Of a stretch of DNA of 64,000 nt, positions 1-64,000 are shown in pieces. The stretch's first letter is position 1, and every line of letters begins with the position of its first letter. This stretch comes from Alphaproteobacteria bacterium (lineage in GTDB: Bacteria > Pseudomonadota > Alphaproteobacteria > UBA8366 > Aestuariispiraceae). Both the position numbers and the translations under genes were made by a program. The notes beneath the pieces are model-generated. The model had not been told where the DNA came from, did not search any database, and was given only the letters and a program-made list of their open reading frames with translations. The DNA lies in the NCBI GenBank assembly GCA_024743195.1, contig JANSXE010000011.1, positions 54,335-118,334 on the forward strand, given 5' to 3'.

Positions 1-638
1 GCCAGCAGGTGACCGAGTTCCGCGAAGGCATCCTGCCCTGGGCGCTGCAGCATCCGGTCGCGCTGTGCTTCGACGAATACGACGCCGGCCGTCCCGACGT
101 GATGTTCGTGATCCAGCGCATCCTGGAGCGCGAGGGCAAGCTGACCCTGCTCGACCAGTCCAAGGTGATTCGCCCGAACCGGAACTTCCGCCTCTTCGCC
201 ACCGCCAACACGGTGGGGCTGGGGGATACGTCAGGGCTCTATCACGGCACCCAGCAGATCAACCAGGGCCAGATGGACCGGTGGTCCATCGTCACCACGC
301 TGAACTACCTCCCGCACGACCAGGAGGTGGAGATCGTGCTGGCCAAGTCGCCGGCCTTCGACAGCGAGGAGGGCCGCGAGCAGATCTCCGCCATGGTGCA
401 GTGCGCGGACCTGACGCGGACCGGCTTCATCGGCGGCGACATCTCGACCGTGATGAGCCCCCGCACGGTGATCACCTGGGCCGAGAACGCGCAGATCTTC
501 AACGATATCGGCTTCGCCTTCCGCGTCACCTTCCTCAACAAGTGCGACGAGACGGAACGCCCGATCATCGCCGAATATTATCAGCGCTGCTTCGGCGAGG
601 AACTGCCGGACACGGGCGTCGGCGTCCAGGTCCACTGA
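1..638 (+). CDS. cobS: Aerobic cobaltochelatase subunit CobS (MoxR-like AAA+ ATPase), 5' end outside window
   Basis: The ORF is open to the window edge and 209 C-terminal residues are visible. It has Walker B-like CFDEYD and the [13 protein letters not shown] and QGQMDRWS blocks typical of CobS. cobT follows directly. Confidence 0.85.
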
Positions 639-661
639 CGGCCGGGCGCAAGCGAGCGAGC

Positions 662-2569
662 ATGGCCTCCACGACCGACAGGGACGGGCCGATCGAGGAC
701 TTCAAGCGGGCCAACGCGGCCTGTTTCCGGGCGGTCGCCGGCCGGCCGGAGCTCGAAGTCACCTACGGAACCGAGCCCGCCCACATGACCGGTGAGCGCG
801 CGCGCCTGCCGCAGCCGCCCAAGGTGCTGCCGCCGGACGAGGTCTCGCGCGCGCGCGGCGAGGCGGACGCGCTGGCGCTGCGCCTGCGCCATCACGACGA
901 CGGGCTGCACCGGCGCTCCAAGCCGCAGGGCGAGGTCGCGCCGATGCTGTTCGACGCGCTGGAGAGCGCCCGGGTCGAGGCCTATGGCGGGCGCAACATG
1001 TCGGGCCTGCGCGCCAATCTGGCCGGCGCGCTCGAGGCGCGCTATCGCAAGATGGGCTTCCACCGGATCGAGGAGCGCACCGAATCCGCCCTGCCCGAGG
1101 TGGTCCGTCTGCTCGCGCGCGAGCGGATGACGGGCGAGCCGCCGCCGCCCTCCGCGCAGCGCGTGGTGGAGCTCTGGCGACCCCATCTGGAAGGCCGCAT
1201 CGCCGAGGCCCTGAAGGCCCTCGCCCCCAAGATGGGCGATCAGGCCGCCTACGCGGAGGCCGCCCGCGCCCTGATCCGCGAGATGGACGTGGACATGGGC
1301 GAGGAGGAGCCGCAGGAGCCCGACGGCGAGCAGGACGAGCAGGAGCAACCCGAAGACGACCAGCAGGCCCGCGGCCAGTCCGAGGAGGAAGGCGGCGAGC
1401 AGCAGGAAGGCGAGGTCGAGGGCTCCGCCGACAGCGCGTCCGGCGAAGGCGAGGAGGAGAGCGAGGGAGAGTTCCTGGACGAGGACCTCGCCGGCGAGAT
1501 GATGCAGGCGCCCGGCGCCGACGATCCGGGCGATTCCGGCCGGCGCTGGCGGCCGGAGCACGATCTCTCCAACCTGCCGAAGGAGAAGTTCTACCGCGCC
1601 TTCACCGAGGGCTTCGACGAAGTGGTGGCGGCCGAAGACCTGTGCGATCCGGAGGAGCTGACGCGGCTGCGCGCCATGCTGGACCAGCAGTTGAGCCACC
1701 TGCAAGGCGTGATCGGCCGCCTCGCCAACCGGATGCAGCGCCGCCTGATGGCGCAGCAGCAGCGCTCCTGGGACTTCGATCTCGAGGAGGGCGTGCTCGA
1801 CACCGGCCGCTTGAGCCGCGTCGTCACCAACCCGACCCACCCGCTCTCCTTCAAGCAGGAGAGCGAGTTGGAGTTCCGCGACACCATCGTCACGCTCCTG
1901 ATCGACAATTCCGGCTCGATGCGCGGCCGGCCGATCTCGATCGCGGCGATCAGCGCCGACATCCTGGCGCGCACGCTGGAGCGCTGCGGCGTCAAGGCGG
2001 AGATCCTGGGCTTCACCACCCGCGCCTGGAAGGGCGGCCAGAGCCGCGAGGCCTGGATCGCCGACGGCAAGCCGGCCAATCCAGGCCGCCTCAACGATCT
2101 GCGCCATATCGTCTACAAGCCGGCCGACCAGCCCTATCGACGGGCGCGCAAGAATCTCGGCCTGATGCTGCGCGAGGGGCTGCTCAAAGAGAATATCGAC
2201 GGCGAGGCGCTGATGTGGGCGCACCAGCGCCTAATCGCCCGGCCGGAGGAGCGGCGCGTTCTGATGGTGATTTCCGACGGCGCGCCGGTGGATGATTCCA
2301 CGCTTTCCGTGAATCCGGGCAACTATCTCGAGCGCCATCTGCGCGATGTGATCGAGTATATAGAGACCCACAGCCCGGTCGAACTGGTCGCCATCGGCAT
2401 CGGCCATGACGTCACCCGCTATTACCGGCGCGCGGTGACGCTGGTGGATGCGGAGCAGCTCGGCGGCGCCATGATGGATCAACTCGCCGATCTGTTCGAA
2501 AGCGAAGCCGACCTGCCGCGCGGCCGCCGCACGCAGGCGAGGCTGGAGCCGATCCGCGCGCGGCGGTGA
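662..2569 (+). CDS. cobT: Cobaltochelatase subunit CobT (vWA domain protein)
   Basis: ATG at 662, 24 nt after the cobS stop, gives 635 aa. There is a central acidic low-complexity tract ([20 protein letters not shown]...) and a C-terminal vWA/MIDAS motif [11 protein letters not shown]. The listed 834-aa ORF (65..2569) is a 5' over-extension across cobS. Confidence 0.85.
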
Positions 2570-2636
2570 CGCGCCCGGCCGAAGAGCCCAAGCTCAACCC
2601 CGCACCTGTCCGGTTAAGGTCCAGCCCGCCGGCGCG

Positions 2637-5297
2637 TTACTGGAACTGATCCAGCAAGCGGTCGATGTAGTCGAGCTCCAGATCCGGACGGCCGCGTTCG
2701 CCGGCGCGGCGGCGCAGTTCGTCGCGAATCTCGCGCGAGCGCTGCATCTCCATGCCGCTCGGCACCTCGACCTGACCGTCGGCCGCGCCGCGGAAGGTGT
2801 CGGACGGGCGCCGGCCGAGCGGGTCCATGCTCTCCATCCCGCCCTCGCCCATCATCTGCTGGCCCATGCCGGGCTGCTGGCTGAAGCGCTCCATCATCGC
2901 CTCGCGCGCCGCCTCGGCCGCCGACTGAAGCTGGTCCAGGGCGCGGCCCTGCGGGTCCACCGCGTCGCCCGGGGCGCCGCGCCGCAAGGCGTCTGTCGAT
3001 TGCCGCATCTCGCCTTCCGCCGCGCCGAAGGGGGAGGGGATGTCCCCCATCATCTCGCCGAACTGCCGCATCACCTCGCCCAACTGGCGGCGCAGCGCCT
3101 CCTGCAGCGCCGCTTCGGGGGAGGAAGCCGAAGAGCCGTTGGGCGATTGGCCGCTGCGCCCCTCGCCGCCGCGCGGGGTTTGGCCCGGCAGGTTCTGCAT
3201 GCCCTCGCCGCGCTCGCCGGGCTGGCCCCGCTGCGCCTGATCGAAGGTGCGGTCCAGCAGCTCCTGCTGGCCGCGCATCACGTCCTGCAGATCCTGCAGC
3301 ATCTCCATCGCCTGCCGCGCGTCGGGCGACATCTGCGGCATGACGCCGGCGCGCATGTTCTCCATCATCTGCTGCAATTGGCTCAGCATCTGCTGGGCGG
3401 CGTCGCGCATGCCGTTCCGCATCATCTCGCGGATCTGATCCATTATCTCGTTCAGATCCTGCGGGCGCACGGTCTGCGCCTGATCGGGGGAGATCATGGG
3501 CGGCTGTTCGCCGCGCTCCTGCATCTCGCGCAACTGGTCGGCCATCGCCTCCATATACTCGCTCATGGCTTGCTGCAGTTCGTCCATCAGGCGCTCCAGC
3601 TCCGCCATGTCGGCGTCGCGATCCAGCGCCTCCTGCAGCGCGCGTTCGGCCGCGCGCAGCCGCTCCAACGCCAGGGACGCGCCGCCGTCCTCGAGATGGA
3701 GCGCGGTCTCCCAGAGCTGCTGCAGCAAGGCCTCGACGGTCTCGTCGGAGGGCTCCCGCCCGCGATTGTCCAGGTCGAGCCGCCGCACCGCCGCATTAAG
3801 CGACAGGAACACGGCCGTGTCGGAGCCGTACTGCTCCGGCGTCGAGGCGAGCGCGTCGAGCCCGTCCCGCACCGCCTCGCGGTTGGCGGTCGGGTTCCAG
3901 GCGAGCTGGCGGCGGAAATCGACGATCGCCTGCGCGACGGGATGCTGGAAGACGCGTTGCGGCAGGGTCAGCGGGACCGGCTCGCTCGCGGCGCTCTGGC
4001 CGATCGCGTCCTCGACCGTCAGCGTCATCAGCACCTCGCCGCCGGCCCAGGGATGGGCGGTGAAGTCGCGGAAGCTCGAGAGCGCCTCGCCGTTGCGCGC
4101 GGGGCCGGGCGCGGGCAGCTCGACCTCGATCTCGGCCCCGTCCTCGACCGGGCCGTCGATCCGGGTGAAGCGCGCCCGCACGCTCTCCACGCCGTAATCG
4201 TCCGCGGCCTCGTAGGTGATGCGCAGCGAGAGCTGCGGCGTGGTGAAGGGCGGCTCGGGAACGCGGATCGTCGGCGGCCGATCCGGCGTCGCCGCGATGC
4301 GCCACTCGGCCGCGGCGCGGCCCTCGATTTCCAAACGGTAGGCGCCGTCGCGGACAATCTCGGTCTCAAGCCGCCGCGCCTCGACGCCGAAGGGCTCGAA
4401 CGCAACGGCCGCGCCGTCGGGCCCGATCAGGACAGGCTCCGACGGCGGGTTCGCCACCTGGATCGAGAGGCGCGAGCCCACCGGCGCGGCGATCGCCTCG
4501 CGCGCGGCCGCAGCCGCGTCGGCGGGCGCTGCGGCCGCGCCGTCGGCGCCGCCGCCGCGCTGGTCGCGCACGCCGCTGCGGTCGAGGAAGATCGGGGCCA
4601 GGCCGGTATAGTCGGGCGGCGCGATCCAGGCGTCCACCGCGACCTGAACAGCCGCCGCCGGGTCCGAGAAGCTGGGGACGAGGGCCGCGGCGATGCGCTC
4701 CCCGCTGCGCCCGCCCGACGCCAGCAGCGCCGCCGCCAGAAGCACGAAGGCCAGGATCCGAAGGGCGCGCGGGTCGCGTCCCGCGATGCGCGGGCTGGGC
4801 GCGCCGACGCGCAAGCCCGCGAGGCGCCGCGCGGCGCGTCGCCGGTGCTCCGCCCAGAGCGCCCGGGCCGCCGGCGACGGATCGCTCGGCCGGTCGGCGA
4901 GCGCTTCGAGCGGCCGATCGCCGAGATCGTTCACCCGCTCCAACCGGCGTCGCGCGTCGCCGGGCCGCGGCGCTGCAATGCGCAGCGCCCCGCGGATCGT
5001 CAGACTCGCGAAGCCTGCGGCGAACAGGATCAGCAGCGCGCTGTGCGCCCAGCCGCCGAGCGTCGGCAGCACTCCCGACGCCGCCAGCGCTAGGAAGAGC
5101 GCCGCGAGCGCAGCCGCCGGCCACAGCTCGCGCCAGATCCGCTCCCAAAGAAGCGCCGTCCAGGACAGTGCGACCCGAAGCGCCATGGCCGCGACCGGGG
5201 CGCGCGGAGCGCGACGCTGCGCCGAGCCGTCGGGGTGCGCGTCGCCCGCCTGCGGCGCGGCGTCGCGTGCGTCCCCCCGGTTCGGCGCGTCGGTCAT
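2637..5297 (-). CDS. TIGR02302/DUF4175-type conserved alphaproteobacterial membrane protein with Gln/Met/Gly-rich low-complexity C-terminal region
   Basis: 886 aa with N-terminal TM helices (LWPAAALAALFLALAASGVLP, SALLILFAAGFASL) and a long C-terminal region of M/Q/E-rich repeats (MLSQLQQMMENMRAGVMPQM...). The ATG overlaps the lysA stop (ATGA at 5294-5297). The family assignment is from memory of the family description, not from a search. Confidence 0.6.
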   Translation of the reverse strand: MTDAPNRGDARDAAPQAGDAHPDGSAQRRAPRAPVAAMALRVALSWTALLWERIWRELWPAAALAALFLALAASGVLPTLGGWAHSALLILFAAGFASLTIRGALRIAAPRPGDARRRLERVNDLGDRPLEALADRPSDPSPAARALWAEHRRRAARRLAGLRVGAPSPRIAGRDPRALRILAFVLLAAALLASGGRSGERIAAALVPSFSDPAAAVQVAVDAWIAPPDYTGLAPIFLDRSGVRDQRGGGADGAAAAPADAAAAAREAIAAPVGSRLSIQVANPPSEPVLIGPDGAAVAFEPFGVEARRLETEIVRDGAYRLEIEGRAAAEWRIAATPDRPPTIRVPEPPFTTPQLSLRITYEAADDYGVESVRARFTRIDGPVEDGAEIEVELPAPGPARNGEALSSFRDFTAHPWAGGEVLMTLTVEDAIGQSAASEPVPLTLPQRVFQHPVAQAIVDFRRQLAWNPTANREAVRDGLDALASTPEQYGSDTAVFLSLNAAVRRLDLDNRGREPSDETVEALLQQLWETALHLEDGGASLALERLRAAERALQEALDRDADMAELERLMDELQQAMSEYMEAMADQLREMQERGEQPPMISPDQAQTVRPQDLNEIMDQIREMMRNGMRDAAQQMLSQLQQMMENMRAGVMPQMSPDARQAMEMLQDLQDVMRGQQELLDRTFDQAQRGQPGERGEGMQNLPGQTPRGGEGRSGQSPNGSSASSPEAALQEALRRQLGEVMRQFGEMMGDIPSPFGAAEGEMRQSTDALRRGAPGDAVDPQGRALDQLQSAAEAAREAMMERFSQQPGMGQQMMGEGGMESMDPLGRRPSDTFRGAADGQVEVPSGMEMQRSREIRDELRRRAGERGRPDLELDYIDRLLDQFQ

Positions 5298-6646
5298 CCG
5301 TCGGCTCCCGCCGCCCGTCTCGGCGGCTCGCTCTCGGCATCGGGCGATGCCTCTTCAAGCGATATAGGGCCGTCCGCCTCCGTCAGCCAGTCCGCCATGC
5401 GATCGAGGCCGAGCAGGTCCTGATAGCTCTGCCGCGGGCGGACCACCGCATAGCGCTCGCCCTTGACCAACACCTCGGGAACCAGCGGCCGGCTGTTGTA
5501 GGTCGACGCCATCACCGCCCCGTAGGCGCCGGCGCTGGCGAAGACGGCCAGATCGCCGGCCCGCATCTCCGGCAGCGGCCGGGCGACCGCGAAGGTGTCG
5601 CCGGTCTCGCACACCGGCCCGACCACGTCGTAGGCGACGCTCGGCGCGTCCGAGGCAGCTTCGCGCACCGGGCGGATCGCGTGATGGCCGTCATAGAGCG
5701 CCGGGCGGATCAGGTCGTTCATCGCCGCGTCGACGATCAGGAAGGTCTTCTCGCGCCCCGGCTTGACGAACAGCGTACGGGTCAGAAGCACGCCGGCGTT
5801 GCCGACGATCATCCGGCCCGGCTCCAGCATGATTGGACAGCCGAGTGGGCCCACCGTCTCCGCCACCATGGCGGCGTAGGCGTCCGGCGGCGGCGGCTCC
5901 TCCGCGCCGTAGGGAATGCCGAGGCCGCCGCCGAGGTCCAGATGCGCGATCGCGATCCCGTCCGCCCGCAGCGTGCGGGTCAGTTCCGCCACCCGCTCGA
6001 AGGCGGCCCGATAGGGCTCCAGCTCGGTCAATTGGCTGCCGATATGGACGGCGATGGAGACGGGATCGATCCCCGGCAGGGCGGCCGCCTTGGCGAAGGC
6101 GTCCCGGGCGTCCACCAGATCGATGCCGAATTTGTTCTCTTTCTTGCCGGTCGAGATCTTGGCGTGCGTCTTGGCGTCGACGTCCGGGTTGATCCGGATC
6201 GCGATCCTGGTTTCCGCGCCCAGGCTTTCGGAGACCTGGGACAGCAGTTCCAGTTCGGCGAGCGATTCCACATTGATCTGCGCGATGCCGGTTTCGATGG
6301 CGAAGGCCATCTCGGCCGCCGTCTTGCCGACGCCGGAGAAGACGATCTTCTCCGGCGCAACGCCGGCCGCCAGCGCCCGGCGCAGCTCGCCCTCCGAGAC
6401 CACGTCGGCGCCGGCGCCGCGCTGCGCCAGCGTGCGGATCACCGCGAGATTGCTGTTGGCCTTGACCGCGTAGCAGACGGTCGCCTCCAAACCGTGCGCC
6501 GCAAAGGCGTCGGCGAAGACGCGATAGTGGCGCTCCAGCGTCGCGGTCGAATAGACGTAGACGGGCGTCCCCACCTCCTCCGCGATGCGCGCCAGCGGGA
6601 CGTCCTCGGCGTGCAGCACGCCGTCGCGATAGTCGAAGTGATTCAC
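5294..6646 (-). CDS. lysA: Diaminopimelate decarboxylase
   Basis: 450 aa. The N-terminus DGVLHAEDVPLARIAEEVGTPVYVYS, the PLP-Lys context CYAVKANSN and EPGR...CETGD are typical LysA. The GTG start overlaps the stop of the upstream lipoprotein gene (GTGA). Confidence 0.9.
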   Translation of the reverse strand: MNHFDYRDGVLHAEDVPLARIAEEVGTPVYVYSTATLERHYRVFADAFAAHGLEATVCYAVKANSNLAVIRTLAQRGAGADVVSEGELRRALAAGVAPEKIVFSGVGKTAAEMAFAIETGIAQINVESLAELELLSQVSESLGAETRIAIRINPDVDAKTHAKISTGKKENKFGIDLVDARDAFAKAAALPGIDPVSIAVHIGSQLTELEPYRAAFERVAELTRTLRADGIAIAHLDLGGGLGIPYGAEEPPPPDAYAAMVAETVGPLGCPIMLEPGRMIVGNAGVLLTRTLFVKPGREKTFLIVDAAMNDLIRPALYDGHHAIRPVREAASDAPSVAYDVVGPVCETGDTFAVARPLPEMRAGDLAVFASAGAYGAVMASTYNSRPLVPEVLVKGERYAVVRPRQSYQDLLGLDRMADWLTEADGPISLEEASPDAESEPPRRAAGADG

Positions 6647-6821
6647 GACGACGCCCCTTGCGGATAGGTGCGGGGATAAGGCGCCTCATCCCCTGCAGGC
6701 GGCTTCGGGGGCCCCTTCTTGCCGCAGGCGGCGACGGCCCCGCCGGCCATCAGGGCGATCAGCAGCGCCGCCGCAAGGCGTCGCGCGACGGGCGCGCGCT
6801 GTGAAGTGGGGAGCCGTTCGG

Positions 6822-6825
<4 letters not shown>
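6643..6825 (-). CDS. Small lipoprotein, LptM/YifL-like
   Basis: 60 aa with a signal peptide ending in lipobox AVAAC followed by GKKGPPKPP (the CG-KGP-P pattern of YifL/LptM-type lipoproteins). It sits between argH and lysA with 4-nt overlaps on both sides. Confidence 0.6.
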
Positions 6826-8240
<1,415 letters not shown>

Positions 8241-8401
8241 GATCCGACACCCTGTTGCTGACCGCGCGACCGCCTCGCCGCCGTCCGCGCCCTGATGCGC
8301 CGCACTCCCTTGTATCGGCGGCCGCTTACCCTATACCGTTGCGGGCGAGAGGATCGCCGCCCGTTGACGGGCCGCGAACCGCCCGACCGGAGGAGACAGA
8401 C

Positions 8402-9112
8402 ATGCCGCGCCGCGCCGCCCCGGCGAAGACCGCCCCGGCCATGCTTGCGCCCGCCACGATCACGCCCCCAACGATCGCGCCCGCCACGATCGGGTGGGCC
8501 GCCGGCGGCCGCATCTGCGCAACCCGGCGTCGCCTTCTGGCGGGCCTCGGCGCGGCGCTGGCGGCGGCTGCGGCGGGGCTGCCCGGCCGGCCGGCGCGCG
8601 CGGCGGACTATCCGCCGACGGATGGGGCAATGCAAGGCTTCATCCTGCTGGAATCGCGGCGACCCGCCACGCGGACGCCCTTCTTCGACGTGGCCGGCGC
8701 CGTGCGGCATTTCGGCGACTTCGCGGGCCAAGTGCTGTTGGTGAACTTCTGGGCGACCTGGTGCGCGCCCTGCATCCGCGAGATGCCGGCGCTGGCGCGT
8801 CTGCAGGACAGCCTGGGCGGTCCGGACTTTTCGGTTCTGGCGATCAGTCAGGACCGCGGGGGCGCCGCGGTCGCCGAACCCTTCGTGCGCGAGCGGCTGG
8901 CTCTCCCCGACCTGCCGCTGCTCTACGATCCGAAGCTGGCCTTGGGCCGCAGTATGGGCGTCCGGGGCCTGCCCACCACCTTCGCGATCGACCGGCAGGG
9001 TCGGGTGGTCGGTTACCTGACCGGCCTGGCGGAGTGGGATTCGCCGGACGCCGAACGGCTGATCCGCCACCTCATCGCCGAGGCTGGGCCCGAGGCGATG
9101 CAGGACGCCTGA
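8402..9112 (+). CDS. TlpA-family periplasmic thiol:disulfide oxidoreductase
   Basis: Thioredoxin fold with active site WATWCAPC, a twin-arginine-like signal TRRRLLAGLGAALAAAAA, and a GLPTTF cis-Pro loop. The start was chosen at the first ATG (8402) inside the longer listed ORF, so the exact start is uncertain. Confidence 0.75.
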   Translation: MPRRAAPAKTAPAMLAPATITPPTIAPATIGWAAGGRICATRRRLLAGLGAALAAAAAGLPGRPARAADYPPTDGAMQGFILLESRRPATRTPFFDVAGAVRHFGDFAGQVLLVNFWATWCAPCIREMPALARLQDSLGGPDFSVLAISQDRGGAAVAEPFVRERLALPDLPLLYDPKLALGRSMGVRGLPTTFAIDRQGRVVGYLTGLAEWDSPDAERLIRHLIAEAGPEAMQDA

Positions 9113-9346
9113 CCGCCCCTCGACGCGTCCGGCGGATCGCCGGGTCGGCGCCCGCGCTAACGATTCATTAAGATTTGCGCCCTATGGTGCTAGGCGGTGG
9201 GATTCCCACCACCATTCGGCGGTCGTCATACGGCGCGAATCGAGGCCATATTGGCGGAAAACGTCATGCGGCCACCCGTCAGGAGCCGCTGAAGAACAGC
9301 GGGAGGAGCGCCGCGGCGGCGGCGCGGAGAAAGGCGAGACGGCGCC

Positions 9347-10423
9347 ATGCAGCGAGCAAGCGGACGAAACGGTCGGCGGAGCCTGGGCCTTGGGGTCTGG
9401 GCGCTGCTTCTGCTCGGCGCGGCCGCCGCCGCCGCGGACCGCGCGGCGGCGCACGGCCAGCCGAATGACGGAATAGTGCTCGAGCGCATCCAGCAGCAGG
9501 GGCTGTTGCGCTGCGGCGTGATCCGCAGCGGCCTCGGCGTGTCCGAGATCGACCCGACCGGCCGATGGACCGGCTTCTTTCCCGACCTGTGCCGCGCGGT
9601 GGCGGCGGCGGTGGTCGGCGATCCGGATGCCGTCGAGTGGGTCGAGGTCAATTACGTGGTGCGCTTCGAGGCCTTGAATTCCGACGCCTTCGACGTGCTG
9701 ATGGCGAACACGACGTGGACCGCGTCGCGCGACACGGAACTCGGCCTCGCCTTCACCCAGCCGGTCTTTTACGACGGACAGGGATTCCTCGCCCATCGCG
9801 ATCTCGGCGCCGTGCGCCTCGACGAGATCGGCGCCGCCAGCGTGTGCGTCAGCCGCAACACGACGACGATCCAGAACCTGGAGGAGTTGATTCGAACGCG
9901 TTACCCGACCCTGGAGGTGAAAGCGTACGACTCCATAGAAGGCGTCTATTCGTCCTTCTTCGCGCGGGAATGCGATATGATGACCCAGGATCGGGTCGCG
10001 CTGGTCTCGCAACGCCTGAACCGAGGGGCCGCGCCGGAGAACTACGTGCTGTTGGAGGACGTCGTCTCGAAGGAGCCGTTGGGACCCGCCGTCCGCACGG
10101 ACGACGAAGATTGGTTCGACATCGTGCAATGGGTCATGTTCGCGCTTATTCTGGCGGAGGAGCATGGGATCACGCGCGCCGAGGTCGAGACCTATGCCGG
10201 GACCGGGCCCCCGGAGCTGCGTCGCCTGCTCGGTCACGCCCCCGGCGTCGGCGCCCTGTTCGGATTGGATGACATGTGGGCGCGCCGCGCGATCGCCGCC
10301 GTCGGGAACTATGGCGAGATTTACGCGCGCAATCTCGGGACGGGCTCGCCACTCGGCGTGGCCCGCGGGCTGAACGCCCTGTGGACCGAAGGGGGGCTGC
10401 TCTACGCCCCGCCGCTGCGGTGA
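9347..10423 (+). CDS. Periplasmic substrate-binding protein, family 3 (AapJ/BztA general amino-acid-binding type)
   Basis: 358 aa with a signal peptide (LGVWALLLLGAAAAAA). The blocks LLRCGV, FDVLMANTTWT, YDGQGFL and a C-terminal GLLYAPPLR resemble AapJ-type binding proteins. No ABC permease or ATPase is adjacent. Confidence 0.7.
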   Translation: MQRASGRNGRRSLGLGVWALLLLGAAAAAADRAAAHGQPNDGIVLERIQQQGLLRCGVIRSGLGVSEIDPTGRWTGFFPDLCRAVAAAVVGDPDAVEWVEVNYVVRFEALNSDAFDVLMANTTWTASRDTELGLAFTQPVFYDGQGFLAHRDLGAVRLDEIGAASVCVSRNTTTIQNLEELIRTRYPTLEVKAYDSIEGVYSSFFARECDMMTQDRVALVSQRLNRGAAPENYVLLEDVVSKEPLGPAVRTDDEDWFDIVQWVMFALILAEEHGITRAEVETYAGTGPPELRRLLGHAPGVGALFGLDDMWARRAIAAVGNYGEIYARNLGTGSPLGVARGLNALWTEGGLLYAPPLR

Positions 10424-10497
10424 CGGCTCCGCCGACGGCCCGATCGCGCGGGCCGACCGCGCGCGCGGTCCGTCGCCCGAAAGGAGGCGCCTGAACA

Positions 10498-12525
10498 GTG
10501 CGCTGGTCGCTGATCTCCGTGCGGTTCGTCGCCGCTATCGCACTGCTCGGGCTCGTCGCCTGCGGCGGTCTGCTGGCGGCCTTGCTCGCGTTCCAGGATT
10601 TGCGCGCGGGGTTCGACGAGTTGCGCGGCCGCACGCTGCAGGAGCTGATCGATTCCGGGCGCGTTGCGCAGTATTCGCAAGGCATCGCCTCCACGGCGCC
10701 GCAGCTTGGCGCGGTCGAGACCGACATCGCGCGGCGCACCATCAATCACGAGATCGCCGATCAGTTGCGGCTGCTGGACGACTACCTCGCCTCGCTGGCG
10801 GCCGGCGCTGCGCTCGACGGGACCGACGGGTCCGAGGCTCTGCGCCGCCTGGAGGAGGAGCGGACGGCCTTGGTCGAGAACCTGGCCGCGATCGACCAGA
10901 CGGTCGGCGAACGGCTCGCCGTCGAGACCCGTTTCAAGCGTCATCTGGCCGAAGCCCGCGCTCTCATCGACCGGGCGAGCGCGCTGCATTCGACCGTGAT
11001 CGACCCCACGCTCCTGTTCGGGCCCGATCCGGCCCCGCCGGAGCTGCTGGGCGCGGTCAATCTCTGGAAGGAGATGCTCGACGGCGTGCTGACCGAGGCG
11101 ATCACCTTGCCCGGCGTCGAAAACGCCGCCCTGCTGCGCCGCAACGAGCGGCGCGCCGCCGATCTGTACGGGCAGGCGCGCAACGCCGTCGCGGCGGTCG
11201 ACGCGGCGCCGCCCGAGGTGCGCGATGCGATGCGCGACCTGCTGGGGGCGGCCGGCGCGCTGATCCAAGGGCCGGACAGCATCTTCGGCGTCAAGGCGCG
11301 GCTCAGCGCGCTGCGCCAGACCGAGCAGGGGCTGCTGACGCGCAACAAGATCCTGGCGAACCGCTTCGTCGGCGCCTCGCGCGCGCTGTCGGCCTATCTT
11401 CAGACCCGCACCGCCGACATGAGCGCCCGCTACAGCCGCGCAGCGCAGGACAATTCGCTGATGCTGATTGGCCTCGCGCTGGGCGTGATCGGCGGGGTCG
11501 CGGGCATCTGGCTCTATGCGCGGCGGCGCATTCTGAACCGGCTGACGCGGCTGCGCGGCGCCCTGGAGGCGCAGCGCGGCGGACGGGCCGCCGACATCCC
11601 GACCGATGGGGCCGACGAGATTTCCGAGATCGCGGCGGCCGCGCGGCATTTCGTCGAGGCCGTCGTCGAGCGCGAGCAGCGGCTGCGCCTCGCCAAGGAG
11701 GAGGCGGAACGGCTGGCCGAGGAAGCGGAGGCGGCCAACCGCGCCAAGTCGATCTTCCTCGCCAATATGAGCCACGAGCTGCGCACGCCGCTGAACGCGA
11801 TCATCGGCTTTTCCGACCTGCTGTCGGAAGGGGCGACGCCGGCGAACAAGGTTTCGGAATACGCCGGCGACATCAACGGCAGCGGCCGGCATCTGCTGCT
11901 CCTGATCAACGATCTGCTCGACTACACCAAGATCGAGGCGGGTCAGCGCGAACTCGCCCCCGCGCCCCTCGACGCGCGGCAGGCGATCGAGGATCTGGAG
12001 CGTCTGGTCCAGGTGCAGATGAGCGAGCGGGGGCTGTCGATCGCCTACGACTTCCCGAAGGACGCGCGCGTCCGCGCCGATCCGACCGCTTTCCGCCAAG
12101 TGATCCTGAACCTCTTGAGCAACGCCGCGAAATTCTCCTACGAGGGGCAGGTGATCCGCGTGTCGGCTGCGCGCGAAAACGGGCGTCTTGCGATCTCGGT
12201 CGCCGACCGCGGCATCGGGATCGCGCCGGAAGAAATCGAGCGCGTCATGCAGCCCTTCCACCAGGAAACCGCCAGCTACACCAAGCATGTCGGCGGCACG
12301 GGGCTGGGCCTCGCCATCGTCGACAGCCTCGTGCGCCTGCATGGCGGCGAAACGCGGATCGACAGCGTGAAGAACGAGGGGGCGACGGTCACCGTCTCGT
12401 TCCCGCTGGCGGACGCGCCGGTCTCGCCGGACGCCGAGGTCGCCGCGCCCGAGCCTGGCGAGGAGCCGGCCGGCTCCGCCGCCGCGTCTGCGGCCGCACC
12501 GCGCCGGCGCGCCGCCGGCGGCTGA
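10498..12525 (+). CDS. Membrane sensor histidine kinase (HisKA + HATPase_c), no cognate response regulator adjacent
   Basis: 675 aa. There are two TM segments flanking a ~280-aa predicted periplasmic helical domain, then H-box [19 protein letters not shown]-box [10 protein letters not shown]1 DRGIGI and G2 [10 protein letters not shown]. Confidence 0.85.
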
Positions 12526-12532
12526 GCGCCTG

Positions 12533-12592
12533 CCCCGGTCAGGCGCCCCCCGGTCAGGCGCCCCCTCCCGGGCAGCCCCCCGGTCAGCCCGT
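12533..12592. repeat. 15-bp-period tandem repeat (CCCCGGTCAGGCGCC x2, one degenerate unit, one partial unit)
   Basis: Identical 15-mers lie at 12533-12547 and 12548-12562. A degenerate unit follows at 12563-12577, and CCCCGGTCAG occurs again at 12578-12587. The last unit contains the TGA stop (12584-12586, minus strand) of the DMT gene. Confidence 0.8.
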
Positions 12593-13504
12593 CTCGGCGG
12601 CGCGCATCTCCGCGCGCACGGCGAGCGCGATGCCGGCGAGGATCAGGACGCCCCCCGCCGCGGCGCCGGGCGGAATCGCCTCGCTCAGATAGAGCCACCC
12701 GAACAGGCTGCCGAGCACCGGCTCGCCCAACAGGCAGATCGCCACGAAGACCGGCGGCAGGGTCGACAGCGTCCAATTATAGCTGGTGTGCCCGATCACC
12801 TGGCTGACGAGGCCGAGCGCCGTCAGCGCCAGCAGCGTCTCGCCCGTATAGCCGGTGAGCGGCAGGCCGAGCGCCAGCGCCGAACCGAGCAGCAGGACCG
12901 ACGCCGCCCCGTAGCACAGCCCGACATAGCTGGGCGTCGGCAGCACCGTCCGCGCGCCGCGTCCCGCGACGAGATAGAGCGCCATGAACAGCCCGCCCGC
13001 CGCCGCGAGCGCAAGGCCGACCGGATCGCCGTCGACCCGCTGCGCCCCGTCGAAGGCGAGCACGCCGGTGCCCGCGAGGCATAGGAGAATCGCGAGCCCG
13101 AGCGCGCGTCCCGGCGCGCCGCGGCCCGCCGCCAGGTCGATCAGCGCCACCCAGACCGGGGTCAGGCTGACCAGCACGGTCGATTCCGCGATGGTGATGC
13201 GCTGCAGCGAGGCGATCCAACTCGCGAAATGCAGCGCCAGGAACAGGCCCGCGACGAGCGAGAGGACGAGGCTGCGCCGCCGGGTCGGCGCGTCCAGACC
13301 GGCGAGCCGGCGCGCGGCCCACCAGCCGAAGGGCGCGAAAATCGCGGTCGCCAGCGCGACGCGGGCGAGCGCGATCACCAGCGCCGGCGCGTCGGCCAGC
13401 CGAATGAAGATCACCGCATGGCTGACGGCGGCCAGTCCGATGAAGGCGACGATCAGCGCCGCCCGCCGGGACAAGCCGCCCGGCTTCAGGTCGGATGCGC
13501 TCAC
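12584..13504 (-). CDS. EamA/DMT-family transporter
   Basis: 306 aa with about 10 hydrophobic helices and a two-fold EamA-like organisation. The GTG start overlaps the hbd stop (GTGA at 13501-13504). Confidence 0.75.
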   Translation of the reverse strand: MSASDLKPGGLSRRAALIVAFIGLAAVSHAVIFIRLADAPALVIALARVALATAIFAPFGWWAARRLAGLDAPTRRRSLVLSLVAGLFLALHFASWIASLQRITIAESTVLVSLTPVWVALIDLAAGRGAPGRALGLAILLCLAGTGVLAFDGAQRVDGDPVGLALAAAGGLFMALYLVAGRGARTVLPTPSYVGLCYGAASVLLLGSALALGLPLTGYTGETLLALTALGLVSQVIGHTSYNWTLSTLPPVFVAICLLGEPVLGSLFGWLYLSEAIPPGAAAGGVLILAGIALAVRAEMRAAETG

Positions 13505-14373
13505 CGCGTCGGCCGGGGCGTGTCCTGCGAATAGTCGTAGAAGCCGCGGCCCGTCTTAACGCCGAGCCACCCGGCCTCGACATATTTCACCAGCAGCGGG
13601 CAGGGCCGGTACTTGGTGTCCGCCAGATCGCCGTGCAGCACGCTCAGGATCGCAAGGCAGGTGTCGAGGCCGATGAAGTCCGCCAGCTCCAGCGGCCCCA
13701 GCGGATGCTTGGTGCCGAGCTTCATCGCCGTGTCGATGGCCGTGACCGTGCCGACCCCTTCATAGAGCGCGTAGATCGCCTCGTTGATCATCGGCAGGAG
13801 GATGCGGTTGACGATGAAGCCGGGGAAATCCTCCGAGACCGCGACGGTCTTGCCCAGCGCCTCGGCGTATTCCTGGAAGGCGGCGAAGGTCTCCTCCGCC
13901 GTCGCCAGCCCGCGGATCAGCTCGACCAGCTGCATCGCCGGCACCGGGTTCATGAAATGGCAGCCGCAGAACTGCGCCGGCCGGTCGGTCGAGGCGGCGA
14001 GCCGCGTGATCGAGATCGAGGAGGTGTTGGAGGCCAGCATCGCCTGCGCGCCCAGATGCGGCGTCAGCTTCTTGAAGATGTCGCGCTTGACCTCTTCGTT
14101 CTCGCTCGCCGCCTCGATGACCATGTCGCAGTCCTTGAAGACGGCATAGTCGGTCGAGGTCTCGATCCGCTTGTAGGCGGCGTCGGCGTCGGCCTGCGCG
14201 ATCACGCCGCGGGCCTCCTGCCGCTCCAGCCCTTGGCGGACCTTCTCCATCCCGGCGTCGATCGCCTCCTGGCTGACGTCGAGCAGCTTGACCTCGACCC
14301 CCTTCAGCGCCGAGACCAGCGCAATGCCATGCCCCATCTGCCCGGCGCCCACCACGCCCACGGTCTTGAACAT
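13501..14373 (-). CDS. hbd: 3-hydroxybutyryl-CoA / 3-hydroxyacyl-CoA dehydrogenase
   Basis: 290 aa from the ATG at 14373. It has the Rossmann motif VGVVGAGQMGHGIA, NTSSISIT, and C-terminal PLLVKYVEAGWLGVKTGRGFYDY, all typical of Hbd. Confidence 0.88.
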   Translation of the reverse strand: MFKTVGVVGAGQMGHGIALVSALKGVEVKLLDVSQEAIDAGMEKVRQGLERQEARGVIAQADADAAYKRIETSTDYAVFKDCDMVIEAASENEEVKRDIFKKLTPHLGAQAMLASNTSSISITRLAASTDRPAQFCGCHFMNPVPAMQLVELIRGLATAEETFAAFQEYAEALGKTVAVSEDFPGFIVNRILLPMINEAIYALYEGVGTVTAIDTAMKLGTKHPLGPLELADFIGLDTCLAILSVLHGDLADTKYRPCPLLVKYVEAGWLGVKTGRGFYDYSQDTPRPTR

Positions 14374-14452
14374 CGCAATCGCTCCAACCCGCTTTGAATT
14401 TTTGTTGCAGTGCAACTATGAAACGGGTTGCGACGCTTAGCAAGGAGAGCCG

Positions 14453-15862
14453 TCAGCGCTGCAGCCCCGCGAACAGGTCGAGCGCACCCCACTCTTCGAC
14501 CGGCGGCAGGACCGCCTCGCGCTCCAGCGCCCGCTCGATCAGCCGACCGGCGGCGCGGACATCCGCCGGCGCGCCGGCCGCGCACAGGCGCGCAAGCTCC
14601 GTGCGCGCCCACGTCCCCTTACCGACTTCGAGCGCGAGGCCCAGGCGATAGAGCGCGGCGGCGACGGTGGGCGGCTCGACCTCCCTGAAGGCGGCGAAGG
14701 CGGCCCCGGCCCAGGGCGTCCCCGCGGCCCGCGATGCGCCCCAGCTCAGCAGTTCCGCGCGGGCAAGCGGCCCGGGCGCCGCCGCGGCCGCCGCGATCAT
14801 CCGCTCGGCGGCCTGCGCGCCGAGCGCCGTCAGCGATGCGCTCTCCGTCGCCGCCTGGAGCAGATGGTCGTACAGCGCGACCTGCTCTGCGCCGGCAGCC
14901 AATCGCGCCGTCGCGCGCAGGATCCGGCGCCCTTCCGCCTGCGCCCGGGCCTCGGCGAGGGCCGGCCCCAAGGCGATGAGCGCGCCGGTTCGCGCGTGAA
15001 GCGCCGCGCGGTCCCGTCCCGGGGCCGCCGCCAGCGCGGCCGCCGCCAGCAGTCGCGCCTGCCGGATGCGGCCCTGCCGATGCGCGATGCGCGCAGCGAG
15101 CGCGCGATCCACCGCGGCCTGGGCGGTCAGGAACCGGGCGAAGAGAGCGGGCGTCGGGGCCGCGGCCAGCCGGACCAGATCGCTCGGCGGCGCCAGCGCG
15201 GCCCAGGCGCCGCGCGCGGCGCGTTCGGCGAATGGATGATCTTCGACGAGCAGGGCGCGCAGCGCGCGGTCGACGCCCTCCAGCCGCTCCGCTTCGGCGG
15301 ACCCGCCGTCCCGGAGCGCCGCGGACCAGGCCGCGTCGAGCGCGTCGCCATGGCGGGCCTGGAAGGATGTCGGCAGAAGGCTGAGCGCCGCCCCGATGCG
15401 CGCCACCCGCCGGGCGGGTGGAGCCGCCTGATCCGTCAGATGGGCGAGGAGCCCGGCTTCGATCCGCCGACGCAGCGCCGCGTTCGCGAGCCGCTCCGCG
15501 TCGGACGGCGGCCGGAGCAGGGTGACGGCCTCAATCCAGGACGCCGCCTCGAGCGCCCCGGCGATAGCGTCGCCCGCCGCCGGCCCGACCGGATGGCCGG
15601 CGCCGAGCGCCAGCGCGGCGAAATCCAACAGGACCTCCGGCTCGGGCGGCGCGCGGACCAGCGACGCCTCGAACGTCCGGAATGCCGCGGCGCCGTGGCG
15701 CGACAGGGCGGCCACAAGGTCGCCCGGTTGTTTCAGCGGCTCAACCGGCTGGAGCCCTGGCGGAAGCGCCTCACAGAGCGGCCCGGCATGGACCGGGGCG
15801 CCGACCGAGAGCATCGCGCCGATCAGCAGGAACGCCGCGGCGTCGCGGAATCGCCGGATCAT
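14453..15862 (-). CDS. Hypothetical secreted Ala/Leu/Arg-rich all-helical protein
   Basis: 469 aa with a clear signal peptide ([21 protein letters not shown]). There is a strong G/C bias at third codon positions in this frame. I recognise no motif. It lies between etfA and hbd on the same strand. Confidence 0.55.
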
Positions 15863-15948
15863 GCGCCAGTGTAAGCGCGCGTAAGCGAAAGGGGCGCCCC
15901 CTTTCCGGGGGCGCCCCTCGCAAGATATCCAGAGCTCTTTCGGCGGCG

Positions 15949-16884
15949 TCAGCCGACCTTGCCGTCGAGCTCCGGGACCGCCTGGAACAGGTCGGCGACG
16001 AGGCCGTAGTCTGCGACCTGGAAGATCGGGGCCTCGTCGTCCTTGTTGATGGCGACGATGACCTTCGAATCCTTCATGCCGGCCAGATGCTGGATCGCGC
16101 CCGAGATGCCGACGGCGATATAGAGGTCCGGCGCGATGACCTTGCCGGTCTGGCCGACCTGATAGTCGTTCGGCACGAAGCCGGCGTCGACCGCCGCCCG
16201 GCTGGCGCCGACCGCGGCGCCCAACTTGTCCGCCAGGCTCTCCAGCAGCGCGAAATTTTCGCCCGAGCCCATGCCGCGGCCGCCGGAGACGACGATCTTG
16301 GCGGTGGCGAGTTCGGGACGCTCGCTCTCGGTCATCTCTGCGCCGACGAAGCGGGCGAGGTCCTGCGCGCCCGCGCCGGCCGAGACCTGCTCGATCTCGG
16401 CGGCGCCGCCCTCGGCCGCGACCGCCTCGAAGGAGGTCATGCGAACCGTGATGACGTTGACCTTCTCCGCGCTCTCCACGACGGCGAGCGCATTGCCGGC
16501 GTAGATCGGGCGCTCGAAGCTGGTCGGGCTGACGACGGCGGAGATGTCGGAGATCTGCTGCACGTCCAGCAGCGCCGCGACGCGCGGCATCAGGTTCTTG
16601 CCGAAGGTGTCGGCGGGGGCCAGCACGTGGCTGTAGCTCCCGGCCAATTCGACGATGACAGGGGCGACGGCCTCGGCCAGCTGATGCTCATAGGCCGCGT
16701 CGTCGGCGACCAGCACCTTGGCGACGCCGTCGATCTTGGCGGCGGCTTCGGCCGCCGGGCCGCAGTCCTTGCCGATCACAGCCAGATGGACGTCGCCGCC
16801 GATCTCCTTCGCCGCGGCGACCGCGTTCAGCGTCGCCGTCCGGATCTCGCCGCCCTCGAATTCCGCAATGACCAGATTGCTCAT
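15949..16884 (-). CDS. etfA: Electron transfer flavoprotein alpha subunit
   Basis: 311 aa with C-terminal FAD-binding blocks [35 protein letters not shown] and [10 protein letters not shown]. Confidence 0.92.
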
Positions 16885-16924
16885 GGGATGGATGCTCCTC
16901 GCGTGCGTGTCTTCGTGCGGGCGG

Positions 16925-17674
16925 TCAGATGACCTTCGCCTCGTTCTTCAGCTTCTCGATCAGCTCGTCGACCGAGCCGACCTTGGCGCCGCCCTGGCGC
17001 GGCGGCGGCTCGGAGACCTTGACGGTCTTGAGGCGCGGCGCGGGGTCGACCCCCAGATCGCCCGGCGCCATGGTCTCGATCGGCTTCTTCTTGGCCTTCA
17101 TGATATTGGGCAGGGAGGCGTAGCGCGGCTCGTTCAGGCGCAGATCGACGGTGACGATCGCCGGGGTCTTGAGCGCGACCGTCTCCAGCCCGCCGTCGAC
17201 CTCGCGGGTGACCTTCGCTTCGCCGTCGGCGATCTCCAGCTTGGAGGCGAAGGTGCCCTGGGCCCAGCCCAGCAGCGCGGCCAGCATCTGGCCCGTCTGG
17301 TTGCAGTCGTCGTCGATCGCCTGCTTGCCGAGGAGCACGATCTCAGGCCCCTCCTTCTCGACGAGCGCCTTCAGCATCTTGGCGACCGCCAGCGGCTCGA
17401 CCTCGCCGTCGGCCTGCACCAGCACGCCGCGGTCGGCGCCCATGGCGAGCGCGGTGCGGATCGTCTCCTGCGCCTGCTGCGGGCCGATGGACACGGCGAT
17501 CACCTCTTCCGCCTGGCCGGCCTCCTTCATGCGCACGGCCTGCTCGACCGCGATCTCGTCGAACGGGTTCATCGACATCTTGACGTTCGCCGTCTCGACG
17601 CCGCTGCCGTCCGCCTTCACGCGGATCTTGACGTTGTAGTCGACGACCCGCTTGACCGGCACCAGGACCTTCAT
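16925..17674 (-). CDS. etfB: Electron transfer flavoprotein beta subunit
   Basis: 249 aa. [19 protein letters not shown] and [17 protein letters not shown] are typical EtfB, and the gene is directly upstream of etfA. Confidence 0.92.
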
Positions 17675-17824
17675 CGCCGCAATTCCTCCGCTTTTTGATG
17701 CATCTCTCGCCGCCTCGCCGTCTCACAGCGCGGCGCGTTCGTTCCATCTGACTATGAAGCGCCGTTGTTTAGGACCCGGCTCTCGCCCGAGTCAAGGGAG
17801 CGCTCCCCATACCGCTGCGAACGC

Positions 17825-18118
17825 TTAAGCGTCCGGCAGCCCCAGCACGAACAGAAGCACGACCAATATCATCGCAAGCACGACGAGGCGTTTCTGCCAT
17901 TCGACGTACTTCATGCCCTCTTCCGTGAAGATCTCGTGCTTGCGGCGGAACAGGCTGTCCTTGTGACCGAAGATCGGCACGCCCGGCCGCCGGTGACGCA
18001 AGGCCATCACGTGCAGCCCCATGCCGGCGATGCAGAGCAGGAAGATCAGGCCCAGGAAGACGAACTGCGCCCCGGTCCGGAGCCCCAGTTCGAGGGCTTC
18101 GGGGTCCGCCCCCTCCAT
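17825..18118 (-). CDS. Small two-TM membrane protein (hypothetical)
   Basis: 97 aa with two hydrophobic helices (FVFLGLIFLLCIAGMGL and LVVLAMILVVLLFVLGL). It lies 10 nt downstream of the adenosyltransferase gene on the same strand. Confidence 0.5.
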   Translation of the reverse strand: MEGADPEALELGLRTGAQFVFLGLIFLLCIAGMGLHVMALRHRRPGVPIFGHKDSLFRRKHEIFTEEGMKYVEWQKRLVVLAMILVVLLFVLGLPDA

Positions 18119-18127
18119 CGCGCGCGC

Positions 18128-18697
18128 CTACCGGTTCTGACCCGGGACCCAGAGCACGTCGGCCCCGCCCCGGTCGTTGACGTGCCGGCCCAGGACGAAG
18201 AACAGGTCCGACAACCGGTTCAGATACTTGACCGCATCCGGATTGACCGGCTCGGCCTCGGCCAGGGCGACGACCAGCCGCTCGGCGCGCCGCGTCACGG
18301 TGCGCGCCAGGTGACAATAGGCCGCAGCCGGCGTCCCGCCCGGCAGGATGAAGCTCGTCAACGGCTCCAAATCCGCATTGTAGCGGTCGATCTCGCCCTC
18401 CAGGGCCTCGACCTGCGCGGCGACGATGCGCAGCGCGCCCTCGCCGCGCGCGCCGCCTTCCGGCGTGCAGAGATCGGCGCCCAGGTCGAACAGATCGTTC
18501 TGGACCCGCGCCATCAGGCGGTCGAGCTCCGCGTCCTCGCCCAGATGCAGGCGCACGAGGCCGATCGCGGCGTTGGCCTCGTCGACCGTGCCGTAAGCCT
18601 CGACGCGCAGATCGTGCTTGGCCCGGCGCGAGCCGTCGCCCAGCGACGTTTCGCCGCCGTCGCCGCCGCGGGTGTAGATCTTGGTGAGTGTGACCAT
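18128..18697 (-). CDS. PduO-type ATP:cob(I)alamin adenosyltransferase
   Basis: 189 aa from the ATG at 18697. KIYTRGGDGGETSL at the N-terminus, YGTVDEANA and LNRLSD are typical of the PduO/MMAB family. The listed ORF start (18793) is an over-extension. Confidence 0.88.
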   Translation of the reverse strand: MVTLTKIYTRGGDGGETSLGDGSRRAKHDLRVEAYGTVDEANAAIGLVRLHLGEDAELDRLMARVQNDLFDLGADLCTPEGGARGEGALRIVAAQVEALEGEIDRYNADLEPLTSFILPGGTPAAAYCHLARTVTRRAERLVVALAEAEPVNPDAVKYLNRLSDLFFVLGRHVNDRGGADVLWVPGQNR

Positions 18698-18900
18698 CAG
18701 CCGCCCTGTTTCAGGAGATAGACCGCGAGCACGAACATCATCAGCGCCACGAACTGCATGATCACGCGCGCGCGCATCAGCTTGTTCGCCCATTTCTGAT
18801 TGAACTCGCCCCCGCGCGCCATGGAAAACACGCCGGCGAAGACGATGCCGAGCGTGATCAGCATCGCCGCGACCATCAGGAAGATTGCGAAACCCGTCAT
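18697..18900 (-). CDS. Twin-transmembrane-helix small protein (HIG1 domain family)
   Basis: 67 aa from the ATG at 18900, with two TM helices joined by ARGGEFNQKWANKLMRARV, the characteristic HIG1-type loop. Its stop overlaps the adenosyltransferase start by 1 nt. Confidence 0.75.
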   Translation of the reverse strand: MTGFAIFLMVAAMLITLGIVFAGVFSMARGGEFNQKWANKLMRARVIMQFVALMMFVLAVYLLKQGG

Positions 18901-18939
18901 AACGCCCCGGGATATAGCCCGTACGTAGTGATCAGGAAA

Positions 18940-18948
18940 GACCGTTAC
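18940..18948. repeat. Left copy of 9-bp direct repeat GACCGTTAC near the low-GC islet
   Basis: Exact 9-mer, also present at 21048-21056. It lies 32 nt beyond the NTPase stop codon. Confidence 0.6.
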
Positions 18949-18979
18949 CATACACGCCCCCGCCAAGCGGAGCACTTAG

Positions 18980-21028
18980 TCAGGACAACGCCTTGGATAC
19001 AAAACCAATAGCTTCATCTCCGAAACGTCTCTTCATGCAGTCATTGTAACTAACGCCCGCCTTTTCCCCTAGTACTTCTGGATTAAGAGTATACATCTTT
19101 CCGCTTAGACTCAGAATTCCTTCCCGCTTTAGCAATTCCAGAACTGCAGCGCCTGTCCCTTTTGTCATCCGGGAATGCTCTATTTTCGGCTGATACCGTT
19201 TCAATGAGCCTTTGCTATGGGAACGAAAAGCGGTAACAAAACGGCGAAACCTCCTTAGAGCTTCGTTGACCCTTGGGTCATGAACCTCCGTAGGGGTAGT
19301 CGAGAATGATGTCCACGGATACGCCTCACTGCCGCGCCATGAAACAGAAAAATCGCAAGTGCCTCTGATTTTCGGAACTGTACTTATGTGCGCACCTGCG
19401 TAAATTTCAGCTTCAAGATGAACACTGCTTGCATTATTTTCCGGAAAGCTCTCAACAAGAACCTTTCTAGATGTTAATTTAATCTCTTTACACTGTATAT
19501 TAACAGGGGAGACGAAATGAGCTTCACTTCCTGGCCCCACTTCTACAGTAGAGTATGGAACCATGACATCAACGTCCTGTACAACACTGCCTAAACGCAA
19601 TACTCCTGTTTGATCCGAGGATAGAGTCAATGTCCGTGGCAGGTCTTGATCGCGCCTATCTAGGGTTATCTCAACTTCGGATCGAAGACTCTCAATTTCG
19701 TCACCGGCGTTATCTGACAATTCCCCACCATCAACGGTCAAGCTAGCAGAGTCTCCAAGTGAGAGTTTCGCGCGGATAGAAGCGTAGATTGCTCCAACAT
19801 GCTCTGCAGGTATGTGCATTTTGGAGCCAGGCTCATGAACAGGAAGGTAAAACTCGACCAAGAAAGGATTTGCTGAACCTTGCTCAGCCAAAACTCGATC
19901 AGTTGCCAACTCTGAAAAGCGCTTCGATTTCATCGATCTGGCGAATAGCGCAGCAGCAAAAACGGAAGTAGCGGGCTCCTTGCTCCCGTTGAGGAAAGGA
20001 TGCTCATCAACCCATTCTGCCAAGGCATTCGAGTATAACTCAGCGTCTCTCGGACTCATTGGTGGCAGATCGGGATCAGAAAGCCCGAAAATCTTCGAGC
20101 TAACGCGCTCAAGCTGCTCTCCGGGGTGATAAAGCTTATCCTTGAGACTCTCGTCTTCAAATCCAACTGTGCGAATCTTGTTCTTTTCACGATTCAAAAT
20201 ATCATCAACTATTGATTGTATGGTTATTGGTTGCATTCCACTATTGATGTCAGAAATTATCGACTGCGGATTACTCGTTCTCCTTACGTACTCCGCCACA
20301 GCATTTAGCACAGGCGCGTAACCTGCAAATCGATCACCATCATGCCTTGTTTCTGTTCTAAGTTTTCGAACGAGCAGGCCAACAGCCTGACGTTCGGTAT
20401 CGGCGTGGGTATCATCTTCGTTCAATGAGCGAAGTAGTGCATAGGCATAATCAATTGCTTTTGCCTCTGGATAAAAGCCAATCTCAAGAACACTTATTTG
20501 AAGCTTATCTTCAATCAAGAAAATGAATGCGTCTTGAACAGCGCCACTCCTCCCAAACAACACTATCGGGAGCTTTCTGGTGGATGCAATTTGTTTAATA
20601 TCCTCTAAGAATGCCTCAAAGGAATCCTGGGTGACTCGCAAGCGTGCTTCATCTAAACCATCTATCAAGACTGTTGTTTCTTGGGCCGCCCAGTCTTGAT
20701 AAAGCCCAGACTTTGCCAAGCCGCCGCTTACCGAGTTCGCACCAACTGCATCTGCTTCGGCAAGATCAACATAAATCGCGCCTGTCTGAACCGCGATCTG
20801 TCGAGCAAGCGTTGTCTTCCCAACCGCACCGGGTGCAGAAACAAGTATAATGTCTGCGTCTTCAGGATTCTCATTATCCTCGAACTGGTGGTTATTCTCA
20901 AGAGGCGCCTCCGTAAAGCTTGCAACATTTGACGTTAGTGAGGACCAACCTCGTAAATCAATGTTATCGTACCGTTTGATACCGTTGAACCGAGGCACCC
21001 AAAAGTCCGCTATAGTGTAACTTTCCAT
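18980..21028 (-). CDS. STAND/NACHT-like P-loop NTPase with possible C-terminal winged helix; function unknown (candidate defence protein)
   Basis: 682 aa. Walker A is APGAVGKT (nt 20813-20836) and Walker B is TTVLIDGLDE (nt 20648-20677; the hhhhDGxDE form is typical of NACHT). PIVLFGR sits in the sensor-1 position. The C-terminal GTGAAVLELLKREGILSLSGKMYTLNPEVL (nt 19070-19159) looks wHTH-like. A Shine-Dalgarno AAGGA lies 8 nt upstream of the ATG. Confidence 0.8.
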   Translation of the reverse strand: MESYTIADFWVPRFNGIKRYDNIDLRGWSSLTSNVASFTEAPLENNHQFEDNENPEDADIILVSAPGAVGKTTLARQIAVQTGAIYVDLAEADAVGANSVSGGLAKSGLYQDWAAQETTVLIDGLDEARLRVTQDSFEAFLEDIKQIASTRKLPIVLFGRSGAVQDAFIFLIEDKLQISVLEIGFYPEAKAIDYAYALLRSLNEDDTHADTERQAVGLLVRKLRTETRHDGDRFAGYAPVLNAVAEYVRRTSNPQSIISDINSGMQPITIQSIVDDILNREKNKIRTVGFEDESLKDKLYHPGEQLERVSSKIFGLSDPDLPPMSPRDAELYSNALAEWVDEHPFLNGSKEPATSVFAAALFARSMKSKRFSELATDRVLAEQGSANPFLVEFYLPVHEPGSKMHIPAEHVGAIYASIRAKLSLGDSASLTVDGGELSDNAGDEIESLRSEVEITLDRRDQDLPRTLTLSSDQTGVLRLGSVVQDVDVMVPYSTVEVGPGSEAHFVSPVNIQCKEIKLTSRKVLVESFPENNASSVHLEAEIYAGAHISTVPKIRGTCDFSVSWRGSEAYPWTSFSTTPTEVHDPRVNEALRRFRRFVTAFRSHSKGSLKRYQPKIEHSRMTKGTGAAVLELLKREGILSLSGKMYTLNPEVLGEKAGVSYNDCMKRRFGDEAIGFVSKALS

Positions 21029-21047
21029 GTACGATATCCTTTGTCGC

Positions 21048-21056
21048 GACCGTTAC
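21048..21056. repeat. Right copy of 9-bp direct repeat GACCGTTAC
   Basis: Exact match to 18940-18948. It lies in the 5' leader of the NTPase gene, 20 nt upstream of its ATG. Confidence 0.6.
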
Positions 21057-21057
21057 T

Positions 21058-21085
21058 TTTTTAGGGTGCTTCGAATGTAATGCAA
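21058..21085 (-). promoter_or_regulatory. Candidate sigma-70-type promoter of the islet NTPase gene
   Basis: On the minus strand: TTGCAT (21085-21080), a 16-nt spacer, then TAAAAA (21063-21058), about 30 nt upstream of the ATG in AT-rich DNA. This is a pattern match only. Confidence 0.3.
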
Positions 21086-21107
21086 TTTTGTATTGAACAC
21101 TAGCTGC

Positions 21108-21749
21108 TCAGCGCTTGGTCAGCGCCAGCGCCACGCCGGTTCCGATCAGAAGCGTCCCCGTGATCCGCTGCCGGATGCGCGCCAGCGCGGGGTCGACCAT
21201 GTGCCGGCGCACGCGGCCGGCCAGGATCGCATAGCCGCCGTCGAACAGGATCGCGATCGCAACGAAGGCGCCTGCCATCGCAGTCAGCTGCGGCCCGGCC
21301 GCCAGCGTCGGGTCCAGGAACTGCGGGAAGAAGGCGATATAGAAGAGGATCGCCTTCGGGTTGGTGACGCCGATCAGGAAGCCCTGCGCCATCACCGCGC
21401 CGGCGCGGCGCTTGGCCATCGCCCCGCCAGTCGTGGACGCATCGGTCGGCGGCGCGGCCGGCCGGGCGCGCCATTCCCGGATCCCCAGCCAGATCAGATA
21501 GGCCGCGCCCAGATAGCGGACGATATAGAAGAGATCCGCCAACACGGTCATGATGGTGGTGATCCCGACCGCGCCCAGGACGATCAGCACGGTATTGCCG
21601 GCGCTCGCGCCCGCGACCGCCTGCAGGCCGGTGCGCGTCCCGTGCTTCAGGCTGGTCGCGACGACCAGCGCCACCACCGGCCCCGGCATCAGGATGAGCG
21701 CGGCGGACGCCAGACAGAAGGCGATGAACAGGTCCGGGTTGACGAGCAT
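21108..21749 (-). CDS. LysE/RhtB-family amino-acid exporter
   Basis: 213 aa. The N-terminal block LILMPGPVVALVVATSLKHG (the LysE PGP motif) and about 6 TM helices. Confidence 0.8.
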   Translation of the reverse strand: MLVNPDLFIAFCLASAALILMPGPVVALVVATSLKHGTRTGLQAVAGASAGNTVLIVLGAVGITTIMTVLADLFYIVRYLGAAYLIWLGIREWRARPAAPPTDASTTGGAMAKRRAGAVMAQGFLIGVTNPKAILFYIAFFPQFLDPTLAAGPQLTAMAGAFVAIAILFDGGYAILAGRVRRHMVDPALARIRQRITGTLLIGTGVALALTKR

Positions 21750-21822
21750 GATGCAGCTCCTGGATGCAGACCCGACAGTGTCGCCCCGAAATCGACGCGC
21801 GTCAAAGCGGAAGAGCGCGCCC

Positions 21823-23523
21823 TCAGTTGCGCGGGCTCAACAGGCCGCGGGCGATCACCTGCGCCTGGATCTCGCCGGCGCCTTCGAAGATGTTGAGGAT
21901 GCGGGCGTCGACCAGCCAGCGGCTGATCGGCGTCTCCTCCGCATAGCCGATCCCGCCATGGATCTGCAGCCCGTCGTCCGCCGCCGCCCAGGCGAGCCGC
22001 GCGGCCAGCAGCTTCGCCATGCCGGCCTCCACGTCGCTGCGCCGGCCGGCGTCCTTGGCGTCGCAGGCCGCCATGGTGAGTTGGCGCACCGTCTGCAGTT
22101 CGGCGGCGATCAGCGCCAGCTTGTCGGAAACCCGCGGGAAGGCGATCAGCGGCTTGCCGAACTGCCGGCGCGTCGTCGCGTACTCCACGGCCGCCGCCAG
22201 CGCGCCCTGCGCGACCCCGACCGCGCGCGCGGCGGTCTGGATGCGCGCGCTCTCGAAGGTGGCCATCAATTGCCGGAAGCCGGCGCCCTCCTCTCCGCCC
22301 AACAGGTTCTCCGCCGGGACGGGGAAGTCCTCGAAGGCGATGTCGTACTCCTTGAGGCCGCGATAGCCGAGCGTTCGGATCTCGCCGCCGCGCATGCCCT
22401 TCGCCGGGAACGGCTCGTCCGGCGTCCCGCGCGGTTTCTCCGCCAGCAGCATGGACAGGCCGCGATGGCCCGGCTCCTTCGGATCGGTGCGCACCAGCAA
22501 GGTCATCAGGTCCGAGCGCGCGCCGTGCGTGATCCAGGTCTTGGCCCCGGTCACCAGATAGCCGCCGTCGACCCGCCGCGCGCGGGTCTTCAGATGGGCG
22601 AGGTCGGAGCCGACATCCGGCTCCGTGAAGACCGCGGTGGGAAGGATCGCGCCCGAGGCGATCCCCGGCAGGAAGCGCGCCTTCTGATCCGCCGTCCCCG
22701 CGCCGGCGATCAACTCGCCCGCGATCTCCGCCCGGGTGCCCAGCGAGCCGACGCCCAGATGGGCGGCGCTCAGGGCCTCGGTCACGATGCATAGGGCCCG
22801 CTTGCCGAGGCCCAGGCCGCCCTGCGCCGCCGGGATCGTCAGCCCGAACAGCCCGAGCTCCGCAAGCGCCGCCAGCACGGAGTCCGGGATCAACGCATCG
22901 TCCCGGTGCCACGCCTGGGCGTGCGGCGCGACGCGTTCGGCGGCGAAGCGCGCGAAGCTCCCGCGCATCAGCGCCCCCTCCTCGCCGTCGCCGGGATCGC
23001 CGAAATCGCCGTCGGCGAGGCGGGCGGCGAGCGCGGCCCGCGCCTCCGGCGCCGCGCCCGCGGCGATCAGGGCGGCGACCGCCGGATCGGCGGCGAAGGC
23101 GGCGGCCTCGGCCGCAATTCCCAGATCGTGCGGCCGCGCGATCTCGCTCTGCCCCATGGGCAGGCCGTAGGCGGCGCGGGAGAGATATTCCGAAAAGGCG
23201 ATCGCGTGCTGCAGCCGCTCCGTCTCGCCGAACCGGCCGGCGGCGGCCAAAGCCTCCGCCCAGTCCTGCAGCGCCGCCAGCGCGCGCGCGTGCGCGGCGA
23301 GCCAGGCGAGCCCGTGCGCCTGGCGCTGGCGCGCCTCCAGCTTGGCCGTGTCGGGCGCGCCGCCCTGTCCGGCCACGGCGTCGGCCAAGCGCGCGCGCGC
23401 CGCCGCGACCAGCCGGTCGAGGGCCGCGAGCGCCGCGCGGGGCTGAAAGGTCTCGAGCGGGCTGTTCATCTCCCGGATGATGCCGGCCGCGGGCGCCGCG
23501 TCAATCGGCTTGACGCGCGCCAT
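21823..23523 (-). CDS. Acyl-CoA dehydrogenase family protein with extended N-terminal domain
   Basis: 566 aa. FTEPDVGSDLA, KTWITHG, a catalytic-base region with IFEGAGEIQ, and IHGGIGYAEE. An alternative start is ATG 23469 (MNSPLETF). Confidence 0.85.
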   Translation of the reverse strand: MARVKPIDAAPAAGIIREMNSPLETFQPRAALAALDRLVAAARARLADAVAGQGGAPDTAKLEARQRQAHGLAWLAAHARALAALQDWAEALAAAGRFGETERLQHAIAFSEYLSRAAYGLPMGQSEIARPHDLGIAAEAAAFAADPAVAALIAAGAAPEARAALAARLADGDFGDPGDGEEGALMRGSFARFAAERVAPHAQAWHRDDALIPDSVLAALAELGLFGLTIPAAQGGLGLGKRALCIVTEALSAAHLGVGSLGTRAEIAGELIAGAGTADQKARFLPGIASGAILPTAVFTEPDVGSDLAHLKTRARRVDGGYLVTGAKTWITHGARSDLMTLLVRTDPKEPGHRGLSMLLAEKPRGTPDEPFPAKGMRGGEIRTLGYRGLKEYDIAFEDFPVPAENLLGGEEGAGFRQLMATFESARIQTAARAVGVAQGALAAAVEYATTRRQFGKPLIAFPRVSDKLALIAAELQTVRQLTMAACDAKDAGRRSDVEAGMAKLLAARLAWAAADDGLQIHGGIGYAEETPISRWLVDARILNIFEGAGEIQAQVIARGLLSPRN

Positions 23524-23548
23524 CCCCGTCGCCGTTGACGGAAAATAG

Positions 23549-23585
23549 TATTACGTCCCCGAAATATAAATTCGGGGACATAATA
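23549..23585 (-). terminator. AT-rich near-perfect palindrome / hairpin; probable intrinsic terminator of the dioxygenase-HD operon, or an operator of the acyl-CoA dehydrogenase gene
   Basis: Stem GTCCCCGAA (23555-23563) pairs with TTCGGGGAC (23571-23579) around a 7-nt loop, extended by TATTA/TAATA outer arms with one mismatch. On the minus-strand RNA it is followed by CUAUUUUCC. Confidence 0.5.
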
Positions 23586-23634
23586 TGTTTTAGGTCAGGT
23601 CGGCGGGATCGGTCGTCCCCGTGCGGTGGCGAGC

Positions 23635-24234
23635 TCAGCCCGGCAGCCGCAGCCGCTCAAGCATCTCGGTGAAATGCTCCGGCGGCGGGGTTTTGAGGCC
23701 GGCGACCTTGCCGGTCTCGTCGAAGCGGCGCAGGCGCACGGCGGCCGCATGGTGCGGATTGGCCTCGAAGGCGGCGACCTCGTCGGCGCTCATCGGGCCG
23801 CCCTGAAGCTCCAGCGAGCGGATGGAGGCCGGCGAGAGACGCTGGAAATAGTCCGGCTCGACCGCGCAGAGATAGCGCTTGGCCGCGACGTGCAGCCTGA
23901 CCGGCTCCGACACCTCCGGCGGGAAGAAGCGGGCGAGGAAATCGGCGCCCGCCTCCTCGTGCCGGCTGTCGATCCCGCGGGCGGCCGCGTCTTCGGTGCA
24001 GTCGTGCAGATAGTGCCCGACATCGTGCAGCAGCGAGGCGGCGACCAGCGCGTCGTCGCCTTCCTCCTGGTCGGCGCAGACGGCGCATTGCAGGGCGTGC
24101 TCCTGCTGGCTGACCGCCTCGCCCAGATAGTCGCGCCCGCCGGATTGGCGGAACAGGGAGAGGATGAAGGGAACGATCGTCTCCCGGGTCACCTGATCGG
24201 GGTCGCGGGGCAGGGTTTCGCGAACGGCGGTCAT
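23635..24234 (-). CDS. HD-domain protein, PhnZ/TmpB-like mixed-valent diiron oxygenase candidate
   Basis: 199 aa from the ATG at 24234. The ligand pattern is EHALQCA, LLHDVGH, SRHEEAGA, RLHVAAKRYL, then a late FDE. The start overlaps the upstream dioxygenase stop (ATGA). Confidence 0.65.
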   Translation of the reverse strand: MTAVRETLPRDPDQVTRETIVPFILSLFRQSGGRDYLGEAVSQQEHALQCAVCADQEEGDDALVAASLLHDVGHYLHDCTEDAAARGIDSRHEEAGADFLARFFPPEVSEPVRLHVAAKRYLCAVEPDYFQRLSPASIRSLELQGGPMSADEVAAFEANPHHAAAVRLRRFDETGKVAGLKTPPPEHFTEMLERLRLPG

Positions 24235-25427
24235 CGGGGGTCTCCACTCAGTCTCTGGCGCTCCATGACGCGGAGCTGGCTCAACAGCGAATCCTCGTCG
24301 GCGTAACAGCCTTGCAGCCAGCGCTTGCCGGCGCCGAAGCCGCCGCGGCCGTGCAGCACCCGCCGGTTGTTGACGACGAAGAGGTCGCCCGGCGCCAGCT
24401 TGAACCGCAACGCCAAATCCGGGTCGCGCAGGATCTCCGAGAAGCGGCGATAGGCGCGGTAATAGGCCGGCGTCACCTCCGCCGGCAGGTCGAGCGGCGC
24501 GATCGAGCGGTTGTTGTAGGCGACCGCGATCGGCCGGCCGGCCTCGTCCGTCTCGATCAGGCGCCGGCGCGCCTGCAGGTCCGTCGTCGCCGTGCGGTAG
24601 CGGAAGGGAACCCGCCAGCGGGCCAGCAGGGCGTAATCCTCCGGCGCCGCTTCCCGCAGGCGCCGCGCGGCCTCGAGCCCGTCGACCGCCAGCGAGTCGC
24701 CGCCGTCCGCGTCCGACTGCAGGCAATGCAGAAGCTGCAGCGTCGGGACCGGATCGCGGTAGGGATTGTCCGTATGCACGCCGAGGCCGGCGCCCGTGAA
24801 GGCCATATTGGCCGGCTTCTCCTCCGCGCGCACGTCGAAGAGCCGGCCGTAGTTGGTTTCGCGCACATAGCCGAACAGCGAGACGATCCGGCAGACCATC
24901 CCAGGCTCCTGCGGAACGCCGCTCAGGAAGGCGACGCCGTCGCGGCGGATGTCGTCCAGCCACGCGAACAACGCCTCCGGATCGCGCGTCACCGCCGCAT
25001 AGTCGCGCCAGGCGACGCGCGCGCCGAGCGCGGCGGCGCTCCACCCCACGGGCGAACCGGCAGGCGGCTCCGCCGCGCCCTCGCGCCCGACGTCATAGGC
25101 GTGGGCGCGCAGCCAGGCGGCGTCGAAGGGAACCTCGATCCCCTCCGGCTCGAAGCGCAGCGTAAGGCCGCCGTCGGCCTCGATCCGCGCATCGGTCAGG
25201 GTCAGGTCCGCCGGCAGATCGGCGACGTCGAACAGGCGCTGATCGTTGTCCGCATGGCGGAAGGCCTCGCCCTGCGCCTGATCGCGCAGCCAGATCGCGT
25301 CGTATCGATGACGGGCGCCGTCCGGCCAGCGGAGCGTGAGCGCGTCCCCGCTGCAGGCGGCGATCTCCACGCCTGCGCCGCCGCTCCGGGCGGCGGTGCG
25401 TTCGGTTCGCGTTGTCAGTGTGGTCAT
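24231..25427 (-). CDS. Fe(II)/2-oxoglutarate dioxygenase of the gamma-butyrobetaine hydroxylase (BBOX/TmpA-like) type
   Basis: 398 aa from the ATG at 25427. It has an N-terminal DUF971/GBBH-like block LTLRWPDGARHRYDAIWLRDQ, an HxD in GLGVHTDNPY and a distal His in RRVLHGRGGF. The listed 581-aa ORF is a 5' over-extension. Confidence 0.7.
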   Translation of the reverse strand: MTTLTTRTERTAARSGGAGVEIAACSGDALTLRWPDGARHRYDAIWLRDQAQGEAFRHADNDQRLFDVADLPADLTLTDARIEADGGLTLRFEPEGIEVPFDAAWLRAHAYDVGREGAAEPPAGSPVGWSAAALGARVAWRDYAAVTRDPEALFAWLDDIRRDGVAFLSGVPQEPGMVCRIVSLFGYVRETNYGRLFDVRAEEKPANMAFTGAGLGVHTDNPYRDPVPTLQLLHCLQSDADGGDSLAVDGLEAARRLREAAPEDYALLARWRVPFRYRTATTDLQARRRLIETDEAGRPIAVAYNNRSIAPLDLPAEVTPAYYRAYRRFSEILRDPDLALRFKLAPGDLFVVNNRRVLHGRGGFGAGKRWLQGCYADEDSLLSQLRVMERQRLSGDPR

Positions 25428-25591
25428 GGCGACGGAGATCCTCTGGAGGGGTAGGGTGTAGCGCAGCTTTGTTGCACTTCTATAACAAGGCGGCGCACCC
25501 CTGTAGCTAGGGGCTGAAACCCGGCGCGGGCCAATAGATTCGACCCCATGGGGGGATAGATGCGGGCGACGGCGCGAACCGCCGTCGCGTT

Positions 25592-25620
25592 CTTGCGCCC
25601 GGCGCGGCCGCTTCCAATAT
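25592..25620 (+). promoter_or_regulatory. Candidate RpoH (sigma-32)-type heat-shock promoter of clpB
   Basis: CTTG (25592-25595), an 18-nt spacer, then CCAATAT (25614-25620). This resembles the alphaproteobacterial sigma-32 pattern CTTG-N17/18-CYTATNT and lies about 100 nt upstream of the clpB ATG. Pattern match only. Confidence 0.35.
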
Positions 25621-25727
25621 AGCATCTGAGAGGGGATGCGCGGGCGCCGCGAAGGCGGGCTCGAAAGCGTCTCGGGTTCTTGGATGTCTCGCTGCGCGAA
25701 GCGGGAGACGCGGGAAGAGGATCGACG

Positions 25728-28343
25728 ATGAATATCGAAAAGTTCACCGACCGCAGCCGCGGTTTTATTCAGTCTGCCCAGACGCTGGCGATCAATTCCG
25801 ACCACCAGCGCCTGACCCCCGACCACCTGCTGAAGGTGCTGTTGGACGATCCGGAGGGATTGGCCGCAACCCTGATCCGGGCCGCCGGCGGCGACCCGAA
25901 GCGCGCCCTGGCGCTGGTCGAGACCGACCTGGGCCGCATGCCGAAGGTGCAGGGCGCGGGCGCAAGCTCGCTGCATCTCGACACCGCGACCGCCAAGGCG
26001 CTCAGCCAGGCGGAAGAGCTCGCCCAGAAGAACGGCGACAGCTATGTCACCGCCGAGATCATTCTGCTGGCGCTCGCCATGGCGTCGGGGACCTCGGCGG
26101 CGAAGGCGCTCGCCGACGCCGGCGTGAAGCCCCAGGCCTTAAACCAGGCGGTGAAGGACATGCGCAAGGGCCGCACCGCGGACAGTCAGGCGGCCGAGGA
26201 CAAGTACGACGCGCTCAAGAAGTACACGCGCGACCTGACCCAGGCCGCGCGGGACGGCAAGCTCGACCCCGTCATCGGCCGGGACGAGGAGATCCGCCGC
26301 TCGATCCAGGTGCTCTCGCGCCGCACCAAGAACAACCCCGTGCTGATCGGCGAGCCCGGCGTCGGCAAGACCGCCATCGTCGAAGGGCTGGCCCAGCGCA
26401 TCGTGAACGGCGACGTGCCGGAGGCGCTGCGCGACAAGAAGCTCCTGGTGCTGGACCTGTCGGCGATGGTCGCCGGCTCCAAGTTCCGCGGCGAGTTCGA
26501 GGAGCGCCTCAAGGCCGTGCTGGAGGAGATCGCGGCCCTCGAAGGCGGCGGCGAGGGCGGCGTCGTCCTGTTCATCGACGAATTGCACACCCTGGTCGGG
26601 GCCGGCGCCGCGGAAGGCTCGATGGACGCCTCCAACATGCTGAAGCCGGCGCTGGCGCGCGGCGAGCTGCATTGCGTCGGCGCGACGACGCTCGACGAAT
26701 ACCGCAAGCATATCGAGAAGGACGCGGCGCTCGCCCGGCGCTTCCAGTCGGTCTTCGTGGCCGAGCCGACGGTGGAGGACACGATCTCCATCCTGCGCGG
26801 CCTGAAGGAGAAGTACGAGGTGCACCACGGGGTGCGCATCACCGATGGCGCGATCGTCTCGGCCGCCACGCTCTCCAACCGCTACATCGCCGACCGGTTC
26901 CTGCCCGACAAGGCGATCGACCTGGTGGACGAGGCGGCCTCGCGCCTGCGCATGGAGGTCGATTCCAAGCCGGAGGAGATCGACGAACTCGACCGCCGCA
27001 TCATCCAGCTCAAGATCGAACGCGAGGCGCTGAAGAAGGAGAGCGACAAGGCCTCCAAGGACCGGTTGGAGAAGCTGGAGGGCGAGCTGGAAGGGCTGGA
27101 GAAGCAGTCGGCCGACCTGACCGCGACTTGGCGCGCGGAGAAGGAGAAGCTGGCCGGCGCCTCCGAGTTGAAGGAGAAGCTCGACGCCGCGCGCATCGAG
27201 CTGGAGCAGGCCCAACGCACCGGTCGTTTCGACCGCGCGGGCGAGCTCGCCTACGGCGTGATCCCGGACCTCGAGAAGAAGCTCGCCGCCGCCGAGTCGC
27301 AGGAGGACGGCGCCCAGCACATGCTGAACGAGGCGGTCAGCGATCAGGACATCGCGAGCGTCGTCTCCCGCTGGACCGGCATTCCGGTCGACAAGATGCT
27401 GGAGGGCGAGCGCGAAAAGCTGGTGAAGATGGAGGGCCTGTTGGGCCGGCGCGTGGTCGGCCAGGACGAGGCCATCAAGGCCGTCGCCAACGCGGTCCGG
27501 CGCAGCCGCGCCGGCCTGCAGGATCCGAACCGGCCGATCGGCAGCTTCCTGTTCCTGGGCCCGACCGGCGTCGGCAAGACGGAGCTGACCAAGGCGCTGG
27601 CCGAGTTCCTGTTCGACGACGATCAGGCCATGGTCCGGATCGACATGTCGGAATTCATGGAGAAGCACTCCGTCAGCCGGCTGATCGGCGCGCCGCCGGG
27701 CTATGTCGGCTATGACGAGGGCGGCGCGCTCACCGAGGCGGTCCGCCGCCGGCCCTATCAGGTGGTGCTGTTCGACGAGGTGGAGAAGGCGCATCCGGAC
27801 GTCTTCAACGTGCTCCTGCAGGTGCTGGACGAAGGCCGGCTGACCGATGGGCAGGGTCGCACGGTCGATTTCCGCAACGTCCTCATCGTCATGACCTCGA
27901 ACCTGGGGGCGGAGTTCCTGGCCGCCCAGGAGGAGGGCCAGGACGTCGAGGAGGCCCGCGCCCAGGTGATGGAGGTGGTGCGCAGCGCCTTCCGGCCGGA
28001 GTTCCTGAACCGGCTGGACGAGATGCTGCTGTTCCGCCGCCTGACGCGCGACAACATGACCGGCATCGTCGACATCCAACTGAAGCATCTGACCAAGCTG
28101 CTGGCCGACCGCAAGATCGGGCTCGAGCTGGACGAGGCGGCCAAGACCTGGCTCGCCGACGCGGGCTACGATCCGGTCTACGGCGCGCGGCCCTTGAAGC
28201 GGGTGATCCAGAAGCAGCTTCAGAACCCGCTGGCGAGCCTGATCCTGGAAGGCAAGATCGCCGACGGCGATCGGGTCACGGTCTCCGCCGACGAGAGCGG
28301 CCTCGTCATCAATGGCGAGGCGGTGAAGGCGGAAGCGGCCTGA
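25728..28343 (+). CDS. clpB: Chaperone disaggregase ClpB
   Basis: 871 aa from ATG 25728. It has two AAA+ modules ([15 protein letters not shown] and [15 protein letters not shown]), a long coiled-coil middle domain, and typical ClpB N- and C-termini. Confidence 0.95.
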
Positions 28344-28360
28344 TCCGCGGCGGCTCGCTT

Positions 28361-28458
28361 CCTCCCCTCACCCTGCCGCGGCGCTCGCGCCGCGCGGCCC
28401 TCCCTCTCCCCTGGGGCGAGGGCCGGGGTGAGGGGGCGCCCGCGCGATAGCGGGCGCC
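28361..28458. repeat. GC-rich nested palindromic (REP-like) element between convergent clpB and benE
   Basis: The outer arms are CCCCTCACCC (28364-28373) and GGGTGAGGGG (28426-28435). An inner imperfect hairpin CCCTCTCCCC/GGGGCGAGGG lies at about 28402-28421. A perfect 9-bp hairpin GGCGCCCGC-6 nt-GCGGGCGCC spans 28435-28458. Confidence 0.6.
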
Positions 28459-28463
28459 GGCGC

Positions 28464-29621
28464 TCAAGCTTTGAGCCGCGCCCAAGCCCTCTCCAGCCCC
28501 ATGACCGCCAACCCCGTCGCCAGCCCCCAGAAGGCGGAGCCGATCCCGAACAGCGACAGGCCCGACGCGGTGACGCACAGCGTGAGGACCGCCGCCGGGC
28601 GATGCGCCTCCTCCTTGAGCGAGGCCGTCAGCGCGCCGATCAGCGGGGCCAGCAGCGCAAGCCCGGCCACCGTCGCGATGAAGGCCGGCGGCAAGGCGGC
28701 GAAGAGCGCGACCAACGACGCCCCGAACATCGCCAGGATCAGATAGAAAAGCGCGTACCACGGGCCGGTCTTCCAGCGCTGCGCGGGGTCCGGATGCGTG
28801 TCGGGGCCGGTGCAGATCGCCGCCGTGATGGCGGCCAGATTGACCGTCAGCCCGCCCAACGGCGCGATCAGCACGGAGGCGAGCCCCGAGGTGCGCAGGA
28901 TCGAGCCGGCGGGCGGCTGGTAGCCCGCGCCCTTGAGGACCGCGAAGCCCGGCAGGTTCTGCGAGGCCATGGTCACCAGATAGAGCGGAAGGGCGAGGCC
29001 GAGCAACGCCGCCGGATCGAAGGCCGGCGCGATCAGCGTGAGGTGCGAGAGCTGGAAGCCGCCCGCGATCGGCGCCGCCCGGTCGAGCCCGTAGACCAGC
29101 GCGATCCCCAGCCCGATCACCGCGATCACCGCCCAGGCGGGGCTGGCGAGCCGCAGCAGCAGGAAGGCCGCCACCATCGGCGCGACCAGCAGCGGGTCCG
29201 CGCCCAGATGCTCGAACACGCCGATCGTGAAACGGATCAGAACGCCGGCCAGCATCGCGGCCGCCACCGGGGTCGGCAATCGTTCGATCGCGCGCGCCAG
29301 CGGCCCGACGAAGCCGGTCAGTAGGATCAGCGCGCCGGCCGCCAGATAGGCGCCGATCGCAGCCGCGAGCCCGATCGAGCCGTCGGTCCCCGCGATCAGG
29401 GCCGCCCCCGGCGTCGACCAGGCGGCGATGATCGGTATCCTGTGGCGCACCGACAGGAAGGCCGAAATCCCGGCCATGGCGAGGCAGAGCGCCGCGACCC
29501 CGGAGGCCGTCTGCGCCTGGTTCGCGCCGACCGCCTGGGCGGCGGCGACGATCAGCGCCAGCGTGCCGCCGAAGCCGACCAGGACCGCGACCAGCGCGTT
29601 GACGGCGAGGGATGGGCGCAT
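28464..29621 (-). CDS. BenE-family benzoate/H+ symporter-like membrane protein
   Basis: 385 aa, polytopic. The N-terminal LVAVLVGFGGTLALIVAAAQAVG and PIIAAWSTPGAALIA are typical BenE-family blocks. Confidence 0.75.
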   Translation of the reverse strand: MRPSLAVNALVAVLVGFGGTLALIVAAAQAVGANQAQTASGVAALCLAMAGISAFLSVRHRIPIIAAWSTPGAALIAGTDGSIGLAAAIGAYLAAGALILLTGFVGPLARAIERLPTPVAAAMLAGVLIRFTIGVFEHLGADPLLVAPMVAAFLLLRLASPAWAVIAVIGLGIALVYGLDRAAPIAGGFQLSHLTLIAPAFDPAALLGLALPLYLVTMASQNLPGFAVLKGAGYQPPAGSILRTSGLASVLIAPLGGLTVNLAAITAAICTGPDTHPDPAQRWKTGPWYALFYLILAMFGASLVALFAALPPAFIATVAGLALLAPLIGALTASLKEEAHRPAAVLTLCVTASGLSLFGIGSAFWGLATGLAVMGLERAWARLKA

Positions 29622-29637
29622 GCGGCGGCCCCGCCGC

Positions 29638-30426
29638 TCAATCCGTCAGGAAGTCTTCGACGAGGCGCAGGAAGGGTTGCGGCGCCTCGGCGTGGACCCA
29701 ATGGCCGGCGTCCGGGATCGTCTCGATGTCGGCGAGCGGAAAGAGCCGTTCGATCTCCGCCTGATGGTGCGGACCGATATAGTCGGATCGGCCGCCGGCC
29801 ACGAACAGCGTCGGCGCCTCGTAGGGCGGATGCTCGTCGGTGTCGATGAAATCCTCGATATGGGCCATGTTGGCGGCGAGCGCCGCCAGATTCGGCTTCC
29901 AGCGCAGGCCGTCCCGCGAGACGTCCAGATTGGTCAGCAGGAAGGCGCGCACCGCATCGTCGGGCACGGCCCGCTTCAGGGCCGCGTCGACCTCCGAGCG
30001 GCGCTCGAAGGGGCTGAGGTCCAGATCGCGCAGCATCTCGGCGTAGTGCGTCAGGTCGGCCGACAGGCTGGGCGCGGGCGCGATGTCGACGACGATCAGG
30101 CGCTCGAGCAGTTCCGGCCGGTTGAGCGCAAGGGTCATCGAAGCCTTGCCGCCCATGGAGTGCCCCAGCACCACGGCCGGCCCGCCGCCGAGGCGCTCCT
30201 CGATCAGATGCGCGACGTCCTCCGCCATCGCCTCGTAATGCATGGCGTCGTCCCACGGGCTGTCGCCGTGATTGCGCAGGTCGGCGGCGATCACGGGCCG
30301 CGTGCGGGCGAGCTGCTTCATCAGCCCGCCCCAGTTCTTCTTGGCCCCGAACAGCCCGTGCAGGATCACGAGCGGCGGCCCGGGACGGTCCGTCCCGGCC
30401 TCCGTGACGGCGAGCGGCAGCGGCAT
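29638..30426 (-). CDS. Alpha/beta hydrolase (ABHD11/YbfF-like esterase)
   Basis: 262 aa with LVILHGLFG, the nucleophile elbow GHSMGGK, and a C-terminal DAGHWVHAE catalytic His. Confidence 0.75.
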   Translation of the reverse strand: MPLPLAVTEAGTDRPGPPLVILHGLFGAKKNWGGLMKQLARTRPVIAADLRNHGDSPWDDAMHYEAMAEDVAHLIEERLGGGPAVVLGHSMGGKASMTLALNRPELLERLIVVDIAPAPSLSADLTHYAEMLRDLDLSPFERRSEVDAALKRAVPDDAVRAFLLTNLDVSRDGLRWKPNLAALAANMAHIEDFIDTDEHPPYEAPTLFVAGGRSDYIGPHHQAEIERLFPLADIETIPDAGHWVHAEAPQPFLRLVEDFLTD

Positions 30427-30557
30427 GACGCGTCGAGCCTTTCCTTCCGGCGCGCGGACGACTAAGAGAAACCATCTGTCGGCGGACGCGCTATCGAACC
30501 ACCCGCCGACCGCGCAGGCAAGGCGCGGCGTCTCGCCGCCAACCGCTCTCTGGAACG

Positions 30558-31307
30558 ATGGACCCGGTCTTCTTCTCCGTCATGTTGGGCGGCGCCTTGG
30601 TCGCCGGGTTCGTTTCGGGCCTGACGGGCCTGGGAACCGCGCTGATCGCGCTCAGCCTCTGGCTCTTCGTGGCCGAGCCGGCCTTCGCCGTGCCGATCGC
30701 CGCGACCATCGCGGTCGCCTGCCACGTGACGACGCTCGCCTTCGTGCGCCGGGGGGTGGTCTGGGCGCGCCTCAAGCCGTTCCTGATCGGCGGCCTGGTC
30801 GGGCTGCCGGCCGGCGTTCTGCTGCTGCCGCTGCTGGACCGGGAGACGGTGAAGCTCGGGCTGGGGCTCTTCCTGGTCGCGTATTGCAGCTATGGGCTCC
30901 TGGTGCGCAAACCGCCTCTGGTGCGCGGCGGGGGACGCCTCGCCGACGGGCTGGTCGGCGCCGGCGGCGGCTTTTTCGGCGGGCTGCTCAGCATCTCCGG
31001 CCCGCTGCCGACCATATGGGCGGGCCTGCGCGGTTGGCCGAAAGACGAGCAGCGCGGCGTCTATCAGCCCTTCAATCTGATCGTGCTGCTGACCGCGGCG
31101 GTCGGCCATTACGCCAGCGGCCGGGTCGCCGCCGCGGATGCGGGCCTGATCCTGGGCGCAACGCTGGCCGCCGTCCTGGGCGCGCTCGCAGGGCTCGCGG
31201 TCTATCGCCGGGCGTCGGACGCGCAGTTCCGCCGCTACGTGTTGGGCATGCTGCTGCTGGCCGGGGTGAGCCTGACGGCGGAGCGGGCGGCGGCGCTGAT
31301 CGGGTAG
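30558..31307 (+). CDS. TauE/SafE (DUF81) family anion exporter
   Basis: 249 aa with 7-8 TM helices and the repeated glycine-rich blocks GFVSGLTGLGTA and GAGGGFFGGLLSISGP. Confidence 0.75.
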   Translation: MDPVFFSVMLGGALVAGFVSGLTGLGTALIALSLWLFVAEPAFAVPIAATIAVACHVTTLAFVRRGVVWARLKPFLIGGLVGLPAGVLLLPLLDRETVKLGLGLFLVAYCSYGLLVRKPPLVRGGGRLADGLVGAGGGFFGGLLSISGPLPTIWAGLRGWPKDEQRGVYQPFNLIVLLTAAVGHYASGRVAAADAGLILGATLAAVLGALAGLAVYRRASDAQFRRYVLGMLLLAGVSLTAERAAALIG

Positions 31308-31314
31308 CGATCGG

Positions 31315-32868
31315 CTACAGATCGAAGCTCAACTGATCGCGCGCGGCCGCACGGCGTTCGGCGGCCGCGCGCTCCCGCCGCCCGCCCGTCTGCGCCAGGC
31401 CGGAGCGGCGCGAGCCGAGGCGCTCTTGGATGGCGTCGGCCGCCGCGCGATAGCCGGCGCTGCGGCGCGCGTCGGCGATGCGCGCGCGCGCCGTCGCGCC
31501 GGCCTGCTTCAGATCGACGATCGGCGCCGGATAACCGGGCGCGGCGCGCGGGTCCCGCCAGGGCTCCTGGACCAGCTTCGGATCGTCCAGATGGGCCAGT
31601 TCCGTGATCCATCGCCGGATGAAGCGGCCGTCGGGATCGTGATCCCATCCCTGTTTCACCGGATTGTAGAGCCGCGGCGTATTCACGCCCGTCGTCCCGG
31701 ACTGCATCTGCATCTGGCTGTAATGGATTCCCGGCTCGTAGTCGGTGAAGAGCTGCGCGAGGCGCAAGGCCGGCTCCCGCCAATGCAGCCAGAGATGATA
31801 GGCCGCGAAGGAGACCAGCATCGCCCGCATGCGGAAATTGATCCAGCCGGTCGCCTCCAGCATCCGCATGGAGGCGTCGACCATCGGGAAGCCCGTCCGG
31901 CCTTCGGCCCAGGCCGCGAACGGGGCGGGCTCGAAGGCGTCCTCGCGCAGACCGTCATAGGCGGGGTGGAGGTTGCGGACCTCGATCTCCGGCGCGCTCT
32001 CCAGCTTCTGGATGAAGTGGCAATGCCAGTGCAGCCGCGCGTCCAGGGCCTTGAGCGCCGCGGGCCAACTCCCGCGCTCCGCCGGCGGCTCCGCACGCCG
32101 GGCGCGCCGGGCGGCGCGCACCATCTGCACGACCTCCTTCATGGACAGCGTCCCGTAGGCCAGATGGGCGGAGAGGCGGGAGCAAGCCGCCTCCGCCGTC
32201 AGCGGGCTGGACATCTCCTGGTGATAGCGCGCGCCGCGCCGATCGAGGAAGCTTCGCAGCAGGTCCTCGGCGGCGGCGCGCCCGCCCCGCTGGCGGCCGG
32301 GACAAGCGTCCGCGGCGGCGAGACCCGGCGCGGCGTCGGGCAGGGCGCCCGGGTCTAGACCTGCGGGAAGGGGCGGCAGGGCCGGCGGCGTGTCGACTTG
32401 TGGCGCGGCCATCTCCCGCTCCCAGCGCGCGGCCCAGCCGTCGCGGTCTCTGAGGCCGCGAAAGACGCCTACTTGGCGATGCTCCGTCATCGCGACGCCG
32501 GCGGCGCGCGCCCAGGCCCGGACCGCCCGGTCGCGCGCATAGGTCCAGCCGGTCCCGGTCTCCTCATGGGCGTGGATCGCGGCGAGGCCGAAGCGGGCCT
32601 GCAGGTCCTGCAGCACCGGAACCGCCTCTCCGACCCGGAGGACGAGCGGCGCGCCGAGCGCGGCGAAGGCCGCGCGCGCCTCCTCCAGGCTCTCCCGCAG
32701 AAAGGCCCAATGGCGCCCCGACCGGTCCGGCTGGCGCCACAGGTCGGGCTCCAGGATGTAAAGCGGAACGAGCGGCGCTCGGGTTTCCGCGGCGCGCGCG
32801 GCGGCGGCGAGCGCCGCGTTGTCCGCGACCCGCAGATCGCGCTTCAGCCAGAGGAGCGTGATGGGCAT
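31315..32868 (-). CDS. Cryptochrome/DNA photolyase family flavoprotein (class not assigned)
   Basis: 517 aa from the ATG at 32868. N-terminal LLWLKRDLRVADNAAL; FAD-domain blocks SRLSAHLAYG, TGFPMVDASMRMLEATGWINFRMRAMLVSF and DPDGRFIRRWITEL. The listed 816-aa ORF is a 5' over-extension. Confidence 0.8.
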   Translation of the reverse strand: MPITLLWLKRDLRVADNAALAAAARAAETRAPLVPLYILEPDLWRQPDRSGRHWAFLRESLEEARAAFAALGAPLVLRVGEAVPVLQDLQARFGLAAIHAHEETGTGWTYARDRAVRAWARAAGVAMTEHRQVGVFRGLRDRDGWAARWEREMAAPQVDTPPALPPLPAGLDPGALPDAAPGLAAADACPGRQRGGRAAAEDLLRSFLDRRGARYHQEMSSPLTAEAACSRLSAHLAYGTLSMKEVVQMVRAARRARRAEPPAERGSWPAALKALDARLHWHCHFIQKLESAPEIEVRNLHPAYDGLREDAFEPAPFAAWAEGRTGFPMVDASMRMLEATGWINFRMRAMLVSFAAYHLWLHWREPALRLAQLFTDYEPGIHYSQMQMQSGTTGVNTPRLYNPVKQGWDHDPDGRFIRRWITELAHLDDPKLVQEPWRDPRAAPGYPAPIVDLKQAGATARARIADARRSAGYRAAADAIQERLGSRRSGLAQTGGRRERAAAERRAAARDQLSFDL

Positions 32869-32994
32869 GACCTCCGACAGTACGGACGCGGCTGTTCCCC
32901 GGATCGCCCGCACGCTCGATTGACAGCGCATCCGGGGGCGGCTATCCGCCGGGGATCGGCCCCCGCGCCTCCCGATCGATTGGACCCGCCGCCC

Positions 32995-34248
32995 ATGTAC
33001 GAGAACCCGGTCATAACCGTCGTCGGCCTCGGCTATGTCGGCCTGCCGCTCGCGGTCGCGCTCGCCCGCCATTTCGAAGTGATGGGCTATGACATCGACG
33101 AAAGCCGCATCGCCGAACTGCGCGCGGGCGTCGACCGAACCGGAGAGTTGAGCCGGGGCGAACTGACGGACAGCCGCCTCGAATACGTCGCCGACCCGGA
33201 GGCGCTGAAGGAGAGCCATCTCTTCATCATCACCGTCCCGACGCCGGTGGACGCGGAGAACAAGCCCGATCTGCGCGCGGTCGAGAGCGCTTCGCGCTTC
33301 GTCGGCTCGCTGATCCGGCTCGGCTCGATCGTGGTCTATGAGAGCACGGTCTATCCCGGCTGCACCGAGGAGTTCTGCGCCCCGATCCTGGAGGCGGAAT
33401 CCGGCCTGATCGCGGGCCAGGACTTCTATCTCGGCTACTCGCCCGAGCGCATCAATCCGGGCGACAAGGTGCATCGGGTCGACAGCATCACCAAGGTCGT
33501 CGCCGGCCAGACCGAGAAGGTCGCCCAGCTGCTGGGTCAGATCTACGGCGCGATGAACAATAACGACGTCTTCATCGCCCGCGACATCAAGACCGCCGAG
33601 GCGTCTAAGGCGATCGAGAACGCGCAACGCGACATCAACATCGCCTTCGTCAACGAGATCGCGGAGATCTTCGGCCGCATGGGAATCTCCGTCTACGACG
33701 TGCTGGAGGCGGCGCGCACCAAGTGGAACTTCCTGCCCTTCTCCCCCGGGCTGGTGGGCGGCCACTGCATCGGGGTCGATCCCTACTACCTCGCCTACGC
33801 GGCGCAGAAGGCGGGGGTCGAGCCGCGCGTCATCCTCTCAGGCCGCCGGATCAACGACGGGATGGCGCAATGGATCGCCGACCGAATCTGCGAGGCGGCG
33901 CCGCAGGCCGCCCGGATCCTGATCCTGGGCTTCACCTTCAAGGAGAACGTGCCCGACATCCGCAACACGAAGGTGATCGACCTGCTGCGCGCGCTGGAGG
34001 CCGCCGGGCACAGCGTGGAGGTCTACGATCCCGTGGCCGACGCTGCGGAGATCCGCGCGGAGTACGGGATCGAGGTGGTCGACGCGCCCGACCTCGCCTA
34101 TGACGCCGTGGTCGGCGCCGTGCCGCACAGCGGCTTCGCGGAGCTTCCTCTGCGCGGGTTGCTGAAACCCGGCGGTCTGGTCGCCGACGTGAAGGGAATC
34201 TGGCGCAAGCGCTCGATCCCCGAGGGCTTGCGCTACTGGACCCTGTGA
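32995..34248 (+). CDS. Nucleotide-sugar dehydrogenase (UDP-glucose/GDP-mannose dehydrogenase family, TviB/WbpO-like)
   Basis: 417 aa from ATG 32995, with Rossmann VVGLGYVGLPLAVA and the catalytic Cys region GLVGGHCIGVDPYYL. Confidence 0.85.
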   Translation: MYENPVITVVGLGYVGLPLAVALARHFEVMGYDIDESRIAELRAGVDRTGELSRGELTDSRLEYVADPEALKESHLFIITVPTPVDAENKPDLRAVESASRFVGSLIRLGSIVVYESTVYPGCTEEFCAPILEAESGLIAGQDFYLGYSPERINPGDKVHRVDSITKVVAGQTEKVAQLLGQIYGAMNNNDVFIARDIKTAEASKAIENAQRDINIAFVNEIAEIFGRMGISVYDVLEAARTKWNFLPFSPGLVGGHCIGVDPYYLAYAAQKAGVEPRVILSGRRINDGMAQWIADRICEAAPQAARILILGFTFKENVPDIRNTKVIDLLRALEAAGHSVEVYDPVADAAEIRAEYGIEVVDAPDLAYDAVVGAVPHSGFAELPLRGLLKPGGLVADVKGIWRKRSIPEGLRYWTL

Positions 34249-34267
34249 GCGGCGCGCCCGCAATCGC

Positions 34268-34840
34268 CTAGCCGAGCACGCCCGCGCGCATCGAGATCAC
34301 CAAGAGACCCAGGAAGAAGTCGCCCGCCGTCATCGCCACCGCGATCATCACAGGCGCGTCGAACGCCATGCGGGCGAGCCGGATGCGGAACAGCAGCATC
34401 CAGAAGGTGAGCACGATCCCCGGCAGGCCGAGCGTCCCGCCTTCGATCCCGAAGATCAGAAGGATCGCGCTCGCGATCAGCGCGACCGGGACGGCGACCC
34501 AGTTGTAGGCGGCGATATAGCGCGCATAGCGCTCCGGCTTCTGCAGCAGGTCGGCGATCATCACCATGGCCAGCGGCCAATAGACCACATCGATGGCGTA
34601 GGCCGACAGGTCGGCGACGACCCGCGTCAGGAACCCCGCCTCGCCCGCCGTCGGATCGTCGGTGAAGGTCATGATCAACAGGTGCAGCGGCAGCACCAGG
34701 ATCGGTCCCCAGAAGCTTTTCCAGACGCTTGGAATGTCGTCGCCGAAGCGGTCGAGTTGTTTGGGATCGAAGGTCAGGAACAGGCGGAAGGCCGCCTGAA
34801 TCTTGCCGGCCGCTTCGGCGGGGGAGATCGGTTTCAGCAT
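34268..34840 (-). CDS. Hypothetical polytopic membrane protein
   Basis: 190 aa from the ATG at 34840, with about 5 hydrophobic helices. It lies 21 nt downstream of dapE on the same strand. The listed 640-aa ORF is an artefactual extension over dapE in another frame. Confidence 0.5.
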   Translation of the reverse strand: MLKPISPAEAAGKIQAAFRLFLTFDPKQLDRFGDDIPSVWKSFWGPILVLPLHLLIMTFTDDPTAGEAGFLTRVVADLSAYAIDVVYWPLAMVMIADLLQKPERYARYIAAYNWVAVPVALIASAILLIFGIEGGTLGLPGIVLTFWMLLFRIRLARMAFDAPVMIAVAMTAGDFFLGLLVISMRAGVLG

Positions 34841-34860
34841 CGCCTCCCGCCTCCGGCCCG

Positions 34861-36075
34861 TCAGGCCCGCTCGAAAAAGCCGGCGATCACCCGGCGATAG
34901 ATGCGCGAGAGCGCCTCGATGTCGGCGGTCGCGACCCGCTCGTCGACCTGATGCATGGTCTGGCCGACCAGGCCGAAATCCACCACCATCGGGCAGTAGT
35001 CCTTGATGAAGCGGCTGTCGGAGGTGCCGCCGGTGGTGCTGAGCTCCACGCGCCGGCCGGTCTCCGCCTCGCAGGCCTCCGCGATCAGGTCGCTGAGCAG
35101 GCCCGGCGGGGTCAGGAAGCTTTCGCCGGAGATGCGGACGTTGAAGTCGTAGCGCGCGTCCTCGCCCGCCGCTTCGGCCAGCAGGTCGCGCAGCCGCGCT
35201 TCCAGCGCGGCGCCCGTGTGCAGATCGTTGAAGCGGATGTTGAAGACCGCCGACGCCTTGCCCGGCACAATGTTGGTCGCCGTGTTGCCGACGTCGATCG
35301 TGGAGATCGCGAGCGTCGAAGGCTGGAAATGCTCCGACCCCTGGTCCAGCTCCATCGCCAGCAGCGCGTTCAGCATGCGCACCAGCCGATGCGCCGCGTT
35401 GTCGGCCAGGTGGACGTAGCCGGTGTGGCCCTGCACGCCGTGCACGGTGAGGAAGCCGTTCAGGCTGCCGCGGCGGCCGATCTTCATCATCTCGCCGAGC
35501 GCCGAGGGATTGGTCGGCTCGCCGGTGATGCAGGCGTCGATCGACTCGCCCCGCGCGGCCAGCGCCGGCAGCATCTTGCGCGTGCCGTTGATGGACGGCC
35601 CCTCCTCGTCGCCGGTGATCAGGAGGCTGATCGAGCCGCGGCCCGGACCCGCCTGCGGGTCGGCCAGATAATCGGCGGCCGCGGCGGCGAAACTGGCGAT
35701 CGCGCCCTTCATGTCGGCGGCCCCGCGGCCATAGAGCACGCCGTCGCGGACTTCGGCCGCGAAGGGGTCGGCGCTCCAGCGCTCGGCGTCGCCGACCGGC
35801 ACCACGTCGGTATGCCCGGCGAAGCAGAGATTTGGCCCCTCCGTCCCGAAGCGGGCGTAGAGATTGTCGACGGGCGCCGTTCCCTCCTCCTCGAAGGGCA
35901 GGCGCAGGCAATCGAACCCCAGCCCCTCCAGAATGCGCTGCAGCAGGTCGAGCGCGCCGCCGTCGGCCGGCGTCACGCTCTCGCAGCGGATCAGGTCGCG
36001 CGCCAGCGCGACCGGGTCGAGGCGGGGCGCGTCCCGAGGGGGCTCGGCGCGCTCTGAGGCGGTTTGATCGACCAT
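34861..36075 (-). CDS. dapE: Succinyl-diaminopimelate desuccinylase
   Basis: 404 aa, M20 peptidase. [35 protein letters not shown] and [10 protein letters not shown] are typical DapE. Confidence 0.9.
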
Positions 36076-36134
36076 GCTCGACGATATAGGGCGGCGGGGT
36101 CCGTTTGGGCAGGGGGCCCGGCGCGCCTAAAGCC

Positions 36135-36983
36135 TCAGGTTCGCAAAAGCTCGGTGATCGAGGTCTTGGAGCGGGTGCGCTCGTCGACATGCTTCACGAT
36201 CACGGCGCAGTAGAGGCCCGGCCCCGGACTGCCGTCCGGCAGCGGCTTGCCGGGCATGGTTCCCGGCACAACGACGGAGTTGGCCGGCACGCGCCCGGTG
36301 AAGATCTCGCCCGTGGTGCGGTCGACGATCTTGGTGGAGGCGCCGATATAGACGCCCATCGAGAGGACGGCGCCGCTTTCGACGATCACGCCTTCCGCCA
36401 CCTCGGCGCGGGCGCCGATGAAGCAGTTGTCCTCGATAATGACGGGGCCGGCCTGCAAGGGCTCCAGCACGCCGCCGATTCCGGCGCCGCCGGAGAGATG
36501 GACGTTCTTGCCGATCTGCGCGCAGGAGCCGACCGTCGCCCAGGTGTCGACCATCGTCCCCTCGTCGACATAGGCGCCCAGATTGACGAAGCTCGGCATC
36601 AGCACGACGCCTTTGGCGATGTAGGCCGAGCGGCGCACCACGCAGTTCGGCACCGCGCGGAACCCGGCGGCGCGGAACTCCGTCTCGCCCCAGCCCGAGA
36701 ACTTGCTGGGCACCTTGTCCCACCAATTGGCGTCTCCGCCGGGGCCGCCGGCGATGGTCGTCATGTCGTTCAGGCGGAACGAAAGCAGCACCGCCTTCTT
36801 CAGCCACTGATTGACCGTCCAGCCCTCGGCGCCCTTCTCCGCGACGCGGGCCTTGCCCGAATCCAGCAGCGTCAGCGCCTCCTCGACCGCCTCGCGGATC
36901 TCCCCGCCGGTCTTGGCGTCGATCTCGCCCAGCTTGTTGTCGAAGGCGTCGTCGATCGTCGCCTGAAGGTCTTCATAGGCCAT
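36135..36983 (-). CDS. dapD: Tetrahydrodipicolinate N-succinyltransferase
   Basis: 282 aa with an N-terminal helical domain and hexapeptide-repeat left-handed beta-helix blocks, ending in KTSITELLR. Confidence 0.9.
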
Positions 36984-37110
36984 GATGGTCGCTCGCTCCT
37001 TACGATCCCTAGCGTCCCGCGGACGCCGCGCACTCTACCCGCGCTGGGTCCCGGGTCAAGCGACGCCGGCGGCGGCGAGAGAGGGATTTTTCGGGGCGGC
37101 TCGGCCCTCC

Positions 37111-37554
37111 CTATTTCACGATCACGACCGTGCAGTTGGCCAGTGAGGAGACCTTATGGCTGACGGAGCCGAGCAGCGTCGCCTCCATGTCCCCCTGGCC
37201 GCGGCTTCCGAGGACGGCGCAGTCGATCTTGTTGCGCCGGACGAAGTCCACGATGGTGCGGGCCGGATGGCCTTCCAGGACCACCGCTTCCACCTTCGCC
37301 GTCCCCTTCGCCTGGGCGCGCTTCTTGGCTTCGTTCAAGACGCCTTCCGTCATGGGCTCGAGCACATAGGTGGCCTCGCCCATCAGGCTTTCCTCCTTGA
37401 AGAATTCCTTCAGCCGAGGCGTCAGCGTCACCGGCTTGGCGACGGTCAGGAGCGTCAGCGTCCCGCCGAACTTCTGCGCCAGCTCGCTCGCCGCCTCGGC
37501 GGCGCGCAGCGAGTGTTCCGACCCGTCGACCGCGCACAGGATCTTCTTGAACAT
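37111..37554 (-). CDS. Universal stress protein (UspA family)
   Basis: 147 aa with MFKKILCAVDGSEHS and the C-terminal ATP-binding block GSRGQG...LGSVSHKV. Confidence 0.85.
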   Translation of the reverse strand: MFKKILCAVDGSEHSLRAAEAASELAQKFGGTLTLLTVAKPVTLTPRLKEFFKEESLMGEATYVLEPMTEGVLNEAKKRAQAKGTAKVEAVVLEGHPARTIVDFVRRNKIDCAVLGSRGQGDMEATLLGSVSHKVSSLANCTVVIVK

Positions 37555-37728
37555 CGGCTCTCTCCCCTTCCCCCGTTATCTGGCGCAGCGTCGCCGCCAG
37601 CTTAACCGCCTTGGTTTCACGAAGGCCACGGGAAAACTATCGCAGAAGCGCCTGTTTCGGCCGTTATCGGGCGGAGACGCGCCCCGACGACGCTTGCGCG
37701 CGCGCGAATCGCGGACTACGTAAGCGCC

Positions 37729-38394
37729 ATGCAGCAGCCGGTTCGCATCGCCCCCTCGATCCTGTCCGCCGACTTCGCAAAGCTGGGCGAGGAGGTGCGC
37801 GCGATCGACGCGGCCGGCGCCGACTACATCCATATCGACGTGATGGACGGCCATTTCGTGCCCAATATCACGATCGGGCCGGCCGTGGTGAAGGCGCTGC
37901 GCCCGCACAGCGCCAAGACCTTCGACGCGCATCTGATGATCGCCCCCGCGGACCCGTATCTGGAGGCCTTCGCGGAGGCCGGCGCCGACATCATCTCCGT
38001 CCATCCGGAAGCCGGACCGCACCTGCACCGCACGCTGCAGACGATCCGCGGGCTCGGCCGAAAGGCGGGGGTCGTGCTCAACCCCGCCACGCCGATCGCG
38101 GCCGTCGAGCCGGTGATGGATCTGGTCGATCTGATCCTGGTCATGTCGGTCAATCCCGGGTTCGGCGGCCAGAGCTTCATCGACAGTCAGGTGCCGAAGA
38201 TCGAACGCCTGCGCGCCCTGATCGACGCCACCGGACGGACCATCGACCTGGAAGTCGACGGCGGCGTGAACGCGCAGACGGCGCGGCGCTGCATCGACGC
38301 CGGCGCCGACGTGCTGGTCGCCGGCAGCGCGACCTTCGCGGGCGGTCCGGACGCCTACGCCGACAATATCCGGCGCCTGCGCGGCGCCTGCTGA
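37729..38394 (+). CDS. rpe: Ribulose-phosphate 3-epimerase
   Basis: 221 aa with [28 protein letters not shown] and [12 protein letters not shown]. Confidence 0.93.
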
Positions 38395-38417
38395 CCCCAT
38401 GCAGATCGGGTCCCGCC

Positions 38418-40079
38418 ATGGATGAGGATCCCCGCCCGCCAAACGCCTTCTGGTCCGGGTTGAAGTACGGCGCGGTGCGGCTGGCCCGCGGCGCCGGGGT
38501 CTATAGCGCGACGCTGGCCGGGCGGCGCGCCCCGCCCCCGGCGGTGGCGCTTCCGACGCCCTTCGCCGGCGATCCGGAGCGCGGCCGGCAGATTCTGGAA
38601 GGGGCCTTCTCCTTCGCCGGCGAGCGCATCGCGCAGGCCCGCAATCCGTGGACCGCCGTGGGCGCCGGCCCCGGCTGGTTGGCGCAGGCGAACGGCTTCG
38701 CTTGGCTAGGCGACCTCGCCGCGCATGGCGGGGCGGCCGCGCAGGCGCGCGCCCGCGGGCTGGTCGTCGATTGGGCGGCGGCCGATGCGGCCGGATCGCT
38801 CGCGGAGTCGGAGATCGCCTGGCGCGCCGACGTGACCGGCCGGCGGGTGTGGTCCTGGTTGGCGCGCTACGGCTGGCTGGTCGAGGGCGCGGCCGAGACG
38901 GAGCGCGATGCGCTGCTCGACAGCCTGGGACGGCAGGTTCGGCATCTGAGTCGGGTCGTCGGGCGCGAGGGGGTCGACGAAGAGCGCCTGACCGGCGTCG
39001 CCGGCTTCGTCGCCGCCTGCCTCTGCCTGCCCAATTGGGCGGGCGCGCGGGGCGAGGCGGTCGGGCTCTTGGCGGAGGAGCTGAGCCGCGCCGTGCTGCC
39101 GGACGGCTGCCACGCGACGCGCAGCCCGCGCGTCCAGCTTCAGGTGCTCGAGGATCTGACGGCCCTGCGCGAGGCCTTCCGGGCCGCGCAGCAGGAGACG
39201 CCGGCGGCGCTGCAGAGCGCGATCGACCGCATGGCGCCGATGCTGCGCTTCTTCCGGCACGGCGACGGCGGTCTGGCGCTGTTCAACGACAGTCGGGAGG
39301 GCGACCCGGCGGAGATCGATTCCGTCCTGGCGCTTGCCGACGCGCGGGGCCGTCCGCCGAGGCGCGCGCCGCACGGCGGCTTCGAACGCCTGGTCGCCGG
39401 GCGCCTGACGGTGCTGATGGACGCCGGCGCGCCGCCGCCGGCCGGCTATGACGGCCACGCCCACGCCGGGGTTCTCTCGCTCGAAATCAGCGCCGGCGCG
39501 GAGCGGCTTGTCGTCAATTGCGGCGCCGCGACCCGGCCGGACGGCGACTGGTCGTCCGCGCAACGCGCGACGGCGGCGCACTCGACCCTCGGCCTCGCGG
39601 ACACCAACAGCTCCGAGGTGCTGACCCAGGCGCGACGGCTGGGCAAACGCCGGGCGCGCACCGAATGCGACCGGCGCGAGGCCGACGACAGCATCTGGGT
39701 CGAGGCCGGCCACGACGGCTACTGGACCGGGTTCGGGGCGAGCGTGCGTCGGCGGCTGTTCCTGGCCGCCGCCGGCGACGATCTGCGCGGCGAGGACAGC
39801 GTCGACGGCGCCGACGGCCAGCCCTTCACCATCCGCTTCCACCTGCACCCGAAGGTTCAGGTCTCCCTGCTGCACACACACACGGCCGCGCTCTTGCGCA
39901 CGCCGTCGGGACAGGGCTGGCGGCTGCGGGCCGTCGGGGCGGACATGGCGTTGACCGACAGCGTCTATCTCGGCCGCGGCGAGGGCAAGCGCACGCAGCA
40001 GATCATCCTGACCGGCGTCGTCGGACCCGAGGGCGCGCAGGTGAAATGGGCGCTGCAGCGCGAGGCGAAGAAGGGCTGA
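38418..40079 (+). CDS. Heparinase II/III-like family protein (conserved alphaproteobacterial)
   Basis: 553 aa from ATG 38418, which is in frame with the longer listed ORF. The mid-region has LPDGCHATRSP and FRHGDGGLALFNDS, and the C-terminal HAHAGVLSLE block is typical of heparinase II/III C-terminal domains. Confidence 0.65.
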   Translation: MDEDPRPPNAFWSGLKYGAVRLARGAGVYSATLAGRRAPPPAVALPTPFAGDPERGRQILEGAFSFAGERIAQARNPWTAVGAGPGWLAQANGFAWLGDLAAHGGAAAQARARGLVVDWAAADAAGSLAESEIAWRADVTGRRVWSWLARYGWLVEGAAETERDALLDSLGRQVRHLSRVVGREGVDEERLTGVAGFVAACLCLPNWAGARGEAVGLLAEELSRAVLPDGCHATRSPRVQLQVLEDLTALREAFRAAQQETPAALQSAIDRMAPMLRFFRHGDGGLALFNDSREGDPAEIDSVLALADARGRPPRRAPHGGFERLVAGRLTVLMDAGAPPPAGYDGHAHAGVLSLEISAGAERLVVNCGAATRPDGDWSSAQRATAAHSTLGLADTNSSEVLTQARRLGKRRARTECDRREADDSIWVEAGHDGYWTGFGASVRRRLFLAAAGDDLRGEDSVDGADGQPFTIRFHLHPKVQVSLLHTHTAALLRTPSGQGWRLRAVGADMALTDSVYLGRGEGKRTQQIILTGVVGPEGAQVKWALQREAKKG

Positions 40080-40086
40080 GCCGGCG

Positions 40087-42024
40087 TCAGACGACCGCCC
40101 CGGTCAGTTCGACCTGCGCCGCATCCGTGCGCCGGCCGAGCGCCTCCAGGGCGCGCACGGCGAGGCCGCGGGCGTCGAGACCGGCGGCGGCGAGCTGAGC
40201 CGCGGGGCTGTCGTGCTCGATGAAGCGGTCGGGCATGTGGCAGGGCCGCACCCGGCCGACCGCATCGCCCATGCCCTGACGCACCAGACTGTCGATCACC
40301 TGGGCGGAGAAGCCGCCGATCGCGCCCTCCTCGAGCGTCAGAACCACCGCATGCTCGCGGGCGAGGTCGCGCACCAGCGCATCGTCGATGGGTTTGGCGA
40401 AGCGCGCGTCGGCGACGGTCGCCGCGATCCCGTGCTCGGCCAGAGCCTCGGCCGCGGCGAGCGCATCGGCCAGCCGCGCGCCGTAGGAGAGGATGGCGAC
40501 GTCGCCGCCCTCGCGCACGATCCGGCCGCGGCCGATCTCCAGCGGGACGCCGCGGTTGGGCAGCGGGGCGCCGACCCCTTCGCCGCGCGGAAAGCGCAGC
40601 GCGCTCGGCCGGTCGTCGATGGCCGCCGCGGTGGCGACCATGTGCTTCAGCTCCGCCTCGTCCGAGGGCGCCATCAGCACGAAGCCGGGCAGACAGCCCA
40701 GATAGGCGATGTCGTAGGAGCCCTGATGCGTCACCCCGTCCGCGCCCACCATGCCGGCGCGGTCGATGGCGAAGCGCACCGGCAGCCCCTGGATCGCGAC
40801 GTCGTGCACGATCTGATCGTAGGCGCGTTGCAGGAAGGTGGAGTAGATCGCGGCGAAGGGCTTGAAGCCCTCGCAGGCCAGCCCGGCGCAGAAGGTGACC
40901 GCATGCTGCTCCGCGATGCCGGCGTCGTAGCAGCGCTCCGGATGGGCGGCGCCGAACTTGTCGAGCCCGGTCCCGGACGGCATCGCGGCGGTGATCGCCA
41001 CGACGCGCTCGTCGTCGTCCGCCTCCTGGATCAGGCTTTCGGCGAAGACGCTGGTGTAGCTGGGCGCCTTCGGCGTGGCCTTGTGCTGCTTGCCGGTCGC
41101 GGCGTCGAACTTGGCGACGCCGTGATAGCAGTCGGCCGCGCCCTCGGCGGGCGCATAGCCCTTGCCCTTGACGGTGACGGCGTGGATCAGCACCGGGCCG
41201 CCCCGGTGCGCCTTGGCCTTCTCCAGCGCGGTTCGGATCTCGTCGACGTCGTGACCGTCGAACGGGCCGCAATAGGCGAAGCCGAGATCCTCGAACAGGG
41301 TCGGCCGGCCGGCGAAGGAGGGAAGGCCCGGCTCGTCGAGCGCCGCGCGGCGCGCCGAAGCGTCCGGCATCTCGGCCCGAAGTTCGGTCAGATGGCGGCT
41401 GAGGGCGCCCGACGGCGGCGCGATCGACATGTGATTGTCGTTCAGCACGACGATCAGCCGGCGGCCGGAGGCGCCGGCGTTGTTGAGCCCTTCGAAGGCC
41501 ATGCCGCCCGACATCGCGCCATCGCCGACGATGGCGACCACGGCGTTGTCACGCCCTTCATAATCGCGCGCGGCCGCGAAGCCGAGGGCGGCTGAAATGG
41601 CGGTCGAGCTGTGCGCGGCGCCGAACGGGTCGAAGACGCTTTCGCGCCGGCTGGTGAAGCCGGCCGGGCCGCCGCCCTGGCGCATGTTGCGCATGGCTTC
41701 GCGCCGGCCGGTCAGGATCTTGTGCGGGTAGCACTGATGGCTGACGTCCCAGATCAGCTTGTCGTCCGGCGTGTCGAAGACGTGGTGCAGCGCCACCGTG
41801 AGCTCGACCACGCCGAGCCCGGCGCCGAGATGCCCGCCGGTGCCGGAGACGATGTCGATCACCGCGTGGCGCACCTCGTCGGCAAGGCGGCGCAGCGCGG
41901 TCGCGGGCAATCGGCGCACGTCGGCCGGTCCCGAGATGCGGTCCAGCAACGCGCCGTCGCCGTTCGCGTCGGCTTCCGCTCGCAGCGTGCGCAGAAGCGC
42001 GGCTTTCGGGTGATGCATGTTCAT
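40087..42024 (-). CDS. dxs: 1-deoxy-D-xylulose-5-phosphate synthase
   Basis: 645 aa from the ATG at 42024, with [34 protein letters not shown], the ThDP motif [15 protein letters not shown], and [13 protein letters not shown]-like [11 protein letters not shown]. Confidence 0.95.
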
Positions 42025-42371
42025 GGCGCTCGGCCTCCCGACCTCTTCCCTGGTCCTTCGGGCCTTCGCGCCGGACGCCGGCCGGCGCGCCCCGCCGTCG
42101 CGCTTCTCGTCGACGCCTGCGCCGCCTCCGCATGCGGAGAGCCGGCGCCGCATCGCCCGGACATGAACCCCGTCCGGCGAGCCGACAGGCGGGAATGACC
42201 CACGGCCGTCATTAAACCGCGTTTCCGAGCGGCTGTAAATCTTTGTTTACGTCAACTCTTATTGACATGCGTGCGACGCCGGCGCCTTAGAACGCGAACG
42301 GCGGCGCCCGTCCGGACGCCGCCGTTTCACAGCCCGCCCCCTTAGGCGCGGGCCGGCGCGCAAGCGATCGC

Positions 42372-42779
42372 TTACTTGATCGTCTCGAGATAATCCGCGA
42401 CTGCGGCCGCATCGTCCGCCTTGGGAAGGCGGTAGGTCATCTTCGTGCGGCCTTTGGCGTCGCCGCCGTTCTCCTTGATGTAGGCTTCAAGGAAAGCCTG
42501 CGGGTTGGGCAGGTAGGCGACGATGTTCTCTTTCGTCCAGACAAGCCCGAGTTCGCCCGCCGTCGCGTTGATGTCGGAGTAGCGGTAACCCTCCGCCGAT
42601 CCAGCCTCCCGGCCGACCACGCCGAACAGATAGGGGCCGACCTTGTTCTGGCCCTTTTCCAGCGCATGGCACGCCATGCATCGCTTGAACACCTGTTCGC
42701 CGTCCTGCGCAACGGCCGCCTGACCGCCGAGAACCAGCGCCGCGCCGAGCGCGACCGCAAGAAGTGAAGTGCGTTTCAT
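42372..42779 (-). CDS. Class I cytochrome c (cytochrome c2-like)
   Basis: 135 aa with a signal peptide, the haem motif CMACH and a distal Met in KMTY. Confidence 0.88.
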   Translation of the reverse strand: MKRTSLLAVALGAALVLGGQAAVAQDGEQVFKRCMACHALEKGQNKVGPYLFGVVGREAGSAEGYRYSDINATAGELGLVWTKENIVAYLPNPQAFLEAYIKENGGDAKGRTKMTYRLPKADDAAAVADYLETIK

Positions 42780-43581
42780 ACCCTAGGTCCCTTTGTCGTG
42801 AAGCCCTCAGAAAACGGCTTTCCCTCATCCACATAGAGTTTCCGCGCCGGCCGTCCAGACATCCCCCTTTCGAGGCCTCCGCCCGGCCGCCGCGGCGACC
42901 CCGCGGCGCATGGTAGCGACCCGCCGCGCGTGACGCACCCTTGTTTTTCCGGCCTTCCCGGGCGGCGCAAGGTCGCACGGGCCAAAACGGACGGCGCATG
43001 GACGACATCACCCTCGGAGTACGAATGATACGACGATCAACAATAAGAACAGAGATCGAAAAAGTAATCGGGCGACGTTCGGGCTGGGGGCGGGAGCGAT
43101 TCCGGGCGGTAACGATCGTTCGAATTTAAGATCGGATCGGTTACATGGCGCACGATCGAATAAGTTCTTTGTCATACCACGGGATATGAGCGGGGAATCC
43201 CGTTCGTGTTCCTGAACATCGATGGGTCGGCGCCCTTTACAGGCAGAATATTATCGCCTTAGATGGCTGATACATAAGCGGCGCGCCGGACGTCTAGGCC
43301 CTCTCCGGCATGGGGGCGACACCGGCGAAAATGCACGCCGCGAGACGGGGTGACGCGCAGCGGCGCGTGGAGTTCGGGCCGGGCGGTCCGAGGATCCGAT
43401 CAGAGACGGCGACCGGCCGGACGCGACCGGGCGTGCGCCGCGACCCCATGACTCGTCGACAGACCAGGCGCCTCCTTCGGGGGAGGCGTCGGTCGCTTCG
43501 GTTGGAGGGCCGGGACCGGGCGTCGGCCGCTCCCTCCTAAGAGCCACAGCCCGCGACGTCGAGAGGGGAGATGATGCAGCG

Positions 43582-45183
43582 ATGAGCGACGCAACGGACA
43601 AGAGCCAACTCTACGAGACCGAATACGAAATCGGTCAGGACAATCTCCAGAAATGGGGGATGGACGTCCATCACCCGGTGTTCTGGATCGCCTCGGGCCT
43701 GGTGCTGGTCTTCGTGCTCGGGGTCCTGATCGCGCCCGGCGCGGCGAAGGAGGCCCTCGACGGCGCGAAATGGTGGTCGATCGCCAAATTCGATTGGCTG
43801 TTCATGATCGGCGCCAATCTGTTCGTGTTATTCTCGTTGGCGCTGATCGTGCTGCCGGTCGGCAAGATCCGCCTCGGCGGCGACAACGCGAAGCCCGAGT
43901 TCAGCACCTTCTCCTGGTTCGCGATGCTGTTCGCGGCCGGCATGGGCATCGGCCTGATGTTCTGGAGCGTCGCCGAGCCGACGGCCTACTTCACCGGCTG
44001 GTACGAAACGCCGCTCGGCGTCGAGGCAAACTCGCCGGAGGCCGCCCAGAAGGCGATGAGCGCGACCATGTTCCATTGGGGCCTGCACCCCTGGGCGATC
44101 TATGCGGTCGTGGCGTTGTCGCTCGCCTTCTTCAGCTACAACAAGGGTCTGCCGCTCACCATCCGGTCGGCCTTCTATCCGCTGATCAAGGAGCATAGCT
44201 GGGGGCCGTTCGGGCACCTGATCGACACGATCGCCGTCGTGGCGACGCTGTTCGGCCTGGCGACCTCGCTCGGCTTCGGCGCGCAGCAGGCCGCGGCCGG
44301 CATCGAGTATCTGATGAGCGGCGGCGATCCCGCCGAGGGCAGCAATTTCGGCATCCAGCTCGCGATCATCATCGGCGTCACCGCGATCGCGCTGATCTCC
44401 GTGATCCGCGGGCTCGACGGCGGCGTGAAGGTGCTGTCCAACGTCAACATGACGATCGCGGGCGTCCTGCTGCTGTTCGTCATCATCGCCGGCCCCACCG
44501 CCTTCATCTTCACCACCATCGGCACGACGGCCGTCGGCTACGTGCAGGACATCTTTTCCTACAGCAACTGGATCGGCCGCGGCGACGAGGCCTGGATGCA
44601 GGGCTGGACCGTGTTCTATTGGGCCTGGTGGATCTCCTGGTCGCCGTTCGTCGGCATGTTCATCGCGCGCGTCTCCTACGGCCGCACGGTGCGGGAGTTC
44701 ATCATCGCCGTGCTGCTGGTGCCGACAGCGGTGACCCTGGTCTGGATGAGCGCCTTCGGCGGCTCCGCCCTGGACCAGATCATCAACGGCGTCGGCGCGC
44801 TCGCCGGCGGCCTCGGCGCGGTGGAGCTCGCCATGTTCCAGATGCTCGAGAATCTGCCGATGACGGCGCTGACCTCCGGCATCGGCATCATCCTGGTGCT
44901 GGTGTTCTTCATCACCTCGTCGGATTCCGGCTCGCTGGTGATCGACGCGATCACGGCCGGCGGCAAGGTGGACGCGCCGGTGGTGCAGCGCATCTTCTGG
45001 GTCGTGATCGAAGGCGTGGTGGCCGCGGTGCTGCTGTTCGGCGGCGGCGCGGACGCGCTGACGGCGCTGCAGGCGGCGGCGATCACGGTCGGTCTGCCGT
45101 TTACGCTGGTGCTGATCGTGATGTGCCTGTGCCTCTATCTCGGCCTGCAGCACGAGAAGGAGTACGTCTCCGAAGTCGCCTGA
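43582..45183 (+). CDS. BCCT-family betaine/choline/carnitine transporter
   Basis: 533 aa with FSWFAMLFAAGMGIGLMFWSVAEP and the conserved Trp-rich block GWTVFYWAWWISWSPFVGMFIARVS. Confidence 0.9.
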   Translation: MSDATDKSQLYETEYEIGQDNLQKWGMDVHHPVFWIASGLVLVFVLGVLIAPGAAKEALDGAKWWSIAKFDWLFMIGANLFVLFSLALIVLPVGKIRLGGDNAKPEFSTFSWFAMLFAAGMGIGLMFWSVAEPTAYFTGWYETPLGVEANSPEAAQKAMSATMFHWGLHPWAIYAVVALSLAFFSYNKGLPLTIRSAFYPLIKEHSWGPFGHLIDTIAVVATLFGLATSLGFGAQQAAAGIEYLMSGGDPAEGSNFGIQLAIIIGVTAIALISVIRGLDGGVKVLSNVNMTIAGVLLLFVIIAGPTAFIFTTIGTTAVGYVQDIFSYSNWIGRGDEAWMQGWTVFYWAWWISWSPFVGMFIARVSYGRTVREFIIAVLLVPTAVTLVWMSAFGGSALDQIINGVGALAGGLGAVELAMFQMLENLPMTALTSGIGIILVLVFFITSSDSGSLVIDAITAGGKVDAPVVQRIFWVVIEGVVAAVLLFGGGADALTALQAAAITVGLPFTLVLIVMCLCLYLGLQHEKEYVSEVA

Positions 45184-45207
45184 CGGCGAGTTCGAGGCCT
45201 TTCGGGA

Positions 45208-45243
45208 CCGGGCGACGGCCAAGCCGTCGCCCGGTTTCATTTC
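45208..45243 (+). terminator. Rho-independent terminator after the BCCT gene (possibly bidirectional)
   Basis: A perfect 12-bp stem CCGGGCGACGGC / GCCGTCGCCCGG with a 3-nt loop, followed by TTTCATTTC. Confidence 0.7.
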
Positions 45244-45259
45244 GTGCGGAGGAGGGGGC

Positions 45260-46102
45260 TTAGCCCGGCTGCATCAGGGCCCGCGCGGCGGCGAGCCAGG
45301 GCCCGTCGGCCGCCCCGGCCGCGTAGCTGGCGCCCAGATGATCGCAGCCGGCGAGGTCGAGCCGCTCGACCGGGACGGACGCCGCCTCGAGCGCGTCGGC
45401 GAAGCGCGCGGCCTGGGCGCGCAGATGCGGGAAGTCCCGCTCGCCGCAGGCGATCAGGAAGGGCGGCGCGCCGGACCGCACGTGATGGAGGGGCGAGGCG
45501 GCCCGGTCGGTCTCCGCATCCTCCGGCCCGAGAAACCGCGGGCGCATGGAAAGCCCGGAGTCGGGGCCGAACCAATAGGTCCCCGAGATCGGCAGCGCGC
45601 CGCGCACCAGGTCGGACGGCAGCCCGCGCGGGGCGAGCCAGTCCGTGCGCAGCGCGGCCAGCGCCGCCAGATGACCGCCCGCCGAATGGCCGCCCAGGAA
45701 CAGACGCGTCGGGTCGCCGCCATGGTCCGCGATGTGCGCATGCACCCAGGCGATCGCATCCAGGCAATCCTCCCAGCCGGTCGGGAAGCGGCGCCGCGGC
45801 GCCAGGCGGTAGCCGATCGAGACGACGGTGACGCCGCACGCCGTGAGCGGCGGCGCCATGAAGGCCATCCACTCCTTGTAGCCGTTGGTCCAGCCGCCGC
45901 CGTGCATCAGACAGAGCGTCGCGCCGGTCGGCGCCTCGGCCGGATAGACCGCCAGCGCGCGGTAGGGGTCGTCGCCCAAGGCGATCTCCACCCCCGTTAC
46001 GCCGGCGCCGCGGCGCATCACCTCCGCGTGGTAGCGGGCGCCGATGTCGGTGAAAGGCTCCTGCGGCGGGTAGTCGTCGGGATGCATGGCGCGGCCCTTC
46101 AC
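45260..46102 (-). CDS. Alpha/beta hydrolase fold-3 enzyme (HGGG-type esterase / arylformamidase-like)
   Basis: About 275-280 aa with the oxyanion-hole motif MHGGGW and the nucleophile elbow GGHSAGG. The start is either GTG 46102 (abutting the coxG stop) or ATG 46087. Confidence 0.75.
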   Translation of the reverse strand: MKGRAMHPDDYPPQEPFTDIGARYHAEVMRRGAGVTGVEIALGDDPYRALAVYPAEAPTGATLCLMHGGGWTNGYKEWMAFMAPPLTACGVTVVSIGYRLAPRRRFPTGWEDCLDAIAWVHAHIADHGGDPTRLFLGGHSAGGHLAALAALRTDWLAPRGLPSDLVRGALPISGTYWFGPDSGLSMRPRFLGPEDAETDRAASPLHHVRSGAPPFLIACGERDFPHLRAQAARFADALEAASVPVERLDLAGCDHLGASYAAGAADGPWLAAARALMQPG

Positions 46103-46570
46103 TCAGGGGACCGGCGCGTCGGCTTCCGATTCGGCCAAGGCGCGGAACTGCTCCTCGAACCGGCCGGCGAGCTTGTCCGCGATCTTCTTCATCATGCCCT
46201 GGCCGTAGCGGGCGAGCCGTCCGCTGATCGCCACGTCGGCGCTGTAGGCGATCTCGATCCCGCCCTCTTCCGCGTCGAGGAGGCGCACCTCGTTGTGCGA
46301 GCTGACGGTGCTGGCCCGCGACCCTTCCTCCCCCTTCGATTCGGTGCGGATGAGGTCGGGCGGCTGCTCCTCAAGGATCGTGACGATCAGATTGAAGCGC
46401 GGCTTGATCGGACCGACGGTCACGACCACGGCGGCCTTGTAGGTGTCGGCGTCGATCGCCTCGATCGTTTCGCAGCCGGGCACGCAGGCGATCATGCGCT
46501 CGGGATCGCGGATCAGCCGCCAGACCAGCGGGCGATCGGCGGCGACGGTGAAGCGCCGTTCTATCTTCAT
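46103..46570 (-). CDS. CoxG-like SRPBCC-fold protein
   Basis: 155 aa. The N-terminal FTVAADRPLVWRLIRDPERMIACVPGCE and the block GPIKPRFN resemble CoxG (carbon monoxide dehydrogenase subunit G family). Confidence 0.75.
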   Translation of the reverse strand: MKIERRFTVAADRPLVWRLIRDPERMIACVPGCETIEAIDADTYKAAVVVTVGPIKPRFNLIVTILEEQPPDLIRTESKGEEGSRASTVSSHNEVRLLDAEEGGIEIAYSADVAISGRLARYGQGMMKKIADKLAGRFEEQFRALAESEADAPVP

Positions 46571-46589
46571 GCGCGCCGGGCCCCTTCCG

Positions 46590-47672
46590 TCAGACGACCC
46601 GGACCCGCTCGACGATCATCTTCGGATCGACCAGGCGGCCCTTCTCGACGATCACCCTGTTGTCGAGGGTGATGGTGCAGTCGCGCATCGGCACGTCGTA
46701 GTGGCCGCGCGTCGCGCGCGACCCGCCGCCCTGGGTGTTGGGGCCGGTCGAGAACAGGAAGTTGCCGGGGAAGGTGCGGGCGGCCGCGCGGCTGCGCTCC
46801 GGCGAATCGCCGTTCAGCGCGATTCCGTACCACAAAGCCTGGGGATTGAGCCCCCATCCAAGATGCGACACCGCAAAGGGGTCCATGTCGTCCGGACCCT
46901 CGCGATTGTCCTCGAGCCAATCCTGCATCAGCTTGGCGTCGAGCCCGCCGTCGATCGCGCGGATGAAGCCGTCGCGCACCTCGACCCGAACGGGGTCCTG
47001 GACGTACCGGCAATAGGGCAGGATGACGATGTCGCCCGGCTGGAACACCACCACGCCGTTGCAGGACCCCTCGTTCGGGAAGGTGTGGATGTGGCCGCCG
47101 CCCCAATGGTCGAAATGGCCCGGCTCGTCGGCGTAGCCCCATTGCGTCATCACCGGGTACTCGCCGCAGCGCCAGCTGAGATCGGTGCCCGCGTCGGAGG
47201 TGACCCGCACCTCCTTGGTCTTGCTGTAGAGCGCGTGCGCGTACTGGCACGCCTCCTTCAAACCCGGCGGGGACATCAACTGCTCCAGATCGTCCGGCGC
47301 GTCGATGATCATCAGCACCCGCGTTCCGCCGTCCATCACCTGCTTCAGCCATTTGGTGAAGAGCGGCACATGGAAGATCACCACGATGTCCGCCGCTTTC
47401 ACGGCCTCCAGCGTGCCGCGGCACTGACCGATCGTCGGCACGCCGACCTTTGTCCAGGAGGGAACCGAGTTCACGCACATCTCGTAGACGTCCGCGCCCA
47501 GCGCGTCGGCGGCGGCGAAGGCCGCATGGATGTACTCGCGCCGGGTCGTCAGGTCGCTGACGCAGCACACCGTCTCGCCCTGGCTGACCTTCGACCTCTC
47601 GAACTGCTTGCGGTAGAGGCTGGCGAGCTTCGCCGGATTGACCTCCTGCGGGCGAATTGCGGACAGATGCAT
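46590..47672 (-). CDS. 2,5-dihydroxypyridine 5,6-dioxygenase (NicX)-like ring-cleavage enzyme
   Basis: 360 aa from the ATG at 47672. YADEPGHFDHW, ISHLGWGLNP and GNFLFSTGPNTQGGGSRAT..HYDVPMRDCTITLD closely parallel the blocks I recall from Pseudomonas putida NicX. Confidence 0.75.
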   Translation of the reverse strand: MHLSAIRPQEVNPAKLASLYRKQFERSKVSQGETVCCVSDLTTRREYIHAAFAAADALGADVYEMCVNSVPSWTKVGVPTIGQCRGTLEAVKAADIVVIFHVPLFTKWLKQVMDGGTRVLMIIDAPDDLEQLMSPPGLKEACQYAHALYSKTKEVRVTSDAGTDLSWRCGEYPVMTQWGYADEPGHFDHWGGGHIHTFPNEGSCNGVVVFQPGDIVILPYCRYVQDPVRVEVRDGFIRAIDGGLDAKLMQDWLEDNREGPDDMDPFAVSHLGWGLNPQALWYGIALNGDSPERSRAAARTFPGNFLFSTGPNTQGGGSRATRGHYDVPMRDCTITLDNRVIVEKGRLVDPKMIVERVRVV

Positions 47673-47769
47673 CGGACCTCGTCTCCCATCCCGTGGGCGC
47701 CGCCGCGTGGGCTGACGGCGGCGCAAACCGGCGCGCGCCGCCCCGCCGGGCGTCGGCTTATTAAAAAAG

Positions 47770-47799
47770 AATATAATTCGTTTATCTGGAGGGCGTCAA
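47770..47799 (-). promoter_or_regulatory. Candidate sigma-70 promoter for the nicX-like operon, overlapping the tetR stop codon
   Basis: On the minus strand: TTGACG (47799-47794), an 18-nt spacer, then TATATT (47775-47770) in a local AT-rich patch, about 95 nt upstream of the nicX-like ATG. Confidence 0.4.
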
Positions 47800-48392
47800 T
47801 CGCCCACGGTCGGCGCCGGCTCGCCGAGCAGCAGATCGACGGTCGTGTCGATCACGCCTTCGATCCGCCGCGACGGCCCGCGCAACGCGGCGTTCATGGC
47901 GAAGCCGTCGAACGCCATGAAGAGGACGTGCGCCAGATAGGAATGGTCGACCAGGCGGCGGCGCTCCGGCGGCAGGCAGTCGCGCATCATGTCGGAGACC
48001 CGGTCCTCCGCCCAGCGCAAGAGGTCGCGGCTGTAGCCCTCGTCCTCGCCTGCGGTCGAAAGCGCCTGCATCAGATTGTTGGCGAAGCCGTCGTCCTCCT
48101 GGGGGATGTCGCGCCACAGCCGTTCGAACAGGCGGCGCAGCCGGGCGCGGGGATCGTCGATCCCCGCCAGTTCCCGCTCCAGCTCCGTCAGCTTGCCGCG
48201 CAGCCAGGGATCGTAGAGGGCGTAGAGCAGCTCCAGCTTGGAGCCGTAATAGACGTAGACGTTGGAGGCGGAGACGCCCGCCTCGCGCGCGATGTCGGCC
48301 ACCGAGGTCCGGCTGTAGCCCTTCTTGCAGAAGAGCGCATAGGCGCCCCCCAGCAGCGCGTCGCGCACTTCCTGCTTCTTGACCTGCGCCAT
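47796..48392 (-). CDS. TetR-family transcriptional regulator
   Basis: 198 aa with the N-terminal HTH GYSRTSVADIAREAGVSASNVYVYYGSK. Confidence 0.88.
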   Translation of the reverse strand: MAQVKKQEVRDALLGGAYALFCKKGYSRTSVADIAREAGVSASNVYVYYGSKLELLYALYDPWLRGKLTELERELAGIDDPRARLRRLFERLWRDIPQEDDGFANNLMQALSTAGEDEGYSRDLLRWAEDRVSDMMRDCLPPERRRLVDHSYLAHVLFMAFDGFAMNAALRGPSRRIEGVIDTTVDLLLGEPAPTVGD

Positions 48393-48486
48393 CCGGCCCC
48401 CTCCTCGCGGCGTTCTCCGTCGCGGGCGGCGCGTCCCGGCGGAGGCCGCCCCGGCTGCCGAAGCCCCGGGACCGCTCGCGGCGGGT

Positions 48487-50832
48487 CTAGGCCGTCCGTG
48501 ACGCCGGCGCCTCGGACGCGCGCCCCTCGATCGCGTCCAGCACCCGTTCGGACGTCATCGGGATGCGGGTCAACCGCACCCCGACCGCATCGGCGACGGC
48601 GTTGGCCAGCGCCGGCGCGACGCCGACGATCCCCGCTTCGCCGACGCCCTTGGCGCCGAACGGGCCGGTCTCCTCCGGCGCGTCCTCGACGAGGATCGGC
48701 GTGATCGCGGCGGGCGCGTCCAGGCCGTCCGGAATCTTGTAGTCCATAAAGGAGGGGTTCGCCAGACGGCCGTCCTCCCAGATCAACTCCTCCAGCAGCG
48801 CGTAGCCCAGACCCTGCACGACCGCGCCCTGGACCTGCCCTTCCGCGCTTTGCGGATTGACCGCGCGGCCGATGTCGTGCGCCGACCAGACCTTTTGCAC
48901 GACGATCTTGCCGGTCTCCCGGTCGACGTCCGCCACCAGCCCGACCGCCCCGAAGACGTACACGCCCAGATTGTCGAAGGCGAAGTTGGACATCGCCGCC
49001 CGCTTCGGGTCGAAACGCGGCCCGTCGAAGGCGAAGGCGTGCTGGCCCATGATCGGCCCGCCGATGCGATTGAAGGCGCGCGCCGCGACCTCGCGGAAAC
49101 TGACCGACCGGTCGGAGCCCGCGATCCGCACCGCGCCGCCGGGCGCAAGTTCGAGGTCGCCCACGCCGCACTCCAAGAGTTCGGCCGCATGCTCGAGGAT
49201 TCGCTGGCGCATCTCCACGGTCGCCTGCATGACGGCGCGGCCGGCGGTGTAGGTGATGCGGCTCGCCGCGGTCTTCCAGTTGTAGGGCGAACTGTCGGTG
49301 TCCTGCGCCGCATAGGCGACGGCCTCCGGCGGCAGCCTCAACGCTTCCGCGCAGATCTGCGGCAGCACCGTGTCGGAGCCCTGGCCGATGTCCACGACCC
49401 CGGTCGAGAGCGCGACCGTGCCGTCGGAGCGCAGATTGACCGCGGCGCTGGTGCCCATCAGGCCGGAGATGTGCGACAGGCCGGAGACCCCGACGCCGCG
49501 CGCCCAGCCCTCCTCCGGCGGCGGCAGGGCGGGAACCTCCGCCGCCATGCGGGCCTCCAGCGCGTCCAGGCATTCCCGCATCGCACAGGCGTCCACCCGT
49601 TGACCGCCGAGCCAATGGTCGCCCGGCGCCATGGCGTTGCGCCGGCGCAGCGCCAGCCCGTCGAGTCCGAGCCTGCGCGCCAGCGCGTCGAGTTGGCTCT
49701 CGCTTGCGAAGGTCGCTTGCGGATTGCCGAAGCCGCGGAACGACCCCGCCTTCAGTTTGTTGGTGTAGACCGCATGGCCGCGCACCCGCACGTTCGGGCA
49801 GCGGTAGGGCCCGCGCGAGCAAAGCAGGCCGAAGCTCATCACCGCCGGGCTCTCATCGACATAGGCGCCGGCGTCGAACCAGAGCTCCGCCTCGCGCGCG
49901 ACCAGCGTGCCGTCGGCCTTGGCGCCGGTCTTCATCCGGATGCGCGCCGGGTGGCGGGAGCGCAGCATCTCGATGTCCTGGCTGCGGCTCAGCGTGATCT
50001 TCACCGGCCGCTCGGCGACCCGCGCCAGCGCGACCGCGATCGGCTGCACATTGACGCCGTTCTTGCCGCCGAAGCCGCCGCCGATGCGCGGCGCGACGCA
50101 GCGGATGCGGGCCATGGGCAGATCCAGCTCCTCGCTGATCCGCCCCTGCAGATAGAAGATCGACTGCGCCGCCGAGCGCACGGTGAAGCGCCCGCCCAGG
50201 TCCGGCTCCACCAGCGCGCTGCACGGCTCCATATAGGCGTGGTACTGCGCCGGGGTCTCGTAGACCTCCTCCACCACCACGTCGCACTCGGCCCAGGCGG
50301 CGTCCGGATCGCCCTCGACGATTTCCGCCGACCAGAAGACGTTGCCTTCGGCCGCGGCGTCGCCCTGGCGGGCGTAATCCGCCTGCTCCGGGTGGACGCG
50401 CGGCGCGTCCGCGGCCAACGCCTCGTCGAGCGAGCAGACGGCGGGCGTCTCCTCATAGTCGACGAGGACCAGTTGGGCGGCGAGCTCCGCGGCCTCGCGC
50501 GTCTCGGCCGCGACGGCCGCCACCGGCTCGCCGACATAGCGCACGCGGCCGCGGGCCAGCGTGGTCTCGTCCTTCACGAAGGAGCCCACGCGCCGTTGGG
50601 GCAGGTCCTCGGCCGTCAACACGGCGACGACGCCCGGGACGGCGCGCGCCTCACTCAGATCGTAGCCGAGGATGCGGCCGGCCGGGATCGGGCTGGTCGC
50701 GATCGCGCCGTAGAGCATGTCCGGCGCGCTCAGATCGTCGGCGTACTTGGCCTTGCCGCCCGCCTTTTCCGCCCCGTCGATGCGGGGGCTGGACAGGCCG
50801 ACCGATGTCGGGGCGTCGCCGTCTGCGCTCAT
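48487..50832 (-). CDS. Molybdopterin-binding large subunit of a xanthine dehydrogenase/aldehyde oxidase-family hydroxylase
   Basis: 781 aa. The N-terminal block GKAKYADDL and FRGFGNPQ (XDH-type rather than the CODH active-site loop) are present. The start overlaps the small-subunit stop by 4 nt. Confidence 0.88.
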   Translation of the reverse strand: MSADGDAPTSVGLSSPRIDGAEKAGGKAKYADDLSAPDMLYGAIATSPIPAGRILGYDLSEARAVPGVVAVLTAEDLPQRRVGSFVKDETTLARGRVRYVGEPVAAVAAETREAAELAAQLVLVDYEETPAVCSLDEALAADAPRVHPEQADYARQGDAAAEGNVFWSAEIVEGDPDAAWAECDVVVEEVYETPAQYHAYMEPCSALVEPDLGGRFTVRSAAQSIFYLQGRISEELDLPMARIRCVAPRIGGGFGGKNGVNVQPIAVALARVAERPVKITLSRSQDIEMLRSRHPARIRMKTGAKADGTLVAREAELWFDAGAYVDESPAVMSFGLLCSRGPYRCPNVRVRGHAVYTNKLKAGSFRGFGNPQATFASESQLDALARRLGLDGLALRRRNAMAPGDHWLGGQRVDACAMRECLDALEARMAAEVPALPPPEEGWARGVGVSGLSHISGLMGTSAAVNLRSDGTVALSTGVVDIGQGSDTVLPQICAEALRLPPEAVAYAAQDTDSSPYNWKTAASRITYTAGRAVMQATVEMRQRILEHAAELLECGVGDLELAPGGAVRIAGSDRSVSFREVAARAFNRIGGPIMGQHAFAFDGPRFDPKRAAMSNFAFDNLGVYVFGAVGLVADVDRETGKIVVQKVWSAHDIGRAVNPQSAEGQVQGAVVQGLGYALLEELIWEDGRLANPSFMDYKIPDGLDAPAAITPILVEDAPEETGPFGAKGVGEAGIVGVAPALANAVADAVGVRLTRIPMTSERVLDAIEGRASEAPASRTA

Positions 50833-51383
50833 GGCGCCGCTCCCTCGGCGCGGGCGTCCGCGTCACCCGCCGCCGCGCCGTCCGCCCCTTTTTGGGCCTG
50901 CGCTTCGGCGGCGGCGAGCGCCGCCTCGACGATCTTCACATAGCCGGTGCAGCGGCACAGATGGCCGGACAGGGCCTCGCGCACACGGGCGGCGTCGGGC
51001 CGCGGCTCGGCGCGCAAGAGCGCCGTCAGCGCCATCGTCATCCCCGGCGTGCAGAAGCCGCACTGCACCGCGCCCCCATCCACCAACGCCTGCTGCACCG
51101 GCGACAGGCGGGCGCCGCGCAGCAGGCCTTCCGCCGTCTCCACCCGTCGGTCGGCGCAGGTCGCCGCGACAGTGAGGCAGGCGCGCACCGGCTGGCCGTC
51201 CAGCAGCACCGTGCAGGCGCCGCACAGGCCCTGATTGCAGCCGCGCTTGGCGCCGGTCAGGCCCAGCCGCTCGCGCAGGAGGGTGAGGAGGGTCTCCCCG
51301 CCGCCGCAGGCGAGCGCCTGCGCGCGTCCGTTCACCGTCACGCGCAGTGGGACCAGCGCGTCCTCGTCGAGCTCCGCCGTCAT
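50829..51383 (-). CDS. [2Fe-2S]-binding small subunit of the molybdenum hydroxylase
   Basis: 184 aa with the two cluster motifs CNQGLCGACTV and CGFCTPGM...C.C. Confidence 0.9.
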   Translation of the reverse strand: MTAELDEDALVPLRVTVNGRAQALACGGGETLLTLLRERLGLTGAKRGCNQGLCGACTVLLDGQPVRACLTVAATCADRRVETAEGLLRGARLSPVQQALVDGGAVQCGFCTPGMTMALTALLRAEPRPDAARVREALSGHLCRCTGYVKIVEAALAAAEAQAQKGADGAAAGDADARAEGAAP

Positions 51384-52300
51384 GCGACGCCTCCTGCTTG
51401 GGGGCCAGTGCCGGATCGCGCCCCGGATCGCGCCGTAAAGGCCGCGGCGGCGCGGCGCACCGCACGGCCGACGATCCGCGGCAACAGCCGACGGCGATAG
51501 TCGGCGCTGCCGCGCATGTCGTCGATCGGATCGCTGAGATCCGCCAGTGCGGCGCCCAGCGCGGCCAGACCGTCCTCCGTCAGCGGCCGGCCGATCAACG
51601 CCGCCTCCGCCTCCCGGCGTCGGATCGGGGTCGGCGCGACGCCGCCGGCCGCGACCCGCAGGGCCGCGACCGCGCCGTCCTCTGCGAGCGCCACGCAGGC
51701 GGCCGCCGCGACGGTCGCGAAATCGCCGTCGGCGCGGGTGAATTTCTCGTAGTGCACGGCGGCGTCCGTCGCATCGGGCGGGACCACCACCCCGGTTACG
51801 ATCTCGCCCGGCGCCAGCGCCGTCTCCAGCCAGTCGACGAAGAACTCGTCGGCCGGCACGGCGCGCGCGCCCTCGGGTCCCGCGATCTCCACCACGGCGT
51901 CGGCGGCGGTGATCGCGGTCGGATAGTCGGCCGACGGGTCGGCGTGGCTGATCGAGCCGCCGATGGTGCCCATGGTGCGGATCGCGGGGTGGCCGATCCG
52001 CCGGGCCGCCGCCGCCAGGATCGCCTGCGCCCCCGCAAAGCCGTCATGGGCGGCGACCGTGGCGTGGCGCGCCATCGCGCCGACCCGCACCGCGCCGTCC
52101 GCCTGCGGGTCGATCGACGCGAGACCGGGCAGCTTGCGCAGGCTGACCAGCAGGCTGGGCGCGGTCAGGCCGGCGTTCATCATCGCGACCAGCGTCGCGC
52201 CGCCCGCGAGGCAGCGCGCCTCCGGGTCCGCGGCGAGCAGGCTCAGGACCTCTTCGATCGAGTCGGGCTCCGCGAAGCGCATCGCGTGATCCATTCCCAT
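51380..52300 (-). CDS. FAD-binding medium subunit of the molybdenum hydroxylase (CoxM-like)
   Basis: About 300 aa with AGGATLVAMMN and GTIGGSISHADP. An alternative start is ATG 52282 (MRFAEP). Confidence 0.85.
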   Translation of the reverse strand: MGMDHAMRFAEPDSIEEVLSLLAADPEARCLAGGATLVAMMNAGLTAPSLLVSLRKLPGLASIDPQADGAVRVGAMARHATVAAHDGFAGAQAILAAAARRIGHPAIRTMGTIGGSISHADPSADYPTAITAADAVVEIAGPEGARAVPADEFFVDWLETALAPGEIVTGVVVPPDATDAAVHYEKFTRADGDFATVAAAACVALAEDGAVAALRVAAGGVAPTPIRRREAEAALIGRPLTEDGLAALGAALADLSDPIDDMRGSADYRRRLLPRIVGRAVRRAAAAFTARSGARSGTGPQAGGVA

Positions 52301-52439
52301 CCGGTTCTTGTCTTATAATTGCTTGAAAGCATTTCGCATCGCCAGCGCCCGGTCAATACCAAACGGTATTTGTTTTTGACGCCAACGGTGCTAGGCAGGG
52401 ACCGCGGGCGGGCGCCCGGGACCGACGTCGGAGGGTGGG

Positions 52440-53612
52440 ATGTTCGAGTATTTCGGCGGCAATTACTCCTGGGACCTCGGCGTCCTGATGGCGCTGCAGC
52501 TCGGCGGCCAGGCGTCCGAGATCGACGAGGCCTGCCGCCCCCTGCGCCCGCTGGCCGCCGCGCCGGACGCCAAGACCAATCCCGAGATCCAGCGCGCCTG
52601 GCTGGAGGCCTGGCTGGCGCTCGCCGCCAAGCTGGAGGCGAAGGCGGAGGCCGACGCCGCGGCCGGCCACGGCCTGAGCGCCGCGGGCAAGCTGCGCCGC
52701 GCCGCCGTCTATTACCAGACCGCCGACCGGATGGCCCCGCATGACGACCCGCGCAAGGCGCAGGCCTATGACGCCATGCGCCGATGCTTCCGCAAGGCGG
52801 TCGAGGGCGCGGGCGTCCCCATGGAGTGGGTCGAGGTTCCCTACGAGGGAACGACTTTGCCCGCGCTCTTTCTGCCCGGCGACGGGCCGGGACCGCACCC
52901 GTGCATGATCGGCTTCGACGGCTTCGACGTGACCAAGGAATGGAGCTATCTCTGCGGGCTGGCCGACGGCTTCGCGCGGCGCGGTCTCGCCTGTCTTCTG
53001 GTCGACCATCCGGGCGTCGGCCTGGCGCTGCGCGAGCGCGGCCTGCCCGCGGTGGTCGAGACCGAGCGCCCGGCGGGCGCCTGCGTCGACTATCTGCTCG
53101 CGCGCGGCGACGTCAGCGACCGGATCGGGATCGTGGCCATGAGCCTCGGCGGCTACTACGCGCCGCGGGCGGCGGCGTTCGAGAAGCGGCTCAAGGCCTG
53201 CGTGGCCTGGGGCGCGCGCTGGGACAACGCCGGCTCGCACGGGCGCATCCTGCGCGATCCGACGGCGGCGCGCTCGATCCCCGGCTGGATCGACCATGCG
53301 CTCAAGGTCTACGGCCAGCCGGACGTCGAGCGGTGCGCCGAGATGATCGCGCGCATGACCCTCGAGGGCGCGGCCGAGCAGATCGAATGCCCGCTGCTGG
53401 TCGTGCACGGCGAGAACGACCGCCAGGTGCCCTTCGAACAGGCGCAGCAGACGATCGACGGGGCGATCAACAGCCCGCGCCGCGACCTGCGCGTCTTCAC
53501 CGTCGAGGAAGGCGGGGCGGAGCACGTCAACGGCGACAATTTCAGCCTCGCCGTCGACGTGATCGCGGACTGGTCGGCGGACGTGCTGGGCGGCGCGCCG
53601 CAGCCCCGCTAG
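52440..53612 (+). CDS. Alpha/beta hydrolase with N-terminal helical lid (possibly a C-C/C-N hydrolase of the dihydropseudooxynicotine-hydrolase type)
   Basis: 390 aa with the nucleophile elbow AMSLGGY, and late acidic/His residues in VVHGENDRQVP and GGAEH. The subfamily suggestion is from memory only. Confidence 0.6.
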   Translation: MFEYFGGNYSWDLGVLMALQLGGQASEIDEACRPLRPLAAAPDAKTNPEIQRAWLEAWLALAAKLEAKAEADAAAGHGLSAAGKLRRAAVYYQTADRMAPHDDPRKAQAYDAMRRCFRKAVEGAGVPMEWVEVPYEGTTLPALFLPGDGPGPHPCMIGFDGFDVTKEWSYLCGLADGFARRGLACLLVDHPGVGLALRERGLPAVVETERPAGACVDYLLARGDVSDRIGIVAMSLGGYYAPRAAAFEKRLKACVAWGARWDNAGSHGRILRDPTAARSIPGWIDHALKVYGQPDVERCAEMIARMTLEGAAEQIECPLLVVHGENDRQVPFEQAQQTIDGAINSPRRDLRVFTVEEGGAEHVNGDNFSLAVDVIADWSADVLGGAPQPR

Positions 53613-54925
53613 CCCCCGCCGAGATCCAACAGCCCGGTCGCCAGCCAGGGCATGAAGACGACCGCGGTCAGCAATAGCAGCGAGAGGCCGACGAAAGGCG
53701 CGGCGGCCAGATAGACCTGCCGCATCGTCGTGTCCGGCGGCGCGACGCCCTTCATGACGAACAGCAACAGGCCGAACGGCGGCGTGGTCAGGCTGATCTC
53801 CATGACCAGCAGCAGGATGACGCCGAACCAGATCGGCTCGAAGCCCGCCGCCGCCGCCATCGGCATGAAGAAGGGAAGCGTGATCAGCAGCATGCTGAGC
53901 TGGTCCATGAAGGCCCCGAGCATCAAGAGGATGCCGATCATCGCGAGCAGCAGCACGAGGCTGTCGAGGTTGAGCGCCTCGACCGCGCCGATCAGCCCGG
54001 AGGTCGCGCCGGAGAAGGCGAGAATCTGCGAGAAGGTCAGCGATCCCGCGATAATCAGCAGGATCGTGACGGTGATCTTCGTCGTCTCCATCAGCGCGCG
54101 GCGCAGGGCGTCGAGCGTCAACCGGCGGTACAGCGCCGCCGCCGCCAACGCTCCCATGGCGCCCAGGGCGGCCGACTCGCTGGGCGTCGCAAGCCCCGTC
54201 AGGATGCCGCCGACGACGATGACGAAGAGACCGAACAGTGGGACGACATAGATCAGAAAGGGCCGCAGGCGTTCGCGCAGCGGCAGGGGCTCGACCTGCT
54301 GCGTCGGGGCCAAGGCCGGGTTCATCCCACAACGCAGCAGCACATAGCCGACGCATAGCGCCGCCATCAGCAGCCCCGGCACCACGCCGGCGACCAGCAG
54401 CTTGCCGATCGATATGCCGGCGAGGCTGCCGAGCAGCACGGCGAGCGCCGACGGCGGGATCAGCATCGCGATCCCGCCCGTCGCCATGATCGGCCCCATG
54501 GCGATGGTGGGATGGTAGCCGCGCCTGCGCATTTCCGGCAGAAGCGTGCTGCCCAGCAGGGCCGTGTTCGCCATCGTCGACCCGGACAGGGTGGAGAACA
54601 CCGTGCCTCCGCCGACCGCGACCAGGGCCAGCCGGCCGGGCACCCGCAGGATCAACCGGTCGACGGCGTCGATGGCCCGATGGGCGAGATGCGTCTGAAA
54701 CAGGATCTCCCCCATCAGCACGAACATCGCGATCGGCGCCAGCGAGAAGGAGGCGACGGCGTTGACCGCGTTGCGCGCGAGCTGAACCAGCCCCGCCTCG
54801 CCCCCCAGGAAGACCAGCGCGCCGACCACGTTGACGCCCAGAAAGGCGAAGGCCACCGGCGTTCCCAACATCATCAGCAGCAGCACGCCGCCCATCAGCA
54901 GAGACAGCGCCCAATACCACTCCAT
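53609..54925 (-). CDS. TRAP transporter large permease (DctM)
   Basis: 438 aa from the ATG at 54925, highly hydrophobic with about 12 TM helices. The start overlaps the dctQ stop. The listed 586-aa ORF is an over-extension. Confidence 0.85.
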   Translation of the reverse strand: MEWYWALSLLMGGVLLLMMLGTPVAFAFLGVNVVGALVFLGGEAGLVQLARNAVNAVASFSLAPIAMFVLMGEILFQTHLAHRAIDAVDRLILRVPGRLALVAVGGGTVFSTLSGSTMANTALLGSTLLPEMRRRGYHPTIAMGPIMATGGIAMLIPPSALAVLLGSLAGISIGKLLVAGVVPGLLMAALCVGYVLLRCGMNPALAPTQQVEPLPLRERLRPFLIYVVPLFGLFVIVVGGILTGLATPSESAALGAMGALAAAALYRRLTLDALRRALMETTKITVTILLIIAGSLTFSQILAFSGATSGLIGAVEALNLDSLVLLLAMIGILLMLGAFMDQLSMLLITLPFFMPMAAAAGFEPIWFGVILLLVMEISLTTPPFGLLLFVMKGVAPPDTTMRQVYLAAAPFVGLSLLLLTAVVFMPWLATGLLDLGGG

Positions 54926-55455
54926 CACATCGGCTCCTGCGCCGGGCGCGGCCCGCGCAGGCCGGCGAGCCGAAGCGCAAACTCGACGGCGAGGATCGCC
55001 GCCCCGATCGGCAGCGGGACCAGCAGCCAGACCTCGGGGAAGACGAAGGTCTTGAACACCAGCCGCCCCGCCTCCTGCGCCTTCCAGGCGGCCAGTCCGC
55101 CGGCGTAGACCAGCACCAGGGCGACCGCGCAGCCGATCGCGTCCGCCATCACGCCGGCCGCGGCGCGCGCACGCGCCGGCAGCGCGTCGACCAGGATTTC
55201 CACCGCGACGTGGGCGCCGTTGCGCAGGGCCCACGGGGCGGCCGCCACGGTCACGGCGTAGAGGCCGTATTCCGTCAACTCGATCACGCCCTCGATCCGC
55301 GGCAGGAAGGGCGCGTGACGGCTCACGGCGTCGAACGCGATCAGGGCGGCGATCGCGAAGAGAAGACACGCGGCCAGGACGGCGAGCCCGTTCAGGAGCC
55401 CGTCATAGATCCCGACCGCGCGTCGCACCGCGGCCTGCGGCGTGCGCGTCGACAA
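54925..55455 (-). CDS. TRAP transporter small permease (DctQ)
   Basis: 176 aa with 4 TM helices, positioned between the dctP-like and dctM-like genes. Confidence 0.8.
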   Translation of the reverse strand: MSTRTPQAAVRRAVGIYDGLLNGLAVLAACLLFAIAALIAFDAVSRHAPFLPRIEGVIELTEYGLYAVTVAAAPWALRNGAHVAVEILVDALPARARAAAGVMADAIGCAVALVLVYAGGLAAWKAQEAGRLVFKTFVFPEVWLLVPLPIGAAILAVEFALRLAGLRGPRPAQEPM

Positions 55456-55464
55456 GCGCGCCGC

Positions 55465-56433
55465 CTAACGCGACAACATGGCGCGCAGCGCCCCGATGCT
55501 CTCCGGGTCCTCTCCCTCCAGCAGCGACCAGTAGGCGTCGAGCGCCGCCTTCTGCAACGCCGCCGCATCCTCGTCCGGCAGGGTGATGACCTGCATGCCG
55601 GCGTCGACCATTCGCTGGCCGGCCGCGCGGTCCGCAGCCGCCATGTCGCGCGCCATCTCGGCTTCGACCGCCGTCGCGGCCTCCTGCAGGACGGCGCGCT
55701 GCGCGTCCGACAGCGAGTCCCAGCGCGCCTTGTTGACCGTGATGGTGACGATCGCGTGATAGAAGCCGGGATCGACCCGGTAGGCCGTCACCTCGTCCCA
55801 TCCGGCCGGCGCGACCTCCGACATCACGTTGGCGTAACCGTCCACGACCCCGCGCTCCATCGCGGTGTAGAGTTCGCCGCGGCTGGTCTCCACCTGGCGC
55901 GCGCCGATGGCGTCGAAGAAGTGGCGATAGGTCGGCGTCGTGCGCAGCGCATAACCGTCGAAATCGCTCAGCCGTTCGACCGGCTCGTCCAGGAACAGAT
56001 GGAACTGCAGGCCGTAGCCGTACTGGGCGAGGAACTGCCAGCCGGCCGCGTTGAAGCGCTGCTGCAGAAAGTCGACGGCGCCGTTCGCGCGCTGCTCCGC
56101 CGGCGGAACGGCGGCGAGCTGCAACGCGTCCGCCTCCAGGACCACGCCGCGATAATAGGCCGGCGGCAAGCCCGCCACGTCGATCACCCCCTCGGTCAGC
56201 GCATTCGGCATTTCCCGGCCTGGGATCGCCTCCGGTCCGAGGACCGGGTCGATCCGCACCAACCCCTCGCCCCGCTCGTTCACGCGCTCGACGAACTGGT
56301 TGAAGACCGATCGAAACAAGGACTTGTCCGACTTGATGAACATCGCGCCCTTGAGCACGGCCTCCTCGGCCTGGGCCGCGCCTCCGCCCAGGAGCGCCGC
56401 GGCGACGCCAAGCGCGCAGATCAGCTTCTTCAT
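55465..56433 (-). CDS. TRAP transporter substrate-binding protein (DctP family)
   Basis: 322 aa from the ATG at 56433, with a signal peptide MKKLICALGVAAALLGGGAAQA. It is the first gene of the P-Q-M order. Confidence 0.8.
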   Translation of the reverse strand: MKKLICALGVAAALLGGGAAQAEEAVLKGAMFIKSDKSLFRSVFNQFVERVNERGEGLVRIDPVLGPEAIPGREMPNALTEGVIDVAGLPPAYYRGVVLEADALQLAAVPPAEQRANGAVDFLQQRFNAAGWQFLAQYGYGLQFHLFLDEPVERLSDFDGYALRTTPTYRHFFDAIGARQVETSRGELYTAMERGVVDGYANVMSEVAPAGWDEVTAYRVDPGFYHAIVTITVNKARWDSLSDAQRAVLQEAATAVEAEMARDMAAADRAAGQRMVDAGMQVITLPDEDAAALQKAALDAYWSLLEGEDPESIGALRAMLSR

Positions 56434-56664
56434 GAAACCCTCCTCTGTTCTCATCTCTGTGTTCTGATTATTCCATCAGCCTGCGGAAAGATGTCCCATC
56501 GTGTCAATAACGATTATTGTTCGCTGTTGATCTTTCGCAGGTGACGGCGTCGATCCCCCTATGCAATCCGTCGATTTGACGGTAGCATTCACAAACGAAC
56601 ATCGTTCGATATTGGATCGAAGCGATGCATCGGCCCGTAACAGCGGACGAACAGGAGGGAGAGG

Positions 56665-57918
56665 ATGATGCAGGCGGCATACTGGGAGACGCACGGCGCA
56701 CGGCGCGCCGTACGCACGATGCTGGCGGGCGCCGCGGTGGCGGCGCTTCTGGCGGGCGGCGCCGGCCCGGCGCTGGCGGACGGGGCCAAGATCGGCGGCA
56801 GCTTCGGGCTGACCGGCGGCTTGGCGCCCTATTCGCCGTCGCTGGTGGACGCCGCGCGGCTGGCGCAGAGCCAGGTCAACGACGCCGGCGGCGTGCTGGG
56901 CGGAGATCTGGACCTGGTGGTCACCGACGACCAGACCAACCCGCAGGCCGCGGTGGACGCCGCGCAGAAGATGGTCTCGGTCGACAATATCGCGGCGATG
57001 ATGGGTCCGTTCGGCTCGGCGCAGGTGCTGGCGGTCGCGAACAATGTGACGATCCCGAACGGGGTGCCGCAGGTGGCCCCGACCGCGACCTCGCCGGAGC
57101 TGACCGGTCTCGACGACGACGACTTCATCTTCCGCGTGGTCGCGAGCGACAGCTTCATCGGCAAGGTGCTGGGCGACGTGGTGCGCGACGAGGGGATGGA
57201 TCAGGTCGCGCTGATGTATCTCAACAACGACTACGGCGTCGGGCTCGCCGACGCCTTCCGCGACGCCTTCACCGCCGCCGGCGGGACCATCGCCGGCGAC
57301 GCGGCGTTCGAGCCGAAGAAGAACTCCTATCGCGGCGAACTGGCGGCGCTCGCCGACGGCGGCGCCGCGACGCTGGTGCTGATCGCCTATCCGGCGGACG
57401 GCGGGACGACGATCCTGCGGCAGGCGTTGGAGAACGGCTTCTTCGAGCGCTTCGTGCTGACCGACGGCATGAAGGAGCAGAGCGTGCTCGACGAGATCGG
57501 GGCTGAGAACCTCGCCGGCTCGATCGGCGTTGCGCCAGAAGCCCCGCCGGAAACCCGGGCCGGAAGCCTGTTCGACGAGGCCTACGCCGCCTTTTCCGAC
57601 CATGCGACCGACAGTCTCTTCATCCGCGAGACCTACGACGCGACCATGCTGATCGCGCTCGCGATCGAGCAGGCGGGCTCGACCGACCGGGCGGCGGTCC
57701 GGGACGCGCTGCGCAAGGTGGCCAACCCGCCGGGCGAGACGGTGCTGCCCGGCGAGTGGGCGAAGGCGCGCGATCTGATCGCGGCCGGGAGCGACATCGA
57801 CTATCAGGGCGCGGCCGGGCCGCACGACTTCGACGCGGTCGGCGACGTCGCCGGCACGGTCGGGGTGTTCGAGATCACGGCGGACGGCTTCACCACCCGC
57901 ACGGTGATCAGCCCCTGA
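56665..57918 (+). CDS. ABC transporter substrate-binding protein, LivJ/branched-chain amino-acid type
   Basis: 417 aa with a signal peptide ending ALADG and type I PBP blocks (GGSFGLTGGLAPYS, AAMMGPFGS). Confidence 0.8.
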   Translation: MMQAAYWETHGARRAVRTMLAGAAVAALLAGGAGPALADGAKIGGSFGLTGGLAPYSPSLVDAARLAQSQVNDAGGVLGGDLDLVVTDDQTNPQAAVDAAQKMVSVDNIAAMMGPFGSAQVLAVANNVTIPNGVPQVAPTATSPELTGLDDDDFIFRVVASDSFIGKVLGDVVRDEGMDQVALMYLNNDYGVGLADAFRDAFTAAGGTIAGDAAFEPKKNSYRGELAALADGGAATLVLIAYPADGGTTILRQALENGFFERFVLTDGMKEQSVLDEIGAENLAGSIGVAPEAPPETRAGSLFDEAYAAFSDHATDSLFIRETYDATMLIALAIEQAGSTDRAAVRDALRKVANPPGETVLPGEWAKARDLIAAGSDIDYQGAAGPHDFDAVGDVAGTVGVFEITADGFTTRTVISP

Positions 57919-58006
57919 GGGCGGAGCCGAGGACTGAGGTTCCGACGAGACCCCGGACCGGAGCCCCTCGGGCCGACCTCCCTGCCGACCCGAACCGGTC
58001 CTCCTC

Positions 58007-58040
58007 GCCCCGCGCAGGCCCCTCCTGCGCGGGGCTTTTT
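58007..58040 (+). terminator. Rho-independent terminator after the LivJ-like gene
   Basis: A perfect 12-bp stem GCCCCGCGCAGG / CCTGCGCGGGGC with a 5-nt loop, followed by TTTTT. Confidence 0.8.
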
Positions 58041-58092
58041 GTGCAGCGGGGCGACCGCGCGTTCGGGGGTCGGGGGAGGGCCGGCGGGTTCG

Positions 58093-59091
58093 TCAGGCGG
58101 GCGGCCGGCCGCGGACGCCGTCTTCGGCGCCGGCCCCGTCCTTGACCTCCGGCGCGCGCGGCGGAGGCGGGGGCGTCTCGGCCAGCAGCCCATGCGGCGC
58201 GCGTTGCAGGATGATCTGCAGCGCGAGCCCGATCAGGAAGACCCGGATATAGGCGGCCCGCGTCGTCCATTCGACCGGAAGCTGGCTGGTCGCCACCTCC
58301 GTCGCGGACCAGAGCGCCCAGATCAGCACCGCCCCCAGGATCGCGCCGCGGTTGTTGCCGCTGCCGCCGGCGACCAGCATCACCCAGACGATGAAGGTGG
58401 ACATCAGGGGCTCGAAGGCCTCGGGCCCGATGAACTTCACATAGTGGGCGTAGACCGCCCCGGCGATTCCCATGATCGCCCCGCCGAGCACGAAGGCCTC
58501 CAGCTTGAAGGCCATGGCGTCCTTGCCGGCGGCCTCGGCCGAGCCTTCATTGTCGCGGATCGCGCGCAGCACCCGGCCCCAGGGCGCGCGCCGCGCGCGC
58601 TCCAGCGCCCAGTAGATCGCCAGCACCAGGGCTGCGACCAGCGCCATGAAGGCGAGTTCGTCATAGGGCCGGGCCAGATCCTCGAACGGCCGCGGCACGC
58701 CGGACAGGCCCATCGCGCCGCCCGTCACCTGCTGCTCGTTCTTCAGCACCAGACGCAGGATCTCCGCGATCCCGATCGTCCCGATGGCGAGGTAGTCTGC
58801 CTTCAAGCGCAGGGTCAGCCGGCCGATCGGCCAGGCGATGGCGGCCGCGATGGCGCCGCCCGCCACGAGGCCCACGGCCACCGGCATGTCGAAGCCGCCC
58901 AGGCGGCCCTCCGCCGCGGGGCTGGTCACGATGGCCGACCCATAGGCCCCGACCGCGAAGAAGCCGGCGACGCCCAGGTTGAACAGCCCCGTGAAGCCCC
59001 ATTGCACGTTCAGCCCGAGCGCCAGGATCGCGTAGATCCCGCCCATCGTCAGGACCGCGACGCCGTAGAGCAGCAGACCGGTCGCTTCCAT
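58093..59091 (-). CDS. Branched-chain amino-acid ABC permease (LivM-like)
   Basis: 332 aa from the ATG at 59091, with the GLNVQWGFTGLFNLGVAGFFAVGAY block. The listed 575-aa ORF is an over-extension. Confidence 0.85.
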   Translation of the reverse strand: MEATGLLLYGVAVLTMGGIYAILALGLNVQWGFTGLFNLGVAGFFAVGAYGSAIVTSPAAEGRLGGFDMPVAVGLVAGGAIAAAIAWPIGRLTLRLKADYLAIGTIGIAEILRLVLKNEQQVTGGAMGLSGVPRPFEDLARPYDELAFMALVAALVLAIYWALERARRAPWGRVLRAIRDNEGSAEAAGKDAMAFKLEAFVLGGAIMGIAGAVYAHYVKFIGPEAFEPLMSTFIVWVMLVAGGSGNNRGAILGAVLIWALWSATEVATSQLPVEWTTRAAYIRVFLIGLALQIILQRAPHGLLAETPPPPPRAPEVKDGAGAEDGVRGRPPA

Positions 59092-59093
59092 CG

Positions 59094-59978
59094 CTAAAGC
59101 ACCTTTCCGCGGAACAGACCGGTCGGCCGCCAGAGCAGCATCAGGACCATGATCGTGAACGCGATGGCCGATTTGTAGGTCGGCTCGATCAGCGGCTCCC
59201 CGAACAGCGGGTAGGTCGACAGCTCCTCCGCCAGCCCGATCACCATGCCGCCGACGATCGCGCCGTAGGGCTTGCCGATCCCCCCCAGGATCGCGGCGGC
59301 GAACATCGGCAGCAGCATGTTGAAGCCCATCAAGGGGCTCAACTGCGTGTCGACGCCCAGGAAGACGCCGGCGGCGGCGCACAGGCTTCCGGCCGTAATC
59401 CACATGGCGAGGATCACCCGCTCGGTGCGCACGCCGCAGACGCGGGCGAGATCGGGGTCGTCGCTGACCGCGCGCATCGCCTTGCCGGTGATCGTCCGCG
59501 TCAGGAAGAGGTGCAGCAGGACCACCAGCACGATCGCCGCGCCGAGGATGAACAGATGCTTCTCCTGCAGACGCAGGCCGGCCACGACCATCGGGCGCTG
59601 TATCCCGCTCTGATAGACCTGCGTGTCCGGGCCCCAGATCAGCATCAGCGCCGCGCGCAGCATCAGCGCCACCCCGAAGGAGGCGATGATCACCATCACC
59701 GTGCGTCGCCGGCGCAGCGGTCGGTAGCAGGTGCGGTCGACGCCGATCGCGACGAGCGCCGTCAAGGCCATCGCCGCCGGCAGCGCGAGATAGGCCGGCC
59801 CGCCCAACAGGTGGACCCAACTCAACGCGAAATAGGCGCCGATCGCCATCAGGTCGCCATGCGCCAGATGCGCGACCCGCAGGATCGAAAAGATCAGCGA
59901 GATGCCGATCGCGCCCAGCGTATAGATCGCGCCGACGACCAGTCCGGGGATCAGGTAGAAATTGATCAGGTCAAGCAC
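59094..59978 (-). CDS. Branched-chain amino-acid ABC permease (LivH-like)
   Basis: 294 aa with the N-terminal LINFYLIPGLVVGAIYTLGAIGISLIF and AHGDLMAIGAY. Confidence 0.85.
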   Translation of the reverse strand: MLDLINFYLIPGLVVGAIYTLGAIGISLIFSILRVAHLAHGDLMAIGAYFALSWVHLLGGPAYLALPAAMALTALVAIGVDRTCYRPLRRRRTVMVIIASFGVALMLRAALMLIWGPDTQVYQSGIQRPMVVAGLRLQEKHLFILGAAIVLVVLLHLFLTRTITGKAMRAVSDDPDLARVCGVRTERVILAMWITAGSLCAAAGVFLGVDTQLSPLMGFNMLLPMFAAAILGGIGKPYGAIVGGMVIGLAEELSTYPLFGEPLIEPTYKSAIAFTIMVLMLLWRPTGLFRGKVL

Positions 59979-60008
59979 GGCGTCGCGATCCCTTCCCTCA
60001 CGCTCCGC

Positions 60009-60752
60009 TCATCCGCCGAGGAAGGCCTGCAGGACCTCCTCGTCGCCGAGCAGGGACGCGGCCGCGCCGCTGTAGCGGTCCGCGCCGTTGACCAGCACGA
60101 AGCCGTGCGTCGCCATCTCAAGCGCCTGGCGGGCGTTCTGCTCGACCATCAGGATTCCGACGCCGGTCTTGTGGATGGCGCGGATCAGATCGAGCATCTC
60201 GTCGATCACCTTGGGCGCGAGGCCGGCCGTCGGCTCGTCCAGCATGAGGAGGCGCGGCTCCAGCATCAGCGCCCGGCCGACCGCCAGCATCTGACGCTGG
60301 CCGCCGGACAGCGCGCCGGCCGGCGTCGTGCGCCGCTCCCGCAGCACCGGGAAGAAGCCGTAGACCCGCTCAAGCGCCGCGCCGCGCGCCTTCGGGCGCA
60401 GGATCCCGCCCATTTCCAGATTCTCTTCGATCGAGAGGCTGGGGAAGACGTTGCGCTCCTGGGGAACGTAGCCGAGGCCGCGCGCCGGCAGGTCCTCGGG
60501 CGGCAAGCCGTCGATGCGGACGCCGTCGAAATGGATCTCGCCCGCGCGCAGCGCGACGAAGCCGAACAGGGCCTTCATCGCGGTCGACTTTCCGGCCCCG
60601 TTCGGACCGACGATCACGGTGATCCGGTCCGGCGCCGCCTTCAGGCTGACGCCTTTCAGGATGTCGTCGCCGCCATAGCCGCCGAAGAGCTGGCGCGCTT
60701 CCAGCACGCCCGAGCCGTCGCCCGCTTCCCGCCTGCGGGCGCGCAGGCTCAC
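60009..60752 (-). CDS. ABC transporter ATP-binding protein (LivF-like)
   Basis: 247 aa from GTG 60752 (GTGA overlap with the livG-like stop), with Walker A GPNGAGKST, the signature LSGGQRQML and Walker B LLMLDEP. Confidence 0.85.
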   Translation of the reverse strand: MSLRARRREAGDGSGVLEARQLFGGYGGDDILKGVSLKAAPDRITVIVGPNGAGKSTAMKALFGFVALRAGEIHFDGVRIDGLPPEDLPARGLGYVPQERNVFPSLSIEENLEMGGILRPKARGAALERVYGFFPVLRERRTTPAGALSGGQRQMLAVGRALMLEPRLLMLDEPTAGLAPKVIDEMLDLIRAIHKTGVGILMVEQNARQALEMATHGFVLVNGADRYSGAAASLLGDEEVLQAFLGG

Positions 60753-61531
60753 GACGCCGCCTCCGGCGCCGCGGCGCCGCGCTCGCCCAGATAGGCCTCC
60801 AGGACCCGCCGGTCGCGCCGCAGCTCCGCCATCGAGCCTTGCGCCAGAACGCCGCCATTGGCCATGACGTAGACGCTGTCGCAAAGCTCCGCCACCAGGT
60901 TCATGTCGTGCTCGATCAGGAAGAAGCTGTAGCCCATCTCCGCGCGCATCTGGGCGAGCCGCGCGGAAAGCGTCTTGAGCAGCGTCCGGTTGACGCCCGC
61001 CGCCGGTTCGTCCAGCAGCACGGTTTTCGCGCCGGACATCATCGCCCGCCCGAGCTCCAGGAGCTTCTTCTGACCGCCGGACAGCCGGCCCGCCCGCTCC
61101 TGGCTGAGATGCGACAGCCCAAGAAATTCGAGCGCCTCGAGCGCCTCGGCCGCGATCTCCGCCTCCTGGCGCTGCACCGCGTCCCAGCGGGTCCAGGCCG
61201 CCCACAAGCGCGCGCCGATCTGTCCCGGCGGCGGGATCATCAGATTTTCCAGCACCGTCAGCGTCGAGAACTCCTGCGGGATCTGGAAGGTGCGCACGAG
61301 GCCGAGCCGCGCCAGTTCGAACGGCCGCAGACCCGTGACGTCGCGCCCCTGAAAGCGCACCCGGCCGCCGCTGGGCGCCAGGGCGCCGCCGACGATGTTG
61401 AACAGCGTCGTCTTGCCCGCGCCGTTCGGTCCGACCAGACCGGTGATCGACCCCGCCGGGACCGACAGGCTGCAGTCGCGGATCGCCGTGAACCCGCCGA
61501 AGCGTTTGGACACTCCCTCGACCTCGATCAT
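60749..61531 (-). CDS. ABC transporter ATP-binding protein (LivG-like)
   Basis: 260 aa with Walker A GPNGAGKTT, the signature LSGGQKKLL and Walker B VLLDEP. Confidence 0.88.
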   Translation of the reverse strand: MIEVEGVSKRFGGFTAIRDCSLSVPAGSITGLVGPNGAGKTTLFNIVGGALAPSGGRVRFQGRDVTGLRPFELARLGLVRTFQIPQEFSTLTVLENLMIPPPGQIGARLWAAWTRWDAVQRQEAEIAAEALEALEFLGLSHLSQERAGRLSGGQKKLLELGRAMMSGAKTVLLDEPAAGVNRTLLKTLSARLAQMRAEMGYSFFLIEHDMNLVAELCDSVYVMANGGVLAQGSMAELRRDRRVLEAYLGERGAAAPEAAS

Positions 61532-61732
61532 CGCGGGTTCCGATCTCCTATCCCGTCCGACGCGGCCATCGCCTTGTTCTTAGGGCGCCCGGCGACCGGG
61601 CGGCGGCGCTTCGCGCGGCGTCGCCTCAAGCATTAGCGCAGGGCCGGTTCAAAAAACAAGTCCCATTCGTTTTTGACATTGACGCTAGCATTTTGCCGAT
61701 GGTCTAGTGCCCGTCACCCCCCGAATCGCACG

Positions 61733-62947
61733 ATGGAGCAGACAGTCGTGGACGCGCCCAGCGAGACCCGCCAGACCGCCTTCACGCAGATGCGCGAGCG
61801 CATGCGCACCCTGCCGCTGCAGAACATCGCGGACATCGCGAAGAGCGGCTTCGGCCGCGACGACATCATACCGCTCTGGTTCGGCGAAGGCGATCTGACC
61901 ACGCCCGACTTCATCTGCGACAGCGCCTATGCGGCGATGAAGGCCGGCCACACCTTCTACACCCACCAGAACGGGATTCCGGAGCTGCGCGCGGCGCTCT
62001 CCGACTATCTCTCCCGCCATCACGGGGCGGAGATCGGGACCGAACGGATCAGCGTCACTCCCGGCGGCATGGCCGCGATCCTGGCTGCGATCCAGATGGT
62101 CATGGACGCGGGCGACGAGGTGCTGGTCTTCGATCCCGTCTGGCCGAACGTCCGCGGCGCGGTCCGGATGATGGGGGGCGACGTGCGCAGCGTGCGGATG
62201 GACGCGACGGAGGGCGGCTTCGTCCTCGACCTCGACCGGGTCGAAGCGGCGATGACCGCGCGCACGAAGGCGGTCTTCTTCGCCAGCCCCGGCAACCCGA
62301 CGGGCTGGATCATGCCGCCGGAGCAGCAGGCGGCGCTCCTCGATCTGTGCCGCCGGCGCGGGATCTGGATCATCGCGGACGAGGTCTACACCCGCTTCCA
62401 CTACAGCGGTCCGGCGGGGGCGGCGGGGCCGGCCGCCCCGTCGATGCTGAGCCTCGCCGACGCCGAAGATCTGGTGCTCGTGGTCAACAGCTTCTCGAAA
62501 GCCTGGTGCATGACCGGCTGGCGGCTGGGGTGGCTGACCCATCCGGCGTCGCTGGTCGACACCATGGCGATGGTCGTGCAGTACAACACCAGCGGCGTCG
62601 CGACCTTCCTGCAGCACGCCGGCGCGACCGCGATCCGCGAGGGGGAGCCCTTCGTCGACTTCCTGGTCGACCGCTGCCGCACGGCGCGCGACATCGTCTG
62701 CGACAGCCTGGAGAACCTGCCGCGCATCAGCGGCCTGACGCGGCCGCAGGGCGGTATGTACGTCTATTTCCGCGTCGAGGGCGTCAGCGATTCGCGCGCC
62801 GCCTGCGCCGAAATCCTCAAGCGGACGGGCGTCGGCCTGGCCCCCGGCTTCGCCTTCGGGGACGACGATTTCCTGCGCATCTGCTATTGCAACGACCCGA
62901 AGCGGCTGGAAACCGCGATGGAGCGCCTGCGGCCCGTCTTCATGTAG
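61733..62947 (+). CDS. Class I/II pyridoxal-phosphate-dependent aminotransferase
   Basis: 404 aa from ATG 61733, with GIPELRAAL, the PLP-Lys context NSFSKAWCMTGWRLGW and C-terminal FLRICY. Confidence 0.85.
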   Translation: MEQTVVDAPSETRQTAFTQMRERMRTLPLQNIADIAKSGFGRDDIIPLWFGEGDLTTPDFICDSAYAAMKAGHTFYTHQNGIPELRAALSDYLSRHHGAEIGTERISVTPGGMAAILAAIQMVMDAGDEVLVFDPVWPNVRGAVRMMGGDVRSVRMDATEGGFVLDLDRVEAAMTARTKAVFFASPGNPTGWIMPPEQQAALLDLCRRRGIWIIADEVYTRFHYSGPAGAAGPAAPSMLSLADAEDLVLVVNSFSKAWCMTGWRLGWLTHPASLVDTMAMVVQYNTSGVATFLQHAGATAIREGEPFVDFLVDRCRTARDIVCDSLENLPRISGLTRPQGGMYVYFRVEGVSDSRAACAEILKRTGVGLAPGFAFGDDDFLRICYCNDPKRLETAMERLRPVFM

Positions 62948-63010
62948 CCCCTCTTCATGTAGCCCGCCTTCATGTAGCCCGCCTTCATGTAGCGCGCCGT
63001 CATGGGGCGC
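62937..63010. repeat. 15-bp tandem repeat (about 4.7 units of CTTCATGTAGCCCGC) starting inside the last codons of the aminotransferase gene
   Basis: TTCATGTAGCCC occurs at 62939, 62954 and 62969, TTCATGTAGCGC at 62984, and a degenerate GTCATGGGGCGC at 62999. The first unit contains the real ...F M stop (TAG 62945-62947). Confidence 0.9.
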
Positions 63011-63111
63011 GAGGCGGCCGGGAGTGGGCGTTTCGCGGCTTTTCTTTTTCCGTCCTGCGGTATATCACGTCACCCAATGGAATAACCAATGATGCGGTGG
63101 AGGATCGACCC

Positions 63112-64000
63112 ATGGCGGAGACGACGCGCGTCAGCGCGCTGCTCGATCACGGCGCGGACGACGCCCCGGCCCTGAAGGGGATCGGGCGTCCGGACATGAC
63201 CTACGGCCGGTTGCGCGACCAGTGCGCGCGCGTGCGCCGGCAACTCGCCGCGCGCGGGATCGGGCCCGGCGACCGGGTCGCGATCGTGCTTCCCAACGGG
63301 CCGGAGATGGCCGCCGCCTTCCTCGCCGTCGCGTCGGGCGCGTCGGCGGCGCCGCTCAACCCCGCCTACAAGGAATCCGAGTTCGCCTTCTATCTCGAGG
63401 ACCTTAAACCCAAGCTGGTGATCGTCCAGGCCGGGGACGACAGCCCGGTGCGCGCCGCCGCGTCGGGCCTGGACCTCCCGATGGCGGAGATCGCGGTCGA
63501 CGAGGCCGCGCCCGCCGGCGCCTTCGACCTGTGGGAGGAGGAGGCCGACGCGACCCTGCCCGAGCCCGGGGACGAGGCCTTGGTGCTGCACACCTCCGGC
63601 ACCACCTCGCGGCCGAAGATCGTGCCGCTGACGCAGGCCAATCTCCACGCGTCGGGCGGGAACATCGCGACGACGCTGAAACTGACGCCCGCCGACCACT
63701 GCCTCAACATCATGCCGCTGTTCCACATCCACGGGCTGATCGCGGTGGTGCTGTCCTCGATGAAGGCGGGCGCGTCGGTGTGCTGCACGCCGGGCTTCAA
63801 TGCGCTGAAGTTCCTCGAGTGGGCGGTCGATCAGGCGCCGACCTGGTATTCCGGCGTGCCGACCATGCATCAGACGATCCTGCTGCGCGCCAAGCGCAAT
63901 CCGGAAGCCGTCGCGAAACTGAATTTCCGCTTCGTGCGCTCGTCCTCCGCCTCGCTGCCGCCCGCCGTCTTCCACGAGTTGGGCGAGACCTTCGGCTGCC
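63112..64000 (+). CDS. AMP-dependent synthetase/ligase (acyl-CoA synthetase, oxalyl-CoA-synthetase/AAE3-like), 3' end outside window
   Basis: My own translation from ATG 63112 (GGAGGA Shine-Dalgarno 8 nt upstream) gives MAETTRVSALLDH..., the AMP-binding motif LHTSGTTSRPK, then MPLFHIHG. It is not in the ORF track because no stop occurs before the window end. Confidence 0.8.
   Translation, partial: MAETTRVSALLDHGADDAPALKGIGRPDMTYGRLRDQCARVRRQLAARGIGPGDRVAIVLPNGPEMAAAFLAVASGASAAPLNPAYKESEFAFYLEDLKPKLVIVQAGDDSPVRAAASGLDLPMAEIAVDEAAPAGAFDLWEEEADATLPEPGDEALVLHTSGTTSRPKIVPLTQANLHASGGNIATTLKLTPADHCLNIMPLFHIHGLIAVVLSSMKAGASVCCTPGFNALKFLEWAVDQAPTWYSGVPTMHQTILLRAKRNPEAVAKLNFRFVRSSSASLPPAVFHELGETFGC

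What the first reader, a model, noticed from the sequence alone, without database searches (positions are those of the whole stretch)
18949..21107. Low-GC single-gene islet encoding a compact, effector-less STAND/NACHT-like NTPase: candidate undescribed defence/conflict system
A block of about 2.1 kb is compositionally foreign. Hand counts of 60-nt lines give about 33% GC (19441-19500) and 55% GC (20041-20100), against about 70% in the flanking cobO/HIG1 and lysE genes. The ORF uses A/T-ending codons throughout. The block holds exactly one gene (18980..21028, minus strand, 682 aa), wedged between conserved housekeeping genes. The protein starts with a leader of about 60 aa. It has Walker A APGAVGKT and Walker B TTVLIDGLDE; the hhhhDGxDE form is the NACHT/STAND signature. 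PIVLFGR sits at the sensor-1 position. A helical stretch of about 200 aa follows, then a beta-rich stretch of about 150 aa, then a C-terminal segment that looks like a winged helix. I see no nuclease, protease, TIR, SIR2, transmembrane or other effector module, and there is no partner gene. Solo STAND NTPases in foreign-composition islets are typical of antiphage sensors such as the Avs and bacterial NACHT families. Those are usually much longer and carry an N-terminal effector. I cannot place this compact architecture in any named family by eye.
Basis: partly seen in the sequence, partly recalled or inferred. Interest (0 to 1): 0.85.

Follow-up and report, generated by a model that had tools for sequence, protein, structure and literature searches.

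The report
Inserted solo NACHT-like defence-candidate ATPase
One foreign gene, inserted cleanly between two housekeeping genes, encodes a member of a large unnamed family of NLR-like ATPases that travel on mobile elements and sit among anti-phage genes, so it is most likely an uncharacterised one-gene immune sensor.

Summary
The 682-aa ORF at 18980..21028 (-) has 46.9% GC and GC3 0.42. Its neighbours have GC3 0.82-0.97, and it is the only stretch of the 64-kb window below 60% GC. A relative (L056) has lysE-HIG1-cobO-ETF collinear with the window and only ~50 bp between lysE and HIG1, so this is a real ~2.15-kb insertion. The protein belongs to a family of more than 1,300 clusters, all 675-750 aa and all 'hypothetical', with no Pfam, NCBIfam, PADLOC or PHROG model. 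The members are scattered across at least seven phyla and almost always have lower GC than their host. The N-terminal ~420 residues form a NACHT-like STAND module. The C-terminal 260 residues (a beta-rich domain and a basic tail) match nothing in the PDB. There is no effector domain, no transmembrane segment and no conserved partner gene. Homologues lie in ICEs, at a prophage edge, beside integrases or a tRNA, and next to CBASS, R-M, ABC-3C and Abi genes. One divergent clade is the last gene of a Type II Bub ubiquitin-like operon. The best reading is a stand-alone NLR-like anti-phage/anti-MGE sensor, analogous to bNACHT01. The defence function is inferred, not shown.

The parts
21029..21107 (-). 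79-bp AT-rich leader (40.5% GC) between the lysE stop codon and the ATG. It is part of the inserted DNA and presumably carries the gene's own promoter and RBS.
   Evidence: Sequence read, GC. It is absent from the empty site in L056. The sigma-70 consensus scan found no site in it, so promoter activity is inferred only.
18980..21028 (-). Complete ORF of 682 aa plus stop codon: a NACHT-like STAND ATPase of an unnamed family.
20855..21028 (-). Residues 1-58, an N-terminal extension with conserved FW, GW and F-EAPL motifs. It is probably the pre-P-loop part of the NTPase module and not an effector.
   Evidence: Conservation. In the profile search it aligns with the pre-Walker-A segment of the clamp-loader ATPases Ctf18/RFC1. 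It is the least conserved region.
20474..20854 (-). Residues 59-185, the nucleotide-binding domain. It contains Walker A (20813-20836, K71), the Walker B / D[GAS]hDE signature (20648-20674, D123-G-L-D126-E127) and the sensor-1 arginine R160 (20549-20566).
   Evidence: Invariant columns, strand order. It is the most conserved region.
19769..20473 (-). Residues 186-420, a helical region that aligns with the HD1-WHD-HD2 part of NLR NACHT modules. It holds the family-wide invariant GYAPV (Y237, P239; candidate GxP motif) and EHPF (H343-P344-F345; candidate WHD histidine).
   Evidence: Foldseek alignments of 437-507 columns to NLRP3 NACHT-only crystal structures. Invariants. The assignment of the GxP and His motifs is inference.
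19289..19768 (-). Residues 421-580, an acidic loop followed by a beta-rich domain with long strands. It has no structural match and is the putative ligand-sensing domain.
   Evidence: models; no PDB hit with E < 0.6.
18983..19288 (-). Residues 581-682, a basic tail (net charge +9) with the conserved motif RRFRxF..FRSHSKG..KIEHxRMTKGxG and a helix-helix-helix-hairpin (winged-helix-like) element. It is a putative nucleic-acid-binding or output module.
   Evidence: Charge, conservation, secondary structure. The only fold matches are non-significant winged-helix hits (PrfA, PadR, MarR, Stn1, Rpa2).
18941..18979 (-). Spacer after the stop codon. Homology to the empty site resumes at 18940, so the right-hand insertion boundary lies within this stretch.
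   Evidence: Junction alignment.
21108..21749 (-). lysE, the host gene flanking the insertion on the upstream side.
   Evidence: Pfam LysE hit at 1.5e-35. It is 77% identical to its counterpart in L056.
18697..18900 (-). HIG1-family gene (67 aa), the host gene flanking the insertion on the downstream side.
   Evidence: Pfam HIG_1_N, gene call. In L056 it lies ~50 bp after lysE.

Best explanation
The gene is a horizontally acquired, self-contained NLR-like (NACHT-clade STAND) ATPase that most likely acts as a single-gene anti-phage or anti-mobile-element sensor. The proposed mechanism is as follows. The protein rests as an ADP-bound, autoinhibited monomer. The C-terminal module, made of the beta-rich domain and the basic winged-helix-like tail, recognises an invader-derived ligand, which could be a protein or, given the +9 tail, a nucleic acid. 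Ligand binding allows nucleotide exchange at the Walker A/B site and oligomerisation of the NACHT module. Because there is no enzymatic effector in cis, the output would be either the oligomer itself, binding or sequestering invader DNA or an essential factor and so arresting infection or growth, or a factor recruited in trans. What is shown: foreign origin and clean insertion; NACHT-like motifs and fold; absence of an effector, TM segment or partner; a large, conserved and sporadically distributed family; MGE and defence-island contexts. What is inferred: the defence function, ligand sensing by the C-terminus, oligomerisation, and the nature of the output.
For: Insertion: relative L056 has lysE-HIG1-cobO-orf97-ETFb-ETFa collinear with the window and ~50 bp where the window has ~2.15 kb. 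GC3 is 0.42 against 0.82-0.97 in the neighbours. Family: 667 hits in the word-indexed search and 1,326 cluster representatives in the exhaustive one, 653 of them at E < 1e-30. Lengths are 675-750 aa and the proteins are conserved end to end. Spread: 41 genome loci from Alphaproteobacteria, Gammaproteobacteria, Chloroflexota, Planctomycetota, Latescibacterota, Acidobacteriota and Binatia at 45-50% identity. The gene's GC is below that of its flanks in nearly all of them, and in many the low-GC dip is exactly one gene wide. Decayed copies exist. NACHT-like features: D[GAS]hDE, Walker A K71 and sensor-1 R160 are invariant. Foldseek's top hits are NLRP3, NLRC4, NOD2 and NLRP7 at E 3e-6 to 1e-4. 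Family-wide weak Pfam hits are NPHP3_N 16, nSTAND3 12, AAA_16 8 and NACHT 3 members of 69. Contexts: two ICEs; a prophage edge; beside a tyrosine integrase; 56 bp after a WYL-regulated type III CBASS operon in an integrase-bounded island that also has HipA; a NotI R-M system, a type IIG R-M enzyme, a type I S subunit, a C5 methylase, a Schlafen protein, an AAA_13 ATPase and an ABC-3C component as immediate low-GC neighbours; an Abi gene on an Alistipes plasmid. At least 4 of the 41 genome loci have CBASS or R-M genes within ~4 kb. Against the published null of 1.53% this gives binomial P = 0.0035; with the looser count of 10 of 41, P = 5e-10. Precedent: bNACHT01 (clade 14) is an effector-less NACHT with a short non-repeat C-terminal domain. 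It was found next to CBASS and protects against T4, T5 and T6 in a Walker-A-dependent way (10.1101/2022.07.19.500537).
Against: There is no experimental evidence. No PADLOC or NCBIfam defence model matches beyond the P-loop; PDC-S01 and EruA match only residues 55-150. My count of defence neighbours was made by hand on a biased subset, the multi-gene loci, and not with DefenseFinder. The window copy and many others sit among housekeeping genes, which says nothing about function. The C-terminal domain is about as conserved as the rest of the protein (pairwise identity 0.50-0.57, against 0.55 for the helical region). That differs from the fast-diverging SNaCT sensor of bNACHT01. No killing or blocking activity can be read from the sequence. 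The family is absent from 50,697 phage genomes and present on only 3 of 72,556 plasmids, so 'MGE cargo' applies to ICEs and genomic islands, not to plasmids or phages.
Confidence: 0.6

Rival explanations
1. The gene serves the mobile element and not the host. As ICE, island or prophage cargo it would mediate entry exclusion, element maintenance or addiction, or counter-defence. The chromosomal solo copies would be remnants of such elements.
For: Homologues lie inside ICE backbones, between TraG/VirD4 and TrbB/TrbL or next to the Toprim/AAA_34 and relaxase modules. Others lie at a prophage edge or inside units bounded by att-like repeats at a tRNA. Truncated copies are common.
Against: The position within the ICE is not conserved, and no element-specific partner is shared by more than 5 of 42 loci. 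Many copies persist intact as single genes with no element around them. The family is nearly absent from plasmids and absent from phages. Defence genes are themselves typical ICE and prophage cargo, so this context does not discriminate between the two readings.
Confidence: 0.15
2. It is a sensor or switch subunit that needs partner enzymes, as in the clades embedded in Type II Bub and DUF1156-methylase operons. Solo copies such as the window's would act through host-encoded partners or be orphaned.
For: Clade B members are the last gene of the operon WYL | Multi_ubiq - DUF6791/ThiF - DUF6527 - ATPase in L032, L040 and plasmids CP084174 and NZ_CP041721, with overlapping reading frames. Clade C member P0226 overlaps its upstream gene by 4 bp and is followed after 3 bp by a DUF1156 methylase. 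A core-clade member follows a CBASS operon by 56 bp.
Against: Only 2 of 128 Bub-carrying plasmids have the ATPase, and ordinary Type II Bub operons end at bubE. The core clade has no conserved neighbour. The whole 680-aa architecture is kept in the solo copies, which argues for autonomy.
Confidence: 0.12
3. It is a STAND-type transcription factor or DNA-binding switch of the MalT/AfsR/GutR kind, whose output is the basic winged-helix-like C-terminus.
For: The C-terminal 100 residues have net charge +9 and a helix-helix-helix-hairpin pattern. AfsR appears among the marginal profile hits at E 0.64. STAND regulators with DNA-binding outputs are established (own knowledge; also noted in PMC13581612).
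Against: There is no significant HTH or WH profile or fold match. A regulator should stay linked to its regulon, but the neighbours differ in every locus. The gene arrives as an isolated foreign gene in unrelated genomes.
Confidence: 0.08
4. It is a remnant AAA+ replication or transposition ATPase (Orc/Cdc6-, TniB/IstB- or clamp-loader-like) left behind by a decayed element.
For: There are sub-threshold hits to TniB (E 0.06), RFC/Ctf18 (E 0.004-0.006) and a PHROG clamp loader (E 0.0025), all restricted to the P-loop region.
Against: All of these are below curated cut-offs and cover only residues ~20-160. The D[GAS]hDE signature and the NLR fold hits point to NACHT instead. No transposase, TniA/Q or replication gene is linked to the gene, and it has no terminal repeats. 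A remnant would not stay full-length and conserved in more than 600 lineages.
Confidence: 0.03

Closest known systems
bNACHT01 / clade 14 bacterial NACHT proteins (Kibby et al., 10.1101/2022.07.19.500537)
   Same: Both are single-gene systems with a NACHT module carrying D[GAS]hDE, no N-terminal effector domain and a short non-repeat C-terminal domain. Both are found beside CBASS and are spread horizontally. This is the best functional analogue.
   Different: No sequence-level membership was found: PADLOC-DB returned no match beyond the P-loop, though I did not confirm that the library holds a bNACHT01 model. The C-terminus here is about 260 aa with a beta-rich domain and a basic tail, and it is not hypervariable, whereas the SNaCT domain is described as rapidly diversifying. 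Activity has not been tested.
Avs/AVAST and other defence STANDs (Gao 2020; Lee et al. 2026, PMC13581612)
   Same: Both have a STAND NTPase core, sit in defence islands, show sporadic HGT, and are thought to work by ligand-induced oligomerisation.
   Different: Avs proteins carry an N-terminal nuclease, protease, SIR2 or TIR effector and a large (400 aa or more), mostly TPR-like sensor, and are usually over 1,000 aa. This protein is 682 aa with neither. Whether the family is one of the 589 clades in that survey could not be checked, because the supplementary tables are not held.
Eukaryotic NLR NACHT modules (NLRP3, NLRC4, NOD2, NLRP7)
   Same: They are the best structural matches over NBD-HD1-WHD-HD2 (Foldseek E 3e-6 to 1e-4, probability 1.0) and share the same Walker B signature.
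   Different: Sequence identity is 8-12% and whole-chain TM scores are 0.30 or less. This protein has no LRR and no PYD or CARD domain, and its C-terminal module is unrelated.
PADLOC candidate system PDC-S01
   Same: It is the only PADLOC model hit repeatedly: 16 of 69 members, best E 4e-5. It is a single-gene candidate defence system.
   Different: The match covers only the P-loop (protein residues 55-94, profile positions 24-63 of 422). The profile is 422 positions long against 680 aa here, so this is not evidence of membership.
Type II Bub (6E.2/DUF6527) ubiquitination-like operons (10.1101/2024.11.21.623953)
   Same: A divergent clade of this family (30-32% identical to the window protein) is the terminal, translationally coupled gene of WYL-regulated Type II Bub operons in four replicons.
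   Different: The window gene has no Bub neighbours. The published Bub operon has three genes (bubA, bubBD, bubE) and the papers describe no ATPase. Most Bub operons lack it.
STAND transcription regulators (MalT, AfsR/SARP)
   Same: Both combine a STAND NTPase with a putative DNA-binding output and lack an enzymatic effector.
   Different: Those regulators have recognisable LuxR or OmpR-type HTH domains and TPR sensors and are linked to regulons. None of this is seen here.

Membership tests
NACHT clade of STAND NTPases | P-loop with Walker A GxxxxGK[ST] | tested here: met
   A65-PGAVGK71-T72. G70 and K71 are invariant in 69 diverse members.
NACHT clade of STAND NTPases | Walker B followed by the D[GAS]hDE signature, the diagnostic that separates NACHT from other STANDs (Koonin & Aravind 2000; quoted in 10.1101/2022.07.19.500537) | tested here: met
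   LLID123-G-L-D126-E127. D123, D126 and E127 are invariant. Position 124 is G in the core clade and A in the consensus of the wider alignment (IDALDEA).
NACHT clade of STAND NTPases | Sensor-1 arginine at the end of strand beta-4 | tested here: met
   VLFG159-R160. Both residues are invariant, and the strand spans 155-160 in the model.
NACHT clade of STAND NTPases | Helical domain and winged-helix domain after the NBD, with a GxP motif and a conserved WHD histidine contacting the nucleotide | tested here: inconclusive
   Foldseek aligns 437-507 columns to NLRP3 NACHT-only structures. The invariant GY237AP239V and EH343PF motifs sit at plausible spacings. I could not inspect model coordinates or a nucleotide-bound state, so the motif assignment is inference.
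NACHT clade of STAND NTPases | Match to the curated profile (Pfam PF05729 NACHT or related STAND models) at the gathering threshold | tested here: not met
   The window protein's best hits are NPHP3_N at 17.8 bits (cut-off 24.8) and nSTAND3 at 12.3 bits (cut-off 27.2). NACHT is hit weakly by 3 of 69 members.
NACHT clade of STAND NTPases | Tripartite layout: N-terminal effector, central NACHT, C-terminal repeat or FGS sensor | tested here: not met
   The 58-aa leader matches no domain. The C-terminus is a non-repeat beta-rich domain plus a basic tail. The same exception is documented for clade 14.
bNACHT01-like clade 14 | No effector domain and a short non-repeat C-terminal extension | tested here: met
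bNACHT01-like clade 14 | Sequence membership, meaning detectable homology to bNACHT01 models | tested here: not met
   PADLOC-DB returned only PDC-S01 and RtcR P-loop-level hits for the window protein, and no NLR-type model among 69 members at E <= 0.01. I did not verify independently that the library contains a bNACHT01 model. A direct alignment with bNACHT01 was not possible because its sequence was not obtainable with these tools.
bNACHT01-like clade 14 | C-terminal domain diversifying faster than the NACHT module | tested here: not met
   Mean pairwise identity in the core clade is 0.69 for the NBD, 0.55 for the helical region, 0.50 for the beta domain and 0.57 for the C-terminal tail. The C-terminus is not an outlier.
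bNACHT01-like clade 14 | Walker-A-dependent protection against phage | not testable with these tools
   This needs plaque assays with wild type and K71A.
Avs / AVAST | N-terminal nuclease, protease, SIR2 or TIR effector and a large (400 aa or more) TPR-like sensor | tested here: not met
   No such domains are present. About 260 aa follow the NACHT module.
Defence gene (operational, as in PMC13581612) | Enrichment of known defence genes within 5 kb over the 1.53% background | tested here: inconclusive
   A hand count gives at least 4 of 41 loci with CBASS or R-M genes (P = 0.0035), or 10 of 41 with a looser definition (P = 5e-10). DefenseFinder was not run and only 19 of the 41 loci were annotated.
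Orc/Cdc6, TniB/IstB or clamp-loader AAA+ ATPases | Significant profile match over the ATPase plus lid or WH region, and linkage to replication or transposition genes | tested here: not met
   Only sub-threshold P-loop hits were found (TniB E 0.06, RFC/Ctf18 E 0.004-0.006). No linked genes were found.
Type II Bub operon component | Encoded directly after bubA-bubBD-bubE | tested here: not met
   The window gene lies between lysE and HIG1. Only clade B members (L032, L040, CP084174, NZ_CP041721) are Bub-linked.
IS element or integron cassette | Terminal inverted repeats and a target-site duplication, or an attC site | tested here: not met
   No terminal repeats were found in the window. The flanks are not conserved across 30 loci. 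The flanking 9-mer is not significant (p = 0.13).

The most novel reading that the evidence does not exclude
The family is a new, widespread class of effector-less NLR-like immune proteins in which the novel beta-rich domain and the basic tail together serve as both sensor and output. On this reading it would assemble on invader nucleic acid in an ATP-dependent way. The same module would have been recruited as the missing sensor, trigger or target subunit of a sub-lineage of Type II Bub ubiquitin-like operons and of DUF1156-methylase systems. That would link NLR-type sensing to bacterial Ubl conjugation, whose trigger and biological role are still unknown.
Probability: 0.2. Interest if true: 0.8.

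Novelty: new variant of a known kind. Interest (0 to 1): 0.55.

Why it matters
If the defence role is confirmed, this family of more than 1,300 clusters would be a compact (about 680 aa) single-gene NLR-like system with no recognisable effector and a C-terminal fold that has no solved relative. That would make it a tractable model for a specific question: how does a NACHT protein stop an infection without a nuclease, NADase or pore? The clean insertion with a matching empty site, and the units bounded by tRNA or att repeats that hold only this gene, give concrete examples of how single defence genes move into housekeeping regions. The Bub-linked clade offers a handle on an open problem, namely what Type II Bub ubiquitination-like operons sense or act on. 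On the cautionary side, hundreds of STAND clades are already predicted to be defence-related, so a specialist would consider this a good candidate but not a surprise.

Tried and rejected
- **Profile searches.** The window protein was scanned against Pfam, PADLOC, NCBIfam, PHROGs and PDB sequences, and 69 diverse members against Pfam and PADLOC. Only sub-threshold P-loop hits came back.
- **Full-length fold search.** Searches of PDB and BFVD were dominated by the ATPase domain.
- **C-terminal fold search.** I re-modelled residues 421-682 alone to identify the C-terminus. There was no significant match. One bactofilin hit at E 2.6 and several winged-helix hits were rejected as noise.
- **Conserved partner gene.** An all-vs-all comparison of 2,072 flanking ORFs found none.
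- **Terminal repeats, target-site duplications or conserved border motifs.** None were found in the window or in general. The GTAACGGTC 9-mer on both sides of the window gene is not significant.
- **Integron-cassette or attC origin.** I considered this and rejected it by reading the junction sequences: no R''/R' boxes and no palindromic attC after the stop codon.
- **Phage or plasmid carriage.** Essentially negative.
- **Prior description in the literature.** I searched for six family accessions in the literature and in the supplements of Lee et al. 2026 and of the Bub paper. Nothing was found, and the supplements are not held.
- **P0189 fusion.** I asked whether its 465-aa N-terminal extension reveals an effector. 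It is only a second AAA_16 ATPase.
- **Structured RNA or tRNA in the window.** None.


Full report
**1.
The window contains one ORF at 18980..21028 on the minus strand (682 aa). Its GC is 0.469 against 0.696 for the window. The sliding profile drops from about 0.70 to 0.43-0.51 and rises again exactly at the gene's ends. GC3 is 0.42, against 0.82-0.97 in lysE, cobO, the acyl-CoA dehydrogenase and ETF alpha/beta, and no other 1-kb bin of the 64-kb window is below 60% GC. The neighbours are LysE, a HIG1-family protein, a PduO-type cobalamin adenosyltransferase, ETF beta/alpha and an acyl-CoA dehydrogenase. All quoted motifs are present.

**2. It is a true insertion.**
A metagenomic contig (L056) carries a LysE 77% identical to the window's, and its genes run lysE-HIG1-cobO-orf97-ETFb-ETFa in the same order as the window. 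Its cobO and ETF proteins are 85-88% identical to the window's. In L056, about 50 bp separate the lysE stop codon from the HIG1 start codon. In the window that spacer holds about 2.13-2.17 kb, from 21107 down to somewhere between 18973 and 18941. The insert consists of a 79-bp AT-rich leader, the ORF and a few bases after its stop codon. It has no target-site duplication, no inverted repeats, no integrase and no tRNA. How it got there is unknown.

Two other loci show one possible route. In L026 the gene alone lies between an intact tRNA-Arg(CCT) and a 67-nt partial copy of that tRNA, within a series of four such copies. In L029 the gene alone lies between 61-nt direct repeats. In those cases a unit carrying only this gene was integrated site-specifically, or was left behind when an island decayed between att sites.

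**3. The family.**
The protein is identical to MCR9221666.1 from an alphaproteobacterial MAG, annotated 'AAA family ATPase'. The word-indexed search gave 667 homologues. The exhaustive profile search gave 1,326 cluster representatives, 653 of them at E < 1e-30. Full-length members are 675-750 aa, none carries a Pfam domain, and almost all are called 'hypothetical'. Nothing is closer than 52% identity to the window protein.

There are at least four clades:
- a core clade that includes the window gene (48-58% identity among its members)
- clade B (41-61%)
- clade C (37-45%)
- an Alistipes-type outlier (about 25%)

In one-genome-per-species data the family turns up in 41 species. These span Alphaproteobacteria, Gammaproteobacteria, Chloroflexota, Planctomycetota, Latescibacterota, Acidobacteriota, Binatia and others. 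That count is a lower bound, because the scan needed exact peptide patterns. In nearly every locus the gene is 5-23 GC points below its flanks, and in many loci the dip is exactly one gene wide. Several copies are truncated or frameshifted. This is the signature of a frequently transferred accessory gene that is often lost.

**4. What the protein is.**
AlphaFold gives a confident model (pLDDT 85, pTM 0.78). Residues 59-185 form a P-loop alpha/beta domain. Walker A K71, Walker B D123 followed by G-L-D126-E127, and R160 at the end of beta-4 are invariant in 69 diverse members. D[GAS]hDE is the signature Kibby et al. cite as separating NACHT from other STANDs.

Foldseek's best PDB hits for the whole chain are NLRP3, NLRC4, NOD2 and NLRP7 (E 3e-6 to 1e-4). 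Alignments of 437-507 columns to NACHT-only NLRP3 crystal structures mean the match runs through the helical region to about residue 420. Generic AAA+ proteins follow. Across the family, the only weak Pfam hits that recur are STAND models: NPHP3_N 16, nSTAND3 12, AAA_16 8 and NACHT 3 members of 69. None reaches a curated cut-off. Two further family-wide invariant motifs, GY237AP239V and EH343PF, sit where a STAND GxP motif and the winged-helix histidine would be expected. That assignment is inference.

Residues 427-563 are beta-rich with unusually long strands. Residues 581-682 are basic (net +9, while every other segment is acidic). They carry the conserved RRFRxF..FRSHSKG..KIEHxRMTKGxG stretch and a helix-helix-helix-hairpin pattern. 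Modelled alone (pLDDT 80), this C-terminal half has no PDB match better than E 0.6. The faint hits are mostly winged-helix proteins, and none is significant. There is no transmembrane segment and no nuclease, protease, TIR or SIR2 domain. The 58-residue leader aligns with the pre-P-loop segment of clamp-loader ATPases in a marginal profile hit. It is more likely part of the NTPase module than an effector.

**5. Context of homologues.**
No neighbouring gene is conserved: the largest neighbour cluster covers 5 of 42 loci. The kinds of neighbours, however, are consistent.

| Locus or protein | Context |
|---|---|
| P0037 | Inside an ICE type IV secretion region, next to IS elements |
| P0101 | In ICE cargo beside Toprim, AAA_34, ParA and a relaxase |
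| P0096 | At a prophage edge |
| P0106 | Against a tyrosine integrase |
| P0064 | Against a transposase fragment |
| P0044 / L003 | 56 bp after a BrxR/WYL-regulated type III CBASS operon, in an integrase-bounded island with HipA |
| L029 | NotI endonuclease and D12 methylase |
| L015 | Type IIG Eco57I/MmeI-like enzyme |
| L019 | Type I R-M S subunit |
| L036 | C5 cytosine methylase |
| L016 | Schlafen/AlbA_2 protein |
| L011 | AAA_13 ATPase |
| L033 | ABC-3C component |
| Alistipes plasmid | TnpB, KilA-N and an Abi gene |

A census of 148 neighbouring ORFs from the 19 multi-gene loci adds further methylases, AAA_15/AAA_21 ATPases, resolvases, integrases and a relaxase. Counting only CBASS and R-M genes, at least 4 of the 41 genome loci qualify. 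Against the published 1.53% background this gives P = 0.0035; the looser count of 10 of 41 gives P = 5e-10. This was a hand count on a partly annotated set, so it is indicative, not definitive. The family is almost absent from plasmids (3 of 72,556), absent from sequenced phages (0 of 50,697), and found once in IMG/VR.

**6. An unexpected linkage.**
Clade B members in L032 (Steroidobacteraceae), L040 (Rhizomicrobium) and the plasmids CP084174 (Acidithiobacillus) and NZ_CP041721 (Acidiphilium) are the last gene of the operon WYL | Multi_ubiq - DUF6791/ThiF - DUF6527 - ATPase, with overlapping reading frames. This is a Type II Bub (6E.2) ubiquitination-like operon: bubA, bubBD and bubE. The papers that define it never mention an ATPase. 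Only 2 of 128 Bub-carrying plasmids have it, and ordinary Bub operons end at bubE. It is therefore an add-on in one WYL-associated sub-lineage. A clade C member (P0226) sits in a tight operon with a DUF1156 DNA methylase. The same 700-aa architecture is thus used both alone and as a module of larger conflict systems.

**7. Mechanism.**
The best-supported reading (confidence about 0.6) is a stand-alone NLR-like sensor:
- The protein rests in an ADP-bound, autoinhibited state.
- The beta-rich and basic C-terminal module recognises a ligand.
- Nucleotide exchange follows, and the NACHT module oligomerises.
- The output does not rely on an enzyme in cis. It is either direct binding or sequestration by the oligomer (the basic tail makes nucleic acid a plausible target) or recruitment of a factor in trans.

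The closest precedent is bNACHT01 (clade 14). It is effector-less, has a short non-repeat C-terminal domain, was found next to CBASS, and protects against phage in a Walker-A-dependent way. Membership in that clade is not supported: PADLOC returned no model hit beyond the P-loop, and the C-terminus here does not diversify faster than the rest of the protein.

The rivals, in order of weight, are an element-serving cargo function, a partner-dependent sensor subunit, a STAND-type transcription factor, and a remnant replication or transposition ATPase. All are less well supported, as set out in the rival explanations.

**8. Novelty and verdict.**
The kind of system, a compact effector-less NACHT/STAND protein in defence islands, is known. 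This family is not covered by any curated model, its C-terminal half has no solved relative, and its recruitment into Bub and DUF1156 operons does not appear in the literature I could search. I could not check whether it is one of the 589 STAND clades of Lee et al. 2026, because the supplements are not held. I rate it a new variant of a known kind, with interest 0.55. It is a well-founded and experimentally tractable candidate, but it would not astonish a specialist, given how many STAND clades are already predicted to act in defence.

Noticed in passing
L026:6799-12275: An intact tRNA-Arg(CCT) at 12199-12275 (-) is preceded by a series of partial copies of its 3' end: a 67-nt copy at 9754-9820 and shorter ~20-nt matches at 8448-8467 and 6799-6818 (the last inverted). 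They delimit mini-islets of 1.3-2.4 kb with one or two genes each, and one islet has an ORF of only 31% GC. This looks like tandem accretion, or decay, of integrative elements that lack their own integrase.
   Followed up: partly
L029:9844-12209: The homologue alone is bracketed by 61-nt direct repeats that are 92% identical, with a perfect 29-nt core. A NotI R-M pair lies immediately upstream. The repeat is not a tRNA, and its origin (perhaps the 3' end of a neighbouring gene) was not determined.
   Followed up: partly
L032:6939-12112; L040:6935-11524; L054 (CP084174):4923-10103; NZ_CP041721: A five-gene module, WYL | Multi_ubiq - DUF6791/ThiF - DUF6527 - 700-aa NACHT-like ATPase, occurs in four unrelated hosts. 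It is a Type II Bub operon with a fourth structural gene that the Bub papers do not describe. The copy in L040 is truncated (532 aa).
   Followed up: partly
L087:2-5249: Clade C member P0226 overlaps its upstream gene by 4 bp and is followed after 3 bp by a DUF1156 plus N6/N4-methylase protein of at least 945 aa. This suggests membership in a methylation-associated multi-gene system. One family member also gave a weak PADLOC mad8 hit.
   Followed up: no
P0189 (1143 aa): One representative has a 465-aa N-terminal extension that is itself an AAA_16/NACHT-like ATPase. It is either a tandem-STAND fusion or two adjacent genes merged by the gene caller.
   Followed up: no
L038:8241-8798: Only the first ~170-185 codons of a homologue remain here. 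The GC content then jumps back to 74-75% within 500 bp. This is a deletion remnant and shows how these islets are lost.
   Followed up: no
L051:6800-9945 and L003:6787-9932: The type III CBASS operon upstream of the homologue (SMODS, bacHORMA_1, Trip13-like AAA) has a DUF6602 protein in the effector position and is preceded by a divergent BrxR/WYL regulator. DUF6602 as a CBASS effector was not examined.
   Followed up: no
L090 (NZ_CP140874) and L091 (NZ_CP043309): Ordinary Type II Bub operons on Rhizobium and Acinetobacter plasmids sit next to a large UvrD-helicase-domain gene in both. In Rhizobium there are also a sigma-70 family gene and an SbcCD-like exonuclease/YhaN pair. This may be a conserved neighbourhood.
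   Followed up: no
window:17825-18118 (-): A 97-aa ORF with no Pfam hit lies between cobO and ETF-beta. It is conserved in the syntenic relative L056 (53% identity) and was called as a gene in L042, so it is probably a real small protein of unknown function.
   Followed up: no
window:18697-18793: As listed, the HIG1 ORF and the cobO ORF overlap (cobO from an ATG at 18793). The gene caller starts cobO later (189 aa) and tblastn to L056 begins at residue 32, so the true cobO start is probably about 30 codons downstream of the longest ORF.
   Followed up: no
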